From an uncultured Methanoregulaceae archaeon (lineage in GTDB: Archaea; Halobacteriota; Methanomicrobia; Methanomicrobiales; Methanospirillaceae), in assembly GCA_963737635.1 (NCBI GenBank), contig CAVTTL010000001.1, forward strand, positions 448,001-512,000: 64,000 nt of DNA. The letters are read 5' to 3'. The position numbers were made by a program, and so were the translations under genes. A model generated the notes under the pieces. That model ran no database searches. It was not told the DNA's origin and saw only the letters and a program-made list of their open reading frames with translations. Shown here in pieces: positions 1 through 64,000 of the stretch; position 1 is the first letter of the stretch; the number at the start of each line of letters is the position of its first letter.

Positions 1-603
1 AAAGACTGCAGTAAGATCGGACCTGACACGATCCCGGTCTTCGGGATGAATATAGTCCAGCGGATCCTTTCCGTTCAGCGATCCGAGAGGATATCCGAGG
101 ATCTTTGACGATGATGGGGAATCATAGGCAATCATACCATTGCGGTCAAGAATACGAATAATATCAGAAGCATTCTGGAAAATCGCCCGGTACCGTGTTT
201 CGGCTTCCCGGAGTGTTTGTTCGGCACGTGATCTCCTGACAATCTGGCGGATCTTCTCCGCAAGTTCGGCAAACTGGGAACGGGGGTCGCCGCCTTTCTG
301 GAGATAGGAATCGGCACCGCTGTTGATAGCCTCGATCACCACTTTTTCCCGGCTCTTCCCTGTGAAGATAATAACCGGTGTAGTATTTCCCGATTTCCTG
401 ACCTGCTGTAAAAATTGGATCCCATTCAACCCTGGCATCTGGTAATCTGAGACGATGGCATCGTACCGGTGATCACGCAGAAGATCGATCGCTTCCTCTG
501 CGGATTGGGCCGGACTGACTCTGAATTCCCCGGTCTGCTCAAGAAACAACTGTGTGATCTCGAGCAGCGCAGGTTCGTCATCAATAGTGAGAACGTGAAT
601 CAC
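1..603 (-). CDS. Response-regulator receiver + PAS domain signalling protein (runs off window start)
   Basis: Manual minus-strand translation from GTG at 603: VIHVLTIDDEPALLE...AIVSDYQMPGLNG...IFTGKSREKVVIEAINSGADSYLQKGGDP (REC), then RYRAIFQNASDIIRILDRNG...YIHPEDR (PAS). Not in the ORF track because it is open-ended. Confidence 0.9.
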   Translation of the reverse strand, partial: MIHVLTIDDEPALLEITQLFLEQTGEFRVSPAQSAEEAIDLLRDHRYDAIVSDYQMPGLNGIQFLQQVRKSGNTTPVIIFTGKSREKVVIEAINSGADSYLQKGGDPRSQFAELAEKIRQIVRRSRAEQTLREAETRYRAIFQNASDIIRILDRNGMIAYDSPSSSKILGYPLGSLNGKDPLDYIHPEDRDRVRSDLTAVF

Positions 604-719
604 AGAAACTACACACCAGATATGATCGGGTTGTCGTATACGTTATTAAACAATTCCTCTTCTGGAAAGGTCTTGGCTGCCCCCATCTGAAAAACCGGAC
701 TACTAGGCGAAGGAAAAGA

Positions 720-1660
720 TCACGTTTTACCCGTAATCGCAGATTGTTCTCTCGTGGGAACAATGGAAACAATGCTGCCGTGAATCTTTCCCTCGAGAGA
801 CGTTTTAAGCCGATCACTTGTTGCTTGTACCTGTTCCTCATCTTCAGCTCTTGATCGAACCCAAGAAAGATATCGATATATATCTTGCTGCCGGAACGCC
901 GTGATCGGACACCGTAAAACCCATTGTATTCATTAAAGATTGCGGAGAGCTCCTTGAGGATGACGATTTGCAATTCCTCTTCGAGGGTTTTGTCGAAAAG
1001 ATCAGGGAGCGAAGAGGAGATCTCCCGGAAACCCGCAATGAGCAGGAACCCGATGATGATAAACGATACCAACGGGTCGATATAGGTGGCCCAAGAATAC
1101 CCGATAAGGACAAACGAAAAGACAAGAGCGAGAAGGACTGCGATGTCAGCAAAGGACTTAGCCCGGCGGAGCCGCCACTGGGCTTCCATGATGGGGGACG
1201 GGTCAGTCTGTGAGATCCGGTAGTTTTTCTTCCAGAGGAAGGTATCGATGACGGCAGAAATGATCATGAGGGGGACAGCAATGATTGCACCAGCCGGCTG
1301 GAGCGTTTCGGGAACGAAGATCCGGTGGAATGCGGTAAAGAAGATAATGATGATTGAGACCATCATAACGGCGCCAGTAGCGCCCCGGGTGAACGTCTCG
1401 AACTTTCCCATCCCGTAATCATACGTGAAAGGCGCTCCCTTTTTCATCTTCAGAAGGATAACCAGCGCAAAGACAGTGGCAAGAATCTCGTTGCCGCATT
1501 TCATTACATCGGCAAAAAGGGTGACCGAACCGGAAAGAACGACTGCCACTATCTCCGGGAGCCAGAGTGCAATGTCGCAGAGAAGGCTGAATACGACCGT
1601 CTTCTCTTTTGAGGTGGTTGCTCCCGCATCTCCGCCACCCTTTCTCAAAACCGGTTCCAT
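720..1660 (-). CDS. Cation diffusion facilitator (CDF) family transporter, frameshift near 836
   Basis: Multiple TM segments, YDYGMGKFE and IDPLVS motifs, C-terminal VRSRRSGSKIYIDIFL domain. The natural C-terminus EQVQATSDRLKTSLEGKIHGSIVSIVP...* lies in another frame ending at 720. Confidence 0.8.
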
Positions 1661-1796
1661 AGGATACCTGATATTTTGTCCCCAAGAGGCTAAAAGGCAG
1701 ATCGATCAAGATCCGGTATTGATGTTATCTGCAAAATAAATCGCAGTTATCGCCAGATTTATTAAAATTCCCGTTAAAATGTATTTTATTTAAAAG

Positions 1797-2381
1797 GTGA
1801 TAGATATGAAACGATCTTTTGTAATTGGGATAATGTGCTGTGTGCTCATTCTCGCAGCAATACTCTTTGCAGGGTGCAGCGAGAATTCCGCACCGTCCCC
1901 CGCAACAACAACTACCACGCTCCCACCAACGGCCGCGCCAGTCGCCAACGTGCTGGCTGTTACGACAACGTCGGTAAGTGCCACACCCGTACCAACCGGA
2001 GCTGCAACGCCCATACCAACGACAGCTGCCGGACAGGCCTCTAATGCTTCTGTACCGACAATCTTTGTGAATAGTACCTCAAACGGGGATATATTCACGA
2101 TCCGGGCCAACGAAAGGGTTCTTGTCAGGCTCAATGAGAACCCCACAACAGGGTACTCGTGGAATGCAACCGTCTCGAAAGATCTTACGGTTATCTCTGA
2201 TACCTACATCGCGCCGAACAGCACCCTGGTCGGAGCTGGAGGCTACCATGAATGGATCCTTGCACCGGAGTCCCCGGGAACGTATACATTCAAGGCAGTC
2301 TATATACGCCCATGGGAAGGCGTATCCTCAGCCGCTGATACATTCAGCATAGTTATCGTGGCAAGCCCGGCGACGGAATAA
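1797..2381 (+). CDS. Secreted/lipoprotein with chagasin-like (I42) protease inhibitor domain
   Basis: Signal peptide with LFAGC, Thr/Pro/Ala linker, then ENPTTGYSW, VGAGG and YIRPWE motifs typical of I42 inhibitors. Confidence 0.85.
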   Translation: MIDMKRSFVIGIMCCVLILAAILFAGCSENSAPSPATTTTTLPPTAAPVANVLAVTTTSVSATPVPTGAATPIPTTAAGQASNASVPTIFVNSTSNGDIFTIRANERVLVRLNENPTTGYSWNATVSKDLTVISDTYIAPNSTLVGAGGYHEWILAPESPGTYTFKAVYIRPWEGVSSAADTFSIVIVASPATE

Positions 2382-2411
2382 GCGCCCTGGCTTCATCCTC
2401 ATAAAAACATC

Positions 2412-2420
2412 TTTTTTTTT
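2412..2420 (+). terminator. Oligo-T archaeal terminator candidate
   Basis: T-run about 30 nt after the stop of the I42 gene. Confidence 0.4.
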
Positions 2421-2491
2421 CAGATCAGGATCTGGTAAGTTCAAGACGGTAAATTGATGAAGATTATGATAAAATGATATAGTGAACAATT

Positions 2492-2662
2492 ATGGATCGT
2501 CAACATACCTGTAAAACCTGCGGGGCATTTATCCCCCGGACTGAACTGCTCATATCCCGGTGCAACAACACCGGTGCATCGCCACTCTCAGACCACAAAA
2601 TGAGTAAAATAAAACGCACGGGGTGCCCGGTCTGGTCGTCATTAAGCCAGAATGAAAAGTAA
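2492..2662 (+). CDS. Putative 56-aa Cys4 microprotein
   Basis: ATG..TAA ORF MDRQHTCKTCGAFIPRTELLISRCNNTGASPLSDHKMSKIKRTGCPVWSSLSQNEK fills an otherwise empty gap, with AT-rich upstream sequence and a T-run after the stop. Confidence 0.55.
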   Translation: MDRQHTCKTCGAFIPRTELLISRCNNTGASPLSDHKMSKIKRTGCPVWSSLSQNEK

Positions 2663-2747
2663 TTTTTTTCATGATGCATTAACAGCCGGTTCCTGTTTTC
2701 TCAGGGTCGTAAAAGAGGGGCTGTCAACCCAAAAAATGAACCAGAGT

Positions 2748-3505
2748 CTATCCGAGCGTCACGTTCTCCCCGGCTTTTCCTACAGCAGCGAGATATACCG
2801 GCCACTGTGTTTCCATGTCCAGATTTGCGAGTTTTCCCATCAGCTCGTCATGGAAGAGGTCGATGGGGAATACCTCGTAGCCGAGCGATGCAGCAGACAG
2901 GATCAGGTTCTGGCAGGTATGTCCAGCTTCAATGAATGCGCTCCGGTACCCCCGGTTGCCTATTGCCCACACGGAACGGTAGGGAATCGCAACCCAGAGG
3001 AAGGTGATCGCGGCGCGGGTAATAATCTTGAAATTCATGCTTGCCGTACTCATCTCCAGCGGGAGACCGGAATCGAAGCGTTCAGCCACGATGCTATGTG
3101 TGGAGGGAAGATAGCGGTAGAGCCCGGTTTCAATACTGTCGACTTCCCCGGTGACAAAATAGGTTTCCAGAGGGTACCGGGAGCCGCTGGACGGCACGTT
3201 CCGGATTCTGGATCGTCTCCGCCACTGTCTTCTTGAACCCCTGCGTGCACCAGAGAAGGTACCGAGAGTTCCTTCAGATTGATAGATGAGCGGGAAAAGA
3301 ACCCGACCGGTTCCCAGCTCTCGATGGCAGAACGGACCGATGTGTCCGGTACTTTGAACTTCTTCGGGCTTGGGAGCTTGATGACCCTCTGCCCTTCCCG
3401 GACCGGGAGTTCATGGGGCGGTTCCGGGACACGCAGGACGAGGTCAACCGTAGAATAATCCGGGTATCGTGTCCCTTTGATGAATGCATTGCCAATATCG
3501 TTCAT
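2748..3505 (-). CDS. SagB/ThcOx-like nitroreductase family protein (frameshifted, split 3050..3505 / 2748..3197)
   Basis: PSSGSRYPLETY, GLYRYLP, RGYRSAFIEAGHTCQNLILSA motifs. The N-terminal half is in a different frame. Confidence 0.85.
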
Positions 3506-3515
3506 AGGATCCTCT

Positions 3516-3538
3516 TCGGGAACACCATCTGTTCCCGA
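3516..3538. promoter_or_regulatory. 9-bp inverted repeat between putative TATA box and start of the nitroreductase gene
   Basis: TCGGGAACA-ccatc-TGTTCCCGA, with minus-strand TTTTTAAT at 3545-3552. Confidence 0.45.
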
Positions 3539-3599
3539 TAATGATTAAAAATAGACTGGGGGCCGGTCTGGCCGGGTGCGTGTGATGTATTGGGCCGGA

Positions 3600-4403
3600 T
3601 CATGCCGCCTTCAGGTACAGGTTAGCGTAGACAATCTGGCCCTTGCTCTTGGTGTGGCGTTCGCCGAGATCACCGATATAGTGGTCGAAGGTGAACGTTG
3701 CGCCATCGATCTCCTTCTCGACCCGGTCGACCTTCTGGTAACCCGGCATCATGAACTTGATATTGCCGAGCACGTACATGTCGCCCTTGACCATCTGGCC
3801 ACCGATACGGCCCTCAACATCCCCCTTGATGATGACAGTGCCGCCTTCTGCATGAGTGGAAACGTGGATGAACGCGTTCTTCTCGATAATGATCGTGCCG
3901 CCGAGCATGAAGGTGCCGATGTCATTACCGGCATTCCCCTTGATCCGGATCGTGCCACCCTTCATGCCTCTCCAGTCGCCGCGATAAGCGCAGCCGATAT
4001 GGTTCTCGGCATTGCCGTCAACGAGGATCTCGCCGCCTTCCATCTGGATTCCGCAGAAAGAGTGGACATTGCCGATAACGTGGATTTTTCCGCCTCTCAT
4101 CCAGCCGCCCACATACATGTCTGCGTTGCCGTTGACTGTAACGGTGCCGGCTGTCATTTTAGAGCCGATGTACTTCACGCGGGTGCAGTCGCCTGCAATC
4201 ACGATATCGGTATCTGCTGCGGTAGCGCCTGCCTCACCGCTGACGGTGAAGAAGTCCCCGATTTTGACGTGGATCTTGCCTTCGTGGCCCGGGAGTTCGG
4301 CAATCTGGGCTGAAGTCTTTCCTGCGAATGCATCGGGTGTGATGCTGTATCCTTCGAACATGAGCTCGGGAACCTTGGTGGGCTTTAGTGTGACTGTTGC
4401 CAT
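3600..4403 (-). CDS. fwdC: Formylmethanofuran dehydrogenase subunit C
   Basis: Beta-helix GxxMxGG repeats and AYRGDWRGMKGG; last gene of the fwd cluster. Confidence 0.95.
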   Translation of the reverse strand: MATVTLKPTKVPELMFEGYSITPDAFAGKTSAQIAELPGHEGKIHVKIGDFFTVSGEAGATAADTDIVIAGDCTRVKYIGSKMTAGTVTVNGNADMYVGGWMRGGKIHVIGNVHSFCGIQMEGGEILVDGNAENHIGCAYRGDWRGMKGGTIRIKGNAGNDIGTFMLGGTIIIEKNAFIHVSTHAEGGTVIIKGDVEGRIGGQMVKGDMYVLGNIKFMMPGYQKVDRVEKEIDGATFTFDHYIGDLGERHTKSKGQIVYANLYLKAA

Positions 4404-4412
4404 GATCGCACC

Positions 4413-6143
4413 TCAGGCCTCCACATCAACATCGATGACAAACGGGTGGGGAGCAAGGTAGTCCCGGACCGGGTAATTGCTGATGTCGACCGTGTATGTT
4501 CCCTTATGGAATGCCTCACTGACATCGCGAGTAACCTGCGGGTTCTCGGGCATCTTGACATTGACCCAGACGGTTTTCTTGTGTCCGTGGCCGAGGACTT
4601 CGCCATCCCTGACGACGACTTCGCCGCCCCGGATGAAGCAGGACGCATTGAGGAAGGCAGACTCGATCTTCTCCGGGTCCTTGGGCAGGTCCTTGTAGTT
4701 GAGGTCAAAGACTGCTACGCTGCCATCAAGTCCCGGCGACAGGCCGCCGTAGATGTTGCCGAGGCCAAGGCATTTTGCCGGGCCGGACCGGGTCATCTGG
4801 GCGATCTCGTAGAGGGTGAGTTCGCGGTCGATGCCGTGGATATAGGTTGCATTGATGACCTTGTCCGTATTCTTCATGGTTGCAAGGGTCGCTTCACGGG
4901 CCTTCTTGCTCATCAGCCACTTGATGACGCGGGGATAGCGGATAAACGGTCCTGCATTCGGGTGGTCAGTGGTGATGAAGGTCCGGTTCATATCCTTTGC
5001 AAAGAGTGCCAGTTCAAGACCAGTTGCCCACTGGATTGCATTGGGCAGGACATCCTTGCTGTAGATGTAAGGGACAATACCGGCTGCGGTTTCCAGCTCA
5101 ACATCAACATTGGTCCATTTCAGATGGTTGAGGGAGTGAAGGTGATGCTCGAACGGGCCGTCGGCTGTCATCGTGGTGGTCTCGTCCAAAGTCACGCAGC
5201 CGAGATCGATGGTGATATTCTTCTGCTTGTTGACATAGTCCATGACTTCTTTGGCCTTGGAGCAGAAGGTTCCCCATCCGTCCCCGCCATACGAGTGGAA
5301 CTGGAGGTGAGTGGAGTGCAGGACCTGTCCACGGCCGAACTTGTTTTTGGCTTTGACTCCTTCAGCAAGTTTGAGGGATTCGAGGGTATCCGGATAGTTA
5401 CCAGGATTTCCGAGATTATTCTGGTGGACATGAATTGAATGCGGAAGACCGAGGTACTCGTTTGCCTCCATGAGGCCTTTGATGATCTCCCCGGGTGTAA
5501 TCTCGAAGTATGGAACCCGCTCGCCAAGGTTTAAGCAGTTGAGTCCCCATGCCCATGCAGCAGTGCCTCCGGGGTTGACGATTTTGATTCCATAGCCTTT
5601 CGTGGTCTTGAGGAGCCAGGCGATATAGGCTGCAGTATTCTCGATCTCATTGTTCTTGAGGTACTCCATGACGAACCAGTTGTTACCAAAGACCGGCAGT
5701 GCTGCTTCGTCAATGATGGGGGTGTCGTGGATCTCCTCGTGCACGTGCGGGGCGAGGAGCGGAGGCATCGCCGCTTCCATGACAAATGAATATCCCATAC
5801 GGGCGTAATCGTACCCGGTCTTGAATACCGAGGGGATAGAGAAGCCGGATTCCATGCGATAGCCGTTCTTCTGTGCCATCGCGCTCCTGAAGGTTCCTGA
5901 TAAGAGCTTGTCCTCGGGCCTGAGCAACCGCCCGGCATTGACCTTGGGGCCGGCCACGTGGGAGTGGACATCCACGCCACCCGCCATGACAATCTTGCCT
6001 TTGGCATCGATGACTTTTGCGGAAGAACTGACTTTCTCGACAATCTTGCCGTCCTTGATGGCGACGTCACCGACATCCCCGTCTATCTTCCGGGTCGGAT
6101 CGATGATAAATCCGCCCTTTACGATAAGTTCACCTGACGACAT
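4413..6143 (-). CDS. fwdA: Formylmethanofuran dehydrogenase subunit A
   Basis: Amidohydrolase motifs DVHSHVAG, KIVNPGG, HLQFHSYG, TTDHPNAGP. Confidence 0.97.
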   Translation of the reverse strand: MSSGELIVKGGFIIDPTRKIDGDVGDVAIKDGKIVEKVSSSAKVIDAKGKIVMAGGVDVHSHVAGPKVNAGRLLRPEDKLLSGTFRSAMAQKNGYRMESGFSIPSVFKTGYDYARMGYSFVMEAAMPPLLAPHVHEEIHDTPIIDEAALPVFGNNWFVMEYLKNNEIENTAAYIAWLLKTTKGYGIKIVNPGGTAAWAWGLNCLNLGERVPYFEITPGEIIKGLMEANEYLGLPHSIHVHQNNLGNPGNYPDTLESLKLAEGVKAKNKFGRGQVLHSTHLQFHSYGGDGWGTFCSKAKEVMDYVNKQKNITIDLGCVTLDETTTMTADGPFEHHLHSLNHLKWTNVDVELETAAGIVPYIYSKDVLPNAIQWATGLELALFAKDMNRTFITTDHPNAGPFIRYPRVIKWLMSKKAREATLATMKNTDKVINATYIHGIDRELTLYEIAQMTRSGPAKCLGLGNIYGGLSPGLDGSVAVFDLNYKDLPKDPEKIESAFLNASCFIRGGEVVVRDGEVLGHGHKKTVWVNVKMPENPQVTRDVSEAFHKGTYTVDISNYPVRDYLAPHPFVIDVDVEA

Positions 6144-6144
6144 C

Positions 6145-7521
6145 TCAGATCACCGCCGGTGACTGGGGGTATTTCCGGTCTTCCTTTGCTGCGAGCCAGA
6201 TCGGTTCCGTATTGGTCAGCTCGCACATCCGCTCGTAAACCCGGTCAAAGAGTTCCTCGTCGCTTGGTACGCCCGGGAGACCCTTGATGACCGCCCGAAA
6301 CTGGATCGGGACATTGTCCATACGATAAACAACACCCGGCTCATCGACACCGGCAATCCGCACGGGGATGTGGAGGTCTGCGATCTCGCTCGCCATACAG
6401 AAGTTGGGGTCGACCGTTATGAACGGGTGCTTCTTTAAGTGCTGGACTGCTTGGATCGGGAAGTGTGCTCCTGCATCTGTGCCGACATTGACAAAGCAAT
6501 CAACTTCGTCCCGCATCGCAAGGTCGACCGAACTGGTCTCGCCCGGGTTCATATGGGCGTGCGTGCCCTTGGAAAGGTCGATGCAGTACGGGAACCCGAA
6601 CTGCCAGGACCAGACTTGGCCGGGGCCGGCAATGTTGTAGTGGCCCCGCATCGCCATGATCGAGCATTTGGTGTGGTTGTTGAGATCACGGGTCAGACTG
6701 ATCGCGTGGTCAATATTGTGGTTGCGGCCATCCGTGTGTGTACATCCCATGCCAAAGAAGATCATACAGAACCTTGCTTTCTTCATGATCTCGACAGACT
6801 TCTTGATCGTCTCCTTTTCGATACCGGCTACCTTGTCAGGGATGTCGAAGCCCCGGAGTACGGTCCGGAATGCATCGAAGAGCTCATAGTCGTGTCCCTG
6901 ATCGAGCATGAGATGGATATCGGCGAGCTTTGCGGTATCGGTCTGGCGCGGGTCAACGCTGATGACCGTCCGCTGCATCTGGCCCTTCTGGGTGAAGTAG
7001 CCGCGGGGGAAGATCGAGTACCGGGAGGTGTGGCGCGGATGGGCATGCATCGGGTTGCAACCCCAGAAGACCACGACATCGGCACGATTCTTGGCCTCGC
7101 CGAGCGTGCAGCTCGGGTAGCCGTTGTCGAAGATCGCTAAAAAGGAGGGGCCGTGGCAGATGGTCGCACAGTTGTCGAGCACTGCACCTGCTTTTTCTGC
7201 AATACGAGCGACGGCGCTCATGCCTTCGCAGTTGGTGGAGCCAAAACCGTAGATAAGCGGCTTTTTTGCGGCAAGCATGGTCTTTGCCATCCAGTCGATC
7301 GCTTCATCGTAGGATATCTCCTTCATCGAGCCGTCGGGTTGCCGCATTCGTGGGAGTTTCGGGCGGGTGGGATCGTTCGCGTGATGGAAGAGGTTGCTCC
7401 CGATGATGCAGGAGTTGTGCACTTCAAGGATCTTTGTTTCATCGTCGGAGACAAGCACTTCGAGATCATCGCAGGACGACCCACAGTACGGGCATCCGAC
7501 ACCCTTGATCAGTTTTGGCAT
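6145..7521 (-). CDS. fwdB: Formylmethanofuran dehydrogenase subunit B (Mo/W-pterin, Cys ligand)
   Basis: N-terminal CPYCGSSCDD Fe-S motif, ICHGPS metal-ligand Cys, HAHPRH, MRGHYN. Confidence 0.96.
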   Translation of the reverse strand: MPKLIKGVGCPYCGSSCDDLEVLVSDDETKILEVHNSCIIGSNLFHHANDPTRPKLPRMRQPDGSMKEISYDEAIDWMAKTMLAAKKPLIYGFGSTNCEGMSAVARIAEKAGAVLDNCATICHGPSFLAIFDNGYPSCTLGEAKNRADVVVFWGCNPMHAHPRHTSRYSIFPRGYFTQKGQMQRTVISVDPRQTDTAKLADIHLMLDQGHDYELFDAFRTVLRGFDIPDKVAGIEKETIKKSVEIMKKARFCMIFFGMGCTHTDGRNHNIDHAISLTRDLNNHTKCSIMAMRGHYNIAGPGQVWSWQFGFPYCIDLSKGTHAHMNPGETSSVDLAMRDEVDCFVNVGTDAGAHFPIQAVQHLKKHPFITVDPNFCMASEIADLHIPVRIAGVDEPGVVYRMDNVPIQFRAVIKGLPGVPSDEELFDRVYERMCELTNTEPIWLAAKEDRKYPQSPAVI

Positions 7522-7522
7522 G

Positions 7523-7933
7523 TTATTTTCCTCCTTTCCAGAGTCCTACTGCACCCTGTACCAGCTCAAGGGCGCTTTTGAGTCTTTCCTGCGGTGCCGG
7601 TTCGATAGTTACCGGGAACCCACTGTACTGGGGAGTACCAGTAGACTGGGTTCGCGGAGGAACTACCTGGTTTGCCCAGACTCCCTGCCTGATGTGAGCA
7701 AGGCCGGGCGGGCAATACTGGGTCGGCTCGATTGCCTTGACGACAACGCTACCGCACTCACTGGTAACAAGGACATTGGTATTCTTCCAGATGCCAAGCC
7801 GCTTCATGTCCTCTGGGTTTATCTCGCAGATCGAGCAGGCCTCGAAGTAGTCGGGGTTGGTCTTGCCCTTCTCCATCGCGGCGCCTTCCTCGATCGAGCG
7901 CTGGGTGATCATGTTCATGATAATTTTTGCCAT
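7523..7933 (-). CDS. fwdD: Formylmethanofuran dehydrogenase subunit D
   Basis: Molybdopterin dinucleotide-binding domain, GVWANQV...TGTPQYSG; located in the operon. Confidence 0.93.
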   Translation of the reverse strand: MAKIIMNMITQRSIEEGAAMEKGKTNPDYFEACSICEINPEDMKRLGIWKNTNVLVTSECGSVVVKAIEPTQYCPPGLAHIRQGVWANQVVPPRTQSTGTPQYSGFPVTIEPAPQERLKSALELVQGAVGLWKGGK

Positions 7934-7949
7934 GGATATTCCTCGATAC

Positions 7950-8219
7950 TTACGGCAAGCTCGGTGCCAGCGCGCCGGTCTCTCCCCTTCCAGAAAGGGT
8001 GATCACTTTATACGGGCAGGCCCCGACGCAGACGCCGCACCCTGCGCAAAGTTCCATCTTCACGTCAAGGCTGATCGATTTTCCGTCCTTGACGTGGTAG
8101 ATCTTCTCCTTTGTCACGGGGTCAAGCGTAAAGAGCTCGAGAGCATTGACCGGGCAGGCAACCACGCAGTTCCCGCATCCGGTGCAGCGGTTCATGTTTA
8201 CATGTACTGAAAAAGCCAT
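7950..8219 (-). CDS. fwdG: 2x[4Fe-4S] ferredoxin-like subunit G
   Basis: CTGCGNCVVACP and CAGCGVCVGACP motifs; first gene of the fwd operon. Confidence 0.85.
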   Translation of the reverse strand: MAFSVHVNMNRCTGCGNCVVACPVNALELFTLDPVTKEKIYHVKDGKSISLDVKMELCAGCGVCVGACPYKVITLSGRGETGALAPSLP

Positions 8220-8275
8220 GCACATCACACACATTTAAGAAAGTTAATGAGATTTTTATTTGATGATCTGTAGTT

Positions 8276-8310
8276 TACTATAATTAATAAACCTTTGGAA
8301 AAGACTTTTC
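8276..8310 (-). promoter_or_regulatory. fwd operon promoter (BRE/TATA) with adjacent palindrome
   Basis: Minus strand CAAAGG-TTTATTAA at about 8284-8297, with palindrome GAAAAG-a-CTTTTC at 8298-8310. Confidence 0.5.
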
Positions 8311-8476
8311 ATATCTGTTAAATTTTTTGAAGTACACGACGTCTCAATAGAAGTATCCAGAACAAGAATGGGCTTAATCTGAAGCAGAGAGGAAGTTGGG
8401 ATATATCTGAATCATAGCAATTGGTTGAGCCGATGTGTATTCTTCGACCGGCCGCTTTTCCCGCTAGCTATCGAAT

Positions 8477-8605
8477 AAAAAGAGCAATGCCCAAAACCGC
8501 TATTGCGGGTTACACGATTGCGCCGGGACTTCTACTGCCTGCCCCATTCTTCCGGGGCGACCTTCCCGTGCTTCGCGTCCCGGAACCTCTCCTCCGGCAC
8601 TAATC
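8477..8605 (-). ncRNA. Candidate structured RNA of unknown family (alternative: 35-aa ORF 8500..8607)
   Basis: GC-rich island in AT-rich intergenic DNA with nested stems UAGUGCC/GGCAUUG, CCGGGAC/GUCCCGG, GCCCC/GGGGC, CCGC/GCGG, followed by a U5 tract. Confidence 0.35.
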
Positions 8606-8662
8606 ATATGTAAGAATACGTAACAACGAAGATGTTCCTGTTCGAAAATATGCTTGTTCCCT

Positions 8663-9664
8663 TCAGAACCAGCTTTCCAGGGTTTTCTGCCCGGATTTTA
8701 CGGTGTACCGTTCGAGCGCCGCATCGACCCGCTCTCGGGCAAAATCGTACTCGTCACAGAGCATTCGTTTTATCCCTTCAGCATCAGGGTGGGCCCACGA
8801 AAGGGTATACTCTGTTGTAACCGGTGGCCGCAGGAAGAGATCCATCACCGGTACCGGATCGAAACCAGGGCATTTCTCCGCTATTTTTGCGGCAAACTCT
8901 CCTTTTTGCACAATCTTCAGGCCCGTCTTTGCCCCTACACCTTCAATGCCCGTATTGAAGTCGGTTCCGATAAGGATTCCCACTTGGATCAGCTCCTCCC
9001 GGGTCAGTTTCAATCCGGCAAGAACCTCGGCGAGTACCATCTTTTCAGGAGAGACTGAAATGACCCGGCCATGGATCTTGCGTTTCCCGCTTACCGTGAG
9101 GTTCCGCATAAGCAGAGGTGCGCCAAAAAGCAGGGTGTCATAATCCTGTGAGACCGCATACCGGGCATCGCCCCTTTGTACCATAAAGGCCGCCTGTGCC
9201 TCTCCTTCCCCGGCTGCCTGAACATATGGAATTCCCATCAGATCGAGAAGTTCTTTGGATGTCTTGACGATCGTTTCATCCACCCGTGTCGATGACCGGG
9301 CCTGCCGGTACGCCTCCTCCTCGTCTCCCCGCTCGACTGCATCCTTCCACTTCTCCCCGGCCTCATCCCTGCTTCTGCGGCGCACTGCAATCGTCGCCTC
9401 TTTGAGATCCGGAGGTTTCCCATCAAAAACAAAGACCGGTTTTATTCCTTTTTCGAGAAAATTGACCATCCGGAACAGGATCCCTGAGAGATGTGATGTT
9501 ACCCGTCCGCGATGATCCATCAGAGGTGTCCCGTCAGGCTGCCGGATGATTGTTAGAAACTGATAAAGCGCATTGTTCGCATCGACTGCAGCCACCCCGG
9601 AAAGACCCTCCCATGTGACCGGCGTCTTGTAGTCAGCGATTATATCCCGGAGTGCGACACCCAT
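8663..9664 (-). CDS. fen: Flap endonuclease 1
   Basis: MGV start, YQFLTIIRQPDGTPL, EGEAQAA, SQDYDTLLFG, C-terminal PIP box QKTLESWF. Confidence 0.98.
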   Translation of the reverse strand: MGVALRDIIADYKTPVTWEGLSGVAAVDANNALYQFLTIIRQPDGTPLMDHRGRVTSHLSGILFRMVNFLEKGIKPVFVFDGKPPDLKEATIAVRRRSRDEAGEKWKDAVERGDEEEAYRQARSSTRVDETIVKTSKELLDLMGIPYVQAAGEGEAQAAFMVQRGDARYAVSQDYDTLLFGAPLLMRNLTVSGKRKIHGRVISVSPEKMVLAEVLAGLKLTREELIQVGILIGTDFNTGIEGVGAKTGLKIVQKGEFAAKIAEKCPGFDPVPVMDLFLRPPVTTEYTLSWAHPDAEGIKRMLCDEYDFARERVDAALERYTVKSGQKTLESWF

Positions 9665-9704
9665 GACCCGTTATCTCCTTATGTAGCGTTTGGTGCCCGG
9701 ATTC

Positions 9705-10019
9705 TTATTTATACACCCGTTTCGAAAATTCACCGACCAGCTCGTCAAGGTGTGTAGTCGTCTGGTCATACTTCTGGGTCATGCGGTTCGAGATCTCCTC
9801 AAGGTTGGAACGCAGCATTCTTTCCCGGGTGATTACATTCTTTTCGAGATTCCTGACCTTGATCTGGAGAGACAAAAAAAGCCCACCCAACGAAAGCATC
9901 ATAAGAGCGGCAGCAACAGCAATCGTTAAGTCCTGCCAGAACCGCAGGATCAGAAAGATGGTCGAGATGACCATGACTGCCGTGAGCAGGATGTCGGGGA
10001 GATACTCGGGAATATCCAT
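9705..10019 (-). CDS. Small two-TM membrane protein with coiled-coil tail
   Basis: Two hydrophobic segments then a heptad-like region; fills the gap upstream of fen. Confidence 0.7.
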   Translation of the reverse strand: MDIPEYLPDILLTAVMVISTIFLILRFWQDLTIAVAAALMMLSLGGLFLSLQIKVRNLEKNVITRERMLRSNLEEISNRMTQKYDQTTTHLDELVGEFSKRVYK

Positions 10020-10076
10020 GCTTTTAGATGATGAGAGCGCACATCATTAAGTTAACTATACCACCGGAGACCCCTT

Positions 10077-10979
10077 ATGGATACAAGCATTGTAAAAAAG
10101 TACTTCCCGTTCCTTGTGATGCCCGCGTTCCTTGTCATCGTGGAACTGGGTTCGCTCGCACTCTCGCTCCCGGTACAATCCGCCGGCCTTTCGGCATTCC
10201 AGAACCCCCAGTCCCTTATCGACCCGCTCATCTTTATTGCGATGATCCTTGGGTTTACCGCTTTCCTCCTCGTGTTGATTAAGTTCGGCCTCAAGAACGT
10301 GATCGCATGGGTGATCGGGATCTCTATCTTTCTTACCTTTGTTTACACTTTTGCCGCTATCGTCCCGATAATTATAGGACCCGGCTATGCCCAGGCAGCG
10401 GCCATGGTTGCCCTCGCAATCATTGCAACCGTTCTTTTGTATAAATACCCGGAATGGTATGTCATTGATGCCCTCGGACTCCTCCTTGCGGCTGGTGTCG
10501 CCTCAATCTTCGGTGTTTCACTTGGCACCGTCCCGGTTATCCTGCTTCTTGTGATCCTTGCGGTTTACGACGCAATCTCGGTCTACAAGACGAAACATAT
10601 GATCACCCTTGCTGAAGGGGTCATCGATCTGAAAACCCCGATCCTCTTTGTCATACCCAAAAAACGCAGTTATTCATTTATCAAAGAGGGGATCGGAAAG
10701 ATAGGCGAAGGGGAGGAGCGTTCTGCATTTATCATCGGTATGGGCGACCTGATCATACCCTCGATGCTTGTTGTTTCTGCAAACATCTTTACCGGCGGGA
10801 TAAAATATTTCGGGTTTTTCAACCTGCCAGCTATCGGAGCTATGATTGGCTCCATCGCCGGCCTTGTCGTTCTGCTCCACTTTGTCATGTCAGGACGCCC
10901 ACAGGCAGGGCTGCCCCCGTTAAATGGGGGGACAATCCTCGGGTTTATCATCGGCTGGGCGCTCATCGGCTTTGCGTGA
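10077..10979 (+). CDS. Presenilin/SPP-family intramembrane aspartyl protease (PSH-like)
   Basis: About nine TM segments, YD (AVYDAIS), GMGD and QAGLP motifs. Confidence 0.93.
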   Translation: MDTSIVKKYFPFLVMPAFLVIVELGSLALSLPVQSAGLSAFQNPQSLIDPLIFIAMILGFTAFLLVLIKFGLKNVIAWVIGISIFLTFVYTFAAIVPIIIGPGYAQAAAMVALAIIATVLLYKYPEWYVIDALGLLLAAGVASIFGVSLGTVPVILLLVILAVYDAISVYKTKHMITLAEGVIDLKTPILFVIPKKRSYSFIKEGIGKIGEGEERSAFIIGMGDLIIPSMLVVSANIFTGGIKYFGFFNLPAIGAMIGSIAGLVVLLHFVMSGRPQAGLPPLNGGTILGFIIGWALIGFA

Positions 10980-11912
10980 GGCTTCCCAATCCTTGCGGCG
11001 GGAGAGAAGGTTTTCCAGTACCGCATCGACCCCATCCCGGCTTTCGGTGGACATCGAGAGGTAACCTTCCTTAACTGTGATATCAGACTTATTAGCCACA
11101 ACGATCAGTGGTACGCGTACCATGCCCCTGACCTCATCGAGAAGGCGCAGCTGCACCTCCATGGGGTACCCGCAATGCTCAGAGGGATCGAGAATAAAGA
11201 GGATCACGCTCGCCACATTCATCATGGCAGAGAGTGCCTGCCGCTCGATCGGATTTCTCTCGTTTGCGGGACGGTCGAGGATCCCCGGGGTATCCACGAA
11301 TTGGACGCGGTTCCTGCCCTCCATGCGGATTCCGACGATCACCCCTTTTGTCGTGAACGGGTAGGACGCGATCTCAGGAGTTGCTGAAGATACGAGCCGG
11401 ATAAACGAGGACTTTCCCACATTGGGGTACCCTGCAATCACAACGGTGAACGCGTCTTCTATATGGGGCAGCTTCCGCAGGGTGTTCCTCACCTCATTTA
11501 AGAACCGCAGATCCTTGTCTATTTGGTGAACCATTGAGGCGAGCCGGGCGACCGCCCGTTTCCGGAGCACGAGGGTCTCCGAAGACTTCCGGGTCTGTAC
11601 GGCAATCTCGTGGCCCACCATCTTTGTGTGCTTTGCCGCCCAGCCGACCGCCCCGAGAGATTGTTTGATTTTATCCACACCGTAGAGAATTTCAGCCATC
11701 TCGCGGTAAAATTGCGGAATTTCCTCAAACTCGGGAAATCCCCTGATGACGTATACCAGCCGGTCATGAATAGCGGCACCAACTGCCCGCACAAACTCCT
11801 CGTTTGCCCGGTCCTTGTTGAGTTTCTCTTTCATCTTCTTTGCTGCCCTGCGGAAACTCCGGTCAAGGATCTCATCTGCAGTGGGCACAGTAGGCATTCG
11901 TTCGAATTCCAC
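10920..11912 (-). CDS. NOG1-family GTP-binding protein
   Basis: GYPNVGKSS, YPFTTKG, DTPGILDR, NKSD motifs after a helical N-domain; GTG start follows GGAG. Confidence 0.93.
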   Translation of the reverse strand: MEFERMPTVPTADEILDRSFRRAAKKMKEKLNKDRANEEFVRAVGAAIHDRLVYVIRGFPEFEEIPQFYREMAEILYGVDKIKQSLGAVGWAAKHTKMVGHEIAVQTRKSSETLVLRKRAVARLASMVHQIDKDLRFLNEVRNTLRKLPHIEDAFTVVIAGYPNVGKSSFIRLVSSATPEIASYPFTTKGVIVGIRMEGRNRVQFVDTPGILDRPANERNPIERQALSAMMNVASVILFILDPSEHCGYPMEVQLRLLDEVRGMVRVPLIVVANKSDITVKEGYLSMSTESRDGVDAVLENLLSRRKDWEASRKADERPADDKPEDCPPI

Positions 11913-11958
11913 AAAACTCCAACCTATATATTCATAGAGCGTGATACGTCTTATCGTT

Positions 11959-12837
11959 ATGGAACTGTCCCTGATCCAGAAGGATATCCTTATCACGCTC
12001 ATCACCCTCTACCACCAGCAGTCCCATTCCATCAAGGGTGAGGAGATCGCGGATATGATCCAACGGAACCCGGGTACTGTTCGCAACCAGATGCAGTCCC
12101 TTAAGGCGGTTGGTCTCGTAGACGGTGTTCCCGGCCCCAAAGGTGGGTACATCCCCACCCAGCTGGCATACCAGGAACTCAACCTGAGTGTATCTGACGG
12201 GGACTACGATGTCCCGATCAGCCGTGACGGTGAACGAATCAAAGGGGCACATGTCCAAGAGATCGATTTTACCACGCTCTGCCACCCGGACGTCTGCCAT
12301 GCGGTCATCAAGCTTGTCGGCAGCGCAAAGATCTTCGAGATCGGCGACAAGATCACCATCGGCCCGACACCGGTGAACAAGCTCCTGATCCGTGGAGAGG
12401 TCTTCGGGAAAGATGAATCCAAGCAGTCACTTCTCATTGCCACGTCGGAGATGATCTCACTCCCCAAGCAGCCGATAAAAGCCTACATGAGCACCCCTCT
12501 CAAGGCTCTCTCGACTACTCAGACCGTCCGGGATGCTGTCACCCTTTTCAGCCGGCACCGTATTCACGGTGCACCGGTCCTCGACGGGGAACGCCTTGCA
12601 GGCATTGTTACCATGAGCGACATTGCAAAAGCCCTTGACCGTGGCCTGCCGCTCGAAACTCCCCTTACGTCAGTGATGACCCATGACGTAGTCCAAGCAC
12701 CATCAGATGTCAAGCTTTTCGATGTAATCCGGCGTTTCAAGGAACGCGAGATCGGGCGGCTGGTAGTGACCGAGAATGGGAAGCCGGTGGGAATCCTCAC
12801 CCAGTCTGATATTATCCGGGTCTTTCCTTCACTCTGA
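11959..12837 (+). CDS. wHTH (HrcA-like) + CBS-pair transcriptional regulator
   Basis: IKGEEIA...GTVRNQMQSLKAVGLVDGVPGPKGGY N-terminus and two C-terminal CBS domains. Confidence 0.9.
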   Translation: MELSLIQKDILITLITLYHQQSHSIKGEEIADMIQRNPGTVRNQMQSLKAVGLVDGVPGPKGGYIPTQLAYQELNLSVSDGDYDVPISRDGERIKGAHVQEIDFTTLCHPDVCHAVIKLVGSAKIFEIGDKITIGPTPVNKLLIRGEVFGKDESKQSLLIATSEMISLPKQPIKAYMSTPLKALSTTQTVRDAVTLFSRHRIHGAPVLDGERLAGIVTMSDIAKALDRGLPLETPLTSVMTHDVVQAPSDVKLFDVIRRFKEREIGRLVVTENGKPVGILTQSDIIRVFPSL

Positions 12838-13002
12838 TCCTTTATACCCACTCCAGAAATTTTTCCCCTTACAAAGAGGTTACATCCATTTCCAACGGCC
12901 GGGTGCTAAAAAGAACCAAAAAGTCGGATTAAATTCTCAAAATAACCTGTTATCCCCGCCATTTCAGAACACTTTAAATATTAATACATCGTCATTTTTT
13001 TC

Positions 13003-13257
13003 ATGACTCGAACATTTGCCCGCAGCCTCTCGCGAAAAAAGATCATGAGCAACGATGGCAAGCTTATCGGAACGCTCAAGAACATCAGGGTTGATTTCGA
13101 TTCCGGGCAGGTTCTCGATCTGATGGTACACCCTGACCAGTCTTTTGTCACTGACGGTTACGCCCTGGAAGACGGCAACCTGCTGATCGTCCCCTTTGAG
13201 TCGGTAAAAGACATCAAGGACTACATTGTCGTTGACCGTTACCTTGCCCGAAGGTAA
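13003..13257 (+). CDS. PRC-barrel domain protein (CdpB-like)
   Basis: LSRKKIMSNDGKLIGTL...D..SG.V..L...VPFESVKDIKDYIVV; TATA box TTTAAATA about 25 nt upstream suggests a leaderless mRNA. Confidence 0.85.
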   Translation: MTRTFARSLSRKKIMSNDGKLIGTLKNIRVDFDSGQVLDLMVHPDQSFVTDGYALEDGNLLIVPFESVKDIKDYIVVDRYLARR

Positions 13258-13937
13258 GTCCTATATTTTTTTGTGGCTTGGACAAAGCCCTTTCCGTACG
13301 CTTCTTCCATAATATCCGATGCTGCTTTTTTTGTTGCCGGGTGGGCATTGGCAATCGTTACACCCCTGCCGGCCCATTCGAGCATCTGGACATCGTTGAT
13401 ACCGTCACCGATAGCAAAAAAGTCTTTCGGGGAAAGGCCCATATCACGTGCAAGGGCAAGAAGGGCAGTTCCCTTGCTGATGCCTTCGGCTTGAAGATGA
13501 ATGGCAAACCCGGTGTCGATCACCTGCACCGTCTGGCCAGCAAGTACCTGTGCCACCTCTTCTGCAGGCACGGTCCGGGCAAATGCAAGGTCTGTATACC
13601 GGTACGTGGGGTTGTAGAGGTCAAGCTCGATCCCTTTCTTCCGGTAATAAGCCTGCACGATCTCAAGGGCAGTACTGCTGACCCCCTGATCACCGTTGAT
13701 GTGGAGGGTACCGGTGTGCCCGATCCGGTACACACCGCCATTCTCTGCAATAAACGTCCCCCCGGTGCCAATCATTTTACAGAGAGCATCCATAAAACAG
13801 GAGGTATTTCCACTTGCTAGGACAACTTCGATTCCGTCATCCACAAGCGATCTGATACACTCTATCGCCCCGGTGTCTATCCTGCGGGATGGATCTGTGA
13901 TAGTCCCATCCACATCAGTGAGGAGTGCTTTTAACAC
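13239..13937 (-). CDS. Phosphoglycolate phosphatase (HAD, SPP-like)
   Basis: DVDGTIT, LASGN, AENGG, ISKG, IGDGIND motifs. Confidence 0.92.
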
Positions 13938-14908
13938 GGCTTAAGTCCTGCCTCTTCAACCATGAATGGTGCTTCACCCTCAGGAAGGTTAGGGCTGTCC
14001 ACGAGACGGGCGATGCGTTTGCCCGCCTTGCTCTTGCGCAGATATATCCGGAAGGTCGCCGTGTGGCCAACGATATTTCCTCCGATGGGTTTTGTCGGAT
14101 CACCAAAGAACACGGCTGGGTTGGACATGACCTGGTTGGTCACGAGACCGACGGCATTGTGCTCATCGATGAGCTTGAAGAGCTCATGCATATGCCGGTT
14201 GAGTTTCTGCTGCCGTGCGGCAAGCGTGCCCCGGCCTGCGTACTCTGACCTGAAATGGGCGGTGAGCGAATCGATGATGAAGAGTTTTACCGGCTTGTCG
14301 CTGGATTTAAGTTCGTTTGCGAGATCCCGGGAATTCTCCACCAGAAGCATCTGGTGGTCTGATGTGTGCGCCCGGGCGATATGGATATTGTCCAGCACCT
14401 CTTGGGTGTCCGGGACGTTATCAATGCCCAGGCCCGCAACCATCTGCTCGACACGCTCCGGTCGGAACGTGTTCTCGGTATCGATATAGATAACGCTGCC
14501 GTTAAGGCCTCCCTGGTCCTCGGGAAGCTGGACATTGACCGCCATCTGGTGGACGATCTGGCTTTTACCGGAACCAAACTCACCGTACATTTCGGTGATC
14601 GCCTGCGTTTCCAGACCCCCGCCCAAGAGCGTATCGAGCTCCGGGACCCGGAACGAAAGCTTCCTGATGTCCTTTCTCTGCTCAAAGATGTCTTTTCCAG
14701 TCCTGAAACTGCCGATATCCGCTGATTCGCGGGCCGCCTTTATAATCTTTTTAGCCGTAGACTCTGATATCTCCGTGATCTCTGAGAGCTCTGCAGGTGA
14801 AGCAGTTGCAATGCTCTCAACGGAAAGGTATCCTGCTTCGCGAAGCTTGTCGGCAGTGCTTGGTCCGACACCGGGTAAATCTTCTATTTCTAACGCTTTG
14901 TCAGCCAT
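13931..14908 (-). CDS. radA: DNA repair and recombination protein RadA
   Basis: HhH N-domain (LPGVG), [36 protein letters not shown]. Confidence 0.98.
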
Positions 14909-14986
14909 TTCTAGTACATCTCCTATGGCACAACAACATTTTAACACCACCCATATAACCCGGGGCCGTGCGCAGGGTGAAAGTGA

Positions 14987-16297
14987 TTAAGGCGGCGCCG
15001 GGGTCTCCAGCCGGGAGGCGAGGGCAGAAAGGCGCCCTGCCACCTGTTCCGGGGTCTTCTCTGCCGGTTCTACGGTCTCCGGAATGAGGCGGCTCCCACA
15101 GAGCATGCCTGTAATCCGTACATCGCGCCCGGAAGGGATCTCACCTTCAATAAGATACCGCTCCGTGCCATCATCGATAAACATACCCCCGCTACCGGGG
15201 ATGATAGTCCCGGTAAAAGTAACGGTCCGGGGCGCCTCGTGCGGCATCCGTACGACGCTTCCTTTGCCCACCCCGAGCTCGAAGCCTCCGAACCGGCCAG
15301 GCTTTGCCGTCGCATGATAGATCTCGATCCGGTCGCCGGGCTGCACCGGCGCCAGCGCCTTCTCTCCCCAGAGAACAACATTGAGTGTATCGTCACCGTC
15401 ACCGATGCGAATATTCCGGACCCACGATGCTGTCCCATCCCGCGAAGTAAACGACCGGGGCTCCTGCGCAGTTTTCACCTCACTTCGCACGGAATAAGTA
15501 CCAGTGGCACTGACTGATGCGAGCGCAGCAAAAGGAACCGCGACGCTGGTATCGGAAAGACGTATCCTGCCCGTCTCATCAATGCTGTATGCCCGTCCTC
15601 CGGAACGACGATCAGGTTTTGCCCCCGCGATATGGATCACGCTTCCCGCCGGGATGTCCTTCAGCAGCTCCGGTGCCCAGATGACAAGGCGGGCCGTACC
15701 TTCTGCGTTGCCAATGACGCACTCCGTCATCTCGCCGGTCGTCCCGTCCCTTCGGGTGAATGTACGGGGTGCATCTGTACCGATCAGGATCGCATCGAGA
15801 TCGACCGGTTCCGTTGACAGAGCCGCCCCGCTCCCGCCGGCTGTCGCGGTGCAGGTGATTTCGCAGGTCGCTTTGCGTAAGGCTAGTGCATAGATCTCCC
15901 GGGTGCTCTTTCCCGGGTGCCTTCCAATAACTTCCAGCACGTCGCCTGCCGCGATCTCGAGGGCCGCACCTGCCTTCTCGTCCCAGAGCACGACACGAGT
16001 GGTCCCGGTCTCGTCACCCACAAGAAGCGTGGCAACCCACCCCTTCTCGCCATCTTTACGGTCGAACTCCTTTGGCTCAGTTTTGTCAATCACCTTTGCA
16101 AAAAAACAGAACAGGCTGGACTTCCCCGAAAGATCCCGGATTTTGACGTGCTGCCGCCCGAGTGCTCCAACTACAAGCATCGCGGCAGTGGGTTCATCGA
16201 GGAGATCGCCGCACTCCTCGATTTTCTCTTCCACGCGCCGTTCGAACTCTTCCTGAGTGATGAGATCATCGATAAGTGCATAATGGAAGAGTACCAC
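14987..16297 (-). CDS. rpa: Replication protein A / multi-OB-fold ssDNA-binding protein
   Basis: Three repeats of F.R.DG..G.V....GD.TG..R.VLW; directly upstream of radA. Confidence 0.88.
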   Translation of the reverse strand: MVLFHYALIDDLITQEEFERRVEEKIEECGDLLDEPTAAMLVVGALGRQHVKIRDLSGKSSLFCFFAKVIDKTEPKEFDRKDGEKGWVATLLVGDETGTTRVVLWDEKAGAALEIAAGDVLEVIGRHPGKSTREIYALALRKATCEITCTATAGGSGAALSTEPVDLDAILIGTDAPRTFTRRDGTTGEMTECVIGNAEGTARLVIWAPELLKDIPAGSVIHIAGAKPDRRSGGRAYSIDETGRIRLSDTSVAVPFAALASVSATGTYSVRSEVKTAQEPRSFTSRDGTASWVRNIRIGDGDDTLNVVLWGEKALAPVQPGDRIEIYHATAKPGRFGGFELGVGKGSVVRMPHEAPRTVTFTGTIIPGSGGMFIDDGTERYLIEGEIPSGRDVRITGMLCGSRLIPETVEPAEKTPEQVAGRLSALASRLETPAPP

Positions 16298-16312
16298 GGC
16301 CTTCCTCCCACC

Positions 16313-17606
16313 TCACCGCTGCCAGGGTGGGCGCAGCATAGTGCCGGTCAGATCGGCGAGGGTCTCACCACGCCGCATGAGCGCGGCTTCGTTCCCGTGG
16401 ACTAGCACTTCGGGGCAACGGGGCCGGCCGTTGTATTGGGAGGACATGGCGTACCCGTAGGCCCCGGCGTCCAGCACCGCTATCAGATCACCGGAAGCAA
16501 GATCCGGTAGTTTCCGGTCAGCGGCAAAGATGTCTCCGGTCTCGCATATAGGCCCGGTAACAGTATATTCTGTGGTTAAGGCGGCAGCTGCACGGTTAGC
16601 CACAACAACTTCGTGATAGGCATCATACATCGCAGGCCGGATAAGAAGGTTGAAGCCGGCGTCCACATTTGCAAACCTTTTGTGTGCTGACTTTGTCGAA
16701 TTGACCCGGGTGAGAAGTACGGTCGAATCCGCTACGAGGAATCGTCCCGGCTCGACCCAGAGTTCCGGAGTTATCCCGGCCGCCTTGATTCCGGCAAGGA
16801 AGACCGGCATGACCGCATTCGCGTAAGCCTCCGGGGTTGGTGCCGGATCGGTGTCATGGTGGTAAGGGACACCGAGACCACCGCCGAGGTCAAGGAACTC
16901 CAGGTTCACACCCATGCCGGAAAGTTCGCGGGCGATCCTCACCATCACTTCTGCGGCACGGGCAAATGGCTCAACGTCGAGGATCTGTGACCCGATGTGG
17001 CAGTGGATACCGACCGGTTTTATGTTTTTGCAGGAAAGGGCCTCCCGGTAAGCGGCCGGGATCTGATCGTGGGGGATCCCGAACTTGCTTGTGGCAAGAC
17101 CGGTTGCGATCTTCGGATGGGTCGGGACTTCGAGCGCAGGGTTGACCCGAAACGAGATCTCAGCGATTTTTTTGGCCTCCCGGGCCGCTGCATCGAGTTG
17201 GTGGAGCTCGTCAAGAGAGTCAACTGATACTTTCACTCCGTGTTGGACGGCAAGGGCCAGATCGCTTTTCGTTTTCGAACTGCCATTAAAGAGCAGTTTT
17301 TTTGCCGGGCATGCCCGCTTCAAGGGCAAGCATGAGTTCGCCACTGGAAAAGACATCGGCCCCGGCACCCAGCTGCGCAAGCGCCCTCATCACCGCCAGG
17401 TTGCCGTTTGCCTTTGCCGCAAAGAGCACTTGGACCTTCGGGTACCGGGTGGACAGAGACTGCAGGTAGTCCCTGAAATGTTCACAGATCCGATCCTCAC
17501 TTGTTACATAGAGCGGCGTCCCATAGGTTTCCGCAAGGGAAACGCAGTCCTGGCTGCCAATATTGAGATGCCCATTTCGTATCGTAAGATGCGGAGGGAG
17601 TTTCAC
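16313..17606 (-). CDS. lysA: Diaminopimelate decarboxylase (frameshift near 17320)
   Basis: FAAKAN (PLP Lys), HCHIGSQ, LGGG, EPGR, GPICETGD, AGAYG; the two parts join across one frameshift. Confidence 0.95.
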
Positions 17607-18751
17607 AGGTCAAGCCTCCGCATGCGTTCGATGGCTTCTTTGATCCTTTCGACCGGTCGGGTGATTGCAAACCGGACATATCCCTCTCCAGCAGAGCCAA
17701 AGCCAATACCCGGCGTTACAACGATACCCGCCGTGTTCAGGAGTTTTGCCGCAAAAGACATGCAGTCTTTTACCGGCATCCAGACATAAAAAGTGGCTTT
17801 GGGGAGAGGTACATCAAAGCCCAGCTCACAGAGCCCGGAGACCAGCACATCCCGGCGTTCCTGATAGATTGCGCAGGCCTCTTTAACACAATCCTGCGGG
17901 CCAGAGAGAGCAGCGATTGCGGCGTGCTGAACCGCGTTGAAGACGCCGGAGTCGATATTGGTCTTGACCCGGCCAAGGCCGGCAAGGATCTCTGCGTTCC
18001 CGACTGCCATGCCAATCCGCCAGCCAGTCATATTATACGTCTTGGAAAGCGAGTGCATCTCGACACCCACCTCCATCGCTCCCTTTGCCTCCAGGAATGA
18101 AGGGGCGCGGTAGCCGTTAAACGCAACTTCCGAGTACGGGTTATCCGAGACCACAACAATGTTGTTGTCGGCGGCAAAATCCACCACCTCGCGGTAGAAC
18201 GAGAGCGGTGCCACAGCAGACTGTGGGATTATTGGGGTAATTGATGAACATGAGCTTTGCAGAGCGGACGACGTTTTTTGGTATATCGTCGAGGACCGGA
18301 AGGAAATGATTCTTCTGTAAAAGCGGCATCTCGTAGACTTTACCTTCAGCAAACAAGGTGCCGGTCGAGTACCCGGGTAACCAGGGCTCGGGGCGAGAAC
18401 GTAGTCGCCGGGGTTCACGAATGCTTCTCCGATGTGGGTGATCCCGTCCTTTGACCCCATTAGGGTGAGTGTCTCCTTTGACGCATCGAGCGTGACCCCG
18501 AACCTTTTGTGGTACCAACCGGCAACAGCTTCCCGATAGGCAGGCATCCCGGCATACGAAGGATAGTGGTGGTTATCCGGGTCTCGTGCGGCAGTACAGA
18601 GTGCGGCAACGATATGTGGAGGTGTGGGGAGATCCGGGTCTCCGACACCCAGATCGATGATATCAACACCTTTTTTTACCTGCTCAGCTTTCATCTCGTC
18701 AATCCGTGCAAAAAGATACGGCGGGAGATTGCTCATGCGTGTTGAGTACAT
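17603..18751 (-). CDS. dapL: LL-diaminopimelate aminotransferase (two compensating frameshifts ~18225-18375)
   Basis: [32 protein letters not shown]; the missing INYPNNPT segment is in the alternate frame (ORF 18141..18518); overlaps the lysA start. Confidence 0.9.
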
Positions 18752-18899
18752 AGGTAGTACACGTTAGAGTCACCGGCTCTAGTAATTAACGATCAAAAGG
18801 AGAGTCCTCTGAATATAACGAAGGTAGTGGCGGGGGATCTTTAATATGGGAGCAAGCAAACCAGTGGCATGAAGGAGGCTTCCCCGAGGTGATGCAGAA

Positions 18900-19223
18900 T
18901 TGGTAACGGATATCGTAGTGATCCTGTGCACGGCAGCACCGGATGATGCAGCAGCGATAGCAGAGCAGCTGGTAAGCCGCAGGCTGGTAGCCTGCGTCAA
19001 TATCGTCCCGGTCCAGTCCACGTACCGGTGGAAAGGCAGAGTCTGCCATGAGCCGGAGCAGCTGATGATCGCAAAAACGACAAAGGCTCACGCTGACGCG
19101 GCGGTTGCTGCCCTTCGATCGTTGCATCCGTACGAGGTCCCGGAGATTATCGTCGTCCCGGTTACTTCCGGCCATGCACCGTATCTCGACTGGGTGCGGC
19201 GCGAAACTGGTAACACCGTCTGA
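18900..19223 (+). CDS. cutA: Divalent-cation tolerance protein CutA
   Basis: LVACVNI, STYRWKG, HPYEVPEI. Confidence 0.95.
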   Translation: MVTDIVVILCTAAPDDAAAIAEQLVSRRLVACVNIVPVQSTYRWKGRVCHEPEQLMIAKTTKAHADAAVAALRSLHPYEVPEIIVVPVTSGHAPYLDWVRRETGNTV

Positions 19224-19319
19224 TTCAGTGCTACCTGATGATCTGCGAGACAATACAGAATACACAGGATTATTGCTTCGCGATAAAATAGTGAATTGTA
19301 CAAATACCGGGAGCAGGAC

Positions 19320-19794
19320 ATGGATCCGGATACTAATATTCCCCCGAAAACAGCCCTTTTTGTGCTGGGATGCCCGCAGGTGCCCGTACAGACAAGCATC
19401 GCGCTGTATCTGATAAGCCGGTGCAAAGCCGCTGGTATAACTCCGATTATCAGCCGGTAACAAAGCAGCAAACACGCTGCTTATCGTTGCAGATCCTGAC
19501 CGGCACTACCTTGGGGAAGTCATGGATCTTGACCGGGCTGTTGCCCAGATCACCGAGAAGAAGCGGGACTTCGACCGGTGCTTTGTCTTTATCCATAACG
19601 ATGCTGGGATCAGTTACGCCGCGACAATGGCGGTGATCTCCCGGGCACGCCTTTACGTCCTGATCTACGGCGAACACCAAGATGACCTCGCCGGCCAGAT
19701 TACATTTCCCTGCACGAAAATTGTGGCTAAAGCGGTTCACAACCCCCTGCCGCTGAAAAAAGCGATCGATGAGGTGGCGCCATGGGCTGCGTAG
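19320..19794 (+). CDS. DUF1890-like methanogen protein (frameshift ~19455)
   Basis: ATG 19320 gives ALFVLGCPQVPVQ; a shifted frame gives ADPDRHY...FIHNDAG...AVHNPLPL; paired with the downstream gene. Confidence 0.75.
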
Positions 19795-20063
19795 AAGCGC
19801 TTAACTACGAGATTCTTCTCCGGGATGCATCGTTTAAAGAGTGCCGGGAGTATATCAGGAGCCACTTTTCAGAATCAATCGATGTCGAGCCGGGATTCAA
19901 GATATTCGATGTCCATACTATTGGAGTGCCCCCGATTGCGGTTGGTCTTGAAGGGGATTATGTCATTTTCCCGTACACCAAGCCATGCCATGGGACATTT
20001 CTGCTCCGGGTGCAGGATGCAGAGGAAGCTGCGCGACTGCGGGCGTTAAAAAAAGTCCGGTAA
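19782..20063 (+). CDS. DUF1894-like methanogen protein
   Basis: SFKECREYI...GVPPI...PYTKPCHGTF; overlaps the upstream gene. Confidence 0.75.
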   Translation: MGCVEALNYEILLRDASFKECREYIRSHFSESIDVEPGFKIFDVHTIGVPPIAVGLEGDYVIFPYTKPCHGTFLLRVQDAEEAARLRALKKVR

Positions 20064-20240
20064 CATTATATTGTAACGGTTGAATGTTACGACTCGGCGA
20101 AGATGAGTGACGAGGCGCCGACCGGGTTGTCCTCCCAGTAATTGGGTGCAGTATTCCAGCCTTTTTGGATCTGTATGACACCCTGTCACTGGGGAAAATA
20201 TATAGTACGCCCGTGAAGTATTACACGAGAGAGGAACGGC

Positions 20241-20630
20241 ATGGCAGGTAAAGGGAAAGTGCTCCTTGTTGACGATGAAGAGATTATTCTGGATGTTTCC
20301 CGCGAGGTGCTCCGGTTCCTTGGGTACGACGCTGCTTTTGTCAGAGAGGGGGCGGCTGCAATTAAGTTGTACGCACAGGAAAAAGAGGCGGGCATGCCGT
20401 TTGATCTCGTCATTATTGACCTTACTATCCCCGAGGGAATGGGGGGCCGGGAGACAATAGAAAAACTCCGGATCTACGATCCTTGTGTGAAAGCTGTCGT
20501 TTCGAGCGGGTATGCTAATGATCCGGTCATGCAGGATTTTACACGTTACGGCTTTTCCGGCAGGCTCACCAAACCTTACCGGATCAATGAGATGAAAACG
20601 CTCCTTGAAGAGATGATCCGGAAGAATTGA
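20241..20630 (+). CDS. Stand-alone response regulator receiver
   Basis: VLLVDDE, IIDLTIP.GMGG, SSGY, LTKPY. Confidence 0.93.
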   Translation: MAGKGKVLLVDDEEIILDVSREVLRFLGYDAAFVREGAAAIKLYAQEKEAGMPFDLVIIDLTIPEGMGGRETIEKLRIYDPCVKAVVSSGYANDPVMQDFTRYGFSGRLTKPYRINEMKTLLEEMIRKN

Positions 20631-20721
20631 TACTTTAAAATATAGTTTTTATCCGAAGATCGTCATCATCCCAACATATATACCATCCCCGGAAACATCA
20701 GAGATGTTGAGGGACTATTCT

Positions 20722-22380
20722 ATGAAAGAAATATCCGTGATCGTAGGCGGCAGAGCCGGTGACGGGATTACCAATGCCGGGGCAATCGTCGCCCAGCTCT
20801 TCAACCATCTCGGCTACTATGTCTATACTTATACTGATTACCCCTCGCTCATCAGAGGGGGGCATAATTTTGCCCTTATCCGTGCGGCAGATATGCCTAT
20901 CGGCGCATATAACAACCGGATTGACTACCTTATTGCACTCAACCAGGAGACCGCCACCCTGCATCTCCAAAACTGCCCGGACTGTACTGTGGTGGCAAAT
21001 GCCGATCTGGTAAAATCGCTGCAAAGCGGCCAGACCATCTCAATCAATACTATTCTCAAGGAAGAATCGGCCCCGCCCATCATGGGGAACTCGGCGATGA
21101 TCGGCGCCTTTGCAAAATCGGCAGGGATTCCTTGGGATATTGTCGGCGAGGTATTCCGCCGCCATATGCCAAAGGCGGCAGACGAAAATATCCGGGTTGC
21201 CAAGCGGGCGTACCGACCAGATCCAGACTATCCGGACGGTGTCAGCGATTCCCGGCGGAACACATAGCATGCTCTCTGGCAACGAGGCGATAGGTCTTGG
21301 GCTGGTCGCCGGCGGCCTTACGACGTATATTTCCTACCCGATGACACCGTCCTCGTCGCTTCTCCACTACCTTCCGGGAATGCCGAACGGCTGGGGATCA
21401 CGGTTATCCACCCGGAGAACGAGATCGGGGTCATCCTTATGGCCCTTGGTTGCGCCGCCGCCGGGAGAAAGACCGCAGTCGGCACATCGGGAGGTGGGTT
21501 CTGCCTGATGAACGAAGGGCTTTCGTTTGCCGGTATTGCCGAATTCCCGCTAGTACTCGTGGTCTCCCAGAGAACCGGTCCTTCGACCGGTCTCCCGACG
21601 TACACTGGCCAGGCGGATCTTCAGTTCGTGCTGCATGCCGGGCAGGGAGAGTTTCCCCGGCTCGTCACAGCACCCGCGGATCCCGGTGAAGCGTACATCT
21701 GGTCTGCGGCGGCAATCTGTCTTGCGTGGAAATACCAGATCCCGGCATTTGTGCTCGCCGACAAAACCCTCTCTGAAGGTATCTACAGCGTCGATTACGA
21801 CAAACTCGTAAGTTTGCCGGCCCCGGAGCCAGTACTCTGGAACGGCGACGGCATCTACCAGCGGTACCGCGACACCCCGTCCGGTATCTCGCCTCTTGCC
21901 TTCCCAGGCAGGAAAGATGCGATCGTCAAGATGAATAGCTACGCCCATGACGAAGATGGTATCACAACTGAAGAGGCCGGGCTGGTCACCCAGATGGCAG
22001 ATAAGCGCCGGAAAAAGGAGACGAGTCTTAGGGATGAACTGAACCGGTACCCGTGTGTCAGCATCCGGGGCATAGCCGATGCTCCCACCGCACTTCTCTG
22101 TTGGGGATCGGTCCGGAATGCGTGCGACGAAGTCGCGGCAAAGTTAAGGCTCCGGGTCATTCAGCCGGTAGTGCTTTCGCCCTTCCCGGACCAGCAGTTC
22201 TCTGTCGCGTGCCAAGGTGTAGAGCAGCTGATTGCGGTTGAGGAAAATGCCACCGGCCAGCTCGCGGCGCTCGCACGCGAGCATGGTGTGGTTGCCAAGA
22301 AGATAGTGCTCAAGTATGACGGTCGCCCCTTCACACCGGACGAACTGCTCACAAAAGTACAGGAGGTGATGGCTCCATGA
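20722..22380 (+). CDS. 2-oxoacid:ferredoxin oxidoreductase alpha subunit (gamma-alpha fusion; two frameshifts ~21215 and ~21375)
   Basis: GGRAGDG, YPSLIRGGHN, SGNEAIG, YPMTP, TSGGGF, QRTGPSTGLPT, VEENATGQL spread over three frames. Confidence 0.9.
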
Positions 22381-23225
22381 CCCGGAACCTCATTACTCCT
22401 GCGCAGAACACGTGGTGTCCCGGCTGCGGCAACTTCGCTCTCCAGCATACGATCAAGGATGTCCTCGCCGGCCTTGAAAAAGATGGCAAGTCTCTGGATG
22501 ACGTGGTGCTCGTCTCGGGCATCGGGTGCCATGCGAAGATCGCCGATTATCTTAACATCAACAGCGTGTACACCCTACACGGGAGAACCCTCCCGGTGGC
22601 GACGGGAATCAAACTCGCGAACCCCACGCTGACTGTCATCTGCTGCGCGGGTGACGGCGACGCGTATGCCGAGGGACTCGATCACCTGATCTTTGCCGCG
22701 AAGAGGAATGTTGATATCACGATGATCGTCCATAACAACAGGGTGTACGGCCTCACCACCGGCCAGTATACCCCCACGTCACCGCTCGGGTTCCGGGGAA
22801 AATCCACACCTGGAGGGACCACCGAATATCCGTTCAATCCCCTGGAACTGATGCTCGCAAGCGGAGCGACCTATATTGCCAGAGGCTACACCAAAAAGAT
22901 ACCGCAGTTGGCACAGCTGATCCGGCAAGGGATCGCGCACCGGGGTTTTGCCTTTCTTGATGTCCTGCAGATCTGCGCGAGTTTCTTTGACATGACCGAT
23001 TACTACACGCAGAAGGTCTACGATATTACAGGCCACGATACTCACGATTTTACCATGGCATGTGCGAAAGCGCGGGAATGGGACTATAACAAGGATGCGC
23101 CCATAGGCCTCGGTGTCTTTTACGAGCAGACCTTCCCCACTTTTGGCGACCGTAACCCTGCCCGGGATCTTCCCGCGGATGAACGCACACGCCGGATCCG
23201 TGACCTTTTTGAGGCATCAAAGTGA
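22377..23225 (+). CDS. 2-oxoacid:ferredoxin oxidoreductase beta subunit
   Basis: WCPGCGN, SGIGC, GDGD...NNRVYGLT TPP-binding motif. Confidence 0.95.
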   Translation: MTRNLITPAQNTWCPGCGNFALQHTIKDVLAGLEKDGKSLDDVVLVSGIGCHAKIADYLNINSVYTLHGRTLPVATGIKLANPTLTVICCAGDGDAYAEGLDHLIFAAKRNVDITMIVHNNRVYGLTTGQYTPTSPLGFRGKSTPGGTTEYPFNPLELMLASGATYIARGYTKKIPQLAQLIRQGIAHRGFAFLDVLQICASFFDMTDYYTQKVYDITGHDTHDFTMACAKAREWDYNKDAPIGLGVFYEQTFPTFGDRNPARDLPADERTRRIRDLFEASK

Positions 23226-23252
23226 CGATTATCCCGGCACGGTACCAGTCAG

Positions 23253-24128
23253 GTGTCCAGCGAAACGCCGGACTCGTACTACGGGACGGGAATGATGGGC
23301 GAAACCGGAAAGAACGGCGCGGAGGAATCCCGGCAGGATAACCGGCATCCTCTTTTGGTGACCTTGGTTTTTATTCCGCTCGTCATCGTAGTCATCTGGC
23401 TCGTAGAGAATTTTCTGCTTGACGTGAATACCCGCCTTTTTTCCGAAATACGTTTTCCGGAACTAGTATTGTACACCGTCCTTTCCTGCATCCTTATGGG
23501 CATTATAGTACCCATTATACGTATTCGGCCAGCGTTCCTTTCAGGGGCAGTCAATATGTTCCAGATCGGATTCCGGTCAGCGCGCCGGACAGCAGCCGCT
23601 GTCAGCCTCACCTTCATCGGTGTATATATCATCTTTGTCTCAACCGGTGTTTTAGGAGAGAGTATTGGCCGGACAGAAGCGGGGGCGCTCTTTCTCCTCC
23701 TTCTCCCGACTGCCATCGCAGCGGTAATGATCTGCTGGGCGTTGGTCGGAACCCATATCCAGGCTTATGTCCGCGGCGAGGGAATAGTGATCTCCATCTT
23801 TGCCGGAACTCTGGTAACGGCACTTATCTTCGCCTTTTCCTTGTCGATCCTCTTTGCGGGTCCGGATTTTCGGGAGATATTTTTTGGTCTTTTTATAGCA
23901 GGCGGTATATCTGCACTCTTTTTCCTGGCGGTCCGTGACATCTATGCGACCACAGTCGTTGTCACGTCCTGTCTCATGGTCCTGGTGAATTCCCGCATCG
24001 ATCCGGGATACCTCTCCCCGTTCAGCCCCGTCGTCGCCCTCTGCGGGATTCTCACCACCGCCGTAATGGCAGGAGTCCACCTGCATTTTTCCCGGCATTA
24101 CACGACAGTTATGCTGCCGGGAAAATAG
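23253..24128 (+). CDS. Polytopic membrane protein of unknown function
   Basis: About eight hydrophobic segments; follows the oxidoreductase genes. Confidence 0.7.
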   Translation: MSSETPDSYYGTGMMGETGKNGAEESRQDNRHPLLVTLVFIPLVIVVIWLVENFLLDVNTRLFSEIRFPELVLYTVLSCILMGIIVPIIRIRPAFLSGAVNMFQIGFRSARRTAAAVSLTFIGVYIIFVSTGVLGESIGRTEAGALFLLLLPTAIAAVMICWALVGTHIQAYVRGEGIVISIFAGTLVTALIFAFSLSILFAGPDFREIFFGLFIAGGISALFFLAVRDIYATTVVVTSCLMVLVNSRIDPGYLSPFSPVVALCGILTTAVMAGVHLHFSRHYTTVMLPGK

Positions 24129-24267
24129 CCGGGTTTTTGCCGGGTAGATCAGCCGGGATCACCCGATAAAACGCTAAAAAGAGCCTTATGAGAAATTCGG
24201 CCTGCCGAATGTATGGGATTTTTTCCAAAACCAAATTTTTATCCGTCTGCATGCAGAACGCTATGCT

Positions 24268-25233
24268 ATGACCGCAAAATCCTCATACGTCCTTCTGTTA
24301 GGCCTGATCCTTATCGTCTGCGTGTTTCTCGCCGGCTGCTCAAGCCAAAGCTCAACCACGACGACCTCTAAAATCACCACCCAGCCTGCGCCAAAATACA
24401 CGGCGGGTGACATTGTTTCGAATAATGCATCATCCACATTCTGGCTGATTCTATCGTACGACTCTGGCTCGGATCTGTATACCCGTGCACAGGTCGAGAA
24501 AAACCCGGATGGTTCCTATAACCAGATAACAGGAGTGCAGGATAGTTTCCCGCGCATGGATATGGAGAATTTATATCCGGTCTTCATCACACAGGTTTCC
24601 GTGGCATCAGTCCCGGTCGCGACTACGACCATACCTACTACGGTGATAACAACCCTCTCGGGGAGTGGCCCCCTTGTAACCGCAGTGTCTCCGAGCACAG
24701 GGGCAACTGGAACCAGCGTTTCCCTCACAATCACCGGGACCAATTTCCTAAGTGGAGCAACGGTGCAGCTCGTCCAGGCAGGCCTTCAGCCTATCGCCGC
24801 ATCGAGTGTTTCGGTGACCTCCGCCCAGATTACCTGTTCTGTCAATCTGGGCAGCCTTACTGCAGGCCCAGCATATGTTCAGGTCATTAATCCTGATGGC
24901 AGATCAGCCATGAGCTCATTTACGGTAGGCGAGCCGACACCGGTTATCAGTAGTATCAGTCCCACCAGCGGATACCAGGGTAGTTCTTACACCCTTACGG
25001 TCTATGGGCAGACCCTGACTGACGTGCAATTGGTGACGCTGCTTTCAGCAGACGGCACGGACTCAATTTCGTGTACGAGTCCATCACCATCAGCCACCTC
25101 AACCAGCTGTACTCTTGCAATACCCTCTACCGCGGAATTCGGTCTCTACAGTGTCTCGGCCCTGTCATCGGATGGCACAAACGGTACGCTGAGTTCTGCC
25201 TTTACGGTCGAGAACGCCACAACCTCTACATAA
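24268..25233 (+). CDS. Surface lipoprotein-like protein with two IPT/TIG domains
   Basis: FLAGC signal, Thr-rich linkers, P.V..VSP..G...LTITGTNF...V.NPDG repeats. Confidence 0.8.
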   Translation: MTAKSSYVLLLGLILIVCVFLAGCSSQSSTTTTSKITTQPAPKYTAGDIVSNNASSTFWLILSYDSGSDLYTRAQVEKNPDGSYNQITGVQDSFPRMDMENLYPVFITQVSVASVPVATTTIPTTVITTLSGSGPLVTAVSPSTGATGTSVSLTITGTNFLSGATVQLVQAGLQPIAASSVSVTSAQITCSVNLGSLTAGPAYVQVINPDGRSAMSSFTVGEPTPVISSISPTSGYQGSSYTLTVYGQTLTDVQLVTLLSADGTDSISCTSPSPSATSTSCTLAIPSTAEFGLYSVSALSSDGTNGTLSSAFTVENATTST

Positions 25234-25352
25234 TTTTTTTCTGACGAGGCCAATGCCGGGATTCCCACATCCGCACTTATGGACGGAATTCAAACATCCC
25301 CGAAAAATTGGCAACCTTTATAGTCCGCCCGGAAATAGTATACCCACGTAAC

Positions 25353-25862
25353 ATGAAGTCCGAGAGTCATACCGGCAGGCTAATTGCATCTCTGGTTGCC
25401 TGCCTTATTCCCGGATATGTGGTTCTATATTTCTTCACCACATCTATTCCCGGGTGGTACTCCACCCTGAAAAAACCAGATTTTGTTCCCACGGACATTA
25501 TTGTCTTTTATGGGATCATCCTCATCTTTTGTTTTCTGGGCCTTTCATTGTATTATATCTGGAATGCAGGTCTTAATCATGCCGAGGTCAAGGCAGCATT
25601 TCTGCTCTTCCTGTTTACCATCTCATTATTTTTCCTCTGGTTTGTGGCGTTCTTTTACCTGGAGGCGGTTTTTTTCGCGTTCGTTATAATAGTGATGGTC
25701 AACGCCGTGATGCTCTGCACGATTGCCCAGACCCTGCGATCTGCGGTAAAACCCGTCTTCTTTCTGGTACCCTGTCTGATAATAATGCTGATTATCTGCT
25801 ACGCTAACCTGCTGATCGTTCAGCTGAATGCCGGTCTTCTTATGTGGGGAATTTTCCCTTAG
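25353..25862 (+). CDS. TspO/MBR family membrane protein
   Basis: WYSTLKKP.FVP motif and five TM segments. Confidence 0.8.
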   Translation: MKSESHTGRLIASLVACLIPGYVVLYFFTTSIPGWYSTLKKPDFVPTDIIVFYGIILIFCFLGLSLYYIWNAGLNHAEVKAAFLLFLFTISLFFLWFVAFFYLEAVFFAFVIIVMVNAVMLCTIAQTLRSAVKPVFFLVPCLIIMLIICYANLLIVQLNAGLLMWGIFP

Positions 25863-25934
25863 AAATACTCTCATTGCTATTGTGTAAGCACTATCGAAAC
25901 GGTTATTCCCTACGGCACTCCACATGTGGTCGTT

Positions 25935-27119
25935 ATGGTGTCCCGTGAACTTATTTCAGGAGTATACTGGGTCGGGGCGTTTGATTTTGACCGGCGGATC
26001 TTTGATGAACTGATCCCGCTGCCGGAAGGTACGAGTTACAACTCGTATCTCGTACAGGGCAGCGAAAAAACCGCCCTTATCGATACGGTCGATCCTTCTA
26101 AGGAATATGACCTCATCTCGAACCTTGTAAAACTGGGTATCGAAACTATCGATTATATCGTGATCAATCACGCCGAGCAGGATCACTCCGGTGCCCTCCC
26201 GATGATCCTGGAGTTCTACCCGGATGCGAAGGTAGTTACGAATGCAAAGTGCCGGGATCTTCTTGTCGCCTTGCTGCATATCCCCCAGGAACGCTTCTCG
26301 GTGATCGCGGATGGGGATACCCTGTCACTCGGGAACCGGACCTTCCGGTTTTTCCTCACACCCTGGACACACTGGCCTGAAACCCAGATCACGTTCCTTG
26401 AGGAGGATAAGATCCTCTTTCCCTGCGATCTCTTCGGTTTCCACGCCGCTACGAGCGAACTGTTCATACATGACGAAGCCTGGGCCTACCGGTCAGCGAA
26501 GCGGTATTATGCCGAGATCATGATGCCGTTTCACGGCAGTATCAAAGGCTATGTTGAGAAAGTCAGGGAGCTCTCCCCGGTGATGATCGCACCAAGCCAC
26601 GGACCGGTCAACAGGAACCCGCAGTTCATTCTTGACGCGTATGCTGACTGGGTATCGGATACGGTCAAAAACGAGGTGGTTATCCCCTATGTCTCGATGC
26701 ACGGCAGCACCGCAAAGATGGTGGATCACCTCACCGGAGCGCTTATCGCCCGGGGGATTACGGTCCGGCCATTTAACCTTACCCGGACTGATATCGGCGA
26801 ACTGGCGCTCGCTTTGGTGGACGCGGCAACGATCGTGATCGCTACACCCACCGTCCTTTTTGGTCCCCACCCGTCGGTCGTATCGGCGACGTACCTCGCA
26901 AACGCCTTGCGGCCCAAGACCCGGTTTGCCTCCGTGATATGCTCTTATGGATGGGGAGGCAAGACCACCGATACGATCACAAAGATGCTCGACCATGTCA
27001 AAGTCGAACTCATCCCCCCGGTGATGGTTCTTGGTGAACCCGGCGAAGCGACCATGCAGGACCTTGACCGGCTGGCAGATGAAATCTTAAAGAAGCATAA
27101 AGAAATTAACATCGTATAA
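25935..27119 (+). CDS. fprA: Flavodiiron protein (FprA family)
   Basis: GTSYNSY, HAEQDH, HWPE, DLFG, PSHG di-iron ligands and flavodoxin domain SMHGST...SYGWGG. Confidence 0.95.
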   Translation: MVSRELISGVYWVGAFDFDRRIFDELIPLPEGTSYNSYLVQGSEKTALIDTVDPSKEYDLISNLVKLGIETIDYIVINHAEQDHSGALPMILEFYPDAKVVTNAKCRDLLVALLHIPQERFSVIADGDTLSLGNRTFRFFLTPWTHWPETQITFLEEDKILFPCDLFGFHAATSELFIHDEAWAYRSAKRYYAEIMMPFHGSIKGYVEKVRELSPVMIAPSHGPVNRNPQFILDAYADWVSDTVKNEVVIPYVSMHGSTAKMVDHLTGALIARGITVRPFNLTRTDIGELALALVDAATIVIATPTVLFGPHPSVVSATYLANALRPKTRFASVICSYGWGGKTTDTITKMLDHVKVELIPPVMVLGEPGEATMQDLDRLADEILKKHKEINIV

Positions 27120-27136
27120 GGAAAGGAGAAGTAACT

Positions 27137-27517
27137 ATGACGAAACTCTTCGAGGTTTATAAGTGCGAAGTCTGCGGAAACATCGTGATGGTTATCGGCG
27201 CATCCGGCGGCACGACATCGTGCTGCGGGAAACCGATGGTTCTCCAGCAGGAAAAGACTGCCGACCAAGGTAAGGAGAAACATGTACCCGTCATCGAAAA
27301 GACCCCGGGGGGAATCATCGTCAAGGTCGGCTCCATTCCCCACCCGATGGAAGCGGCACATTACATCCAGTGGATAGAGGTCCGTTCCGGCGACAATACG
27401 TATTTCAAGTGGCTCCGGCCCGGGGAAAAGCCCGAAGCCGAGTTCCCGATAAACGATACCAATGTAAAAGCACGAGAATACTGTAGTGTCCACGGTCTCT
27501 GGACCAATAAAATATAA
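27137..27517 (+). CDS. dfx: Desulfoferrodoxin (2Fe superoxide reductase)
   Basis: YKCEVCGN...CCGKPM, EKHVP, HPMEAAHYI, CSVHGLW. Confidence 0.96.
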   Translation: MTKLFEVYKCEVCGNIVMVIGASGGTTSCCGKPMVLQQEKTADQGKEKHVPVIEKTPGGIIVKVGSIPHPMEAAHYIQWIEVRSGDNTYFKWLRPGEKPEAEFPINDTNVKAREYCSVHGLWTNKI

Positions 27518-27526
27518 CACAGCCGC

Positions 27527-27544
27527 TTTTTTTTTACGGTTTTT
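27527..27544 (+). terminator. Oligo-T terminator candidate after fprA-dfx
   Basis: T9 and T6 runs about 10 nt after the stop. Confidence 0.5.
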
Positions 27545-27650
27545 CTCAGGTGTACCGTTCCTGTATTCCGTAAAAATGTGAGCCGAAAAACAAATCCACT
27601 TTTGTTAACATCAGGAGATCTAATATAAACTGCAGGCTCATAGTACGGTA

Positions 27651-28463
27651 ATGAAACAGATCGCCCTGTACGGGAAAGGTGGTATCGGAAAGTCCACAAC
27701 GTCGGCAAACCTCTCCGCCGCCCTCTCTCTTGCAGGGTACGATATCCTCCAGATAGGATGCGACCCCAAGCGCGACAGCACCCGGATGCTAATGCAGGGA
27801 AAGCTCATCCCCACGGTGATGGACCTAGTTCGCGAGCGGGGTACCGCATCGGTGACACCTGCTGACGTTGTCTACTCCGGCTTTAACGGCGTTCGCTGTG
27901 TTGAAGCCGGGGGACCTGAACCCGGTGTCGGCTGTGCCGGCAGGGGGATCATAGCCACGTTCCAGCTGCTGGAAAAGTTTGGAACGCTCACGGGCGACGT
28001 GATTGTCTACGACGTACTAGGCGACGTGGTCTGCGGCGGATTTGCCATGCCGATGCGGGAGGGCTATGCGCAGGAAGTTTACCTTGTTACCTCCGGGGAA
28101 TTGATGTCTCTTTACGCAGCCAATAACATCTGCAAAGCGATCCAGCGCCTGAGCGCCCGGCCAAAGAGCAGATGCCGGCTTGCCGGTGTTATCTGTAACG
28201 CCAAGAACCAGCCACGGGAAGAGGATCTCGTGGCCGAATTTGCCCGCCGGGTCAACAGCCATCTTATCCAGTTCATTCCCCGGGATCGCTCGGTGCAGCT
28301 TGCCGAGCTGAACCGCAGAACGGTGATCGAGTACGAGCCTGGCTCAGCTCAAGCCAAGGTATACCGCGACCTTGCCGCCCGGGTTATGGAGAATACCCGA
28401 CTTACCATTCCTACCCCTCTTGAGATTGATGAACTTGAGGCCCTTGCCATCGAATTTATGTAG
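27651..28463 (+). CDS. NifH-like Fe protein (nitrogenase-like reductase)
   Basis: [45 protein letters not shown]. Confidence 0.95.
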
Positions 28464-29469
28464 GTCTGCTGGCTGTACTCTCACGGGCGCGTTGTCTGTC
28501 ACAACCCACGTCCGTGACGCAATCACGGTCGTGCACGGGCCTGCAGGATGCACGCATCACAATTTTTCCCTCCTGCATGCCACGAGCCTCGACAACGATC
28601 GTATTACTCTCCCCCCCCTCGTTTCGACCGGGCTCTCAGAGATCGAGGTGATCTTCGGCGGCGAGGGTACCCTCGACCGGACACTTGATCAGGTAATCGC
28701 ACGCGAACCCGGGGCTGTTTTTGTTCTCTCAACCTGTATCGTGGAGACCATCGGCGACGACGTCGGGATGATCTGCGACACAAAGACTGGGATACCGGTC
28801 ATCGTGGTACCTACCGCAGGTTTTCTTGGCGGGTCATTCCAGACCGGCGTTAATAATGCACTTGTCTCCCTTGCTGGGATGGCAGAGCCGGCAAAGGGGA
28901 ACGGGCTGGTGAACATTATCGGCGAGAAGAACCTTGAATATGAGGTCGACGAAAACTTCGCCGAGGTCTCCCGGCTGCTTGCTCTGCTTGGCCTCTCCGT
29001 AAATATCCGGTTCATCCATGACCTCACGACCGGGCAGATCGCTTCACTGGGGGCTGCCCGGCTCAATATACTCCGCGATCCTTCGCTTATACCCGTTGGG
29101 GAATACCTTAAAGAGCGTTTCAAAACGCCCTATATCCCTGCCTACCCGGTGGGGATCTCCGGCACCATCCCCTTCCTCGAATCTGTTGCCGGTGCGTGCG
29201 GTATCGACCCCTGCCATGCAGTGGATGATGAACGTGCGCTCCACCAGGAGATATTCGAAGATTTTGCAGATATTGCCGGATCAGGGATTTCTTTTTCATC
29301 GTCCCACCCCGATCCGGAAGGGAACCGGGTGGCGCAGGATATAGCACTGGCCCTCAGGCTCGATATCACCCCTTCAGGGCGCCCGATGCCGGCACCAGTG
29401 ACACTGCCAATTGGCAGCGCCGGCGTGCGGCGGATGCTCCACCGGTGGAGGAGAGTTCTCCATGCTTGA
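28429..29469 (+). CDS. Short nitrogenase component-1-like subunit (NifD/E-like)
   Basis: [43 protein letters not shown]. Confidence 0.9.
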
Positions 29470-30593
29470 CTGCAGGACACCGCTGTGGCCCTGTGCTATG
29501 ACTGGTGCTGCGGCATGCCTTGCCGGATTTAAAGGGATTACAGTCGTCATCCACGGTTCCAGCGGATGCTATTATTACCCGGCAACCCTTCTTCATGCCC
29601 CCCTGCACGGCACCTTCATTCTTGAAAACGAAGTGGTATTCGGGTCAGGAGATCGGCTTCGCAAAGTAATCGGTGAGTCTGTCCGGCAAAGGAAACAGAA
29701 TAGCGGTCATCACTACCTGCGTCCCGTCACTCCTTGGCGAAGATATAAAATCAATGCTCGACGAAAACGACGTCATTTTAGTCGACAGCCCGGGATTTGC
29801 CGGGGATCTGGAGACCGGGTACCAGGCGGCACTTGCTTCGCTTTCCCCGGCTGCAGACCCGGGCGGCCCGGCGTGAATATCGACGGTGTCTCCCTTTCGG
29901 ACCCGTTTTACGAGGGGAACCTGGAGGAAATTTCCCGGATCCTGCACCGCGCCGGGATTCCTGTAGGGACGGTTTTTTGCCGAGACTTATCCGCAATGGC
30001 GGAACACGCATCGCCACTGACCATCGGTACTAATGAGGATTTTGGATCCGGTGTCGGAAAATATGTTGGTGGAACCTTGGGGATACCTGTTCTCCGCGCG
30101 ACCTGCGAAAGGCTTTCTGCAGTCTACGAAGATGCAGATATGAACCCTGTTTTTACCGAACTTGATCTCGAGGAGGAACGGGTGATCCACATCTGTGACA
30201 AGTTCCTCCGCCGCTACGATCCTCCCGGAGTTGCAGTCTTTGCCGGTGCTTCGTACGCGTTCTTTGCTGCCGATACCCTGAAGCGCTATCTTGATGCCCA
30301 GATTCTTGTTGTTGGCACACGTAACGACCCTCCTGAGCAACCCGGTACACGGTACAGAGTGGAAAAAATTATGGGACTGGAGGAGATTGATACCACGATC
30401 AGGAAAATGAACCCGGATCTCGTGATAGGATCATCGTTCGAACGATCGTTGTGTGTCGATCGGGCCTTTGTGGGGATAATCCCGCCGCTTCGCGGAAGGG
30501 TAAGACTTGCACACACCCCGCTTGCCGGGTACTAGCGGCACACTCCATTTTATCGAAGAATCCTTGAACGCCTGCATGGACAAAAAGGATTAG
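29462..30593 (+). CDS. Short nitrogenase component-1-like subunit (NifK/N-like; three frameshifts)
   Basis: PCAMTGA, IHGSSGC, ENEVVFG; TTCVPSLLGEDI in the alternate frame (29673..29876); PDLVIGSSFE; the natural end ...HFIEESLNACMDKKD* is at 30593. Confidence 0.85.
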
Positions 30594-30675
30594 GTACTGG
30601 ATAGGGACGACTTTCCTCATTTACCTTTCACTTTCACTCCGCGCACGGCTCCGGGTTATATACCGGTCGACAAAG

Positions 30676-31125
30676 ATGCACTATCACGACAGAAGGTGGT
30701 CGTGTATGATGCAAAAGGCAGGTTACATCCAGAGAACAGGATGTAGGGCAATTGACCGTGACGGTGGAATCCACGAAGTTGTGGAACTGCATGTCATGGG
30801 CGCCCGGTATGCAATCCGACTAGGGGATCTGGCAAAAGGAATCTCAGGACGACAGGTCGTTGTTCAAGTGGAGGCACTCGTACGTGAGTGGAACTACTAC
30901 CTGGGCACAACCTGCGGGCTGGCACAGGTGTCAGCCTCCGGCAAGGCCCTCAATATTGAACTCTTCGAGGCAGGGAATTTTACCGTGTCGCTCCTTGCCC
31001 TCAGATCGGTCGTCTACGGGCGGGAACGTCTTGCCAAGATCGCAAGGATACCCAAACAGCCGGCTTCACCTGCCTGGAAAGACCGCAGGCTTACCGGCCA
31101 GCGGCAGCTCGGCGCACTGGTCTGA
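30676..31125 (+). CDS. Hypothetical protein
   Basis: 149-aa ORF with TTATATA upstream and a T-rich tract downstream. Confidence 0.65.
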   Translation: MHYHDRRWSCMMQKAGYIQRTGCRAIDRDGGIHEVVELHVMGARYAIRLGDLAKGISGRQVVVQVEALVREWNYYLGTTCGLAQVSASGKALNIELFEAGNFTVSLLALRSVVYGRERLAKIARIPKQPASPAWKDRRLTGQRQLGALV

Positions 31126-31288
31126 CCTCACTCTCTTTCTCTTTTTCATTTTTTCTATTCCGTCGTGGTTTCAGAGCAGCGTCAGTCCTGATGGCGTGCA
31201 ACATTAATAGTCCAAAAAGGAAACGTGTACTGATAGATTGGGGCCCTGTTAATCCTACACCGCCCCCTCAACACACCGGAGCCACAGA

Positions 31289-32197
31289 ATGGATACCTGC
31301 GATGATTCCTCCTATAAGGAACTAGTGGAACACCAGCAGGATTTGCTGGTCAAGTTCAGTCCTGAAGGGCGTCTCCTGTTTGTCAACAAGGCATATTGCG
31401 ACACCCTTGGGAAGACAAAGGAGGAATTAACCGGGAGCGTTTTTATGCCCGCAACCGACCAGCGGTATTCCGAAGTAATGGCCACACAAATGACCAAACT
31501 CTTTCGTCCTCCCTTTATGTGTCAGGTAGAACAATGGATTTCATCGTCGCAGGGCCCACGGTGTATCAGCTGGTCGGCACGATCTATTACCGATGCAAAA
31601 GGGGACGTTACCTCGATAGTGGCAACCGGCCGAGATATTACCCGCCTTCAGCGGGAGCACAGGGCCATCAGGAAGCGGGACGACGAACTGATGCTGCTCC
31701 TCGAGAGCGGTAAACAGATGTATTTCACACACAGCACCGATCATACCCTGAACTATGTAAGTCCCCGGATCCGGGCACTTATTGGTGCGGGATCGCGATT
31801 GGGTAAACGATTGTGGACCGATTACCTGACCGATAACCCGCTCAATGCGAAAGGGTTGGAAAGGACGCTGAAAGCGATCTCCTCCGGCAGACGCGAACCG
31901 CCATACCGTCTGGAATTTTACGGTCGCGACAATACAAAAGTCTGGGTGGAAGTCAACGAAATCCCGGTGATAAAGAATAGGCAGACTGTGGGGATCGCCG
32001 GTTTCCTTATTGATGTGACAGAAAAGAAAAACGTCGAAGAAGGTCTTATCGAAGCTGAAATCCTCCTGAAGAATTACGGAGGAAAGAAACAGGAGGATCA
32101 GCCTGGTGGAGACGGGCAGGGTCCATTTGCTGCACTCAAATCCCTCTTTTCTCCAAAAAAAGCCGAAGCTGATGAAGACATCTCTCCCGATACCTGA
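31289..32197 (+). CDS. Tandem PAS-domain protein without output domain
   Basis: FVNKAYC..LG...EEL, GRDIT, YVSP, KVWVEV...IDVTEKK. Confidence 0.85.
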   Translation: MDTCDDSSYKELVEHQQDLLVKFSPEGRLLFVNKAYCDTLGKTKEELTGSVFMPATDQRYSEVMATQMTKLFRPPFMCQVEQWISSSQGPRCISWSARSITDAKGDVTSIVATGRDITRLQREHRAIRKRDDELMLLLESGKQMYFTHSTDHTLNYVSPRIRALIGAGSRLGKRLWTDYLTDNPLNAKGLERTLKAISSGRREPPYRLEFYGRDNTKVWVEVNEIPVIKNRQTVGIAGFLIDVTEKKNVEEGLIEAEILLKNYGGKKQEDQPGGDGQGPFAALKSLFSPKKAEADEDISPDT

Positions 32198-32264
32198 TAT
32201 TCTGGAGTAGGCTTCGATTCAAAGATAAACCTAAGGAAAAGTTCAAAAATACTGATAGGCTGGA

Positions 32265-33380
32265 TCAGATACTGCGTACGCATTCAGCAATATAACTTCC
32301 TGCGCGTGCGGTTCCCGCTGTCCCACCCAGATCTTTTGTCACCACACCATCTCGGATGCTCTTTTCGATGGCAGAAACCACTGCTGCCGCAGCCTCGTGT
32401 TCGCCAAGATGATCCAGAAGAAGGGATCCTGCCCAGATGGTAGCGATCGGATTTGCCACGTCCATGCCCTTGTACTTCGGTGCTGATCCGTGGATCGGCT
32501 CGAACATGGATGTACCTTTCGGGTTGATGTTACCGCCCGGAGCAAGACCAAGTCCTCCTTGGATCATCGCGCCGAGATCCGTAATGATGTCCCCGAACAT
32601 GTTGGGCGTGACGACGACGTCGAACCACTCGGGGTTTTTCACAAACCACATCGTGACTGCATCCACGAAATTGAATTCCGTAACGACATCCGGGTACTTT
32701 TTTGCTGTTTCACAAAAGACGTCGCGCCAGAGCCCATAGATATCGGAGAGTACATTTGCTTTATCGACTGAAGTGAGTTTTTTCCGGCGTTTTCTGGCCA
32801 GATCAAACGCATAGGTCTGGACCCGCCTTGCCCCTTCCCTGGTCACGACCCCGATCTGGTACGCCAGTTCCTCAGCATCGCTTTCGATGTCGAGACCGAA
32901 CTTCACGTTGTAGATCTCCCGGACAACCTTAAGTTCGGTCTTTTGGTGGCCTGTGAACCGGGAACCTATCCCTACGTAAAAATCCTCGGTATTTTCCCGA
33001 ACGACCACAAAATCAATGTCTTTTGGTGTTTTATTGGCAAGTGGTGTCTCGACGCCTTCAAGCAGTTTAATCGGCCGCAAATTTATGTACTCATCAAAGG
33101 AGAACCGAAGCGCAAGCAGAATGCCTTTCTCAAGGATGCCCGGCTGGACCCGGGGGTCACCGATCGCACCAAAGTAGATCGCCTTGAATTTCCTCAATTC
33201 TGCCAGATCATCCTCGGTCAAGAGCTTCTTGGTCGCAAGGTACCTTTCTGCCCCGATATCGAAATCAGTCCATTCGATCTCGAAGTTGAACCGCTCTCCC
33301 GTGGCTTCCAGTACTTTCTTTCCTTCTGCGACAATCTCCGGCCCGATGCCATCCCCGCCTATTGCTGCGACTTTGTACAC
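32265..33380 (-). CDS. leuB: 3-isopropylmalate dehydrogenase
   Basis: [36 protein letters not shown]; clustered with leuCD. Confidence 0.85.
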
Positions 33381-33859
33381 ACTGGCACCTCCTTTAAGGG
33401 CTTCGCGTAGTTTACCAGACCCCCGGCATCGATAATACCCTGCATGAAGGGGGGGACCGGTTCAATGGCAAGTTTTTTGCCGTCGACCTCCACATAGCCC
33501 TTTTTGACGCTGATCGTGACCTTTGCCCCGTCAGGGATTTTATCTGTTTCATGGCAGACCACCGGGAGTACCCCGACGTTAACGGCATTCCGGAAGAAAA
33601 TGCGGGCAAACGATTGGGCCAAGACTACCTGTACTCCTCCGCCAAGGAGCGCCAGCGGCGCGTGTTCGCGCGAAGAGCCGCACCCGAAATTCTTTCCGGC
33701 AACGACCACGTCGCCTTCTTTTACTTTCTTTGCAAACTCATCCCGGGTACCCTCAAAGGCATGCTTTGCCAGTTCCTTTGGATCGTAAATGGTCAGGAAA
33801 CGGCCCGGTATGATCGCGTCAGTATCGATATTGTCCCCAAATTTCCATGCTCTCATCAT
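33359..33859 (-). CDS. leuD: 3-isopropylmalate dehydratase small subunit
   Basis: [29 protein letters not shown]. Confidence 0.85.
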
Positions 33860-35111
33860 TACACCTCACGCGGATCCGTGATCTCGCCTTTTATTGCGCT
33901 TGCAGCTGCCGTTGTCGCCGAAGAGAGATAGACCGAGGCTTCGGTGCTGCCCTGGCGGCCCTTAAAGTTCCGGTTTGATGTCGAGAGACAGACCTCCCCG
34001 GGTGCAAGCAGGCCAAATGATCCCCCCATGCACGGCCCGCAGCACGGCGCCTCGACAAGAGCTCCCGCCTTTACGAATCGTTCTATGAGTCCCTTTTCGA
34101 GAGCTTTGAGATATTCGTCGCGAGATGCAGGGATGATAATTACCCGGGTTTTCGGGTTGAACTTCTTTTTACCCAGCACTTTTGCAGCCTCGGCAAGATC
34201 TTCATACCGCCCGTTTGTGCATGAGCCGATGAAAACCTGATCGATATGGGTTCCTTCGACCTTACTTACCGGCACCCCCTGATCAACATTATGGGGAATA
34301 GCGACCTGAGGCTCAAGGTCAGTGACATCGTACAGTTCTCTTTTCCGCAAACGTTGCATCGTCATCGCTTGCAAGATCGAAGGGTTTCATTTTCCGGCGG
34401 CCTTTCATGTATTCCCAGGTAATTTTGTCGGGCGGGACGATACCGGCTTTTGCGCCCATTTCGATCGCCATATTGCAACAGGTCATCCGGCAGGCCATGT
34501 CCAGTTTTGCGATGGTCTTACCCGTAAATTCGATTGCCTGGTAGGTCAGCTCCGTCTGCTCCGATATCGGTTGCAATTGCGAGGATCAGGTCCTTTGCCC
34601 CGACCCTTTCCGGGAACTTACCCGACACCGCAACCCGGAGGGTCTCCGGCACCTTGAAGTAGAGGGCACCGAACTTCATGGCAAAACCCATATCGGTCGA
34701 ACCAATGCCGGTCGCAAACGCCCCTACGGCCCCGTACATGCAGGTATGGGAATCGGCACCTACTACGATCTCACCTGGCGCTGCCCGGCCTTTCTCAAGG
34801 ACAACCTGGTGGCAGACACCTTCATTGATATCGTAATTATGGATGCCCTGCTCTGCCGCAAAGGTGCGCATGAATACGTGATTTTTTGCCGCTTCAAGGG
34901 AATCTGCAGGTATCTGGTGATCGAAGAGCATGATGACACGGTGCGGATCGAAAACCTGTTCTCCGTCCATCTCGTAGAACTTCTGGATGGCAAGAGGGCC
35001 GGTAATATCGTGGATCATTACCCCGTCAAGAGGAGTCATGACCACTTCGCCTGCCCTGATATCGCTGCCGCATTTCCGTGAGAAGATCTTCTCGACGATT
35101 GTTGATCCCAT
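33859..35111 (-). CDS. leuC: 3-isopropylmalate dehydratase large subunit (two frameshifts)
   Basis: [31 protein letters not shown] across ORFs 34518..35111, 34319..34576 and 33859..34374. Confidence 0.85.
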
Positions 35112-35279
35112 GCTCTATCGTCTGTACCATGTGCGCTTCTGGCACTTTTACTTTGGGGACTGCTATCCTTTGGCAGTATAATGGCTTTGCATGGATAGTT
35201 CCCCGGGATAATTTCGAATTTTTTCGCAGTCAAAGCAACCTTTAATCTTCCTGATCTCCAATGATCGACCGGAAATACT

Positions 35280-36070
35280 ATGAGGAAGACAGCAGTTCTT
35301 ATCCTGGCCGCGACGATTCTTTTCATGGCACTGATCGGCTGTGTATCAGCCACAGATACGACCAATGATCATACCATTCAGGTCAGCGGCACCGGCTCGG
35401 TCACTGGTACCCGGACCGGGTACAGATCAGTTTTGCGGTCGAGACAGAAAACGCGGATGTCAAAATCGCACAGTCAAACAACGCTCTCACGATGAACAAT
35501 GTCTTTGACATGCTTGAGGCAGCCGGAGTTCCCGGTGATCAGATGAAAACCATTGGCTATACGATCACCCCGGTTTACCAGCAAGATGCCAGTGGCATCC
35601 TCTCGGGTACGGTCAAAACGTACCAAGTGACAAATACCCTTCAGGTCACCCTCAATGACACAAATTCAACGGGCCAGGTCATCGATACAGCTGTCAGCGC
35701 CGGCGCAAACCAGGTAAACTCCATCCAGTTCATGCTTTCCGATGAACAGGCGCAGGCGCTCCGCAGCCAGGCGCTGACAAAGGCGGTCGCAAACGCACGA
35801 GCCGACGCAAATGCGGTCGCGGCAGCCCTCAACGTTACCCTGACCGGGACGCAGACTGCCGATATCAGCCAAGGATACATCCCGGTAGTTTACGGCAATT
35901 ACGATACTACGTCAGCCGCTTCCGGTGCACTGAAGGCAGCCCCGACTCCCATCCAGTCCGGAGATATAACCGTCACTGCCCAGGTATCGGTCACCTATAC
36001 AATTCAGCTGATACCCCCTCAGCTAGTCACCAGATTTTTTTCAAAACTTTTTTACATAAGCAGCGTGTGA
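35280..36070 (+). CDS. SIMPL (DUF541) domain secreted protein (frameshifted)
   Basis: Signal peptide, TIQVSGTGSV, IDTAVSAGAN, AL..A...A...A, VTAQVSVTY. Confidence 0.85.
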
Positions 36071-36172
36071 TTATTTCTTAATCCAGCAACCATAGTTCCG
36101 GTCTACCGGACTATTCTCTATCCAAGTATCGAATATCGGAAAAATTGCGGATACAATAGGATTGATTTTGAA

Positions 36173-36617
36173 ATGGAACGCAATATCGGCTTTAAAGAGC
36201 GAAGGTATATTGAGGAGCTGCGGATCCTCACCCGGGCAACTGCCCTCGACTGTGTAATCGACGAAAGGTTTGACCGGGTAATCTATGTGATCCGGCAGGG
36301 CGACATGGGCCTCGCAATAGGGAAGAAAGGAGATAATATCAAGCGGCTCCAGAACGTGCTAGGCCGGCGTATCGAGATGGTCGAGTATGCCGAGGACCCG
36401 GATATGTTCATTACCAACATCTTCAAACCTGCTGAAGTAACCGGTATTGAGCGGAGTGCCAATAACGGTCCCGTCAATGTGCAGGTAAACAAAAAAAGCG
36501 ATCTCGGTATCGCTATCGGGAAGGCTGGCTGCAATATCGAGAAGGCGCGTATACTCTGCCCGGCGTTTCTGTGGTCTTGAAATCGGCGATGTCCTGCTCA
36601 CGCAGGAGGAAGCATGA
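36173..36617 (+). CDS. nusA: Archaeal NusA (KH domains; frameshift ~36560)
   Basis: Two KH GxxG loops (AIGKKG, AIGKAG), DCVID; the corrected frame ends in ATGA overlapping hisE. Confidence 0.88.
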
Positions 36618-36928
36618 GATCGGCAGATGAGGGATCGGTCGATCTCCGGGTGATCCGGGAACTCTGGGAGGTTATTTGCGATCGGGCGGCACACCCGGAC
36701 GAAGGGTCCTACACAAGCCGGCTGTTGAGAGACACAAAAGGCATCGACCGGGTTCTTGAAAAAGTAGGCGAGGAGTCTACCGAATTTATCATCGCTATAA
36801 AAAATGGGGTGCCAGCCCGGACTGCTGAAGAGGCGGCTGACCTCTTCTTTCATATCCTTGTCGCGCTACGTGCCGCGGATGTCGATCTTAAAGATGTTAT
36901 ACAGGAGCTCGAGCGCCGGCGAAAGTAG
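36614..36928 (+). CDS. hisE: Phosphoribosyl-ATP pyrophosphatase
   Basis: SYTSRL, KVGEESTE, EAADLFFH. Confidence 0.95.
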   Translation: MRSADEGSVDLRVIRELWEVICDRAAHPDEGSYTSRLLRDTKGIDRVLEKVGEESTEFIIAIKNGVPARTAEEAADLFFHILVALRAADVDLKDVIQELERRRK

Positions 36929-36956
36929 ACACCTGTCTGCTCGCGATAGCGGACCG

Positions 36957-37415
36957 TTATTTCAACTGCGTATTAAGAAACGTTGAGAGATCGATCATAT
37001 CGGCGAAATTATTTCTCTTTTCAGCAAGGGCCAGAAGCTCTTCATCCACAAGGATATACGCATTTGCGCGCAGGGCCACTGCAATGCCGTCACTCGGCCG
37101 GCAGTCAAGAAAATCCTCACGGCCATCTGCCAAAAGAACGAGATGGGCATAATAGACCCCATCTTCGACACTGTCGATACTAAGGTGGCTCACGGTGATA
37201 GCATACTTCTCCGTGAGATCCAGAATCAGATCGTGCGTAAACGGGCGGGCGGATACCTCCTTGTTCTTCGCGCTGTTGATCGAGATCGCTTCCCAAAGAC
37301 CGATGAAGATCGGCAGCACGCGTCCGGCATTATCTGTCAGCAACACCACAGGTACGGTGGCCGCTTCATTCATTACCACAAACACGCCTTTGACTTCGCA
37401 CCGGACCTGCTGCAT
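36957..37415 (-). CDS. Bifunctional nuclease family (DUF151)
   Basis: LPIFIG..EA, RPFTHDL, DCRPSDGIAVALR. Confidence 0.92.
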   Translation of the reverse strand: MQQVRCEVKGVFVVMNEAATVPVVLLTDNAGRVLPIFIGLWEAISINSAKNKEVSARPFTHDLILDLTEKYAITVSHLSIDSVEDGVYYAHLVLLADGREDFLDCRPSDGIAVALRANAYILVDEELLALAEKRNNFADMIDLSTFLNTQLK

Positions 37416-37484
37416 GGTAGGTGAAGAGACATTATCCTGCCGTATGATAAGAGTTGAGATCTGAATGCGGCAGGTGCCGGACGG

Positions 37485-38501
37485 TTACCGGTTCCCCGAC
37501 TCCCGCCTGACGATGATGAGGCTAGAGATGATCCCAAGAGCGATATTGAAATAATAGAGCACGATCCTCCAGATGACCACGAAAACGCCGACGATCGCTG
37601 CGGGGATAAACAGGGCGTACATCGAGGTTGCCCCGACCTCGGCGATGCCGGAACTGCCCGGTGTCAAAGGCAGCATCATCAGGATAGCAAGGATGAGCTG
37701 GATCACAAACGACTCAAAGAAGAGCGGCGGCTGCCCGAGGCCGAGAAGGATCAGCGACGCAGTAACGATCTCCGAAACCCAGTAGAGCAGAGTGAAGAGC
37801 ATGCCCCATAACAGCCCGGATTTTGCCGTCCGCACAAACCTCAGTACCGCGGAATGAAAATTCGCAATTTCCTTATCTATTCGTTCGAGCAGGGCTGTGA
37901 CACGTGCCGGTTCCCATTTGCGGGTAAAGAAACGCGCAGCCCTGTCTGCCAGTCTCTTCATCACATCGGGCCTCCGAATGGCAAGATAGAAAAGGAAGAG
38001 GCAGCCTGCAACGAACACCCACGTAACATAGACCATGAGATTTGAGATCGCTCCCAGACTCTGCCACTGCTCGGAAAGGGCAAACATGGCAACCGCGGCA
38101 AGGCAGGCAAGCGCGATGCCGTCCAGTACCCGCTCCATGATCACGACAGCAGTCGCGTCCCCAATCGGGACGTTGGCCCGGTACAGCTCATGCACCCTGA
38201 CCGGTTCGCCGCCGGCCTGAGCGGGGGTGACTGCTGCAGCAAGGAGGTTTGCAAAAACAAGGTTCAATGAATAAAAAAATTTGATCGGGTATCCGAGCGA
38301 CCCCGACATTTTCTTGACCCGCATGGCCCAGAAACACATGGTCAGGATGTGTGTCAGAAATGCCAGAAGCAGGAACCAGGGATTGATCTTCTTGAGGTAC
38401 TGGATTGTATTCTGGTTGATAGTAAGGTACAGGATGACAATCAGTACCGTAAGGGAGAACCCGATGGAAATATACAGCCATTTCCTCTGCGATCTCTCCA
38501 T
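37485..38501 (-). CDS. Flippase-like UPF0104 (lysylphosphatidylglycerol synthase TM family) protein
   Basis: VTPAQAGGEP, ERVLD, PLTPGSSGIAE, WRIVLYY. Confidence 0.9.
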   Translation of the reverse strand: MERSQRKWLYISIGFSLTVLIVILYLTINQNTIQYLKKINPWFLLLAFLTHILTMCFWAMRVKKMSGSLGYPIKFFYSLNLVFANLLAAAVTPAQAGGEPVRVHELYRANVPIGDATAVVIMERVLDGIALACLAAVAMFALSEQWQSLGAISNLMVYVTWVFVAGCLFLFYLAIRRPDVMKRLADRAARFFTRKWEPARVTALLERIDKEIANFHSAVLRFVRTAKSGLLWGMLFTLLYWVSEIVTASLILLGLGQPPLFFESFVIQLILAILMMLPLTPGSSGIAEVGATSMYALFIPAAIVGVFVVIWRIVLYYFNIALGIISSLIIVRRESGNR

Positions 38502-38595
38502 AATGCAATCCCCGGCAAGCGCTGAGCTTGTGCGCCTTTTATCCTTAAAGGTTATGAGGCATAGTATAAACAGTTTTTATCCGGGGAATATCTCT

Positions 38596-39176
38596 TCATA
38601 TCGTAAAAATTTCCCGGTTCGCGGTAACTACCAGGAGGCCGGCCCGACCCCGGCATCAAGCCACCCGTGGCCGTAGCTGAACCGGGCGAGGGCTTCCTCC
38701 TCTGCTCCTGCGGTAAGGCTGTACACTCCACCCCGCGCATAGCAGGTGCCGATCAGAATGACTCGCCGGGCAAACCTGCCGGCTGCCGTTTCAGGTTCGG
38801 GTGCAGGGACCACAGAGGCGCACGCGGTATCGAACAGGCGGGCATACCGCTGTGTCTTCTCGCGTCGTTGTGCAGCAAGAGCCGGAGAGAGTATCTCAAC
38901 CTGCCCGGCAAAAGGGCAGGCAACCGGCTTTCTTTTCGGCAGAAAAAACAGGCCGTATGAGATGCCGAAATGCAACCAGGCGTACCCGTAATAGAATGCG
39001 GCCAGCGCGTTGACCCGGTCTCCACCGGTTAAGAACGTAGTCCCATCGTCTGCGTACGCGCGTGCCATATCCTTCGTGATATCCGCGAGCGCTGCGAGCG
39101 GTGTGCTCTCCGGAGGGACGACCATTATGGCATCGAGTTCGCGGGATAGACGATCTCCACACTCGGCGATTAACAT
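38596..39176 (-). CDS. DUF357 tandem-domain protein (frameshift ~38645)
   Basis: AYADDG...[13 protein letters not shown] and [16 protein letters not shown]; the corrected end is [16 protein letters not shown]. Confidence 0.8.
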
Positions 39177-39922
39177 AAGCCGGCAAACCTCGCCAGGTAC
39201 GTTCTCTCCATATCGTGAAGGTCCCCCGGCACGACCAGCACATGGAGGGGGGGACCAAAGTCCATAGAACAAAGAGTCTCAGCAGTTCCGGCGTGAACGA
39301 CCGGTACATTGGAACCGGCCCTTGCTATGCCGACATAAAGCGGGATCGTCAGCTGTTTTTTTCGTGCCATCTCTTCGAGCAGGCTGACACCTTCGCCGAC
39401 GGTCATATAACGCCCGTCATGGATATCGAGATACACAAGCGTATGCAGCCGGCGTATCAGGTTTTCTGCAATGACATCCAATGGAGACGTCGGTGACCAG
39501 CCTGCCTGCGGGAACGGCACTGAGCAGGACTTTCCGAACCGGTAGTTCTGGAGACCCGATAGTCCGCAGACGGCACTCACTATTGATGATCCATGAATGA
39601 TAGCGGTTGGAATACCCCGGTCGGCCGCCCGTATCCGGAGATCTGCGTGAGTAGTCGATACCATGGGATCCCCGGCACACAGAAAGACCGTATTTCCGGT
39701 GAGCGCACAATCGAGCAGTTCGTCCGGGTGCTGCTCCACATCCTCACGTATCAGCACCCGGATTGGTTTCTGGTAGAATGTTTCGAGCTCTTCTTTTGTC
39801 GCTCCCATGAGCCGTGAGGTATATCCCTCGAGAAAGACGTGGTCCGCGCTCCTGATAAGAAGAAGTCCCTTCTCCGAGACGTCGTTCTTGTCGTAAAGGC
39901 CAAGGCCGATAAAGGTCAGCAT
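39170..39922 (-). CDS. dph5: Diphthine synthase
   Basis: [43 protein letters not shown]. Confidence 0.96.
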
Positions 39923-39981
39923 GTCTGTATTTTTTTTTTTGAGAGTATCCCGGGCTATGTCCCGGATGCTCGATCGCCGTG

Positions 39982-41145
39982 TCAGTAGATGAAGCGGGTA
40001 ATCGAATCCACCAGAGATTCAAGGACCGCCCGCACGTCGTCTTTCTGGCGGGCGGAGATCAAAAACACCGGAATGTTCTTGTCAACACCAATCCCCTTTC
40101 TTATCTCTTCTTCGCTCATCGTTCCCGGAAGGTCCTTTTTATTCGCCGCAATAATCATCGGCACGTGCATCATGGTAATGAGTTTATAGAGATGACGGGC
40201 CCGTGCAAGCTGCTCGTGGTTCGTGGCATCCGCCAGTAAAATGACACCCATCGCATTATTCAGGATCACCGGCAGCATCGAGTCGAACCGGGGCTGCCCC
40301 GGGGTACCGAAGAGCGTGATGTCGAAATCCCGCCAGTGCAGCCACCCGAAGTCCATAGCAACCGTGGTCATGTCGCCGTTTATACCGGTCCTGTCGACAG
40401 ACATCCCCAGTTCCGTTGCGCTTGCCACAAACCGGGACTTCCCAGATTCAGGTGGCCCGGTAACGACAATTTTGGGGATATAAGGGACAATGTGACCGTT
40501 CTTGACAAGGAAAGGTACCGAACGGCGCAGCTGGGTCGACCATGACGTATACAGGATGGTGAAATAGTTGAAGTGAGGCAGGGGCCGGAATGAGGATTTG
40601 ATCGCAAGGATAAGATCGAAGGATTTCCTGACCGCAAGCGACTCAAGAAACGCATCTCCCTCGAAGTTCAGATGCTCGATAATGATAGTTGAACCAGGCA
40701 GGCAGTTCGCCCCGGAGAAGAGGGATAACCCTTTTTCCAGGCCGAAATCTTCGTAAATCATATCGAAATAACCAAAGATGACTTCGACTTTGTTATCAGC
40801 GCATAGTTTGTCAATTCTGGCCTGCCATTCCCGTTCGGCCGCTTCTCCGGTAACCGTACTGCGTTGTATCCGTTCACGGTCAACGCTGTCCAGAAAGACC
40901 AGCCGGTAATCCTTTGCCTGAACCGGTTTTCCCAGAAGCTGACTGATATCATGCAGAAATGCGTCAACCGTTGTGTGAGGAATGATCACAAGGCATGACT
41001 GCCCCTTTTCGAGGGTCGCAGACAATGTAGAGATCGTGAAAAGCTGCCCGTCAACCCCTGGCTCAAGACTATAGAGGACGCGACTGCCTTCGGGAATCCC
41101 ACCGCCCAGCATATCATCGATCCCATACATTCCGGTCGAAATCAT
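39982..41145 (-). CDS. Degenerate KaiC/RAD55-like domain fused to a small GTPase
   Basis: [13 protein letters not shown] start with no Walker A Lys; C-terminal [29 protein letters not shown]. Confidence 0.85.
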
Positions 41146-41849
41146 GGTACCAGAAACACCTGCCCCTTGTTGATGGTGAATTTGTTCCAATCCGTGTTTA
41201 CGCCACTGATTCCCAGAACCCGGAAATAGTTATCCGATCCTTCGACCTTGACCTCGATAACGATCATCATGAGCTGCTTGATCAGGGAGATCGTTTTCTC
41301 GTCAAACGATTCGTTATTGAGTATATAGACACCAAAGCCCTCGATCTTCCTGACTTTTGCCGTCATCACGTGGAGAAACTGGTAGAGTACCTCCAGCTTC
41401 CGGTACATAAGCAGGGTCGAAACAGAATTGACGCAGAACCGGATCGGCGGTGGAAAAAGCCCGGTCTCTTTCCCGGCAAACGTCCCGTCAAATATCGTTT
41501 CGATCATATGGGAAAATTTGATCCCGATCCCAGTCAGATCTGTTGGGTTCGTGACAAACATGAACCGCTCAGTGTCGGAAATTGTCGGCGTCGAACTTTT
41601 TGTGATCGCGTCAATCACACCGACGAAATGCTTATCAGCCCCGGCGGATTTGAACTGGTCGATCACCTCAGAGGCACGTTCGTTGGTGGAAAGCATGAGA
41701 GCAAACTCTCCGGGCTCGGGGCGCGTCAGGCTGTACGCAAGTTGTTCTGCATAGCTGAGGGACGGTGCGAGAATGAGGATGTTGGTCCCTGCATCAAACC
41801 CCCCGGTCACCTGATCGATCTGGGGGATACCTGTCTTATAAGAGTACAT
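41142..41849 (-). CDS. Degenerate KaiC/RAD55-like protein
   Basis: KTGIPQID.VTGG, P.DLTGIGI, NSVSTLLMY; Walker A replaced by APSLSYAE. Confidence 0.82.
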   Translation of the reverse strand: MYSYKTGIPQIDQVTGGFDAGTNILILAPSLSYAEQLAYSLTRPEPGEFALMLSTNERASEVIDQFKSAGADKHFVGVIDAITKSSTPTISDTERFMFVTNPTDLTGIGIKFSHMIETIFDGTFAGKETGLFPPPIRFCVNSVSTLLMYRKLEVLYQFLHVMTAKVRKIEGFGVYILNNESFDEKTISLIKQLMMIVIEVKVEGSDNYFRVLGISGVNTDWNKFTINKGQVFLVP

Positions 41850-41968
41850 CTGTTGCGTGATTATTTAATGAGAAGACTTATAAGTGCTTTTGTCGGCTGG
41901 GACTACGCCACCTCAGGAAGATGCAGAGGTAAATCCTCATAACCTTGTCTGCCCTACGATTAGGTCAG

Positions 41969-42609
41969 ATGTTTTACTGGCTCTACGAGCGGATGCTTCT
42001 CTCGCAGATACAGGAACTCCCCCGGCACGTCTGTTTCATGATCAGTGGGACCGACCTCGCTGCAGAACCGGGGAAGTGCCTTGAAGTGACCGGGTGGTGT
42101 TCCGATTTAAATACACTCCATACGCGTCAGTCCCAGCAGTCAGCTAACCCCACGCCGTGCGCAATCCAGGGCCTCACCTTTCACATCAATCAGCTTTCCC
42201 GGAAGAGCTATCCCGTACTCTCCCGGCAATAAAAAGGATCTCATCGGTTGCCCGACTTGTGCTTCACCATGGCACAACTGAAGAGATCTCCGGTACCGGT
42301 CTCGATGTGGTGGTCGCAATTGGGAAAAGCGGGCGCGAAGAGATCACAGACTGCATCCGCAGGCTTGCGGAGAACGCAGTCCCGCCATCGGAGATCGATG
42401 AAAAAACACTCGAATCCTGCCTGACCTTCCGGTACGATCCGGACATCGTGATCAAGACTGGTGGCGATCACCTAACCGACTTTTTGATCTGGCAATCAGT
42501 CTACTCGGAGCTCTTCTTCTCCGATGTCAACTGGAAGTATTTCCGGCGCGTAGACTTCCTGAGGGTGCTGCGCGACTACCAGTCCCGCATACGCCGGTTC
42601 GGAAAATAA
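41969..42609 (+). CDS. cis-prenyltransferase-like non-catalytic subunit (frameshift ~42190)
   Basis: PRHVCFM without DGNRR, SGREEI, PDIVIKTG, LIWQSVYSE, C-terminal RRFGK. Confidence 0.85.
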
Positions 42610-42621
42610 TCTAAAACGGAG

Positions 42622-43266
42622 TTATTTGATCCGGATATTTACCCAGCTCGGGATACCGCCCACGATCCGTTCCGTGAACGCATACTTGTTCTTGAGAGAA
42701 ACTGAGAAAATCCGCCGTTCCGGAATACTGACGTAACTGTGGTCCCGGCACCAGCGTTCAAATCGCTCGTAGAGTTCGTCCTTAGCAATAATCGCATCGG
42801 GACTCTCTTCCGACTCCCGGATGATCCTGGTACTCACAAACCGCGGTATTGCTTCTACTTTTTTCCCCGTTCTCCCGGTCTTTGGTTTCGTACCGGCAGG
42901 TACTACGGGAGGTGCAGCGGGAGGCAGAGGGGCTACTTCCCGGGGTTTTGTCGCTACCGGGCCCTTCTTCTCTTTTTTCTCCCTGAGCACTTTACCTGGC
43001 ACCGTGGGATCTTCTGCGTTGATAACCGGCGGTGATGCCGGGGCTTGAATTGATTGCTTTACCGGTCCATCCGGTGCGACGATCACCTTGGACTCAACTG
43101 GCCGGTGCAGCGGGGGACGGTATTCTATTTCCAGACGTTGTGCGAGCGCCCGGTTACATTCCTCGCTGATATCCAGGCGTTCTCTCTCCGCTGCCGCAAT
43201 AATATCGGACCGGAGCAGCACCGGCACCTGCTGCCAACCGTATCCTGCAGTCTTACCCGCTCCCAT
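42622..43266 (-). CDS. Putative DNA-binding protein (small N-domain, Pro-rich linker, winged-helix-like C-domain)
   Basis: V.LRSD....A....LDISEECNRAL N-terminus; KDELYERFERWC...R.FS..L C-terminus. Confidence 0.65.
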   Translation of the reverse strand: MGAGKTAGYGWQQVPVLLRSDIIAAAERERLDISEECNRALAQRLEIEYRPPLHRPVESKVIVAPDGPVKQSIQAPASPPVINAEDPTVPGKVLREKKEKKGPVATKPREVAPLPPAAPPVVPAGTKPKTGRTGKKVEAIPRFVSTRIIRESEESPDAIIAKDELYERFERWCRDHSYVSIPERRIFSVSLKNKYAFTERIVGGIPSWVNIRIK

Positions 43267-43348
43267 AGGTTCACCCTATGTTCTCTGGTATGTTCCGGGA
43301 AATATAGTACGCGAAACACGTGCAAATTTAGTACCGGTACAGACCGGT

Positions 43349-44116
43349 TTAATGCGCTTTTGCACTCAGCCGCTGGTCGTAGATCCGGATAGCACGGAGC
43401 AGGTCGACCTTCCGGAAGAGTGGCCAATACGGGGCACAGAAGTAGACTGCAGATTCGTGGCCATTGGCAAGCCAAGGCAGGAAATTGGAGGTACGGTATT
43501 CGTTCCCGGTTCGTATGATAAGATCGACAGGTGGGATCTCTTTTCCTTCATGGAGGTGGGATTCCACCAGCCCGATATCGATTGCCTCCGGTAAAATCTT
43601 TCCCTCGCGCACAGCTGATACGATCTCCCGGGCGGCAAGGACGATCTCGTTTCTCCCTCCATACGCTAACGCAACACTGAGAGTAAACCCGTCGTAATTT
43701 TTGGTCGTCTCTTCTGCAGCCTCTATGGCGATCCGCAGATCGTCGGGGAGGAGCGATCGGTCGCCAACCATCTGGATGCGTATCCGGTACCGGTGCACCC
43801 GTTCATCGGAGATAGTGCGGATAAATTTCTCTTTAAAAAGCAGAAACAGCTCCCGGATCTCTTCTTCGGTCCGGTTGAAATTTTCCGTCGAGAACGAATA
43901 GACGGTGATATACCGGATACCCAGGTCATGGGCCCAGTCCAGCATCTCCTCTGTCTTATCCGCCCCGGCCCGGTGGCCCTCTGCAGTATTGATTCCCGTC
44001 TCCTTTGCAAACCGCCGGTTGCCATCCTGGATAATGGCGATATGGGTCGGGATCTGCGCGCACTGCATCAACAGGTACCGCTCATACAGCGGGAGAAGAA
44101 GATCGCGGAAGTTCAC
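43349..44116 (-). CDS. uppS: Polyprenyl (undecaprenyl) diphosphate synthase, catalytic subunit
   Basis: HIAIIQDGNRR, YSFSTENF, YGGRNEI, DLIIRTG..RTSNFL. Confidence 0.95.
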   Translation of the reverse strand: MNFRDLLLPLYERYLLMQCAQIPTHIAIIQDGNRRFAKETGINTAEGHRAGADKTEEMLDWAHDLGIRYITVYSFSTENFNRTEEEIRELFLLFKEKFIRTISDERVHRYRIRIQMVGDRSLLPDDLRIAIEAAEETTKNYDGFTLSVALAYGGRNEIVLAAREIVSAVREGKILPEAIDIGLVESHLHEGKEIPPVDLIIRTGNEYRTSNFLPWLANGHESAVYFCAPYWPLFRKVDLLRAIRIYDQRLSAKAH

Positions 44117-45104
44117 AGTGGCGTCACCTCCACGACCATACCACCGTCAGGATAGCGCTCGACCACCGATTTTTTGCCGGGAATTTTGTCTTTGTATTCT
44201 TCGAGAAGCCACCATGCTGTTTCGACCCGGTCGCCACAGTCGCAGAAGGCCTCCTCTTCAAGGAAGGTCCTGCACCGGGCGACGACGGCGTCCCGGGTAC
44301 TGGGTGGAGTTCCAGCACGCCGTATACGATCGTCCCGTCTTCTGTCACTTCATCGAATGACCGTGCTGTGTTCACGGCGACACGCTTAAGACGTTCCCGG
44401 AGCTGCACCGAGTCCTTGAACGAAGAGGCGCACCAGTGAACTTTTTCCTGCTTTACAGGCTCATCCGCCCATTCCCGTGCCCCACAGACGGCGTTATGGA
44501 TTCCGTCGGCCAGTTCGTAGCCGCGCTCCCGCATATCGTCGGCATTAGTCTCTCCCCATTCAAGTTCATTGATATTTAAAAAATCCAAGTACGGGAGCGC
44601 CGGGACGAGCAGCTCCAGCCCGGGGAGAGCCGGGACCTCGACGCCGATATCAAACCCCATATCTCTCGCAGACTTCGCTGACGTGATAAAGTCTGTATCG
44701 CAGATGTGATCCCAGCACTCCCGGGGCGGATGGAGCCGGATCTCGTCTACCAGCCCGATAAGTTGGGCCAATTCCGTTTTCGTCGGTGCCTGCGCTGTAT
44801 AGAGGTGAATATGATGCTCTTTGCCGAAATGGTCCTTGAGAAGTTTACCATACTGTGTGACCCTGTCGATGCAGAGTAGCGGTTCCCCGCCAGTGATGCC
44901 GGTTCCGAGCGCGCTCATGCGCTCTGCGATCCCGATTACCTGTTGTGGGGTATCGATCCTATGTTCATTTGCAAAGACTACGTCCTTTCCTTTCCGTTCG
45001 CTGGAGAGAGGGCAGTACCAGCAGGAGCGGCGGCAGCGTCCCGTAACAAAGAGTACCATCTTTGCGCCTTGGTAACAGAACGTGCAGCCTTTCGCGAGAG
45101 TCAT
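44113..45104 (-). CDS. Radical SAM protein (archaeal PFL-activase-related family; frameshift near C-terminus)
   Basis: GC..C..GAKMVLFVTG.CRRSCWYC, TGGEP, NINELE; the corrected end ...ERYPDGGMVVEVTPL* overlaps the uppS start. Confidence 0.88.
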
Positions 45105-45110
45105 TTTTAT

Positions 45111-45235
45111 GCCTGCCGGGATCCGGAAACGCGTACGGTCTCCAGAAGATTGCGTAGTACGTTGGTGCAGGGAATTCAAAACCCTTCTTGAGGTGTCCCG
45201 AGATGCCTCCGGAAGAACCAAAGGCCCCGGTGAGT
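45111..45235. ncRNA. Candidate structured leader/ncRNA upstream of the radical SAM gene
   Basis: GCCGGG/CCCGGT closing stem, GAGGTGTC-ccga-GATGCCTC hairpin, AGGG/CCCT and GCGTAC/GTACGT stems between the TATA region (45266-45290) and the ATG at 45104. Confidence 0.3.
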
Positions 45236-45380
45236 GTAGATTCGATCCAGAATCCGGACAGCAGTTATTTAAATACAATATATATATTCACTGGTACGCC
45301 GGACAGATCCGCTGTCAGCATTCCCTGAAGCCTATGTGCAGGCCCTGAGGAGAGTACTGGCACTCTGTCGGGATCCAGCG

Positions 45381-47090
45381 ATGATCGATCTTCCACTTAC
45401 CTCGTTTGCCCTGATGAGGGCCGTTATAGAAAATCTTACGATTATCGCCACCTTGGTTCTTCTCTATAATTTCATACCCGATTCCCTTCTTTCACGATCG
45501 AAACTGGTCTTCTCGCTCTGGGTAGGTCTCATCTTCGGCCTTGCCGCTGCCATTAGCATCCCGTCTCTCTGGCAAACAGCGGGAGCTCCTGCCATAGGCC
45601 TCAATATTATGCTTGTCCCGCTTGCCGGCTTTATTGCAGGGCCGGTCTCGACGGTGGTCGTTGCCGGAGTCCTCCTCCTTGGAAGTTATGCCTCAAGCGG
45701 ATCTCTCTCCATCGTAGAGATCGTAATGGTGATTGTGGGCATCCTGCTTGGGACCCTCTTTTATTTTTTCCGGACCTGGAACAGGTTTCCCCGATCCTAT
45801 TTCGTCCAGATCATCTTTCTTGGCGCTGGTGTAGCGCTTATGGAAATGGGTTTATTGGCCCTCAGGTCTCTTGTGGAGAGGTCTTCTGGCCCGCTTTTTG
45901 GTATGTCTCCGTTCCTAGCGTCCCTCTTTTTGTTTGGCATCAGCTGGGCAGGTACCGTCATTATCGGGCTTATTATCGTCTTTATCGACCGGAAAAAACA
46001 GACGGAGAAGGAACTTATAAGATACGAGGCTCATCTTGAAAGTATTGTAAAGGAACGAACGGTGGAACTCCGTCAGTTAAACTCTCTCCAGCGAGCAACG
46101 ATCGAGGCCACGGCAGATGGGATTGTGGTCACGGATAGAGATGACGTGATTCGTGCGTATAACCGGAAAGCTGCCTGGATCCTGAACATTCCGGTTCAGC
46201 CTCCCCCGGATCTCCAGAAAGGCTGGGGAGATCACATCTTGGCGTCTCTTTCCGATCCCGAGGAGGTGGTCCGGCTCATTCGATCGTTACCGGATTCCGC
46301 CGAAAAGATCGTCACCACCGATATGAAATTTGCCAGCGGGAGGATCTATGAACTGTATGTCCACCCCCAGAAAATTGGTGACAGAATAGTTGGGAGGGTC
46401 TGGAGCCTCCATGACGTCACTGACCAGCGTCTGGCAGAAGATGCACTCAGAACGGCGAACAGCAAGATGGTCACGCTTGCAGAGGTAGCCAGCCATGACA
46501 TCCTCAACCAGATGACAGCGCTTTCGGCTTATCTCGATCTTCTCGCTGAGAAACCCAACGACACCACCGCCTCAAATTATCTGGATACTATGAAAAAGAT
46601 CCTCGAGGTGATCAGGCTCCAGATTGAGTTCACCCATGATTATCAGGAACTTGGGATCAAGGAACCTTCATGGCGGGACATCAGAAACGCCTTTGATACC
46701 GCTGCGAAACCGTTTGCTGACCACCCTATCGTTTTTACGTGCGATACCGGGCAGCTCGAAATCTATGCCGACGCCCTGATCGAACGGGTTTTCTACAACC
46801 TCATCGACAATTCGATCCGGCACGGCGGATCAGTATCCGCAATACGACTGTCGGTCGAAAAAGCCGATCCTGATCTCATTCTTGTCTACGCGGATGACGG
46901 TGTTGGCATCCCCTTAGAGGAGAAAGAGAAAATTTTCCTCAAAGGCTTTGGTAAGCACACCGGTCTCGGGATGTTCCTGATAAAAGAGATACTTTCGATC
47001 ACCGGCATGACCATACGGGAAACCGGGACGTTTCAGCGGGGCGTCCATTTTGAGATACGAGTGCCGGCCGGCAAATTCCGTTTTGCATGA
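45381..47090 (+). CDS. Membrane sensor histidine kinase (multi-TM input, PAS, HisKA/HATPase)
   Basis: About six TM segments, EATADGI PAS, SHDILNQ H-box, NLIDNSIRH, DDGVGI, GLGMFL. Confidence 0.93.
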   Translation: MIDLPLTSFALMRAVIENLTIIATLVLLYNFIPDSLLSRSKLVFSLWVGLIFGLAAAISIPSLWQTAGAPAIGLNIMLVPLAGFIAGPVSTVVVAGVLLLGSYASSGSLSIVEIVMVIVGILLGTLFYFFRTWNRFPRSYFVQIIFLGAGVALMEMGLLALRSLVERSSGPLFGMSPFLASLFLFGISWAGTVIIGLIIVFIDRKKQTEKELIRYEAHLESIVKERTVELRQLNSLQRATIEATADGIVVTDRDDVIRAYNRKAAWILNIPVQPPPDLQKGWGDHILASLSDPEEVVRLIRSLPDSAEKIVTTDMKFASGRIYELYVHPQKIGDRIVGRVWSLHDVTDQRLAEDALRTANSKMVTLAEVASHDILNQMTALSAYLDLLAEKPNDTTASNYLDTMKKILEVIRLQIEFTHDYQELGIKEPSWRDIRNAFDTAAKPFADHPIVFTCDTGQLEIYADALIERVFYNLIDNSIRHGGSVSAIRLSVEKADPDLILVYADDGVGIPLEEKEKIFLKGFGKHTGLGMFLIKEILSITGMTIRETGTFQRGVHFEIRVPAGKFRFA

Positions 47091-47213
47091 TAGTACCGAG
47101 AGATGGTACCTGGGATATACAAACGTAGCCGCCCGCGACACTCATGGGATACAATCCAAGATCCCCTCAGGTGTGTGACAACTATTCATATCAGAAACGG
47201 CAAAGGGATCTGT

Positions 47214-47510
47214 ATGACCGGACAGGAAATATCGGTAAATATTCCTCCGACGCTCGATCCTGTGTATAGTAACATGATTCAGATCGCGTACAAAGATGAT
47301 GAATTCACGTTTGTATTCCTCCACCAGCTACCGCAGGTCAATCAGGCACGTGCTAAAGCAATCGTTTCCATAACGCCAGCGCATGCAAAGAACCTTCTTG
47401 CCGTGCTCCAGAAGACCGTGGCTGATTATGAAGGGAAGTTCGGGACAATCTCGCCGGCAAAAGAGCCTCATGCCCCGGACAGCGTAACCACACTCCGCGG
47501 GTATTCATAG
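47214..47510 (+). CDS. DUF3467-like small protein
   Basis: PVYSN...EF.F.F...A.AIVSITPAHAK.L...L...YE.KFG.I pattern. Confidence 0.75.
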   Translation: MTGQEISVNIPPTLDPVYSNMIQIAYKDDEFTFVFLHQLPQVNQARAKAIVSITPAHAKNLLAVLQKTVADYEGKFGTISPAKEPHAPDSVTTLRGYS

Positions 47511-47576
47511 AATCCTGCAAGCAGCCTTCCAAACACAGATTTTATTAGCGTACAGGTCGATATTGTGAGGCAGTGC

Positions 47577-47648
47577 GCCGCCGTGGCTTAGCGGCATAGC
47601 GGCTGATTCGTAATCAGCAGGTCGAGGGTTCAATTCCCTCCGGCGGCT
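47577..47648 (+). tRNA. tRNA-Thr(CGT), intronless, CCA not encoded
   Basis: Acceptor stem GCCGCCG/CGGCGGC, anticodon arm GCTGA-TTCGTAA-TCAGC, T-arm GAGGG-TTCAATT-CCCTC; TTTATTA about 35 nt upstream. Confidence 0.97.
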
Positions 47649-47864
47649 TCCTTCGCGCAGGTTGAAATCCCTACAAAACCGTTTCTCAGGGCAACCTTTT
47701 CCCTAACCTCGATAACAGGTATATCGGGACAACAAATGCGTACACTACTGGCACCTAACCGGCACATGCGGCCATATCATAACGCAAAGAGTATATACGC
47801 CGAGGTTTCTGACGATGAAACCAGACCGGTGCTCACCGTAAAAAATCGTTAGAACTAAAAAGAA

Positions 47865-48149
47865 CTATTTTTTCAGTTCTTCGCTTATCTTCTGGAATTG
47901 CTCGCTCGTGATCTCGCCTTTCGCATACCGCTCTTTCAGTATATCCAGCGCGGTCTTTTCACCCGGACCGGCTTTTTGTGCATCAGTCTCCCGGAGAATA
48001 ATATAGATTATCAGCGAGATGATCCCGATCATCGGGATGATGATAAGGATGAACCAGATCAGCCCATTCATCCCCCGCGAGTTTGCATCCCTGTACACAA
48101 AATACCCGATGATGATGAACACAACCAGCCAGAAGAGCATCATGCCCAT
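47865..48149 (-). CDS. SHOCT-domain membrane protein
   Basis: Two TM segments, VYRDANSRGM, ALDILKERYAKGEIT.EQF; a Gly/Met-rich N-terminal extension is cut by an in-frame TGA at 48189-48191. Confidence 0.85.
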   Translation of the reverse strand: MGMMLFWLVVFIIIGYFVYRDANSRGMNGLIWFILIIIPMIGIISLIIYIILRETDAQKAGPGEKTALDILKERYAKGEITSEQFQKISEELKK

Positions 48150-48364
48150 ACCAAAGAACGGGAGACCATACCCTCCATCCCATCCACCTCACATGGTATT
48201 CATCATGTATGCCATACCGCAGGCAATGCATTCGGACCCAATAAAGATTCTGACCGGTGTCATTATTTTTTTGGCGAACTTTGCATCATTTTCGTGATTT
48301 AAGAGCATCCCGCCATAACATCCTGCACTATGCAATAGAAGCGCGAAGGGTGCACGTCGTGGAG

Positions 48365-48820
48365 ACCTGATTGTCCATATTGCGGCCGTTTCGCCAAACT
48401 GAATCACATGCCCTTTCATCGCTGTTATAAGCTCATGTTTGTTGGATCCGGCAGCGAGATCAAGCATCGTATTCAACCCATACACCTTGAACAGGTACCG
48501 TATCATCTGGCCATGTGGAGGACACGGCCCCGTATATCCGAGGGTCCCATAGTCCGTGACGCCCTGCACAGCCGGGATAGGTGAAGTGACCCTTCCTCCG
48601 GGCGGGATTCCAGGAGGGATCTGTTGCACAGGGGGGGGATGTTCCAGACAATCCATGGGGTGAAAGAACAACAGGATTTTTCGAACGGGTTAAAGATCAT
48701 AACTGCAACTGATGATGCATTCAACCCCTTGAGGATAAGGCGGGGAGACAGATTTCCACCATCGCATGTATGGGTGGGTGGGAATTCGAGAAAATCCAAT
48801 GAGACAATAAGTCGCTCCAT
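48365..48820 (-). CDS. YbhB/YbcL (PEBP-like) protein, frameshift in G8 run at 48631; 3' end uncertain
   Basis: HTCDGGNLSP, WIVWNIP, GYTGPCPP, YLFKVYGL. Confidence 0.82.
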
Positions 48821-49030
48821 TACTATAAAATCGGACAACCAACAATAAATCCTTCCTTTCCTGCACCCACCCGCGATTCGCCCGTGAGATCTTGTTTCAA
48901 AATATGTCTCAAAGGATGATAAACGGGACAAATACTATGAATCAGCATGGTAAGTGTTCCTCTTGGCTAAAGAGGGAAAAAACAGTCTTTAATGGAGTTT
49001 TCCCAAAAGTAAATTGGAGGAGACAAAATC

Positions 49031-49285
49031 ATGATCACGGTAAAGAAAAGGGATGGCCGTAAGGAGCCGTTTGTAGCCGAAAAGATTGTGGTCAGTGCCA
49101 TAAAGACCGGCGCACCGCCGGATGTGGCACGAACCATTGCCCACGGGATCGAACAGAGCGCAACTGATGGCATCTCCACGAAGGAGCTCAAGGGCAAAGT
49201 GCTCGGGATGCTCAAAGCGAAAAATCCTGAATGGGAAAGGAACTGGATGGTCTTTGATACTGCGGTAAAAAAGAGGCCGGAATAA
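49031..49285 (+). CDS. Stand-alone ATP-cone domain protein
   Basis: VKKRDGRKEPF..EKI...ISTKEL; GGAGG RBS. Confidence 0.88.
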   Translation: MITVKKRDGRKEPFVAEKIVVSAIKTGAPPDVARTIAHGIEQSATDGISTKELKGKVLGMLKAKNPEWERNWMVFDTAVKKRPE

Positions 49286-49310
49286 GTGGAGACAGAGGGG
49301 GGATTGTAAT

Positions 49311-49523
49311 ATGCCATACCGATGGAAAACAAAAACCGATGCTGACGAAGCCATTGTCGTAATAATGAATGTTCTTGACAAGAATCCCGATCTGCCGAAC
49401 TGGCTGATCGTTACGCTCAATGGCTCAGTAGCTGACTCGGATAAAAAAATTGTCAAGTATTTCTTCGAAGAAGTAAAGAAACACGCCCCTAAAGCCCTCA
49501 AATATTTTGAATCCCGCGAGTAG
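49311..49523 (+). CDS. Hypothetical 70-aa helical protein
   Basis: RBS GAGGGGG, co-oriented with the ATP-cone gene, followed by hairpin AAAGAG/CTCTTT and a T-run. Confidence 0.65.
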   Translation: MPYRWKTKTDADEAIVVIMNVLDKNPDLPNWLIVTLNGSVADSDKKIVKYFFEEVKKHAPKALKYFESRE

Positions 49524-49583
49524 AAAGAGGGATCTCTTTTTTATCGAAGACCGGGAAATACCTGCCTATAAGGGACAAGGGTT

Positions 49584-50630
49584 ATGCCGGATAAGATTAA
49601 TGTCGGGATCATAGGTCTGGGCACCAAGGGGATGCTCCGGAAATCGATAATAGAAAATCACCCTGAGCTCAACCTGGTCGCCATAAGTGATGCCCACCGG
49701 CCGAATATGCCCCGGACGGAAACCTACCGCTATTACGAGGATTACCGGAAGCTTCTGGATTCCGGGATCGATGCGGTTTTTGTCGCCCCCCAGAATAAAT
49801 ACCGGCCAAAGGTCGCGATCGAAGCCCTGAACCGGGCGCTGCACGTCTTTTGTGAAATGCCACCGGGCAGGACCGTAAAAGATGTAGAGAATATTATAGC
49901 CGCAGAAAAAAAGGCCAAAGGATCTGTGCTCAGTTTTGGTTTTACCTACCGGTTCCATGGGGCCGTACTGAAAGCACAAAAATTAATAAAGACGGGTACG
50001 TACGGGAAAATCCTGTGGATGAAAGGTGTCTATGGGAAATCCGGGGGGAAAGATTTTGAGAGTATATGGCAGAGCAACCGGGAGTGGGCAGGAGGGGGGA
50101 TCCTGCTCGATCAGGGAATCCATATGGTCGACCTGTTCCTGTTCTTTGCGGGAAATTTTACCGAAGTGAAAAGTTTTGTTACCACGTCGTTCTGGAATAT
50201 CCCACTGGAAGATAACGCATTTGCCCTGTTACGCAACTCCCAAAACCAGGTTGCGATGATCCACGCTTCTTCGACCCACTGGAAAAACAAATACTCCTTT
50301 GAAATCTGCCTTGAGAACGGCTTCATCGTCATTCGGGGTGATCTCTCTCCCACCGGGGACTACGGCCCCACTGAAAAACTGATCGTCTCACCCCGGCAAC
50401 TTGAAGATAAGAGAAATACCCCCGGGGCAAGTGCAGAATTGGTAACCCATTTCAAAACTGACACCGCGTGGGTACATGAGGTGGAGGCGTTTGTTGATCG
50501 CATCCACGGCGGTACAACGACACAAAACGGAACCTCCGGCGATACCCTGAAGGCAATGAAACTGGTTGATCGGATATATCACAAGGATACGTCATGGTGG
50601 AACCGGTGGAACTTGTCTGCCGCACAATAA
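49584..50630 (+). CDS. Gfo/Idh/MocA family oxidoreductase
   Basis: GIIGLG, HVFCEMP (EKP variant), GGGILLDQGIHMVD. Confidence 0.92.
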   Translation: MPDKINVGIIGLGTKGMLRKSIIENHPELNLVAISDAHRPNMPRTETYRYYEDYRKLLDSGIDAVFVAPQNKYRPKVAIEALNRALHVFCEMPPGRTVKDVENIIAAEKKAKGSVLSFGFTYRFHGAVLKAQKLIKTGTYGKILWMKGVYGKSGGKDFESIWQSNREWAGGGILLDQGIHMVDLFLFFAGNFTEVKSFVTTSFWNIPLEDNAFALLRNSQNQVAMIHASSTHWKNKYSFEICLENGFIVIRGDLSPTGDYGPTEKLIVSPRQLEDKRNTPGASAELVTHFKTDTAWVHEVEAFVDRIHGGTTTQNGTSGDTLKAMKLVDRIYHKDTSWWNRWNLSAAQ

Positions 50631-50637
50631 GGAAAAA

Positions 50638-51102
50638 TCATCGGTTGTATATTGCAATTGCCTGACCACCGTATTGTACCATATGCCCTTTCATCGCGTC
50701 CTCGAGGGCATCCCTCTTCGAACCTGCAGGAATTGCCAGCTTCGCATCAAGCCCATACACGTTGATGTAGTAGGTATGCGTCTCACCAGGAGGCGGACAG
50801 GGGCCCCGGTACCCGATCGTGCCGAAATCATTGGTCCCCTGGACTGCCGTGAAAGGATCACTAATTACTGAGGTCTTTGGAATGTTTGCCGGTATAGTTG
50901 CCCGTGGTTCAATGTCCCACATCAGACAATGGGTGAAGTGTTCCGAAGGTCCGATCCAATCGTCAATAATAACAGCGAGATACGGGGAGTGGATCCGGTC
51001 AATATGAATCACGGGAGATATATCCTCGCCGTCACAGGTGTGTTGTCGGGGAAAAACACCTTTGTCGAAATCGATGCTGATGAAAAGGTTCTCGGTCTCC
51101 AT
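50638..51102 (-). CDS. YbhB/YbcL (PEBP-like) protein
   Basis: HTCDGEDISP, QGTNDFG..GYRGPCPP..HTY..VYGLD. Confidence 0.9.
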   Translation of the reverse strand: METENLFISIDFDKGVFPRQHTCDGEDISPVIHIDRIHSPYLAVIIDDWIGPSEHFTHCLMWDIEPRATIPANIPKTSVISDPFTAVQGTNDFGTIGYRGPCPPPGETHTYYINVYGLDAKLAIPAGSKRDALEDAMKGHMVQYGGQAIAIYNR

Positions 51103-51313
51103 CTTCTGTCGCTCCTGCCTTTTCTCTATAAGGTGGGGGATGAATGACCCTGAATTACTATGTCATTCCATAATCCTATGCCGGGTTTACAAAATCTGTA
51201 ACATTGGGTGAAAGATATAAAAGATCCCGGATATCCTTGGCATGTTTTCATTTTCCGGGATCTTCCGATATGTTGATGAGTTCCCTCTGCAATATGCCGC
51301 AGAGGAGACGAGA

Positions 51314-51544
51314 ATGGTAAACATTGATGAGTCTGTCGCTAACCTTGAAATCTGCGGAAGGTTTTGTGGATCCTGTCCGGTGTACGCAGCGAATAATCTG
51401 AAAAACGGTAAACCCTCCCTGCTCTTCTGTGGCAGGGGTGGATCCACAAAGGCACCTCAAGAGAAAAAAGAAGGGTGCAACTGCCTGAAGTGTGGCGTAC
51501 ATACGCGATACAAGCTCGACAGCGACTACTATTGTATGAAATAA
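51314..51544 (+). CDS. Cys-rich small protein (DUF2769-like)
   Basis: C...C..CP.Y...LFC..G.S...GC.C..C.V...YYC; GAGGAG RBS. Confidence 0.8.
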   Translation: MVNIDESVANLEICGRFCGSCPVYAANNLKNGKPSLLFCGRGGSTKAPQEKKEGCNCLKCGVHTRYKLDSDYYCMK

Positions 51545-51665
51545 TGATTCAGTAGAAGATATGGTTACGATAAAACGGACTATCGACTTACTGGAACGCG
51601 ATATTTAGTGGCTAAAAAATGCCATACCCAAACCATTAACCATCTGACGCTCCTATTATATAACG

Positions 51666-51890
51666 GTGATTTTATTGGAGAGACAGTCCGTTAAGTCATG
51701 TATTCTGCGCTCCGTGGGGTATGATGATGCCAAAAAAAATCTGGAGATCGAATTTCACTCAGGACTTGTATTCCAGTACTCAGGTGTCCCTTCAAAAGTC
51801 TATACCGATCTTATAAATTCAAGCGCGGTCGGGAAATACTTCTCTGAAAAGGTCCGGAACCGGTTCCGGACAAAACAGATGGTCGCATAA
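51666..51890 (+). CDS. KTSC domain protein
   Basis: V.S..LRSVGYD....LEIEF.SG..FQY.GVP..VY..L..S...GKYF. Confidence 0.92.
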   Translation: MILLERQSVKSCILRSVGYDDAKKNLEIEFHSGLVFQYSGVPSKVYTDLINSSAVGKYFSEKVRNRFRTKQMVA

Positions 51891-52102
51891 ACCATCTGGT
51901 AAAAAATTTTTTTGTTTTTTGCCGGCGTACAGGACCGGATCCTTTAAAAAATAGATTCTCTAGAGATCCTCAATCATCTCACTAGTTGTTTCATAAACTA
52001 ATTCTTAAGAGAGATCTTTTAATTTCCTTCGGCAATACGGAAAAATAAAATGCCGTTTCTATTTCCGTCGCCAAAATACGGATAGTATCAGAGGTAAAGA
52101 GT

Positions 52103-52483
52103 ATGGTGTTAAAAACTCAAAAAAAGCCAAAAATAGCCCATGGAAAAGATCCCGCATCTCACGGAGCTACAGGTGCATCTTCAGAAATTCAGTCAGGTAA
52201 AACGGTGGAACAACTGATATACGAGCTGAAAAATGGCAGCAATGAAATTGTTCGTTCATCGGCCGCAGGTGCACTCGGAAATCTGAAAGCAGAAAAAGCA
52301 GTCGGGCCACTCATCCAGGCTCTCAAAGATCAACACGTGTACGTCAGGCATGGTGCTGCCTGGGCGCTTGGCGAAATAAAAGCAGAAAAAGCAGTCGGGG
52401 CGCTCAAAGAGGCATTGAACGATGCTGATGAAGTAACGAGAGGAAAAGCGACGGAGGCGTTGAGGAAAATCCAAGGAATGTAA
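52103..52483 (+). CDS. HEAT/PBS-lyase repeat protein (paralog 1)
   Basis: VR..AA.ALG....KAV..LI.AL.D repeats. Confidence 0.9.
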   Translation: MVLKTQKKPKIAHGKDPASHGATGASSEIQSGKTVEQLIYELKNGSNEIVRSSAAGALGNLKAEKAVGPLIQALKDQHVYVRHGAAWALGEIKAEKAVGALKEALNDADEVTRGKATEALRKIQGM

Positions 52484-52638
52484 TACGAAAATAATTCGGT
52501 CACTTAGTGAGGCTTGAAAAGGATTGAGAGGATAATTCATATTGTCGTGAAAGTCGCAAAAAATCCTCATTTATTTAATTCCCTCTGCAAAATCGCTCGC
52601 ATGAGCTAGACGAACATCCTGTTATCCAGAGACATCTT

Positions 52639-53532
52639 ATGGACCAAAAATCAGCCGATATCCCATCGGTCAACCCCTCAGAAGATTCCTGTTCCCACGA
52701 ATGCGCCGGCTGCCCTTCTGCAGGAGCCTGCCCTAGTGCAAAGGCCGCCTCCGCAGCAAAGGCGGATATTGACGTAAAGCACGTTATCCTGGTGCTTTCC
52801 GGGAAAGGAGGCGTCGGAAAGTCGACGATATCTGTGAACCTCGCCTATGCACTCTCTAGTCACGGCTATCAGGTCGGTCTTCTGGATCTCGATATCCATG
52901 GACCTAATATCCCGAAGATGCTGGGAATCGAGGATCACAGACTTACGATGCTTGGCAACAGGATCGAACCGGTCCACATCACCGGGTCCCTTTCTGTTAT
53001 ATCAATGGCACTCTTGATACCTGACACGAGCACGCCCATTATCTGGCGCGGACCGATGAAGATGGCGGCGATCAAACAATTCCTTACTGAAGTTAACTGG
53101 GGATCCCTGGACTATCTTGTCGTTGATCTCCCTCCTGGCACCGGTGATGAAGCGCTTACGATTTCGCAGCTTGCGCCAAACGTTCGTGGCGCAGTTATCG
53201 TGACTACACCCCAAGACGTAGCGACGCTTGATGCGAAAAAGGCCATAAAATTCGTGGAGCAGCTCGGGCTACCGGTGCTCGGCGTTATCGAAAACATGAG
53301 CGGAATGCTCTGCCCTCACTGCGGTCAGGAGATCGATCTTTTTGGAAAAGGTGGCGGCCAGAAGATCGCCGAAGAATTTTCTGTGCCTTTCCTTGGTTCC
53401 ATTCCCCTCGATATCGACATGCGTAAGGCCGGTGACGAGGGACGGCCCTTTATTGTCAGGCACGGTGACAGTCCTACGTGGGCAAGCATGGATAAGGTTA
53501 TGGAAGCACTCATAAAAACTATCGGGGAATAA
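52639..53532 (+). CDS. mrp: Mrp/NBP35 (ApbC) Fe-S cluster carrier ATPase
   Basis: N-terminal C...C..C.....C, SGKGGVGKS, WRGP, DLPPGTGD, ENMS..CPHC. Confidence 0.95.
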   Translation: MDQKSADIPSVNPSEDSCSHECAGCPSAGACPSAKAASAAKADIDVKHVILVLSGKGGVGKSTISVNLAYALSSHGYQVGLLDLDIHGPNIPKMLGIEDHRLTMLGNRIEPVHITGSLSVISMALLIPDTSTPIIWRGPMKMAAIKQFLTEVNWGSLDYLVVDLPPGTGDEALTISQLAPNVRGAVIVTTPQDVATLDAKKAIKFVEQLGLPVLGVIENMSGMLCPHCGQEIDLFGKGGGQKIAEEFSVPFLGSIPLDIDMRKAGDEGRPFIVRHGDSPTWASMDKVMEALIKTIGE

Positions 53533-53988
53533 AAAATCACGAGATTATAACCTACTCAATAAGATATGAGGAATCTCCTCCGCTGTATTTTAGAGTTTTT
53601 GCGAATATTCAGGAATAGTCCGGCGTGATCGCATACAATCCCCTCGCGTGGAAATAAGATAAATTCTCTGTTCGCGAATGTCCGGGAAAATACACCCATA
53701 TAAAGGGATATTTTTGTGAAAAGAATTATTTTAAGAGACAAAAACTGGAAATTGAAAGTAGGTTTTTTAGTTACTACTCGTATCAGGAGTATGGCGGTGG
53801 TACCAGACCGCCATTGCACCTAAGCCCCATACCAGAGAACTAATCCTCATAAACTGCCACTTTTTTCTCTGTCGGGAGAAGAGATCACCGGTTGAAATAA
53901 CCGGGGAGAGAAGGATTTCATGTATTGCAAAATGTGTATCATGATCTGCTTTTCAGGACAATCCCTTTTACGATCCCTACGCTATTCC

Positions 53989-54002
53989 TGACCTATAGGT
54001 CA
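53989..54002. promoter_or_regulatory. Perfect 14-bp palindrome upstream of HEAT paralog 2
   Basis: TGACCTATAGGTCA, about 50 nt before the ATG at 54054. Confidence 0.4.
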
Positions 54003-54053
54003 TTCCCGTTGTCAGTTGCTACTTCAGGCGGGTAGGATGAGGTTTGAAAGAGT

Positions 54054-54467
54054 ATGATAGTAAAAACTCAAAAGAAGCCAAAAATTCCCGTTCATGATAG
54101 TGTCGAAACCGCTCGAGTAGATAAAAAAATAGCTGCACATCTCCGGTCAGAAAAACTTGTCGAGCAAATGATTCAGAAGCTACGGTTTGACAGGGATGAA
54201 ATTGTCCGTTCCACCGCTGCCGGAGCGCTGGGACGCATCAAATCAGAAAAAGCAGTTGAGCCGCTTATCCATGCACTGAAAGACAATCATATTTATGTCC
54301 GCCATGTCGCTGCCTGGGCACTCGGCGAAATAGCGTCAGAAAAAGCAATCAATGCACTTAAGCAGACGGCATTGACCGATGATGACGAGTTAGCCCGGGG
54401 AAGGGCAACTGAAGCACTGTGGAAAATCCAGAGAAAAAGCAAAGTCAATGTCATTGAATTTTTGTAA
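54054..54467 (+). CDS. HEAT/PBS-lyase repeat protein (paralog 2)
   Basis: Same repeats as paralog 1, with a near-identical N-terminus. Confidence 0.9.
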   Translation: MIVKTQKKPKIPVHDSVETARVDKKIAAHLRSEKLVEQMIQKLRFDRDEIVRSTAAGALGRIKSEKAVEPLIHALKDNHIYVRHVAAWALGEIASEKAINALKQTALTDDDELARGRATEALWKIQRKSKVNVIEFL

Positions 54468-54607
54468 TACATTCATGACGGTGGATGGATCCAAAGATCG
54501 GGTAACTAGTGTATGTGTAATACGCCACGTATCCGGCTTATTGAACGACAAAAGATCGCCGGTAAGCAAAGCACACAATCCTACCTGTAAGAGGAGGTCG
54601 TGACCTT

Positions 54608-55796
54608 ATGGATATCTTCTTTGAACTTTCCGTCAGGAGTGTCCGGCTGAACTTCCTGCGCTCGGTTCTCGCCTCCGTCGGGATCGTGATCGGTGTCGTT
54701 GCCATCTCATCGATGGGAATGCTGGGAGCCAATTTGCAGCTCTCGGTGAAATCCCAGCTCTCGTCAGATGTTAATACCATTATCCTTACCTCCGACGTGG
54801 TAAAAATAAGCTCCGGCCTTGGGGCGGCCCCGCCTTCAAGTACCATTGACACGAGCACCCTCAATGATATCAAAGGATCTGTGGGACAGAACGAGGTGAT
54901 AACAATCCACCACACCAGTACCTGAGTTCAGTGTCGGTGACCAGAATGGTCGGGGAACGATCTATGGGCTTAACCCCATCGATGTGCCAAAATTCCTCAC
55001 TATAGCCGAGGGATCGAATATCCGGGGCAGTGACGTGCTAGTCGGTGCAACCCTTGCTAGCAATTTCAACCTCGTCGTCGGAAGCACGATAAAGATCGGA
55101 CAGAACTGTGCCACCATTACGCGACCGGTAGTTAGGGTAGCCGGGATCCTTCAGGCACGGGGCATCGCGGCTGACGGCGTCAATGTGGACAACGGGATCG
55201 TGGTTGACGATGTCTGGTATACAGACCACTTTGGCGGCCTGAACCAGTACGATCAGGTCAACGTGATTGTGGCGGACGTGGACACTATCAACCAGACCGA
55301 GGCGGCAATCAATGACAAAGTAAACAGGAACAGCGACGTGGTGCGGGTATCTGACGCCAGCTCCCGGTTGTCAACTATTTCAACCACCCTTGGGACGATT
55401 ACCACCTTTATCATTGCAATTGGAGGCATATCCCTAGTGGTTGCTGCGGTCAGCATCTTCAACGTCATGATGATGTCGGTCAAGGAGCGGATTCAGGAGA
55501 TCGGTATCCTACTCTCGATCGGGACGGAAAAAGGAGAAGTACGGAGGATGTTCCTGTACGAGGCGCTCATCTTAGGCATCATCGGTGCGGTGGCGGGCGG
55601 CATCATGAGTTTTATTATAGGCTACTCGGTGGTGAGCGCCATGGTCGGCAACACCCAGTACTTCTTTGCCCCGGGCAGCCTGATCTATATCCCCTACGGT
55701 ATGATCATCGGCGTGGTTGTCTGTGTGGTGTCCGGGATGTATCCCGCGTGGGCGGCGTCAAATATGGATCCCATTGATGCCTTGAGAAGTGAATAG
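54608..55796 (+). CDS. MacB/FtsX-type ABC transporter permease (frameshift ~54923)
   Basis: RSVLASVGIVIGV, ISLVVAAVSIFNVMMMSVKERIQEIG, YPAW.AS.MDPIDALR. Confidence 0.9.
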
Positions 55797-55813
55797 CCGG
55801 TTTTTCCTTCGTA

Positions 55814-56242
55814 TTATCCGGATCGTCTGAATACCATCTCTATCCGCTCGAAATCATCCTTCTGAATCTCGATCAGGCCGAAGCGGAATGCATACCCCCA
55901 CGATTTCTTATTCCGGATAAAGTGGAGATCCGGGATGAGCGGCTCGATCTTTACTTCTCCGGTGTACTGGTACTTCGCATTTCTCCGGAATGGCTTGAAA
56001 TCCGGCGACATTTCTACCTGTACAATGTCATTGTCTGCAACCGTTCCAAGAGCGGTAAACGCATGCAGAGATTCGTCTCCCCCATAGGCAACTTTCGGGG
56101 AATAGTAGATGATTGCATCTCCGGCATGCATTCTTGCAAGGCCGGTACGTTTTCCGTGCCCGGCCTGCACGAACCCTCCGGCAACGCCGAGCATCACGTG
56201 TTCTTTGGAGGTAACAACAATCCAGAACCGGCGATCTGTCAT
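55814..56242 (-). CDS. EVE domain protein
   Basis: FWIVVTSKEHV..G..GGF.Q.GHGK...L.RM..GD..IYYSP, WGY.FRFG..EI...DF..I. Confidence 0.9.
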   Translation of the reverse strand: MTDRRFWIVVTSKEHVMLGVAGGFVQAGHGKRTGLARMHAGDAIIYYSPKVAYGGDESLHAFTALGTVADNDIVQVEMSPDFKPFRRNAKYQYTGEVKIEPLIPDLHFIRNKKSWGYAFRFGLIEIQKDDFERIEMVFRRSG

Positions 56243-56252
56243 TGGGCGATCA

Positions 56253-57770
56253 TTATCCTCCTGCCTTAAATACCAGCCACTCATTTTTTCCGGCACGTTT
56301 GAACCGGACGAGGACATACGGGCCGTTCAGCCGTTCCCCATGGAGGTTAATCTCGATCTTATCATCACCCCAATGCACCGTGGTGTACCTGCCTTTATCC
56401 CAGATGCTGACCGTTCCTGCGCCATACTCTCCTTGGGGGATCGTTCCCTCAAAGGTCCCGTATTCAAGGGGGTGATCCTCAACCGCCACCGCAAGATGTT
56501 TCTCGCCGGGCGTTTCCGGTATTCCTTTTGGCACAGCCCAACTCTTCAGTACACCATCACGTTCCAGGCGCAGATCGTAATGGAGGTGACGTGCATGGTG
56601 TTCATGGATGACAAAATAATTCCCTTCACTTGCGTTCGCTGTTCCCTTCGGTTCTTTTGTCATAGAAAAATCCCTCCTCTCCTGATAATTCTTCAATAAC
56701 GATACGGCTGATTGCATTTTTTTCTCATCATTTGCGGTTCTTTCCGTTACGGGAGTACCGATTGTGGTGCCACTTTCTTCCAGCTGATCGAAGGTGCATT
56801 CCTCGGGTTTTTTGTCCAGCCGGATCCTGAGAAAACGAGGTATTCTTAGTTTTTTGTCCCTTGTGCTCTCCTGATATGCCACCTCGCAGACGAGCACGGG
56901 GTTCAGCCAGGTTACGTGGTCACTTTGGTCCGTTGCAACAAAGCTCGGGGTTTTTGTCACCAGGCTTGAAAACGTCTTCATAAGGTCCGCTTGATCGTGA
57001 ACCGAGAACCCGGTCCCGACTTTGCCGATATATACCAACGTTTTCCCTGTTGGATAAAGACCGGTTCCACCTGATCCCAAGGACTCGGTCTCGTTCCGGG
57101 TATCATACACCCCAAGCAGGAGAGCGCCAAACGAAGTCCCCCGTTTTCCCTGCCCCGCGGTATAACCGGCGATAACACAGTCGCAGGTCTTCTGCGCCTT
57201 TATCTTCAACCAGTTCACGCTCCGCAATCCCGGATCATACCGGCTATCCTTGCGTTTTGCCATGATACCTTCAAGTCCCTGTGCAACTGCAGCCCGGTAG
57301 TACTCTTCCCCTCTCGAATCAATGGGCCGGGACAAAACAACATGGGGACCTTCCTTTACGACTTGTTCGAGAATCTTTCTCCGGTCGGTAAACGTGAGGC
57401 TGGTCAATGGTTTCCCATCCTTTTCCAGAATATCGAAAACAATGTAGGTGACCAGGTTTGTTTTCTGGCCGGGCAAGGATCTTCCAGCTTTAGCCTGCAA
57501 ACGGGGGAAAAGGGACTGGATATCAGGTTTTCCCTTATACATGACGACAATTTCCCCATCGAGGACAGTGCCCGGGGCGAGGCCCGGAAGCACGCTCAGT
57601 TCCGGAAACTGCCCGGCCAGTTCATTACCGTTCCGGCTCCTGATGGACAGTGTGGCATTGACATAGGCAATGGCCCGGACACCGTCCCATTTGACCTCAA
57701 AAACCCAGTCATCGCCGCTGAAGGGACCGTGGGCGATTTTTGCAAGCATTGGCTGGTATCGGGCATTCAT
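56253..57770 (-). CDS. ligD: NHEJ ATP-dependent DNA ligase with C-terminal LigD 3'-phosphoesterase domain
   Basis: EVKWDG.R, LDGE, FDIL, EGIMAK, WLKIK, KVGTGF, LR.PRF...R.DK; PE motifs HEHHARHLHYDLRLE, SWAVPKG, VEDHPLEY. Confidence 0.93.
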   Translation of the reverse strand: MNARYQPMLAKIAHGPFSGDDWVFEVKWDGVRAIAYVNATLSIRSRNGNELAGQFPELSVLPGLAPGTVLDGEIVVMYKGKPDIQSLFPRLQAKAGRSLPGQKTNLVTYIVFDILEKDGKPLTSLTFTDRRKILEQVVKEGPHVVLSRPIDSRGEEYYRAAVAQGLEGIMAKRKDSRYDPGLRSVNWLKIKAQKTCDCVIAGYTAGQGKRGTSFGALLLGVYDTRNETESLGSGGTGLYPTGKTLVYIGKVGTGFSVHDQADLMKTFSSLVTKTPSFVATDQSDHVTWLNPVLVCEVAYQESTRDKKLRIPRFLRIRLDKKPEECTFDQLEESGTTIGTPVTERTANDEKKMQSAVSLLKNYQERRDFSMTKEPKGTANASEGNYFVIHEHHARHLHYDLRLERDGVLKSWAVPKGIPETPGEKHLAVAVEDHPLEYGTFEGTIPQGEYGAGTVSIWDKGRYTTVHWGDDKIEINLHGERLNGPYVLVRFKRAGKNEWLVFKAGG

Positions 57771-57795
57771 GGATGGTCAGTACCACCTGGTGAAA

Positions 57796-58827
57796 TCACT
57801 TAACGGCAAGGGTTGCAAGGGTTTCTTTGAGCGCCTGCATAAGCTCTTTTGCTTCTTCGAGATGGGGTTCTTCGTAAACGATCTTTTCCCCTGCAAGCTT
57901 CTGTTTGACGAGATCCATGACTGCCCTGTGATAGTGGTCTTGGTACTCGTCTATGGAAAAGTCCCCGGTCAACTGGTTGACTATCCGTTTTGCAAGGGCA
58001 ATCTCAGATTCCTTGGGGACCGGGAGATCGATAAGATTGGGAAATGCCTGCGGGGGAGTGACTTCTTCTGCGTACCTGAGAGTGGTAAGCACAAGCCCGC
58101 CCCGATAGAAATGCACGAGGACAGGATACTCTTTTGTCCGGAGGGTAATAGACCCGGCCGCTGCCATACTCAGATCCCGGAGCGTGGTTGCGAAAAGATT
58201 GTACGCTTCCTCGCTGCTATCCGGGGTAAGGACGTAGGACGTGTCAAAATACATTGGATCGAGGGAGAGATAATACACAAATTTCCCGATCCGGATCTTC
58301 CGGTCTGATTCCGGAGCGATCGCTTTGAGTTCCTCGTTTGTGAATACAATAAACTCCCCTTTCCTGACCTCATATCCTTTTACCGTGTCTTCCCAAGGGA
58401 CCACGCGACCGTCCCGGGAACAGACCCGGTTATATTTGAGCGGTTGTCCATCCTCCCGGTGGAGCAGCCGGAACGAAAACGACCTGTCCCTGACCATCGT
58501 GTTGAGGCGGACCGGAATATTGATAAGACCGATAGCTATTGCACCACTCCAGAAGGATCTTCCGGCCGCTCCCTGTGGCGGGGATCCGCCCGCATCGTGC
58601 TTTGTGGCTGCCGGAACGTGTTTTTTCTTTATATTCCCGGCCGTCCCGGAAAGAGAGGGAATCCCTTCGAGCGACGGAGCCTGAACAAGTTCAACCGGTC
58701 TAGGGCCGGAAACTCCTGATAGGGGATTTTTTTTGTGTCCGTCTGGTCCTGAGCCTTTGTTCTTGTCCGGTTTTTCGTGTGGCGATTTCCTATCTGTTGG
58801 ATCCCCCGATTGACTGCCGGTTTTCAA
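57796..58827 (-). CDS. ku: Ku protein (start uncertain, long N-terminal extension)
   Basis: RSFWSGAI.IGLINIPV, VKGYE, P.YFD.SY.L.P, LRYAEEV, Y.D.Y, LM.AL..TL. Confidence 0.95.
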   Translation of the reverse strand: MKTGSQSGDPTDRKSPHEKPDKNKGSGPDGHKKNPLSGVSGPRPVELVQAPSLEGIPSLSGTAGNIKKKHVPAATKHDAGGSPPQGAAGRSFWSGAIAIGLINIPVRLNTMVRDRSFSFRLLHREDGQPLKYNRVCSRDGRVVPWEDTVKGYEVRKGEFIVFTNEELKAIAPESDRKIRIGKFVYYLSLDPMYFDTSYVLTPDSSEEAYNLFATTLRDLSMAAAGSITLRTKEYPVLVHFYRGGLVLTTLRYAEEVTPPQAFPNLIDLPVPKESEIALAKRIVNQLTGDFSIDEYQDHYHRAVMDLVKQKLAGEKIVYEEPHLEEAKELMQALKETLATLAVK

Positions 58828-59677
58828 AGATGTCCCTCCACGGATCTTCTTGTGCTGGATTCAGTGTCCTGATATTAAAATCTTCGGGACGGACACCATG
58901 GTTCAGATCCTTCCAGTGAAGCGGTGTCGAGACCGTCGCGCCTGGACTTCCTCTCAGGCTGTATGGCGCAACCATCGTTTTCCCGTGAGCGTTCTGGAGA
59001 TAGTCGATGAAGATCGTTCCGGGATCCCGGGACATCGGGAACTCCGAGACGACATGAGGCACTTCCTGTGAAATTGCTTTGCCGATCTGGTGAACGAACT
59101 CCCGGACCTCGCCGAACCGGTACCCCGGTACAAGCGGGACTACGATATGGAGCCCCTTCTTTCCCGACGTTTTCACGTACGGCCGGATCCCATCGTTTTC
59201 CAGACGCTCGTGGACGATATGGGCGATATCAATGACCTCATCAAAGGGAACCGGGGGTTCGGGATCGATATCGAAGAGCAGGAGATCCGGGGATTCAAAG
59301 GCGGTTGTAGTGGAAAGAGTGGCGTGGATCTCCAGCGAGGCAAGGTTTGCCATCCAGATAAGGGTGTCGAGGTTGTTGCAGACGATAAAATGCACCTCGC
59401 GTTGTGCGGTCTTCGACCACCGGGTGAATATATCCACGTAATCCGGGGTTCCCCGGGGAGTATCCTTCTCATAGAAATCCTCGCCCCCGATACCTTCCGG
59501 GAACCGGTGCATGGTTAGTGGCCGGTTAAGGAGAACCGGGAGCATGAAGGGAGCATACCGGATGTAGTGGGTAATAACCTCTTCCTTGGTGATCCCTGCT
59601 GCCGGATACAATATTTTTTCCAAGTTGGTCAGCCGGACCTTCGAGAGATCATTAAACGATGTCCCGTTCTTTGGCAT
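58790..59677 (-). CDS. NHEJ polymerase (stand-alone LigD PolDom, AEP family)
   Basis: LTNLEKILYP, RFPEG, FYEK, LEIH, FDIDP, KTSGKKGLHI, IDYLQN, APYSLR. Confidence 0.95.
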   Translation of the reverse strand: MPKNGTSFNDLSKVRLTNLEKILYPAAGITKEEVITHYIRYAPFMLPVLLNRPLTMHRFPEGIGGEDFYEKDTPRGTPDYVDIFTRWSKTAQREVHFIVCNNLDTLIWMANLASLEIHATLSTTTAFESPDLLLFDIDPEPPVPFDEVIDIAHIVHERLENDGIRPYVKTSGKKGLHIVVPLVPGYRFGEVREFVHQIGKAISQEVPHVVSEFPMSRDPGTIFIDYLQNAHGKTMVAPYSLRGSPGATVSTPLHWKDLNHGVRPEDFNIRTLNPAQEDPWRDIFENRQSIGGSNR

Positions 59678-59717
59678 TGAAATGAGTTCCGGTTAGCGGG
59701 AGAAAATAATTTCCTTG

Positions 59718-59743
59718 TTAGCGATTGGAGTTTCACTCGCTAA
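59718..59743. promoter_or_regulatory. Imperfect palindrome upstream of the NHEJ operon
   Basis: TTAGCGA-N12-TCGCTAA, 40-65 nt upstream of the Pol ATG. Confidence 0.35.
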
Positions 59744-59786
59744 ATTGTTCAAATCCCATAAATGCATCAGCACCTTCTTCAATAAT

Positions 59787-60161
59787 TTATAGCCCGCGGT
59801 TTATCCAGAGGACGAGCGATACGCTAATGAACACAATGAAAAACGTGAACCGGTAAGCAGCTGCTAAGTTTATCGCCACCCCTGGTGGAGAGAGGAGAAA
59901 ACCGCATATGAGAAAAAGCAGAGTAACTACACAAACCGCGGGAATTGCATAGTACCTGGTTGACCAGTAAGCCAGAATGAGGGGAATGAAATAAAGGAGC
60001 CAGACCGGGTCACCAAGAGGAGTTATAGTGTCGATTAGATAGACTGCAAAGAAGATCAGAGCAACTACAATTACAAGACCTAGATCGGATGCAAGGTGTT
60101 TGAGTATCGGTGATACCGGGGCTTTATTATGACGTCGAGCGGGTAACATATCACATTCCAT
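59787..60161 (-). CDS. Small multi-TM membrane protein (sensor-like, D..TPLG motif)
   Basis: About four hydrophobic segments; IDTITPLG...LLYFIPL resembles the N-terminal modules of sensor kinases. Confidence 0.65.
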   Translation of the reverse strand: MECDMLPARRHNKAPVSPILKHLASDLGLVIVVALIFFAVYLIDTITPLGDPVWLLYFIPLILAYWSTRYYAIPAVCVVTLLFLICGFLLSPPGVAINLAAAYRFTFFIVFISVSLVLWINRGL

Positions 60162-60258
60162 CTAAAACGAAAACTGGCATATTCAAATATATCATAACTT
60201 TTCCAGACAATCTTAAAAAATTGTTGCTATTTTTGAATATATTTGAGAGCGATCAGGT

Positions 60259-62082
60259 TCAAGGCTCTTTTTCCTCTCTTTTGCAGGCATTCCGGTGGCT
60301 TGCCTGAACGTAGGTTCTCAGGATGTCGGATCGGGTAAGGAAACCAACTAGCGTGTCCGGGTTTTCCTCAGGTACAACCGGCAGGTGATCGAAGTTCTGG
60401 CCGACCATGATGACCAGAGCATCCTCAAGGGTGTCGTCCGGATGGATGACAAATGGCTTGAATGTCATGATCTCGCGTATGGTCGGGCACGTTTTATTTG
60501 CGGCGCGGACGGCGGTCACATCCCGGTTCGTGATTATCCCGACGAGGCAGCCATTATCGACAATGGGAAAACCAGTATGCCCGGTTTTTGTGATGAGGTC
60601 GATGACCTTTCCTGGCTCATCAGAGGGAGAGAGTGTGATGACTGACTCCCGCGGGATCATAGCATCCCGGATAAATATCCCTTCAAGGGTTTCCCGGTCA
60701 TATTCGCCGCGATGGGCGCCGGACTGAGCTTTGGTCGGTACCTGGTCTCGGAAGATGGTCTTTTCTCCGGTCAGCAGGTGGGAAACGGCGACGGCGGCCA
60801 TTGCCGGTATCAGGATCGTAATGCTTCCCACCATCTCGACCACCATGATCAGCACTGCAATGGGCGCATTGGCCACCGCCCCGAATAATGATATCATACC
60901 CACGACGATAAAAACCGGAATTGTTGCCGCCGGTACATACATCGGGAACAACAGGTGCAGGATAATGCCAAGAGCCGCCCCGATCGATGCACCAATAGTA
61001 AGTCCCGGGCCAAACACACCCCCGCTTCCTCCAGAGCCGAGAGTGAGGGATGTTGCAAGGATCTTGAAAAACGGCAACAGCAGGATCACGGCGAGCGGAA
61101 GCATGGAATAGAGCATGAGCTGGTCAAAACCATAACCTGACCCCAAACAGGCAAGGCCAAGCATTTCTGCATCAGGGGATATGATTGCGAGTATAGTAAC
61201 CAAAATGCCGAGGATAAGCGCTCCTGAAACCGGCTTTAAGTATTGGGGAAGATTATGTTGTTTGAATACGGCTGTAAACCAATCGCGGCTTCCGTAAAAG
61301 AGAAAGATATAGAGGAGACCGAACGCCGCACACGGTACACCGAGCAGGAGGAAGAGGGGGATCTGCCATACGGTCCACGAGAGCGGGATAAGCGAGAAGA
61401 TTGGCGCGTATCCTTCGAAGAACCCGAAGATGGCATACCCGATCACCGATGCAAGAAATGCCGGAATAATGGCATCGGATTCGAAGTCCCGAGTGTAGAG
61501 GACTTCTGCGGCAAGCACCGCCCCGCCAAGCGGTGCCTTGAATATGGTCCCGATCCCTGCCCCGATCCCGGTCGTGAGTGCAATCCTCCTCTCGCGGGGG
61601 GAGAGGCCGAGCATATCCGCAACAACGGACCCGAAACCCGCCGATATCTGGGCCGCGGGGCCTTCCCTCCCTGCACTTCCTCCGGTTGATATGGTAAGGA
61701 TTGCCGTTACGGCTTTTAAGACCGGAACCCTTTTGCGTATCCTGCCATCGCCATGGAATGCCTTGATCGCTGCATCTGTGCCATGTCCCTCTGCCTCAGG
61801 GGCAAAACGAGTGACGAGGAAGCCGGTCAGGAGACTCCCCGATAGGAGGATGGGAATCAGAAAGAAGAGCGAATGGGGCTCAGACCACTGGCTGATTGCT
61901 GCAACACTCTGACCTTCCTGTGGGTATGCATACTGCAGGAGATATCCCATGAAGAAGGCAATTCCCCATTTGAGACCCTCATAAAAAAGGAGAGAGCCGA
62001 AACCGGCAATGATACCAACTACTATAGCGATTATGACAACCCGTTTTGTCGGTGTAATACCGGAAGGGAGAGAGAACTTCAT
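60259..62082 (-). CDS. ClC chloride channel/antiporter with CBS pair
   Basis: GHGTD, GREGP (gating Glu), GGVFGP, two C-terminal CBS domains. Confidence 0.95.
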   Translation of the reverse strand: MKFSLPSGITPTKRVVIIAIVVGIIAGFGSLLFYEGLKWGIAFFMGYLLQYAYPQEGQSVAAISQWSEPHSLFFLIPILLSGSLLTGFLVTRFAPEAEGHGTDAAIKAFHGDGRIRKRVPVLKAVTAILTISTGGSAGREGPAAQISAGFGSVVADMLGLSPRERRIALTTGIGAGIGTIFKAPLGGAVLAAEVLYTRDFESDAIIPAFLASVIGYAIFGFFEGYAPIFSLIPLSWTVWQIPLFLLLGVPCAAFGLLYIFLFYGSRDWFTAVFKQHNLPQYLKPVSGALILGILVTILAIISPDAEMLGLACLGSGYGFDQLMLYSMLPLAVILLLPFFKILATSLTLGSGGSGGVFGPGLTIGASIGAALGIILHLLFPMYVPAATIPVFIVVGMISLFGAVANAPIAVLIMVVEMVGSITILIPAMAAVAVSHLLTGEKTIFRDQVPTKAQSGAHRGEYDRETLEGIFIRDAMIPRESVITLSPSDEPGKVIDLITKTGHTGFPIVDNGCLVGIITNRDVTAVRAANKTCPTIREIMTFKPFVIHPDDTLEDALVIMVGQNFDHLPVVPEENPDTLVGFLTRSDILRTYVQASHRNACKREEKEP

Positions 62083-62115
62083 GTATTCTGTGGTTTTTTA
62101 CTTTTTTTCCCGATC

Positions 62116-64000
62116 CTATTTCAGTGTTCTCATAAAGAATTCTGACCGTAATGCCAAAAAATAAAGGAGTCTCTTGTCTATCCTGAAAGGAAGAGATGTT
62201 AGCGGGAATCCAGAACTTGGATTAACCTCGTATCCCTTGAATCGGATTATATGTTCTCTTTTGCCAGGTTTCCCGATGAATCCCGGCTGAAAAATACGGT
62301 ATGCTAGCAGTTTCACCTGATCCTGGAACGGGAACATGACCAGAGTGTAGAGCCAGACAAGCCCTGCAAGTTCCCAACCGATGGGTGTCATAAAAACCCC
62401 ATACACTGCGATGAGAGTAGCCACAAGTTGTGTCCCGATGACTGCAATGAGCAGGATCCGCGCCGGGGGGATAGACCAGAATGGTCCTCTTGTGCGGGCG
62501 ACGAACACCGTCAGGTGTCCTCCGACAGAGAGGTTCAGGTAGACCAAGGTCTGGATGAGGGCCGGGGTAAGATGCAGTACTGAATTGCCTATAAAAAATA
62601 TGCCAAACGACCGTAGTGCGGCGAAGAGACCGATAGTCGAGGCAATGACTAATACAAAACGCATATCCCAGGATTCCGGTTTATTGGAATACCTTACGTT
62701 GTCATAAGCGATGGAGAGGATCGCGCCATCATTGAGAATTGCCAGGAGCACGATCATAATCGCGGTGACCGGGTAGAAATCGAAGAGAAGGATAACCACC
62801 GCAATAAAGAGGAGAAGCGCGAATGTCTCCGCAATACGGTAGATAGTGTAGTTGAGCATTCGCTGGAAGATTTTTCTGGCTTCTTTGACAGCGTCGATGA
62901 TCACCGAAAGACCGGGTTTCAGAAGTACGATCAGCTGCCGCCGCACGGGCAGCATCGGTCGCTCCCGATACCGCGATGCCGGCATCAGCCTTCTTCAGGG
63001 CAGGGGCGTCGTTGACTCCGTCCCCGGTCATGCCCACGATATGCCCATGCTTCTGGAGCACTTCAACGATATGGTACTTGTGCTGGGGGAAAACCTGTGC
63101 AAATCCATCCGCCTTCTCGATGGCATCGTCCATCCCGCTTGTCCTGTCTTTCGCGGCATCGAAAATGCTGGCGTCCACGATGTTTGTAGACAAACCAAGT
63201 TCCTTTCCGATCTCCTTTGCGATTGCGATCTGGTCCCCTGTGACCATTTTCACGGTGATACCCATACTTTGTGCAGCTTCGACGGTCTCTTTTGAGTCCT
63301 CCCGCAAGGGATCGAAAAGAGGGATAATTCCGATGAACTTCCATGTGCCAGCATCAATAGTACGGGCAACTCCAAGGGACCGGTATCCCTTCCCGGCAAA
63401 CTCGTCCACTACCTTATTCACGATCGGCCTGAGCAGTTCGGCGTCAGGATCAAGGGCAAGGATAACCTGCGGCGCACCTTTGGTGGTTTTGAATGTAATC
63501 CCATCCTTTCCCACCACCGTCGCCTCCGTCCGCTTGTGCACCGGATCGAACGGCGTAAAATGAGTTACCTGACAGGACTTCACATTCTCATTAAGCCCGG
63601 GCGTCACTCCTTTGAGAATGGCAAGATCGATCGTGTCCTGGTTCTCTGCCCGCGAGGCGAGGGCAGCACAAAATATCACATCCTCCGGCTCCACTCCTTC
63701 ACGGGTGAAGTGTTTTCCCATGGTCAGGGAGTTCTGGGTAAGAGTGCCGGTCTTGTCAGAGCACAGAACGTCAATCCCCGCCAGTTCCTCGATCGAGGTC
63801 AGCTTGGTGACGATTGCCTGCTCGCGGGCGAGAACCCCAGCTCCGATGGCCATGGTGACCGACATCACTGCCGGCATGGCCACCGGCACCGCCGCGACTG
63901 TCAGTACCAACCCAAACTGCAGGACCTCTAGGAAGGGATTGCCACGGAGAAATGAAACTACAACAATGACGATCGCAAGACTGATGGCGATATATATCAG
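62116..64000 (-). CDS. Plasma-membrane-type proton-efflux P-type ATPase (P3A; 5'-partial, frameshift ~62935)
   Basis: VPVAMP, CSDKTGTLT, TKGAPQ, DPLR, MVTGD, TGDGVNDAPALKKAD, ILND, RTRGPFWS. Confidence 0.93.

Follow-up and report, generated by a model that had tools for sequence, protein, structure and literature searches.

MarHDK (Group IV-C) and DPOR BchLNB (Group V) share a three-component NFL architecture in which ATP drives the delivery of electrons to a cluster at the subunit interface. The same architecture is found in a locus of a methane-producing archaeon (Methanoregula; genome 90% complete, 4 contigs) that encodes a NifH-like protein (H) together with a D-like and a K-like component-1 subunit (D and K), and a comparable delivery of electrons to D/K would be expected. 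Mar keeps the six P-cluster cysteines, as D/K do, but also keeps the site for a cofactor (an L-type cluster) in subunits of 466-519 amino acids, whereas D lacks this site and both D and K are shorter. In DPOR the substrate is reduced by the interface cluster itself, as is proposed below for D/K; the DPOR cluster, however, is held by three cysteines and an aspartate, whereas K has a cysteine at all three positions. CfbD resembles D and K in being short (~350-380 amino acids), in lacking M-cluster ligands and in that the only cluster would sit at the subunit interface, but CfbD is a homodimer with 2+2 cysteines, whereas D differs from K and the pair has 3+3(+1). Among named proteins, D is most similar in sequence to NifEN, either to its NifE part or to the whole. 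NifEN is a heterotetramer and shares its Fe protein with the catalytic component; it carries a [4Fe-4S] cluster on 3+1 cysteines and a cofactor site, whereas D/K have 3+3 cysteines and no cofactor cysteine.

NifE/N-like pairs with 3+3 cysteines and with neither Cys275 nor His442 were described in 2012 from Proteobacteria, Archaea, Firmicutes and Fibrobacteres (Dos Santos et al., PMC3464626), and D/K resemble them in the adjacency of a D/E-like and a K/N-like gene and in their 3+3 P-cluster cysteines. The class as such, including its occurrence in Archaea, therefore predates a preliminary description of this DNA, which had taken the pair for part of a reductase distinct from the characterized members. 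The passages of the 2012 paper drawn on here name no Methanomicrobiales clade, no link to cfbC and no short D subunit; they do mention a Methanocorpusculum pair with 2+1 cysteines, which, compared by description alone, may be a different pair or may reflect a different alignment. No description of a Methanomicrobiales cfbC-D-K triad was found in the open-access literature searched.

Layout and integrity of the triad

Reading of the open reading frames in the 64-kb window (the whole stretch of DNA analysed) places three overlapping genes on the forward strand: cfbC (NflH, the H gene; 27651..28463), encoding a NifH-family ATP-dependent reductase of F430 synthesis with 270 amino acids; the gene of the D-like component-1 subunit (28429..29469), with 346 amino acids; and that of the K-like component-1 subunit (29462..30593), with 376 amino acids once read correctly. 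D lies within an open reading frame spanning 28372-29469, for which the ATG at 28429 was chosen; the resulting 346 residues are the length of most database homologues, and this start overlaps H by 35 nt. The ATG of K at 29462 overlaps the stop of D by 8 nt, and K ends with the TAG at 30591-30593, in agreement with the end coordinate given in the preliminary description. The three overlapping genes reported there are confirmed, and H, D and K are probably co-translated as one unit. A TATA-like box, TAATATAAA (27621..27629, forward strand), read from the sequence ~22 nt before the cfbC ATG, is preceded by an oligo-T run that comes after a desulfoferrodoxin gene; this position suggests that cfbC is transcribed from a promoter of its own and that the mRNA has a short leader or none. 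The NrpR operator GGAA-N6-TTCC, said to be missing from the promoter, has no match in the whole window, where 1.98 would be expected by chance. Within the window's range of the genome, PF00142 and PF00148 match nothing besides the triad; a profile search of the genome located nifHDKEN at C1:1021937-1029327 and nifB at C1:1374028, so that nifEN and nifB do lie away from this locus.

Alignment with three congeners reveals three single-base indels in K, not two: one base too many at 29678, a G lost after 29860 and a surplus G at 30527. Three frame breaks within 1.1 kb of assembly could mean that the gene, and hence the enzyme, is decaying in this organism, an outcome that the preliminary description had recognized as fatal to its proposal. 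However, the indels are absent from Logan contigs of X1, X2 and X4, joined at the third site by X7, all of them at least 99% identical and drawn from three independent studies (four at site 3); dN/dS of K is 0.09 overall and 0.12 within the shifted stretch; and the same assembly also breaks other housekeeping genes, namely cfbB, nifE and a LeuC/HacA-type gene at 33859-35111. The K frameshifts are single-base assembly errors and the locus is not decaying; we give decay next to no chance. Programmed frameshifting or recoding in K was rejected because the congeners and the read-derived contigs have a plain open frame.

CfbC and the distribution of its neighbours

H matches Pfam Fer4_NifH (3.3e-108) over model positions 1-268 of 271, in keeping with a NifH fold that includes the P-loop, and scores 413.8 bits against NCBIfam F430_CfbC (NF033200), above the cut-off of 402, which is also exceeded by 44 of 46 orthologues in the order. 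Its cluster cysteines C95 and C128, both of which had been noticed at the outset, are kept in 35/35 orthologues, and its dN/dS against a congener is 0.06. The genome contains two NifH-family genes, the nifH of the nif cluster and H; H is thus the only non-nif NifH and the only CfbC candidate of the genome. Across the order, the best CfbC match lies directly upstream of a D-like gene in all 46 sampled genomes and is the sole NifH-family gene (E<=1e-40) in 30 of them, every one of which has CfbD. CfbD itself scores above its cut-off in 46/46 sampled genomes and is adjacent to the triad in none; the host's true CfbD (509.6 bits) is encoded in a cfbE-cfbD-cfbB cluster that lacks cfbC.

The preliminary description had envisaged a self-contained HDK enzyme with a dedicated NifH-like Fe protein and with cfbC elsewhere, and the three overlapping genes do look like one unit. 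This version is already contradicted: neither the host nor 30 of the 46 near-complete genomes of the order has another cfbC candidate, H scores above the CfbC cut-off, and G234, a genome that represents one genus (see below), retains H without D/K. It must be regarded as highly improbable. Since H exceeds the CfbC cut-off and the genome has no other non-nif NifH, the supposed private partner of D/K is the genome's only cfbC, which the preliminary description had itself listed among the findings that would refute it; H is a CfbC shared with the separate CfbD. The gene should carry the name cfbC in annotations of these archaea, in which the combination of nifH with nifD/K-like genes does not imply diazotrophy.

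Of 37 genomes sampled from the order, 36 yielded a D/K orthologue, whereas 213 genomes from the rest of the phylum yielded none; membership of the order (Methanomicrobiales) was assigned by record titles. Of 310 K-related stretches recovered from GTDB species genomes, the top 80 all come from Methanomicrobiales by title or bear the phylum-level label "Methanobacteriota archaeon". The D/K pair is conserved in Methanomicrobiales and specific to them. In G234 (99% complete) the gene order is trkH-cfbC-X, with no D/K in between, and no D-like match was found elsewhere in that genome with the query used: the genus represented by G234 lost D/K cleanly and kept cfbC. Retention of cfbC there indicates that D/K are not needed for making F430, and the clean loss indicates that the pair can be dispensed with, so that its role could be minor or conditional. 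Tight coupling of H, D and K is not universal either, since in family f5 K is not adjacent but lies ~3 kb away on the opposite strand (4/4 loci examined).

Much methane production in peat, rice soils, sediments and digesters is due to Methanomicrobiales, and a nitrogenase-like enzyme present in almost every genome of the order and operon-linked to an F430-pathway reductase constitutes a well-defined "known unknown". Finding functions for uncharacterized Group IV systems is counted among the greatest challenges of the field in the part of a 2026 review cited here (PMC13474568), and the triad offers handles in a known Fe protein, two small expressible subunits and a lineage of natural loss.

Comparison of 17 loci identified trkH as the usual upstream gene and no consistent functional partner in the neighbourhood. 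Genes for O2 detoxification, an FprA-like gene and the desulfoferrodoxin gene, lie upstream of the triad in the host window, an arrangement seen at this one locus; genes for NikR and for CbiM-type Ni/Co uptake adjoin K, again at a single locus (L042). In three loci, all of family f4, a PF02579 (NifX/NafY-type) gene is convergent to K. The downstream open reading frame X (30676-31125) has no Pfam match at 1e-6 and none in NCBIfam at E<=1, and its homologue in G234 (L138) has a single chance-level NCBIfam match (E 0.13).

The operon link between D/K and cfbC in 46/46 genomes would also be explained if D/K acted inside the F430 pathway, as a Methanomicrobiales-specific tailoring, salvage or repair reductase that acts on F430 or a precursor and uses CfbC as the reductase already serving the pathway, for example by re-reducing oxidized F430 or by making a variant. 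Both characterized M-cluster-free NFL enzymes, DPOR/COR and CfbCD, reduce tetrapyrroles according to the same review (PMC13474568), and the nickel genes beside K at L042 and the O2-detoxifying genes upstream in the host window would fit such a role. However, these nickel and O2 genes were each seen at one locus, trkH being the usual upstream gene, and G234 keeps cfbC but has lost D/K, so that D/K are not needed for F430. No F430 variant peculiar to Methanomicrobiales is known to us, which likewise speaks against a role of D/K in this pathway; it is possible, if unlikely.

Sequence and relationships of D and K

D matches Pfam Oxidored_nitro over model positions 1-252 of 399; the match of K is split into three frame pieces in the host assembly, and the intact K of a congener covers positions 1-398 of 399 (PF00148). 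The cysteines of both subunits align to the P-cluster motifs of NifD and NifE. As the preliminary description had it, each subunit has three cysteines at P-cluster positions: C16, C41 and C103 of D, at the NifD positions, are kept in 35/35 orthologues, and C11, C36 and C86 of K in 28/28, with an additional invariant C4 in K. C86 falls inside the alternative-frame open reading frame 29673-29876, in agreement with the earlier placing of the third cysteine of the second subunit in a frameshifted segment. In HMMER comparisons with NifD of Clostridium and with a NifEN, the cysteine that anchors FeMo-co or the L-cluster aligns with D217 or R216 of the motif LNILRDPS, and none of 23 aligned D-like proteins has a cysteine there; D has no equivalent of Cys275 or of His442 and ends at residue 346, so the absence of FeMo-co ligands from the first subunit stands. 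The third domain of D is shortened, with a conserved C-terminal motif of 16 residues, and dN/dS of D against a congener is 0.12. D and K are thus two different, short, conserved component-1 subunits (346 and 376 amino acids, distinct genes in 46/46 genomes), as originally proposed.

Neither subunit belongs to CfbD, NifDKEN, DPOR/COR or Mar. On the CfbD model TIGR03282 (cut-off 268.4), D scores 37.4 bits and an intact congener K 37.6; in place of the single homomeric 2+2-cysteine subunit of CfbD there are two genes, with 3 and 3(+1) cysteines. NifDK, VnfDK and AnfDK models give D at most 87.7 bits against cut-offs of at least 486, and K 37.5 bits on nifK against 427.3; the six P-cluster cysteines of the NifDK type are present, and the ligands Cys275 and His442 are absent. 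An alternative nitrogenase was rejected on these ligands and HMM scores. For DPOR/COR, D scores 68.1 against 490 (BchB), 36.3 against 420 (BchN) and 44.3 against 529 (BchZ). Against the Mar chains of 9d9u, D reaches 59.1 and 45.4 bits and K reaches 32 bits, and these weak scores, together with the lack of a cofactor cysteine in D, place D/K outside MarDK. D/K do have the broad features of Group IV-type NFL systems: PF00148 domains accompanied by a NifH-like gene, a position outside the nitrogenase clades and no His442. In a tree built without Mar, Isr, Nfa, Bch and Group VI reference sequences, D falls outside the NifD/NifE clade (SH-aLRT 100) and K outside the NifK/N clade; of the phylogeny called for in the preliminary description, the part concerning NifDKEN has accordingly been borne out, with D/K as a clade of their own. 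The claim that D/K are distinct from CfbD, NifDKEN, DPOR/COR and Mar holds on HMM cut-offs, PDB scores and, for NifDKEN only, the tree.

The scores on NifE (111.7 bits for D, cut-off 505.1), NifN (27.5 bits for K, cut-off 326.8) and the NifEN fusion structure 9i0g (92.2 bits for D, its best PDB-type named match) fall short of membership as well. The best named similarity of D is thus to NifE, a scaffold rather than a reductase, which counts against a reductase. It lends some weight to a reading in which D/K would not reduce a substrate but, like NifEN, scaffold or carry a complex Fe-S cluster, with CfbC acting on them as NifH acts on NifEN; this cluster could be, for instance, the NifB product on its way to MCR activation or to nitrogenase. 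The genome does have nifB; methanogens cannot do without NifB, and L-type clusters occur in the MCR activation complex, according to the parts of two reports cited here (10.1101/2023.10.20.563283, PMC12176620); and a NifX/NafY-type gene converges on K in three f4 loci. Against this, the cofactor-anchoring position of NifE and NifD lacks cysteine in 23/23 D-like proteins and the third domain is shortened; outside the order, D/K were found in 0/213 genomes of the phylum, a set that includes many methanogens with a need for the same clusters; D/K are present in the 30 genomes out of 46 that lack a nif-type NifH; and the PF02579 gene is encoded on the strand opposite to K and was seen in one family only. 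We give the scaffold reading a slim chance.

Proposed mechanism and predicted structure

With moderate confidence, the locus is read as cfbC followed by the two subunits of an uncharacterized, heteromeric, Methanomicrobiales-specific component 1 of Group IV type, for which CfbC would be a shared electron donor. The CfbC homodimer would bind ATP and deliver low-potential electrons one at a time, with its own [4Fe-4S] cluster as the source and an Fe-S cluster between D and K as the acceptor, and the same CfbC would also serve the separate homomeric CfbD in F430 synthesis; its role as donor to D/K is suggested by the operon linkage and by the lack of another NifH in 30/46 genomes. The interface cluster would be held by the six invariant cysteines, three per subunit, with Cys4 of K and His43/44 of D close by, from which it may be either of the P type ([8Fe-7S]) or of a [4Fe-4S] type with spare ligands. 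Since D is devoid of M/L-cluster ligands and its third domain is shortened, the interface cluster would presumably itself be the reductant of the substrate, an arrangement known from DPOR and CfbD. The question that D/K pose is that of a six- or seven-cysteine interface cluster working without a second cofactor. CfbC might more specifically be a two-client Fe protein, serving CfbD and, as its second client, an enzyme specific to Methanomicrobiales whose target would be F430 or a near relative of it and whose seven-cysteine interface cluster would reduce a tetrapyrrole directly; such an enzyme could repair oxidized cofactor or make an order-specific variant, without an M-type cofactor. We consider a second client of this kind, acting on F430 or a near relative, quite unlikely.

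The cluster site proposed for the heteromeric component 1 agrees with structure prediction. The D/K heterodimer scores 0.79, against 0.00 for the best of three controls, a mark reached by 116 of 157 solved complexes and by 2 of 215 mismatched pairs; the prediction runs have at least 85% of contacts in common, with a partner pLDDT of at least 89. The predicted interface comprises residues 12-16, 37-48 and 102-104 of D and 2-11, 32-36 and 86-87 of K, and covers all seven cysteines. D and K may accordingly form a heterodimer, although this pass may just reflect likeness to the solved NifDK, NifEN and BchNB. A search of the ESM Atlas yielded nothing beyond the cluster type to which the protein itself belongs. 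Foldseek comparison of the AlphaFold2 model of D (pLDDT 86.8) with the PDB singled out no preferred relative and gave generic component-1 matches (NifD, BchB, NifE, NifK and MarD) at TMq 0.61-0.72.

Identity of the NifH-like protein

Three consecutive genes occupy the + strand of the window (C1:448001-512000 of the source genome, G000; 2.46 Mb, 4 contigs, 90% complete), and their database homologues carry the name Methanoregula: H, encoding a NifH-like protein of 270 aa (27651-28463; Pfam Fer4_NifH, 3.3e-108); D, encoding a D-like nitrogenase component-1 protein of 346 aa (ATG at 28429 to 29469), the length of most database homologues, with a 35-nt overlap with H; and K, encoding a K-like component-1 protein of 376 aa in the frame of its congeners (ATG at 29462, TAG at 30591-30593), with an 8-nt overlap with the stop of D. 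D matches Pfam Oxidored_nitro at model positions 1-252 of 399 only, and K matches it in three pieces in different frames. The sequence ahead of H, with a TAATATAAA box (27621-27629, + strand) 3' of an oligo-T run, suggests that the triad has its own promoter. The motif GGAA-N6-TTCC has no match in the whole 64-kb window, versus 1.98 expected; both the gene set and the absence of this operator are thus as the preliminary description had them.

The same description would give up its interpretation if the NifH-like gene proved to be the only cfbC of its genome, and this is the case: H is the organism's CfbC and the only CfbC candidate of the genome. It scores 413.8 bits on the NCBIfam F430_CfbC model, above the cut-off of 402, and 382.8 bits on the nifH model, below the cut-off of 394.35; the only other strong NifH-family gene of the genome is the nifH of its nif cluster (C1:1021937). 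The true CfbD (509.6 bits; cut-off 268.4) is encoded at C1:2043770-2044816 between cfbE-like and cfbB-like genes, a cluster in which no cfbC was found. Among 46 genomes of Methanomicrobiales (G000 and 45 that are at least 95% complete), all possess a CfbC-type gene at E<=1e-40, which is above the cut-off in 44, and 30 possess no other NifH-family gene; each has one CfbD above the cut-off, adjacent to the triad in none. The D-like gene begins at or just past the end of the CfbC gene in all 46, with the exception of a gap of ~380 nt in G035. In PMC8597730, Methanospirillum hungatei JF-1 is credited with a stand-alone nifH, which fits D and K not being annotated as nifDK.

Frameshifts in K

Alignment of K with three congeners reveals three single-base indels, namely a surplus base near 29678, the loss of one after 29860 and a surplus G at 30527. 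For comparison with the window over 27600-30650, Logan contigs were drawn from four runs, each of a different study (X1, X2, X4 and X7). The contigs of X1, X2 and X4 omit one letter at 29678, where X7 has no coverage, and carry an additional G after 29860; those of all four runs omit one letter at 30527. The top-ranked run may be the source sample itself, which leaves a minimum of two or three independent studies. Apart from the indels, the contigs differ from the window at two positions in ~2.2 kb (29956 and 30351), and X2 alone has a further one-base gap at 30105. All covering contigs of other studies read C for G at 29956 (X1, X2, X4) and A for G at 30351 (X1, X2, X4, X7); these differences are either further assembly errors or private to the strain of the window.

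Relative to the congener G003, dN/dS (NG86) is 0.06 for H, 0.12 for D, 0.09 for K, and 0.12 for the 60 codons of K between the first two indels. Two other genes of G000 are split in two frames, which fits the same pattern of assembly frameshifts: cfbB of the cfbE-cfbD-cfbB cluster (G000:C1:2042270-2046316) and nifE of the nif cluster (G000:C1:1026748-1027933). Within the window, a LeuC/HacA-type gene (aconitase-family large subunit; 33859-35111, - strand) is broken into an N-terminal ORF of 197 aa (34518-35111) and a C-terminal ORF of 171 aa (33859-34374) separated by ~140 nt in another frame, apparently by additional indel errors in the assembly. Such frameshifts may have lowered the completeness estimate of 90%. 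The frameshifts in K are artefacts: the indels are missing from contigs of other studies, dN/dS is low even in the shifted stretch, and the same assembly splits other genes, so that the alternative of real frameshifts in a decaying locus is rejected. All three genes of the triad are intact, co-located and under purifying selection.

The D/K pair and its relatives

In D, the residues C16, C41 and C103 are kept in all 35 orthologues and align to the GC / HGPxGC / (S/T)TC motifs of NifD and NifE; C116 is likewise kept in 35/35 loci, but is Ser or Ala in four of the 23 sequences of a wider alignment. In K, C11, C36, C86 and a further N-terminal C4 are invariant (28/28 and 22/22). D reads LNILRD at the cofactor Cys position of NifD and NifE, and none of the 23 aligned D-like sequences has a Cys there. 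These patterns bear out the earlier reading of two component-1 subunits that possess Cys at the P-cluster positions and lack the FeMo-co Cys. The AlphaFold2 model of D (pLDDT 86.8, pTM 0.84) comprises two complete Rossmann-type domains and a third part, cut down to ~100 residues, that ends in a long helix bearing a conserved RRMLHRWRR motif. A model of D with K and two riding [4Fe-4S] clusters reaches an ipSAE of 0.79, against 0.00 for the best of three controls, a mark that 116 of 157 solved complexes attain, as do 2 of 215 mismatched pairs; because solved NifDK, NifEN and BchNB complexes exist, this pass signifies likeness rather than proof of binding. At least 85% of contacts are shared between the runs, the partner pLDDT is at least 89, and the confident interface (which includes D 12-16, 37-48 and 102-104 and K 2-11, 32-36 and 86-87) takes in all seven Cys along with D-His43/44. 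D and K are a PF00148 pair, predicted to be heteromeric, with invariant Cys at the modelled interface and no M-cluster ligands.

In a filter-free search with HMMER against 1.84 billion representatives, D falls in a family of ~20 clusters (335-365 aa) at 230 bits or more, of which those with names are Methanomicrobiales; the next tier, at 169 bits or less, comprises unnamed 'nitrogenase component 1' proteins of Limnochordia/Bacillota, Nitrospinae, Chloroflexi and Tectomicrobia, followed by NifH-NifE-like fusions (e.g. of Methanosarcina) and true NifE/NifEN. Some Methanomicrobiales encode, besides the triad, a NifH-like domain inside an open frame of 740-768 aa (G287:C1:2246047-2246781, G278:C1:570919-571713); these are NifH-NifE-like fusions, the type of D's next-nearest relatives.

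A tree of 76 rows (IQ-TREE quick search, LG+G4) took in 15 of 35 D-like and 10 of 28 K-like sequences, 46 rows drawn from 45 of the 150 representative hits (a NifEN fusion counts twice, once for each part), and the NifD, NifK, NifE N-terminal part, NifN and CfbD of G000. In this tree, built without Mar, Isr, Nfa, Bch and Group VI reference sequences, the D-like sequences form a single clade, sister to one unnamed sequence (SH-aLRT 97), placed among unlabelled nitrogenase-like sequences and separated from the NifD/NifE clade (SH-aLRT 100); the K-like sequences form another (SH-aLRT 100), apart from NifK/NifN (100), and CfbD is a very long branch. Both proteins fall far below every curated cut-off: D on nifE (111.7 versus 505 bits), BchB (68.1 versus 490) and CfbD (37.4 versus 268), and intact K on nifK (37.5 versus 427) and CfbD (37.6 versus 268). 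Among PDB entries the top-scoring match is to the NifEN fusion 9i0g, at 92.2 bits, compared with 59.1 and 45.4 bits for the Mar chains of 9d9u.

The earlier interpretation is right in part: a distinct heteromeric nitrogenase-like enzyme stands for D and K by tree and HMM; its 'NifH' is CfbC, and the general class, a pair with 3+3 Cys and no FeMo-co ligands, is already known. The accessible text of PMC3464626 describes such adjacent NifE/N-like pairs in several phyla including Archaea, as well as nifH-nifE fusions, and credits a Methanocorpusculum pair with 2+1 Cys. PMC13474568, in its available sections, lists Groups IV-A (Nfa), IV-B (CfbCD), IV-C (Mar) and IV-F (Isr), and names finding the functions of the uncharacterised Groups IV D, IV E and VI as a major challenge. 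Searches of an open-access library found no paper on a Methanomicrobiales-wide cfbC-D-K operon, and the triad goes without mention in the accessible portions of PMC13753814, PMC12176620, PMC3087415, PMC8399215, PMC9012536 and 10.1101/2025.02.17.634645.

Distribution, possible function and neighbouring genes

Orthologue-level matches to D occur in 39 of 41 relatives; its absence from G008 (91% complete, with no NifH-family gene at all) and G013 (70% complete) most likely reflects assembly gaps. Across Halobacteriota at E<=1e-33, a D orthologue is present in 36 of 37 genomes of the order's six families and in none of 213 genomes of other families. An alignment search with K found 310 stretches in GTDB species genomes that encode a relative, the best 80 of which are titled Methanoregula, Methanoregulaceae, Methanoculleus, Methanomicrobiaceae, Methanomicrobiales or 'Methanobacteriota archaeon'. 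As a pair, D and K are conserved and specific to this lineage. In a 56%-complete congener, the D-like region (G017:C32:53191-54230) is interrupted in frame by several TGA and TAA stops and gives partial matches that overlap; it may be a broken copy or poorly assembled.

The pair is cleanly missing from the cfbC locus of G234, a genome from the same family but a different genus (99% complete), in which the order is trkH-cfbC-X (G234:C13:26422-30213; X being the ORF found downstream of K) with only ~170 nt between cfbC and X, and in which the D query has no match genome-wide at E<=1e-33. Because this genome keeps cfbC, D and K can be lost and are hence accessory to F430 synthesis; G234 is a natural knockout usable for comparison.

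We propose that CfbC, with ATP, would supply electrons to a cluster held between D and K at their interface. This cluster may be of the P type ([8Fe-7S]), or an unusual one to which K-Cys4 and D-His43/44 add ligands; the presence of six conserved ligands, where four suffice, favours either. As a second cofactor site is lacking, the interface cluster itself would reduce the substrate, by analogy with DPOR and CfbD. The most attractive candidate for this substrate, if a doubtful one, is a tetrapyrrole linked to F430. A role as a NifEN-like scaffold is more improbable still, as the anchoring Cys is absent from D and other methanogens do without the pair. As a putative reductase, D/K offers a well-bounded target for biochemistry.

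Upstream of cfbC, the congeners and most other families possess trkH; the window has in its place, directly upstream of cfbC, genes for an FprA-like flavodiiron protein (25926-27119, + strand) and a desulfoferrodoxin (27137-27517, + strand), proteins of oxygen or superoxide detoxification. Downstream of K, X (30676-31125, + strand; 149 aa) has no Pfam or NCBIfam match; it lies 3' of K in 80 of 118 loci, nearly all Methanoregula or Methanoregulaceae, and still adjoins cfbC in G234. In one family (f5), K is not adjacent in any of four loci, but lies ~3 kb off on the other strand. In three loci of another (f4), a PF02579 gene (NifX/NafY-type cofactor-binding domain) is convergent to K (L041:1243-1815, L045:1181-1714, L054:4977-5585), and that place is taken in a single f6 locus by NikR and a Ni/Co uptake gene of the CbiM type (L042:378-1888).
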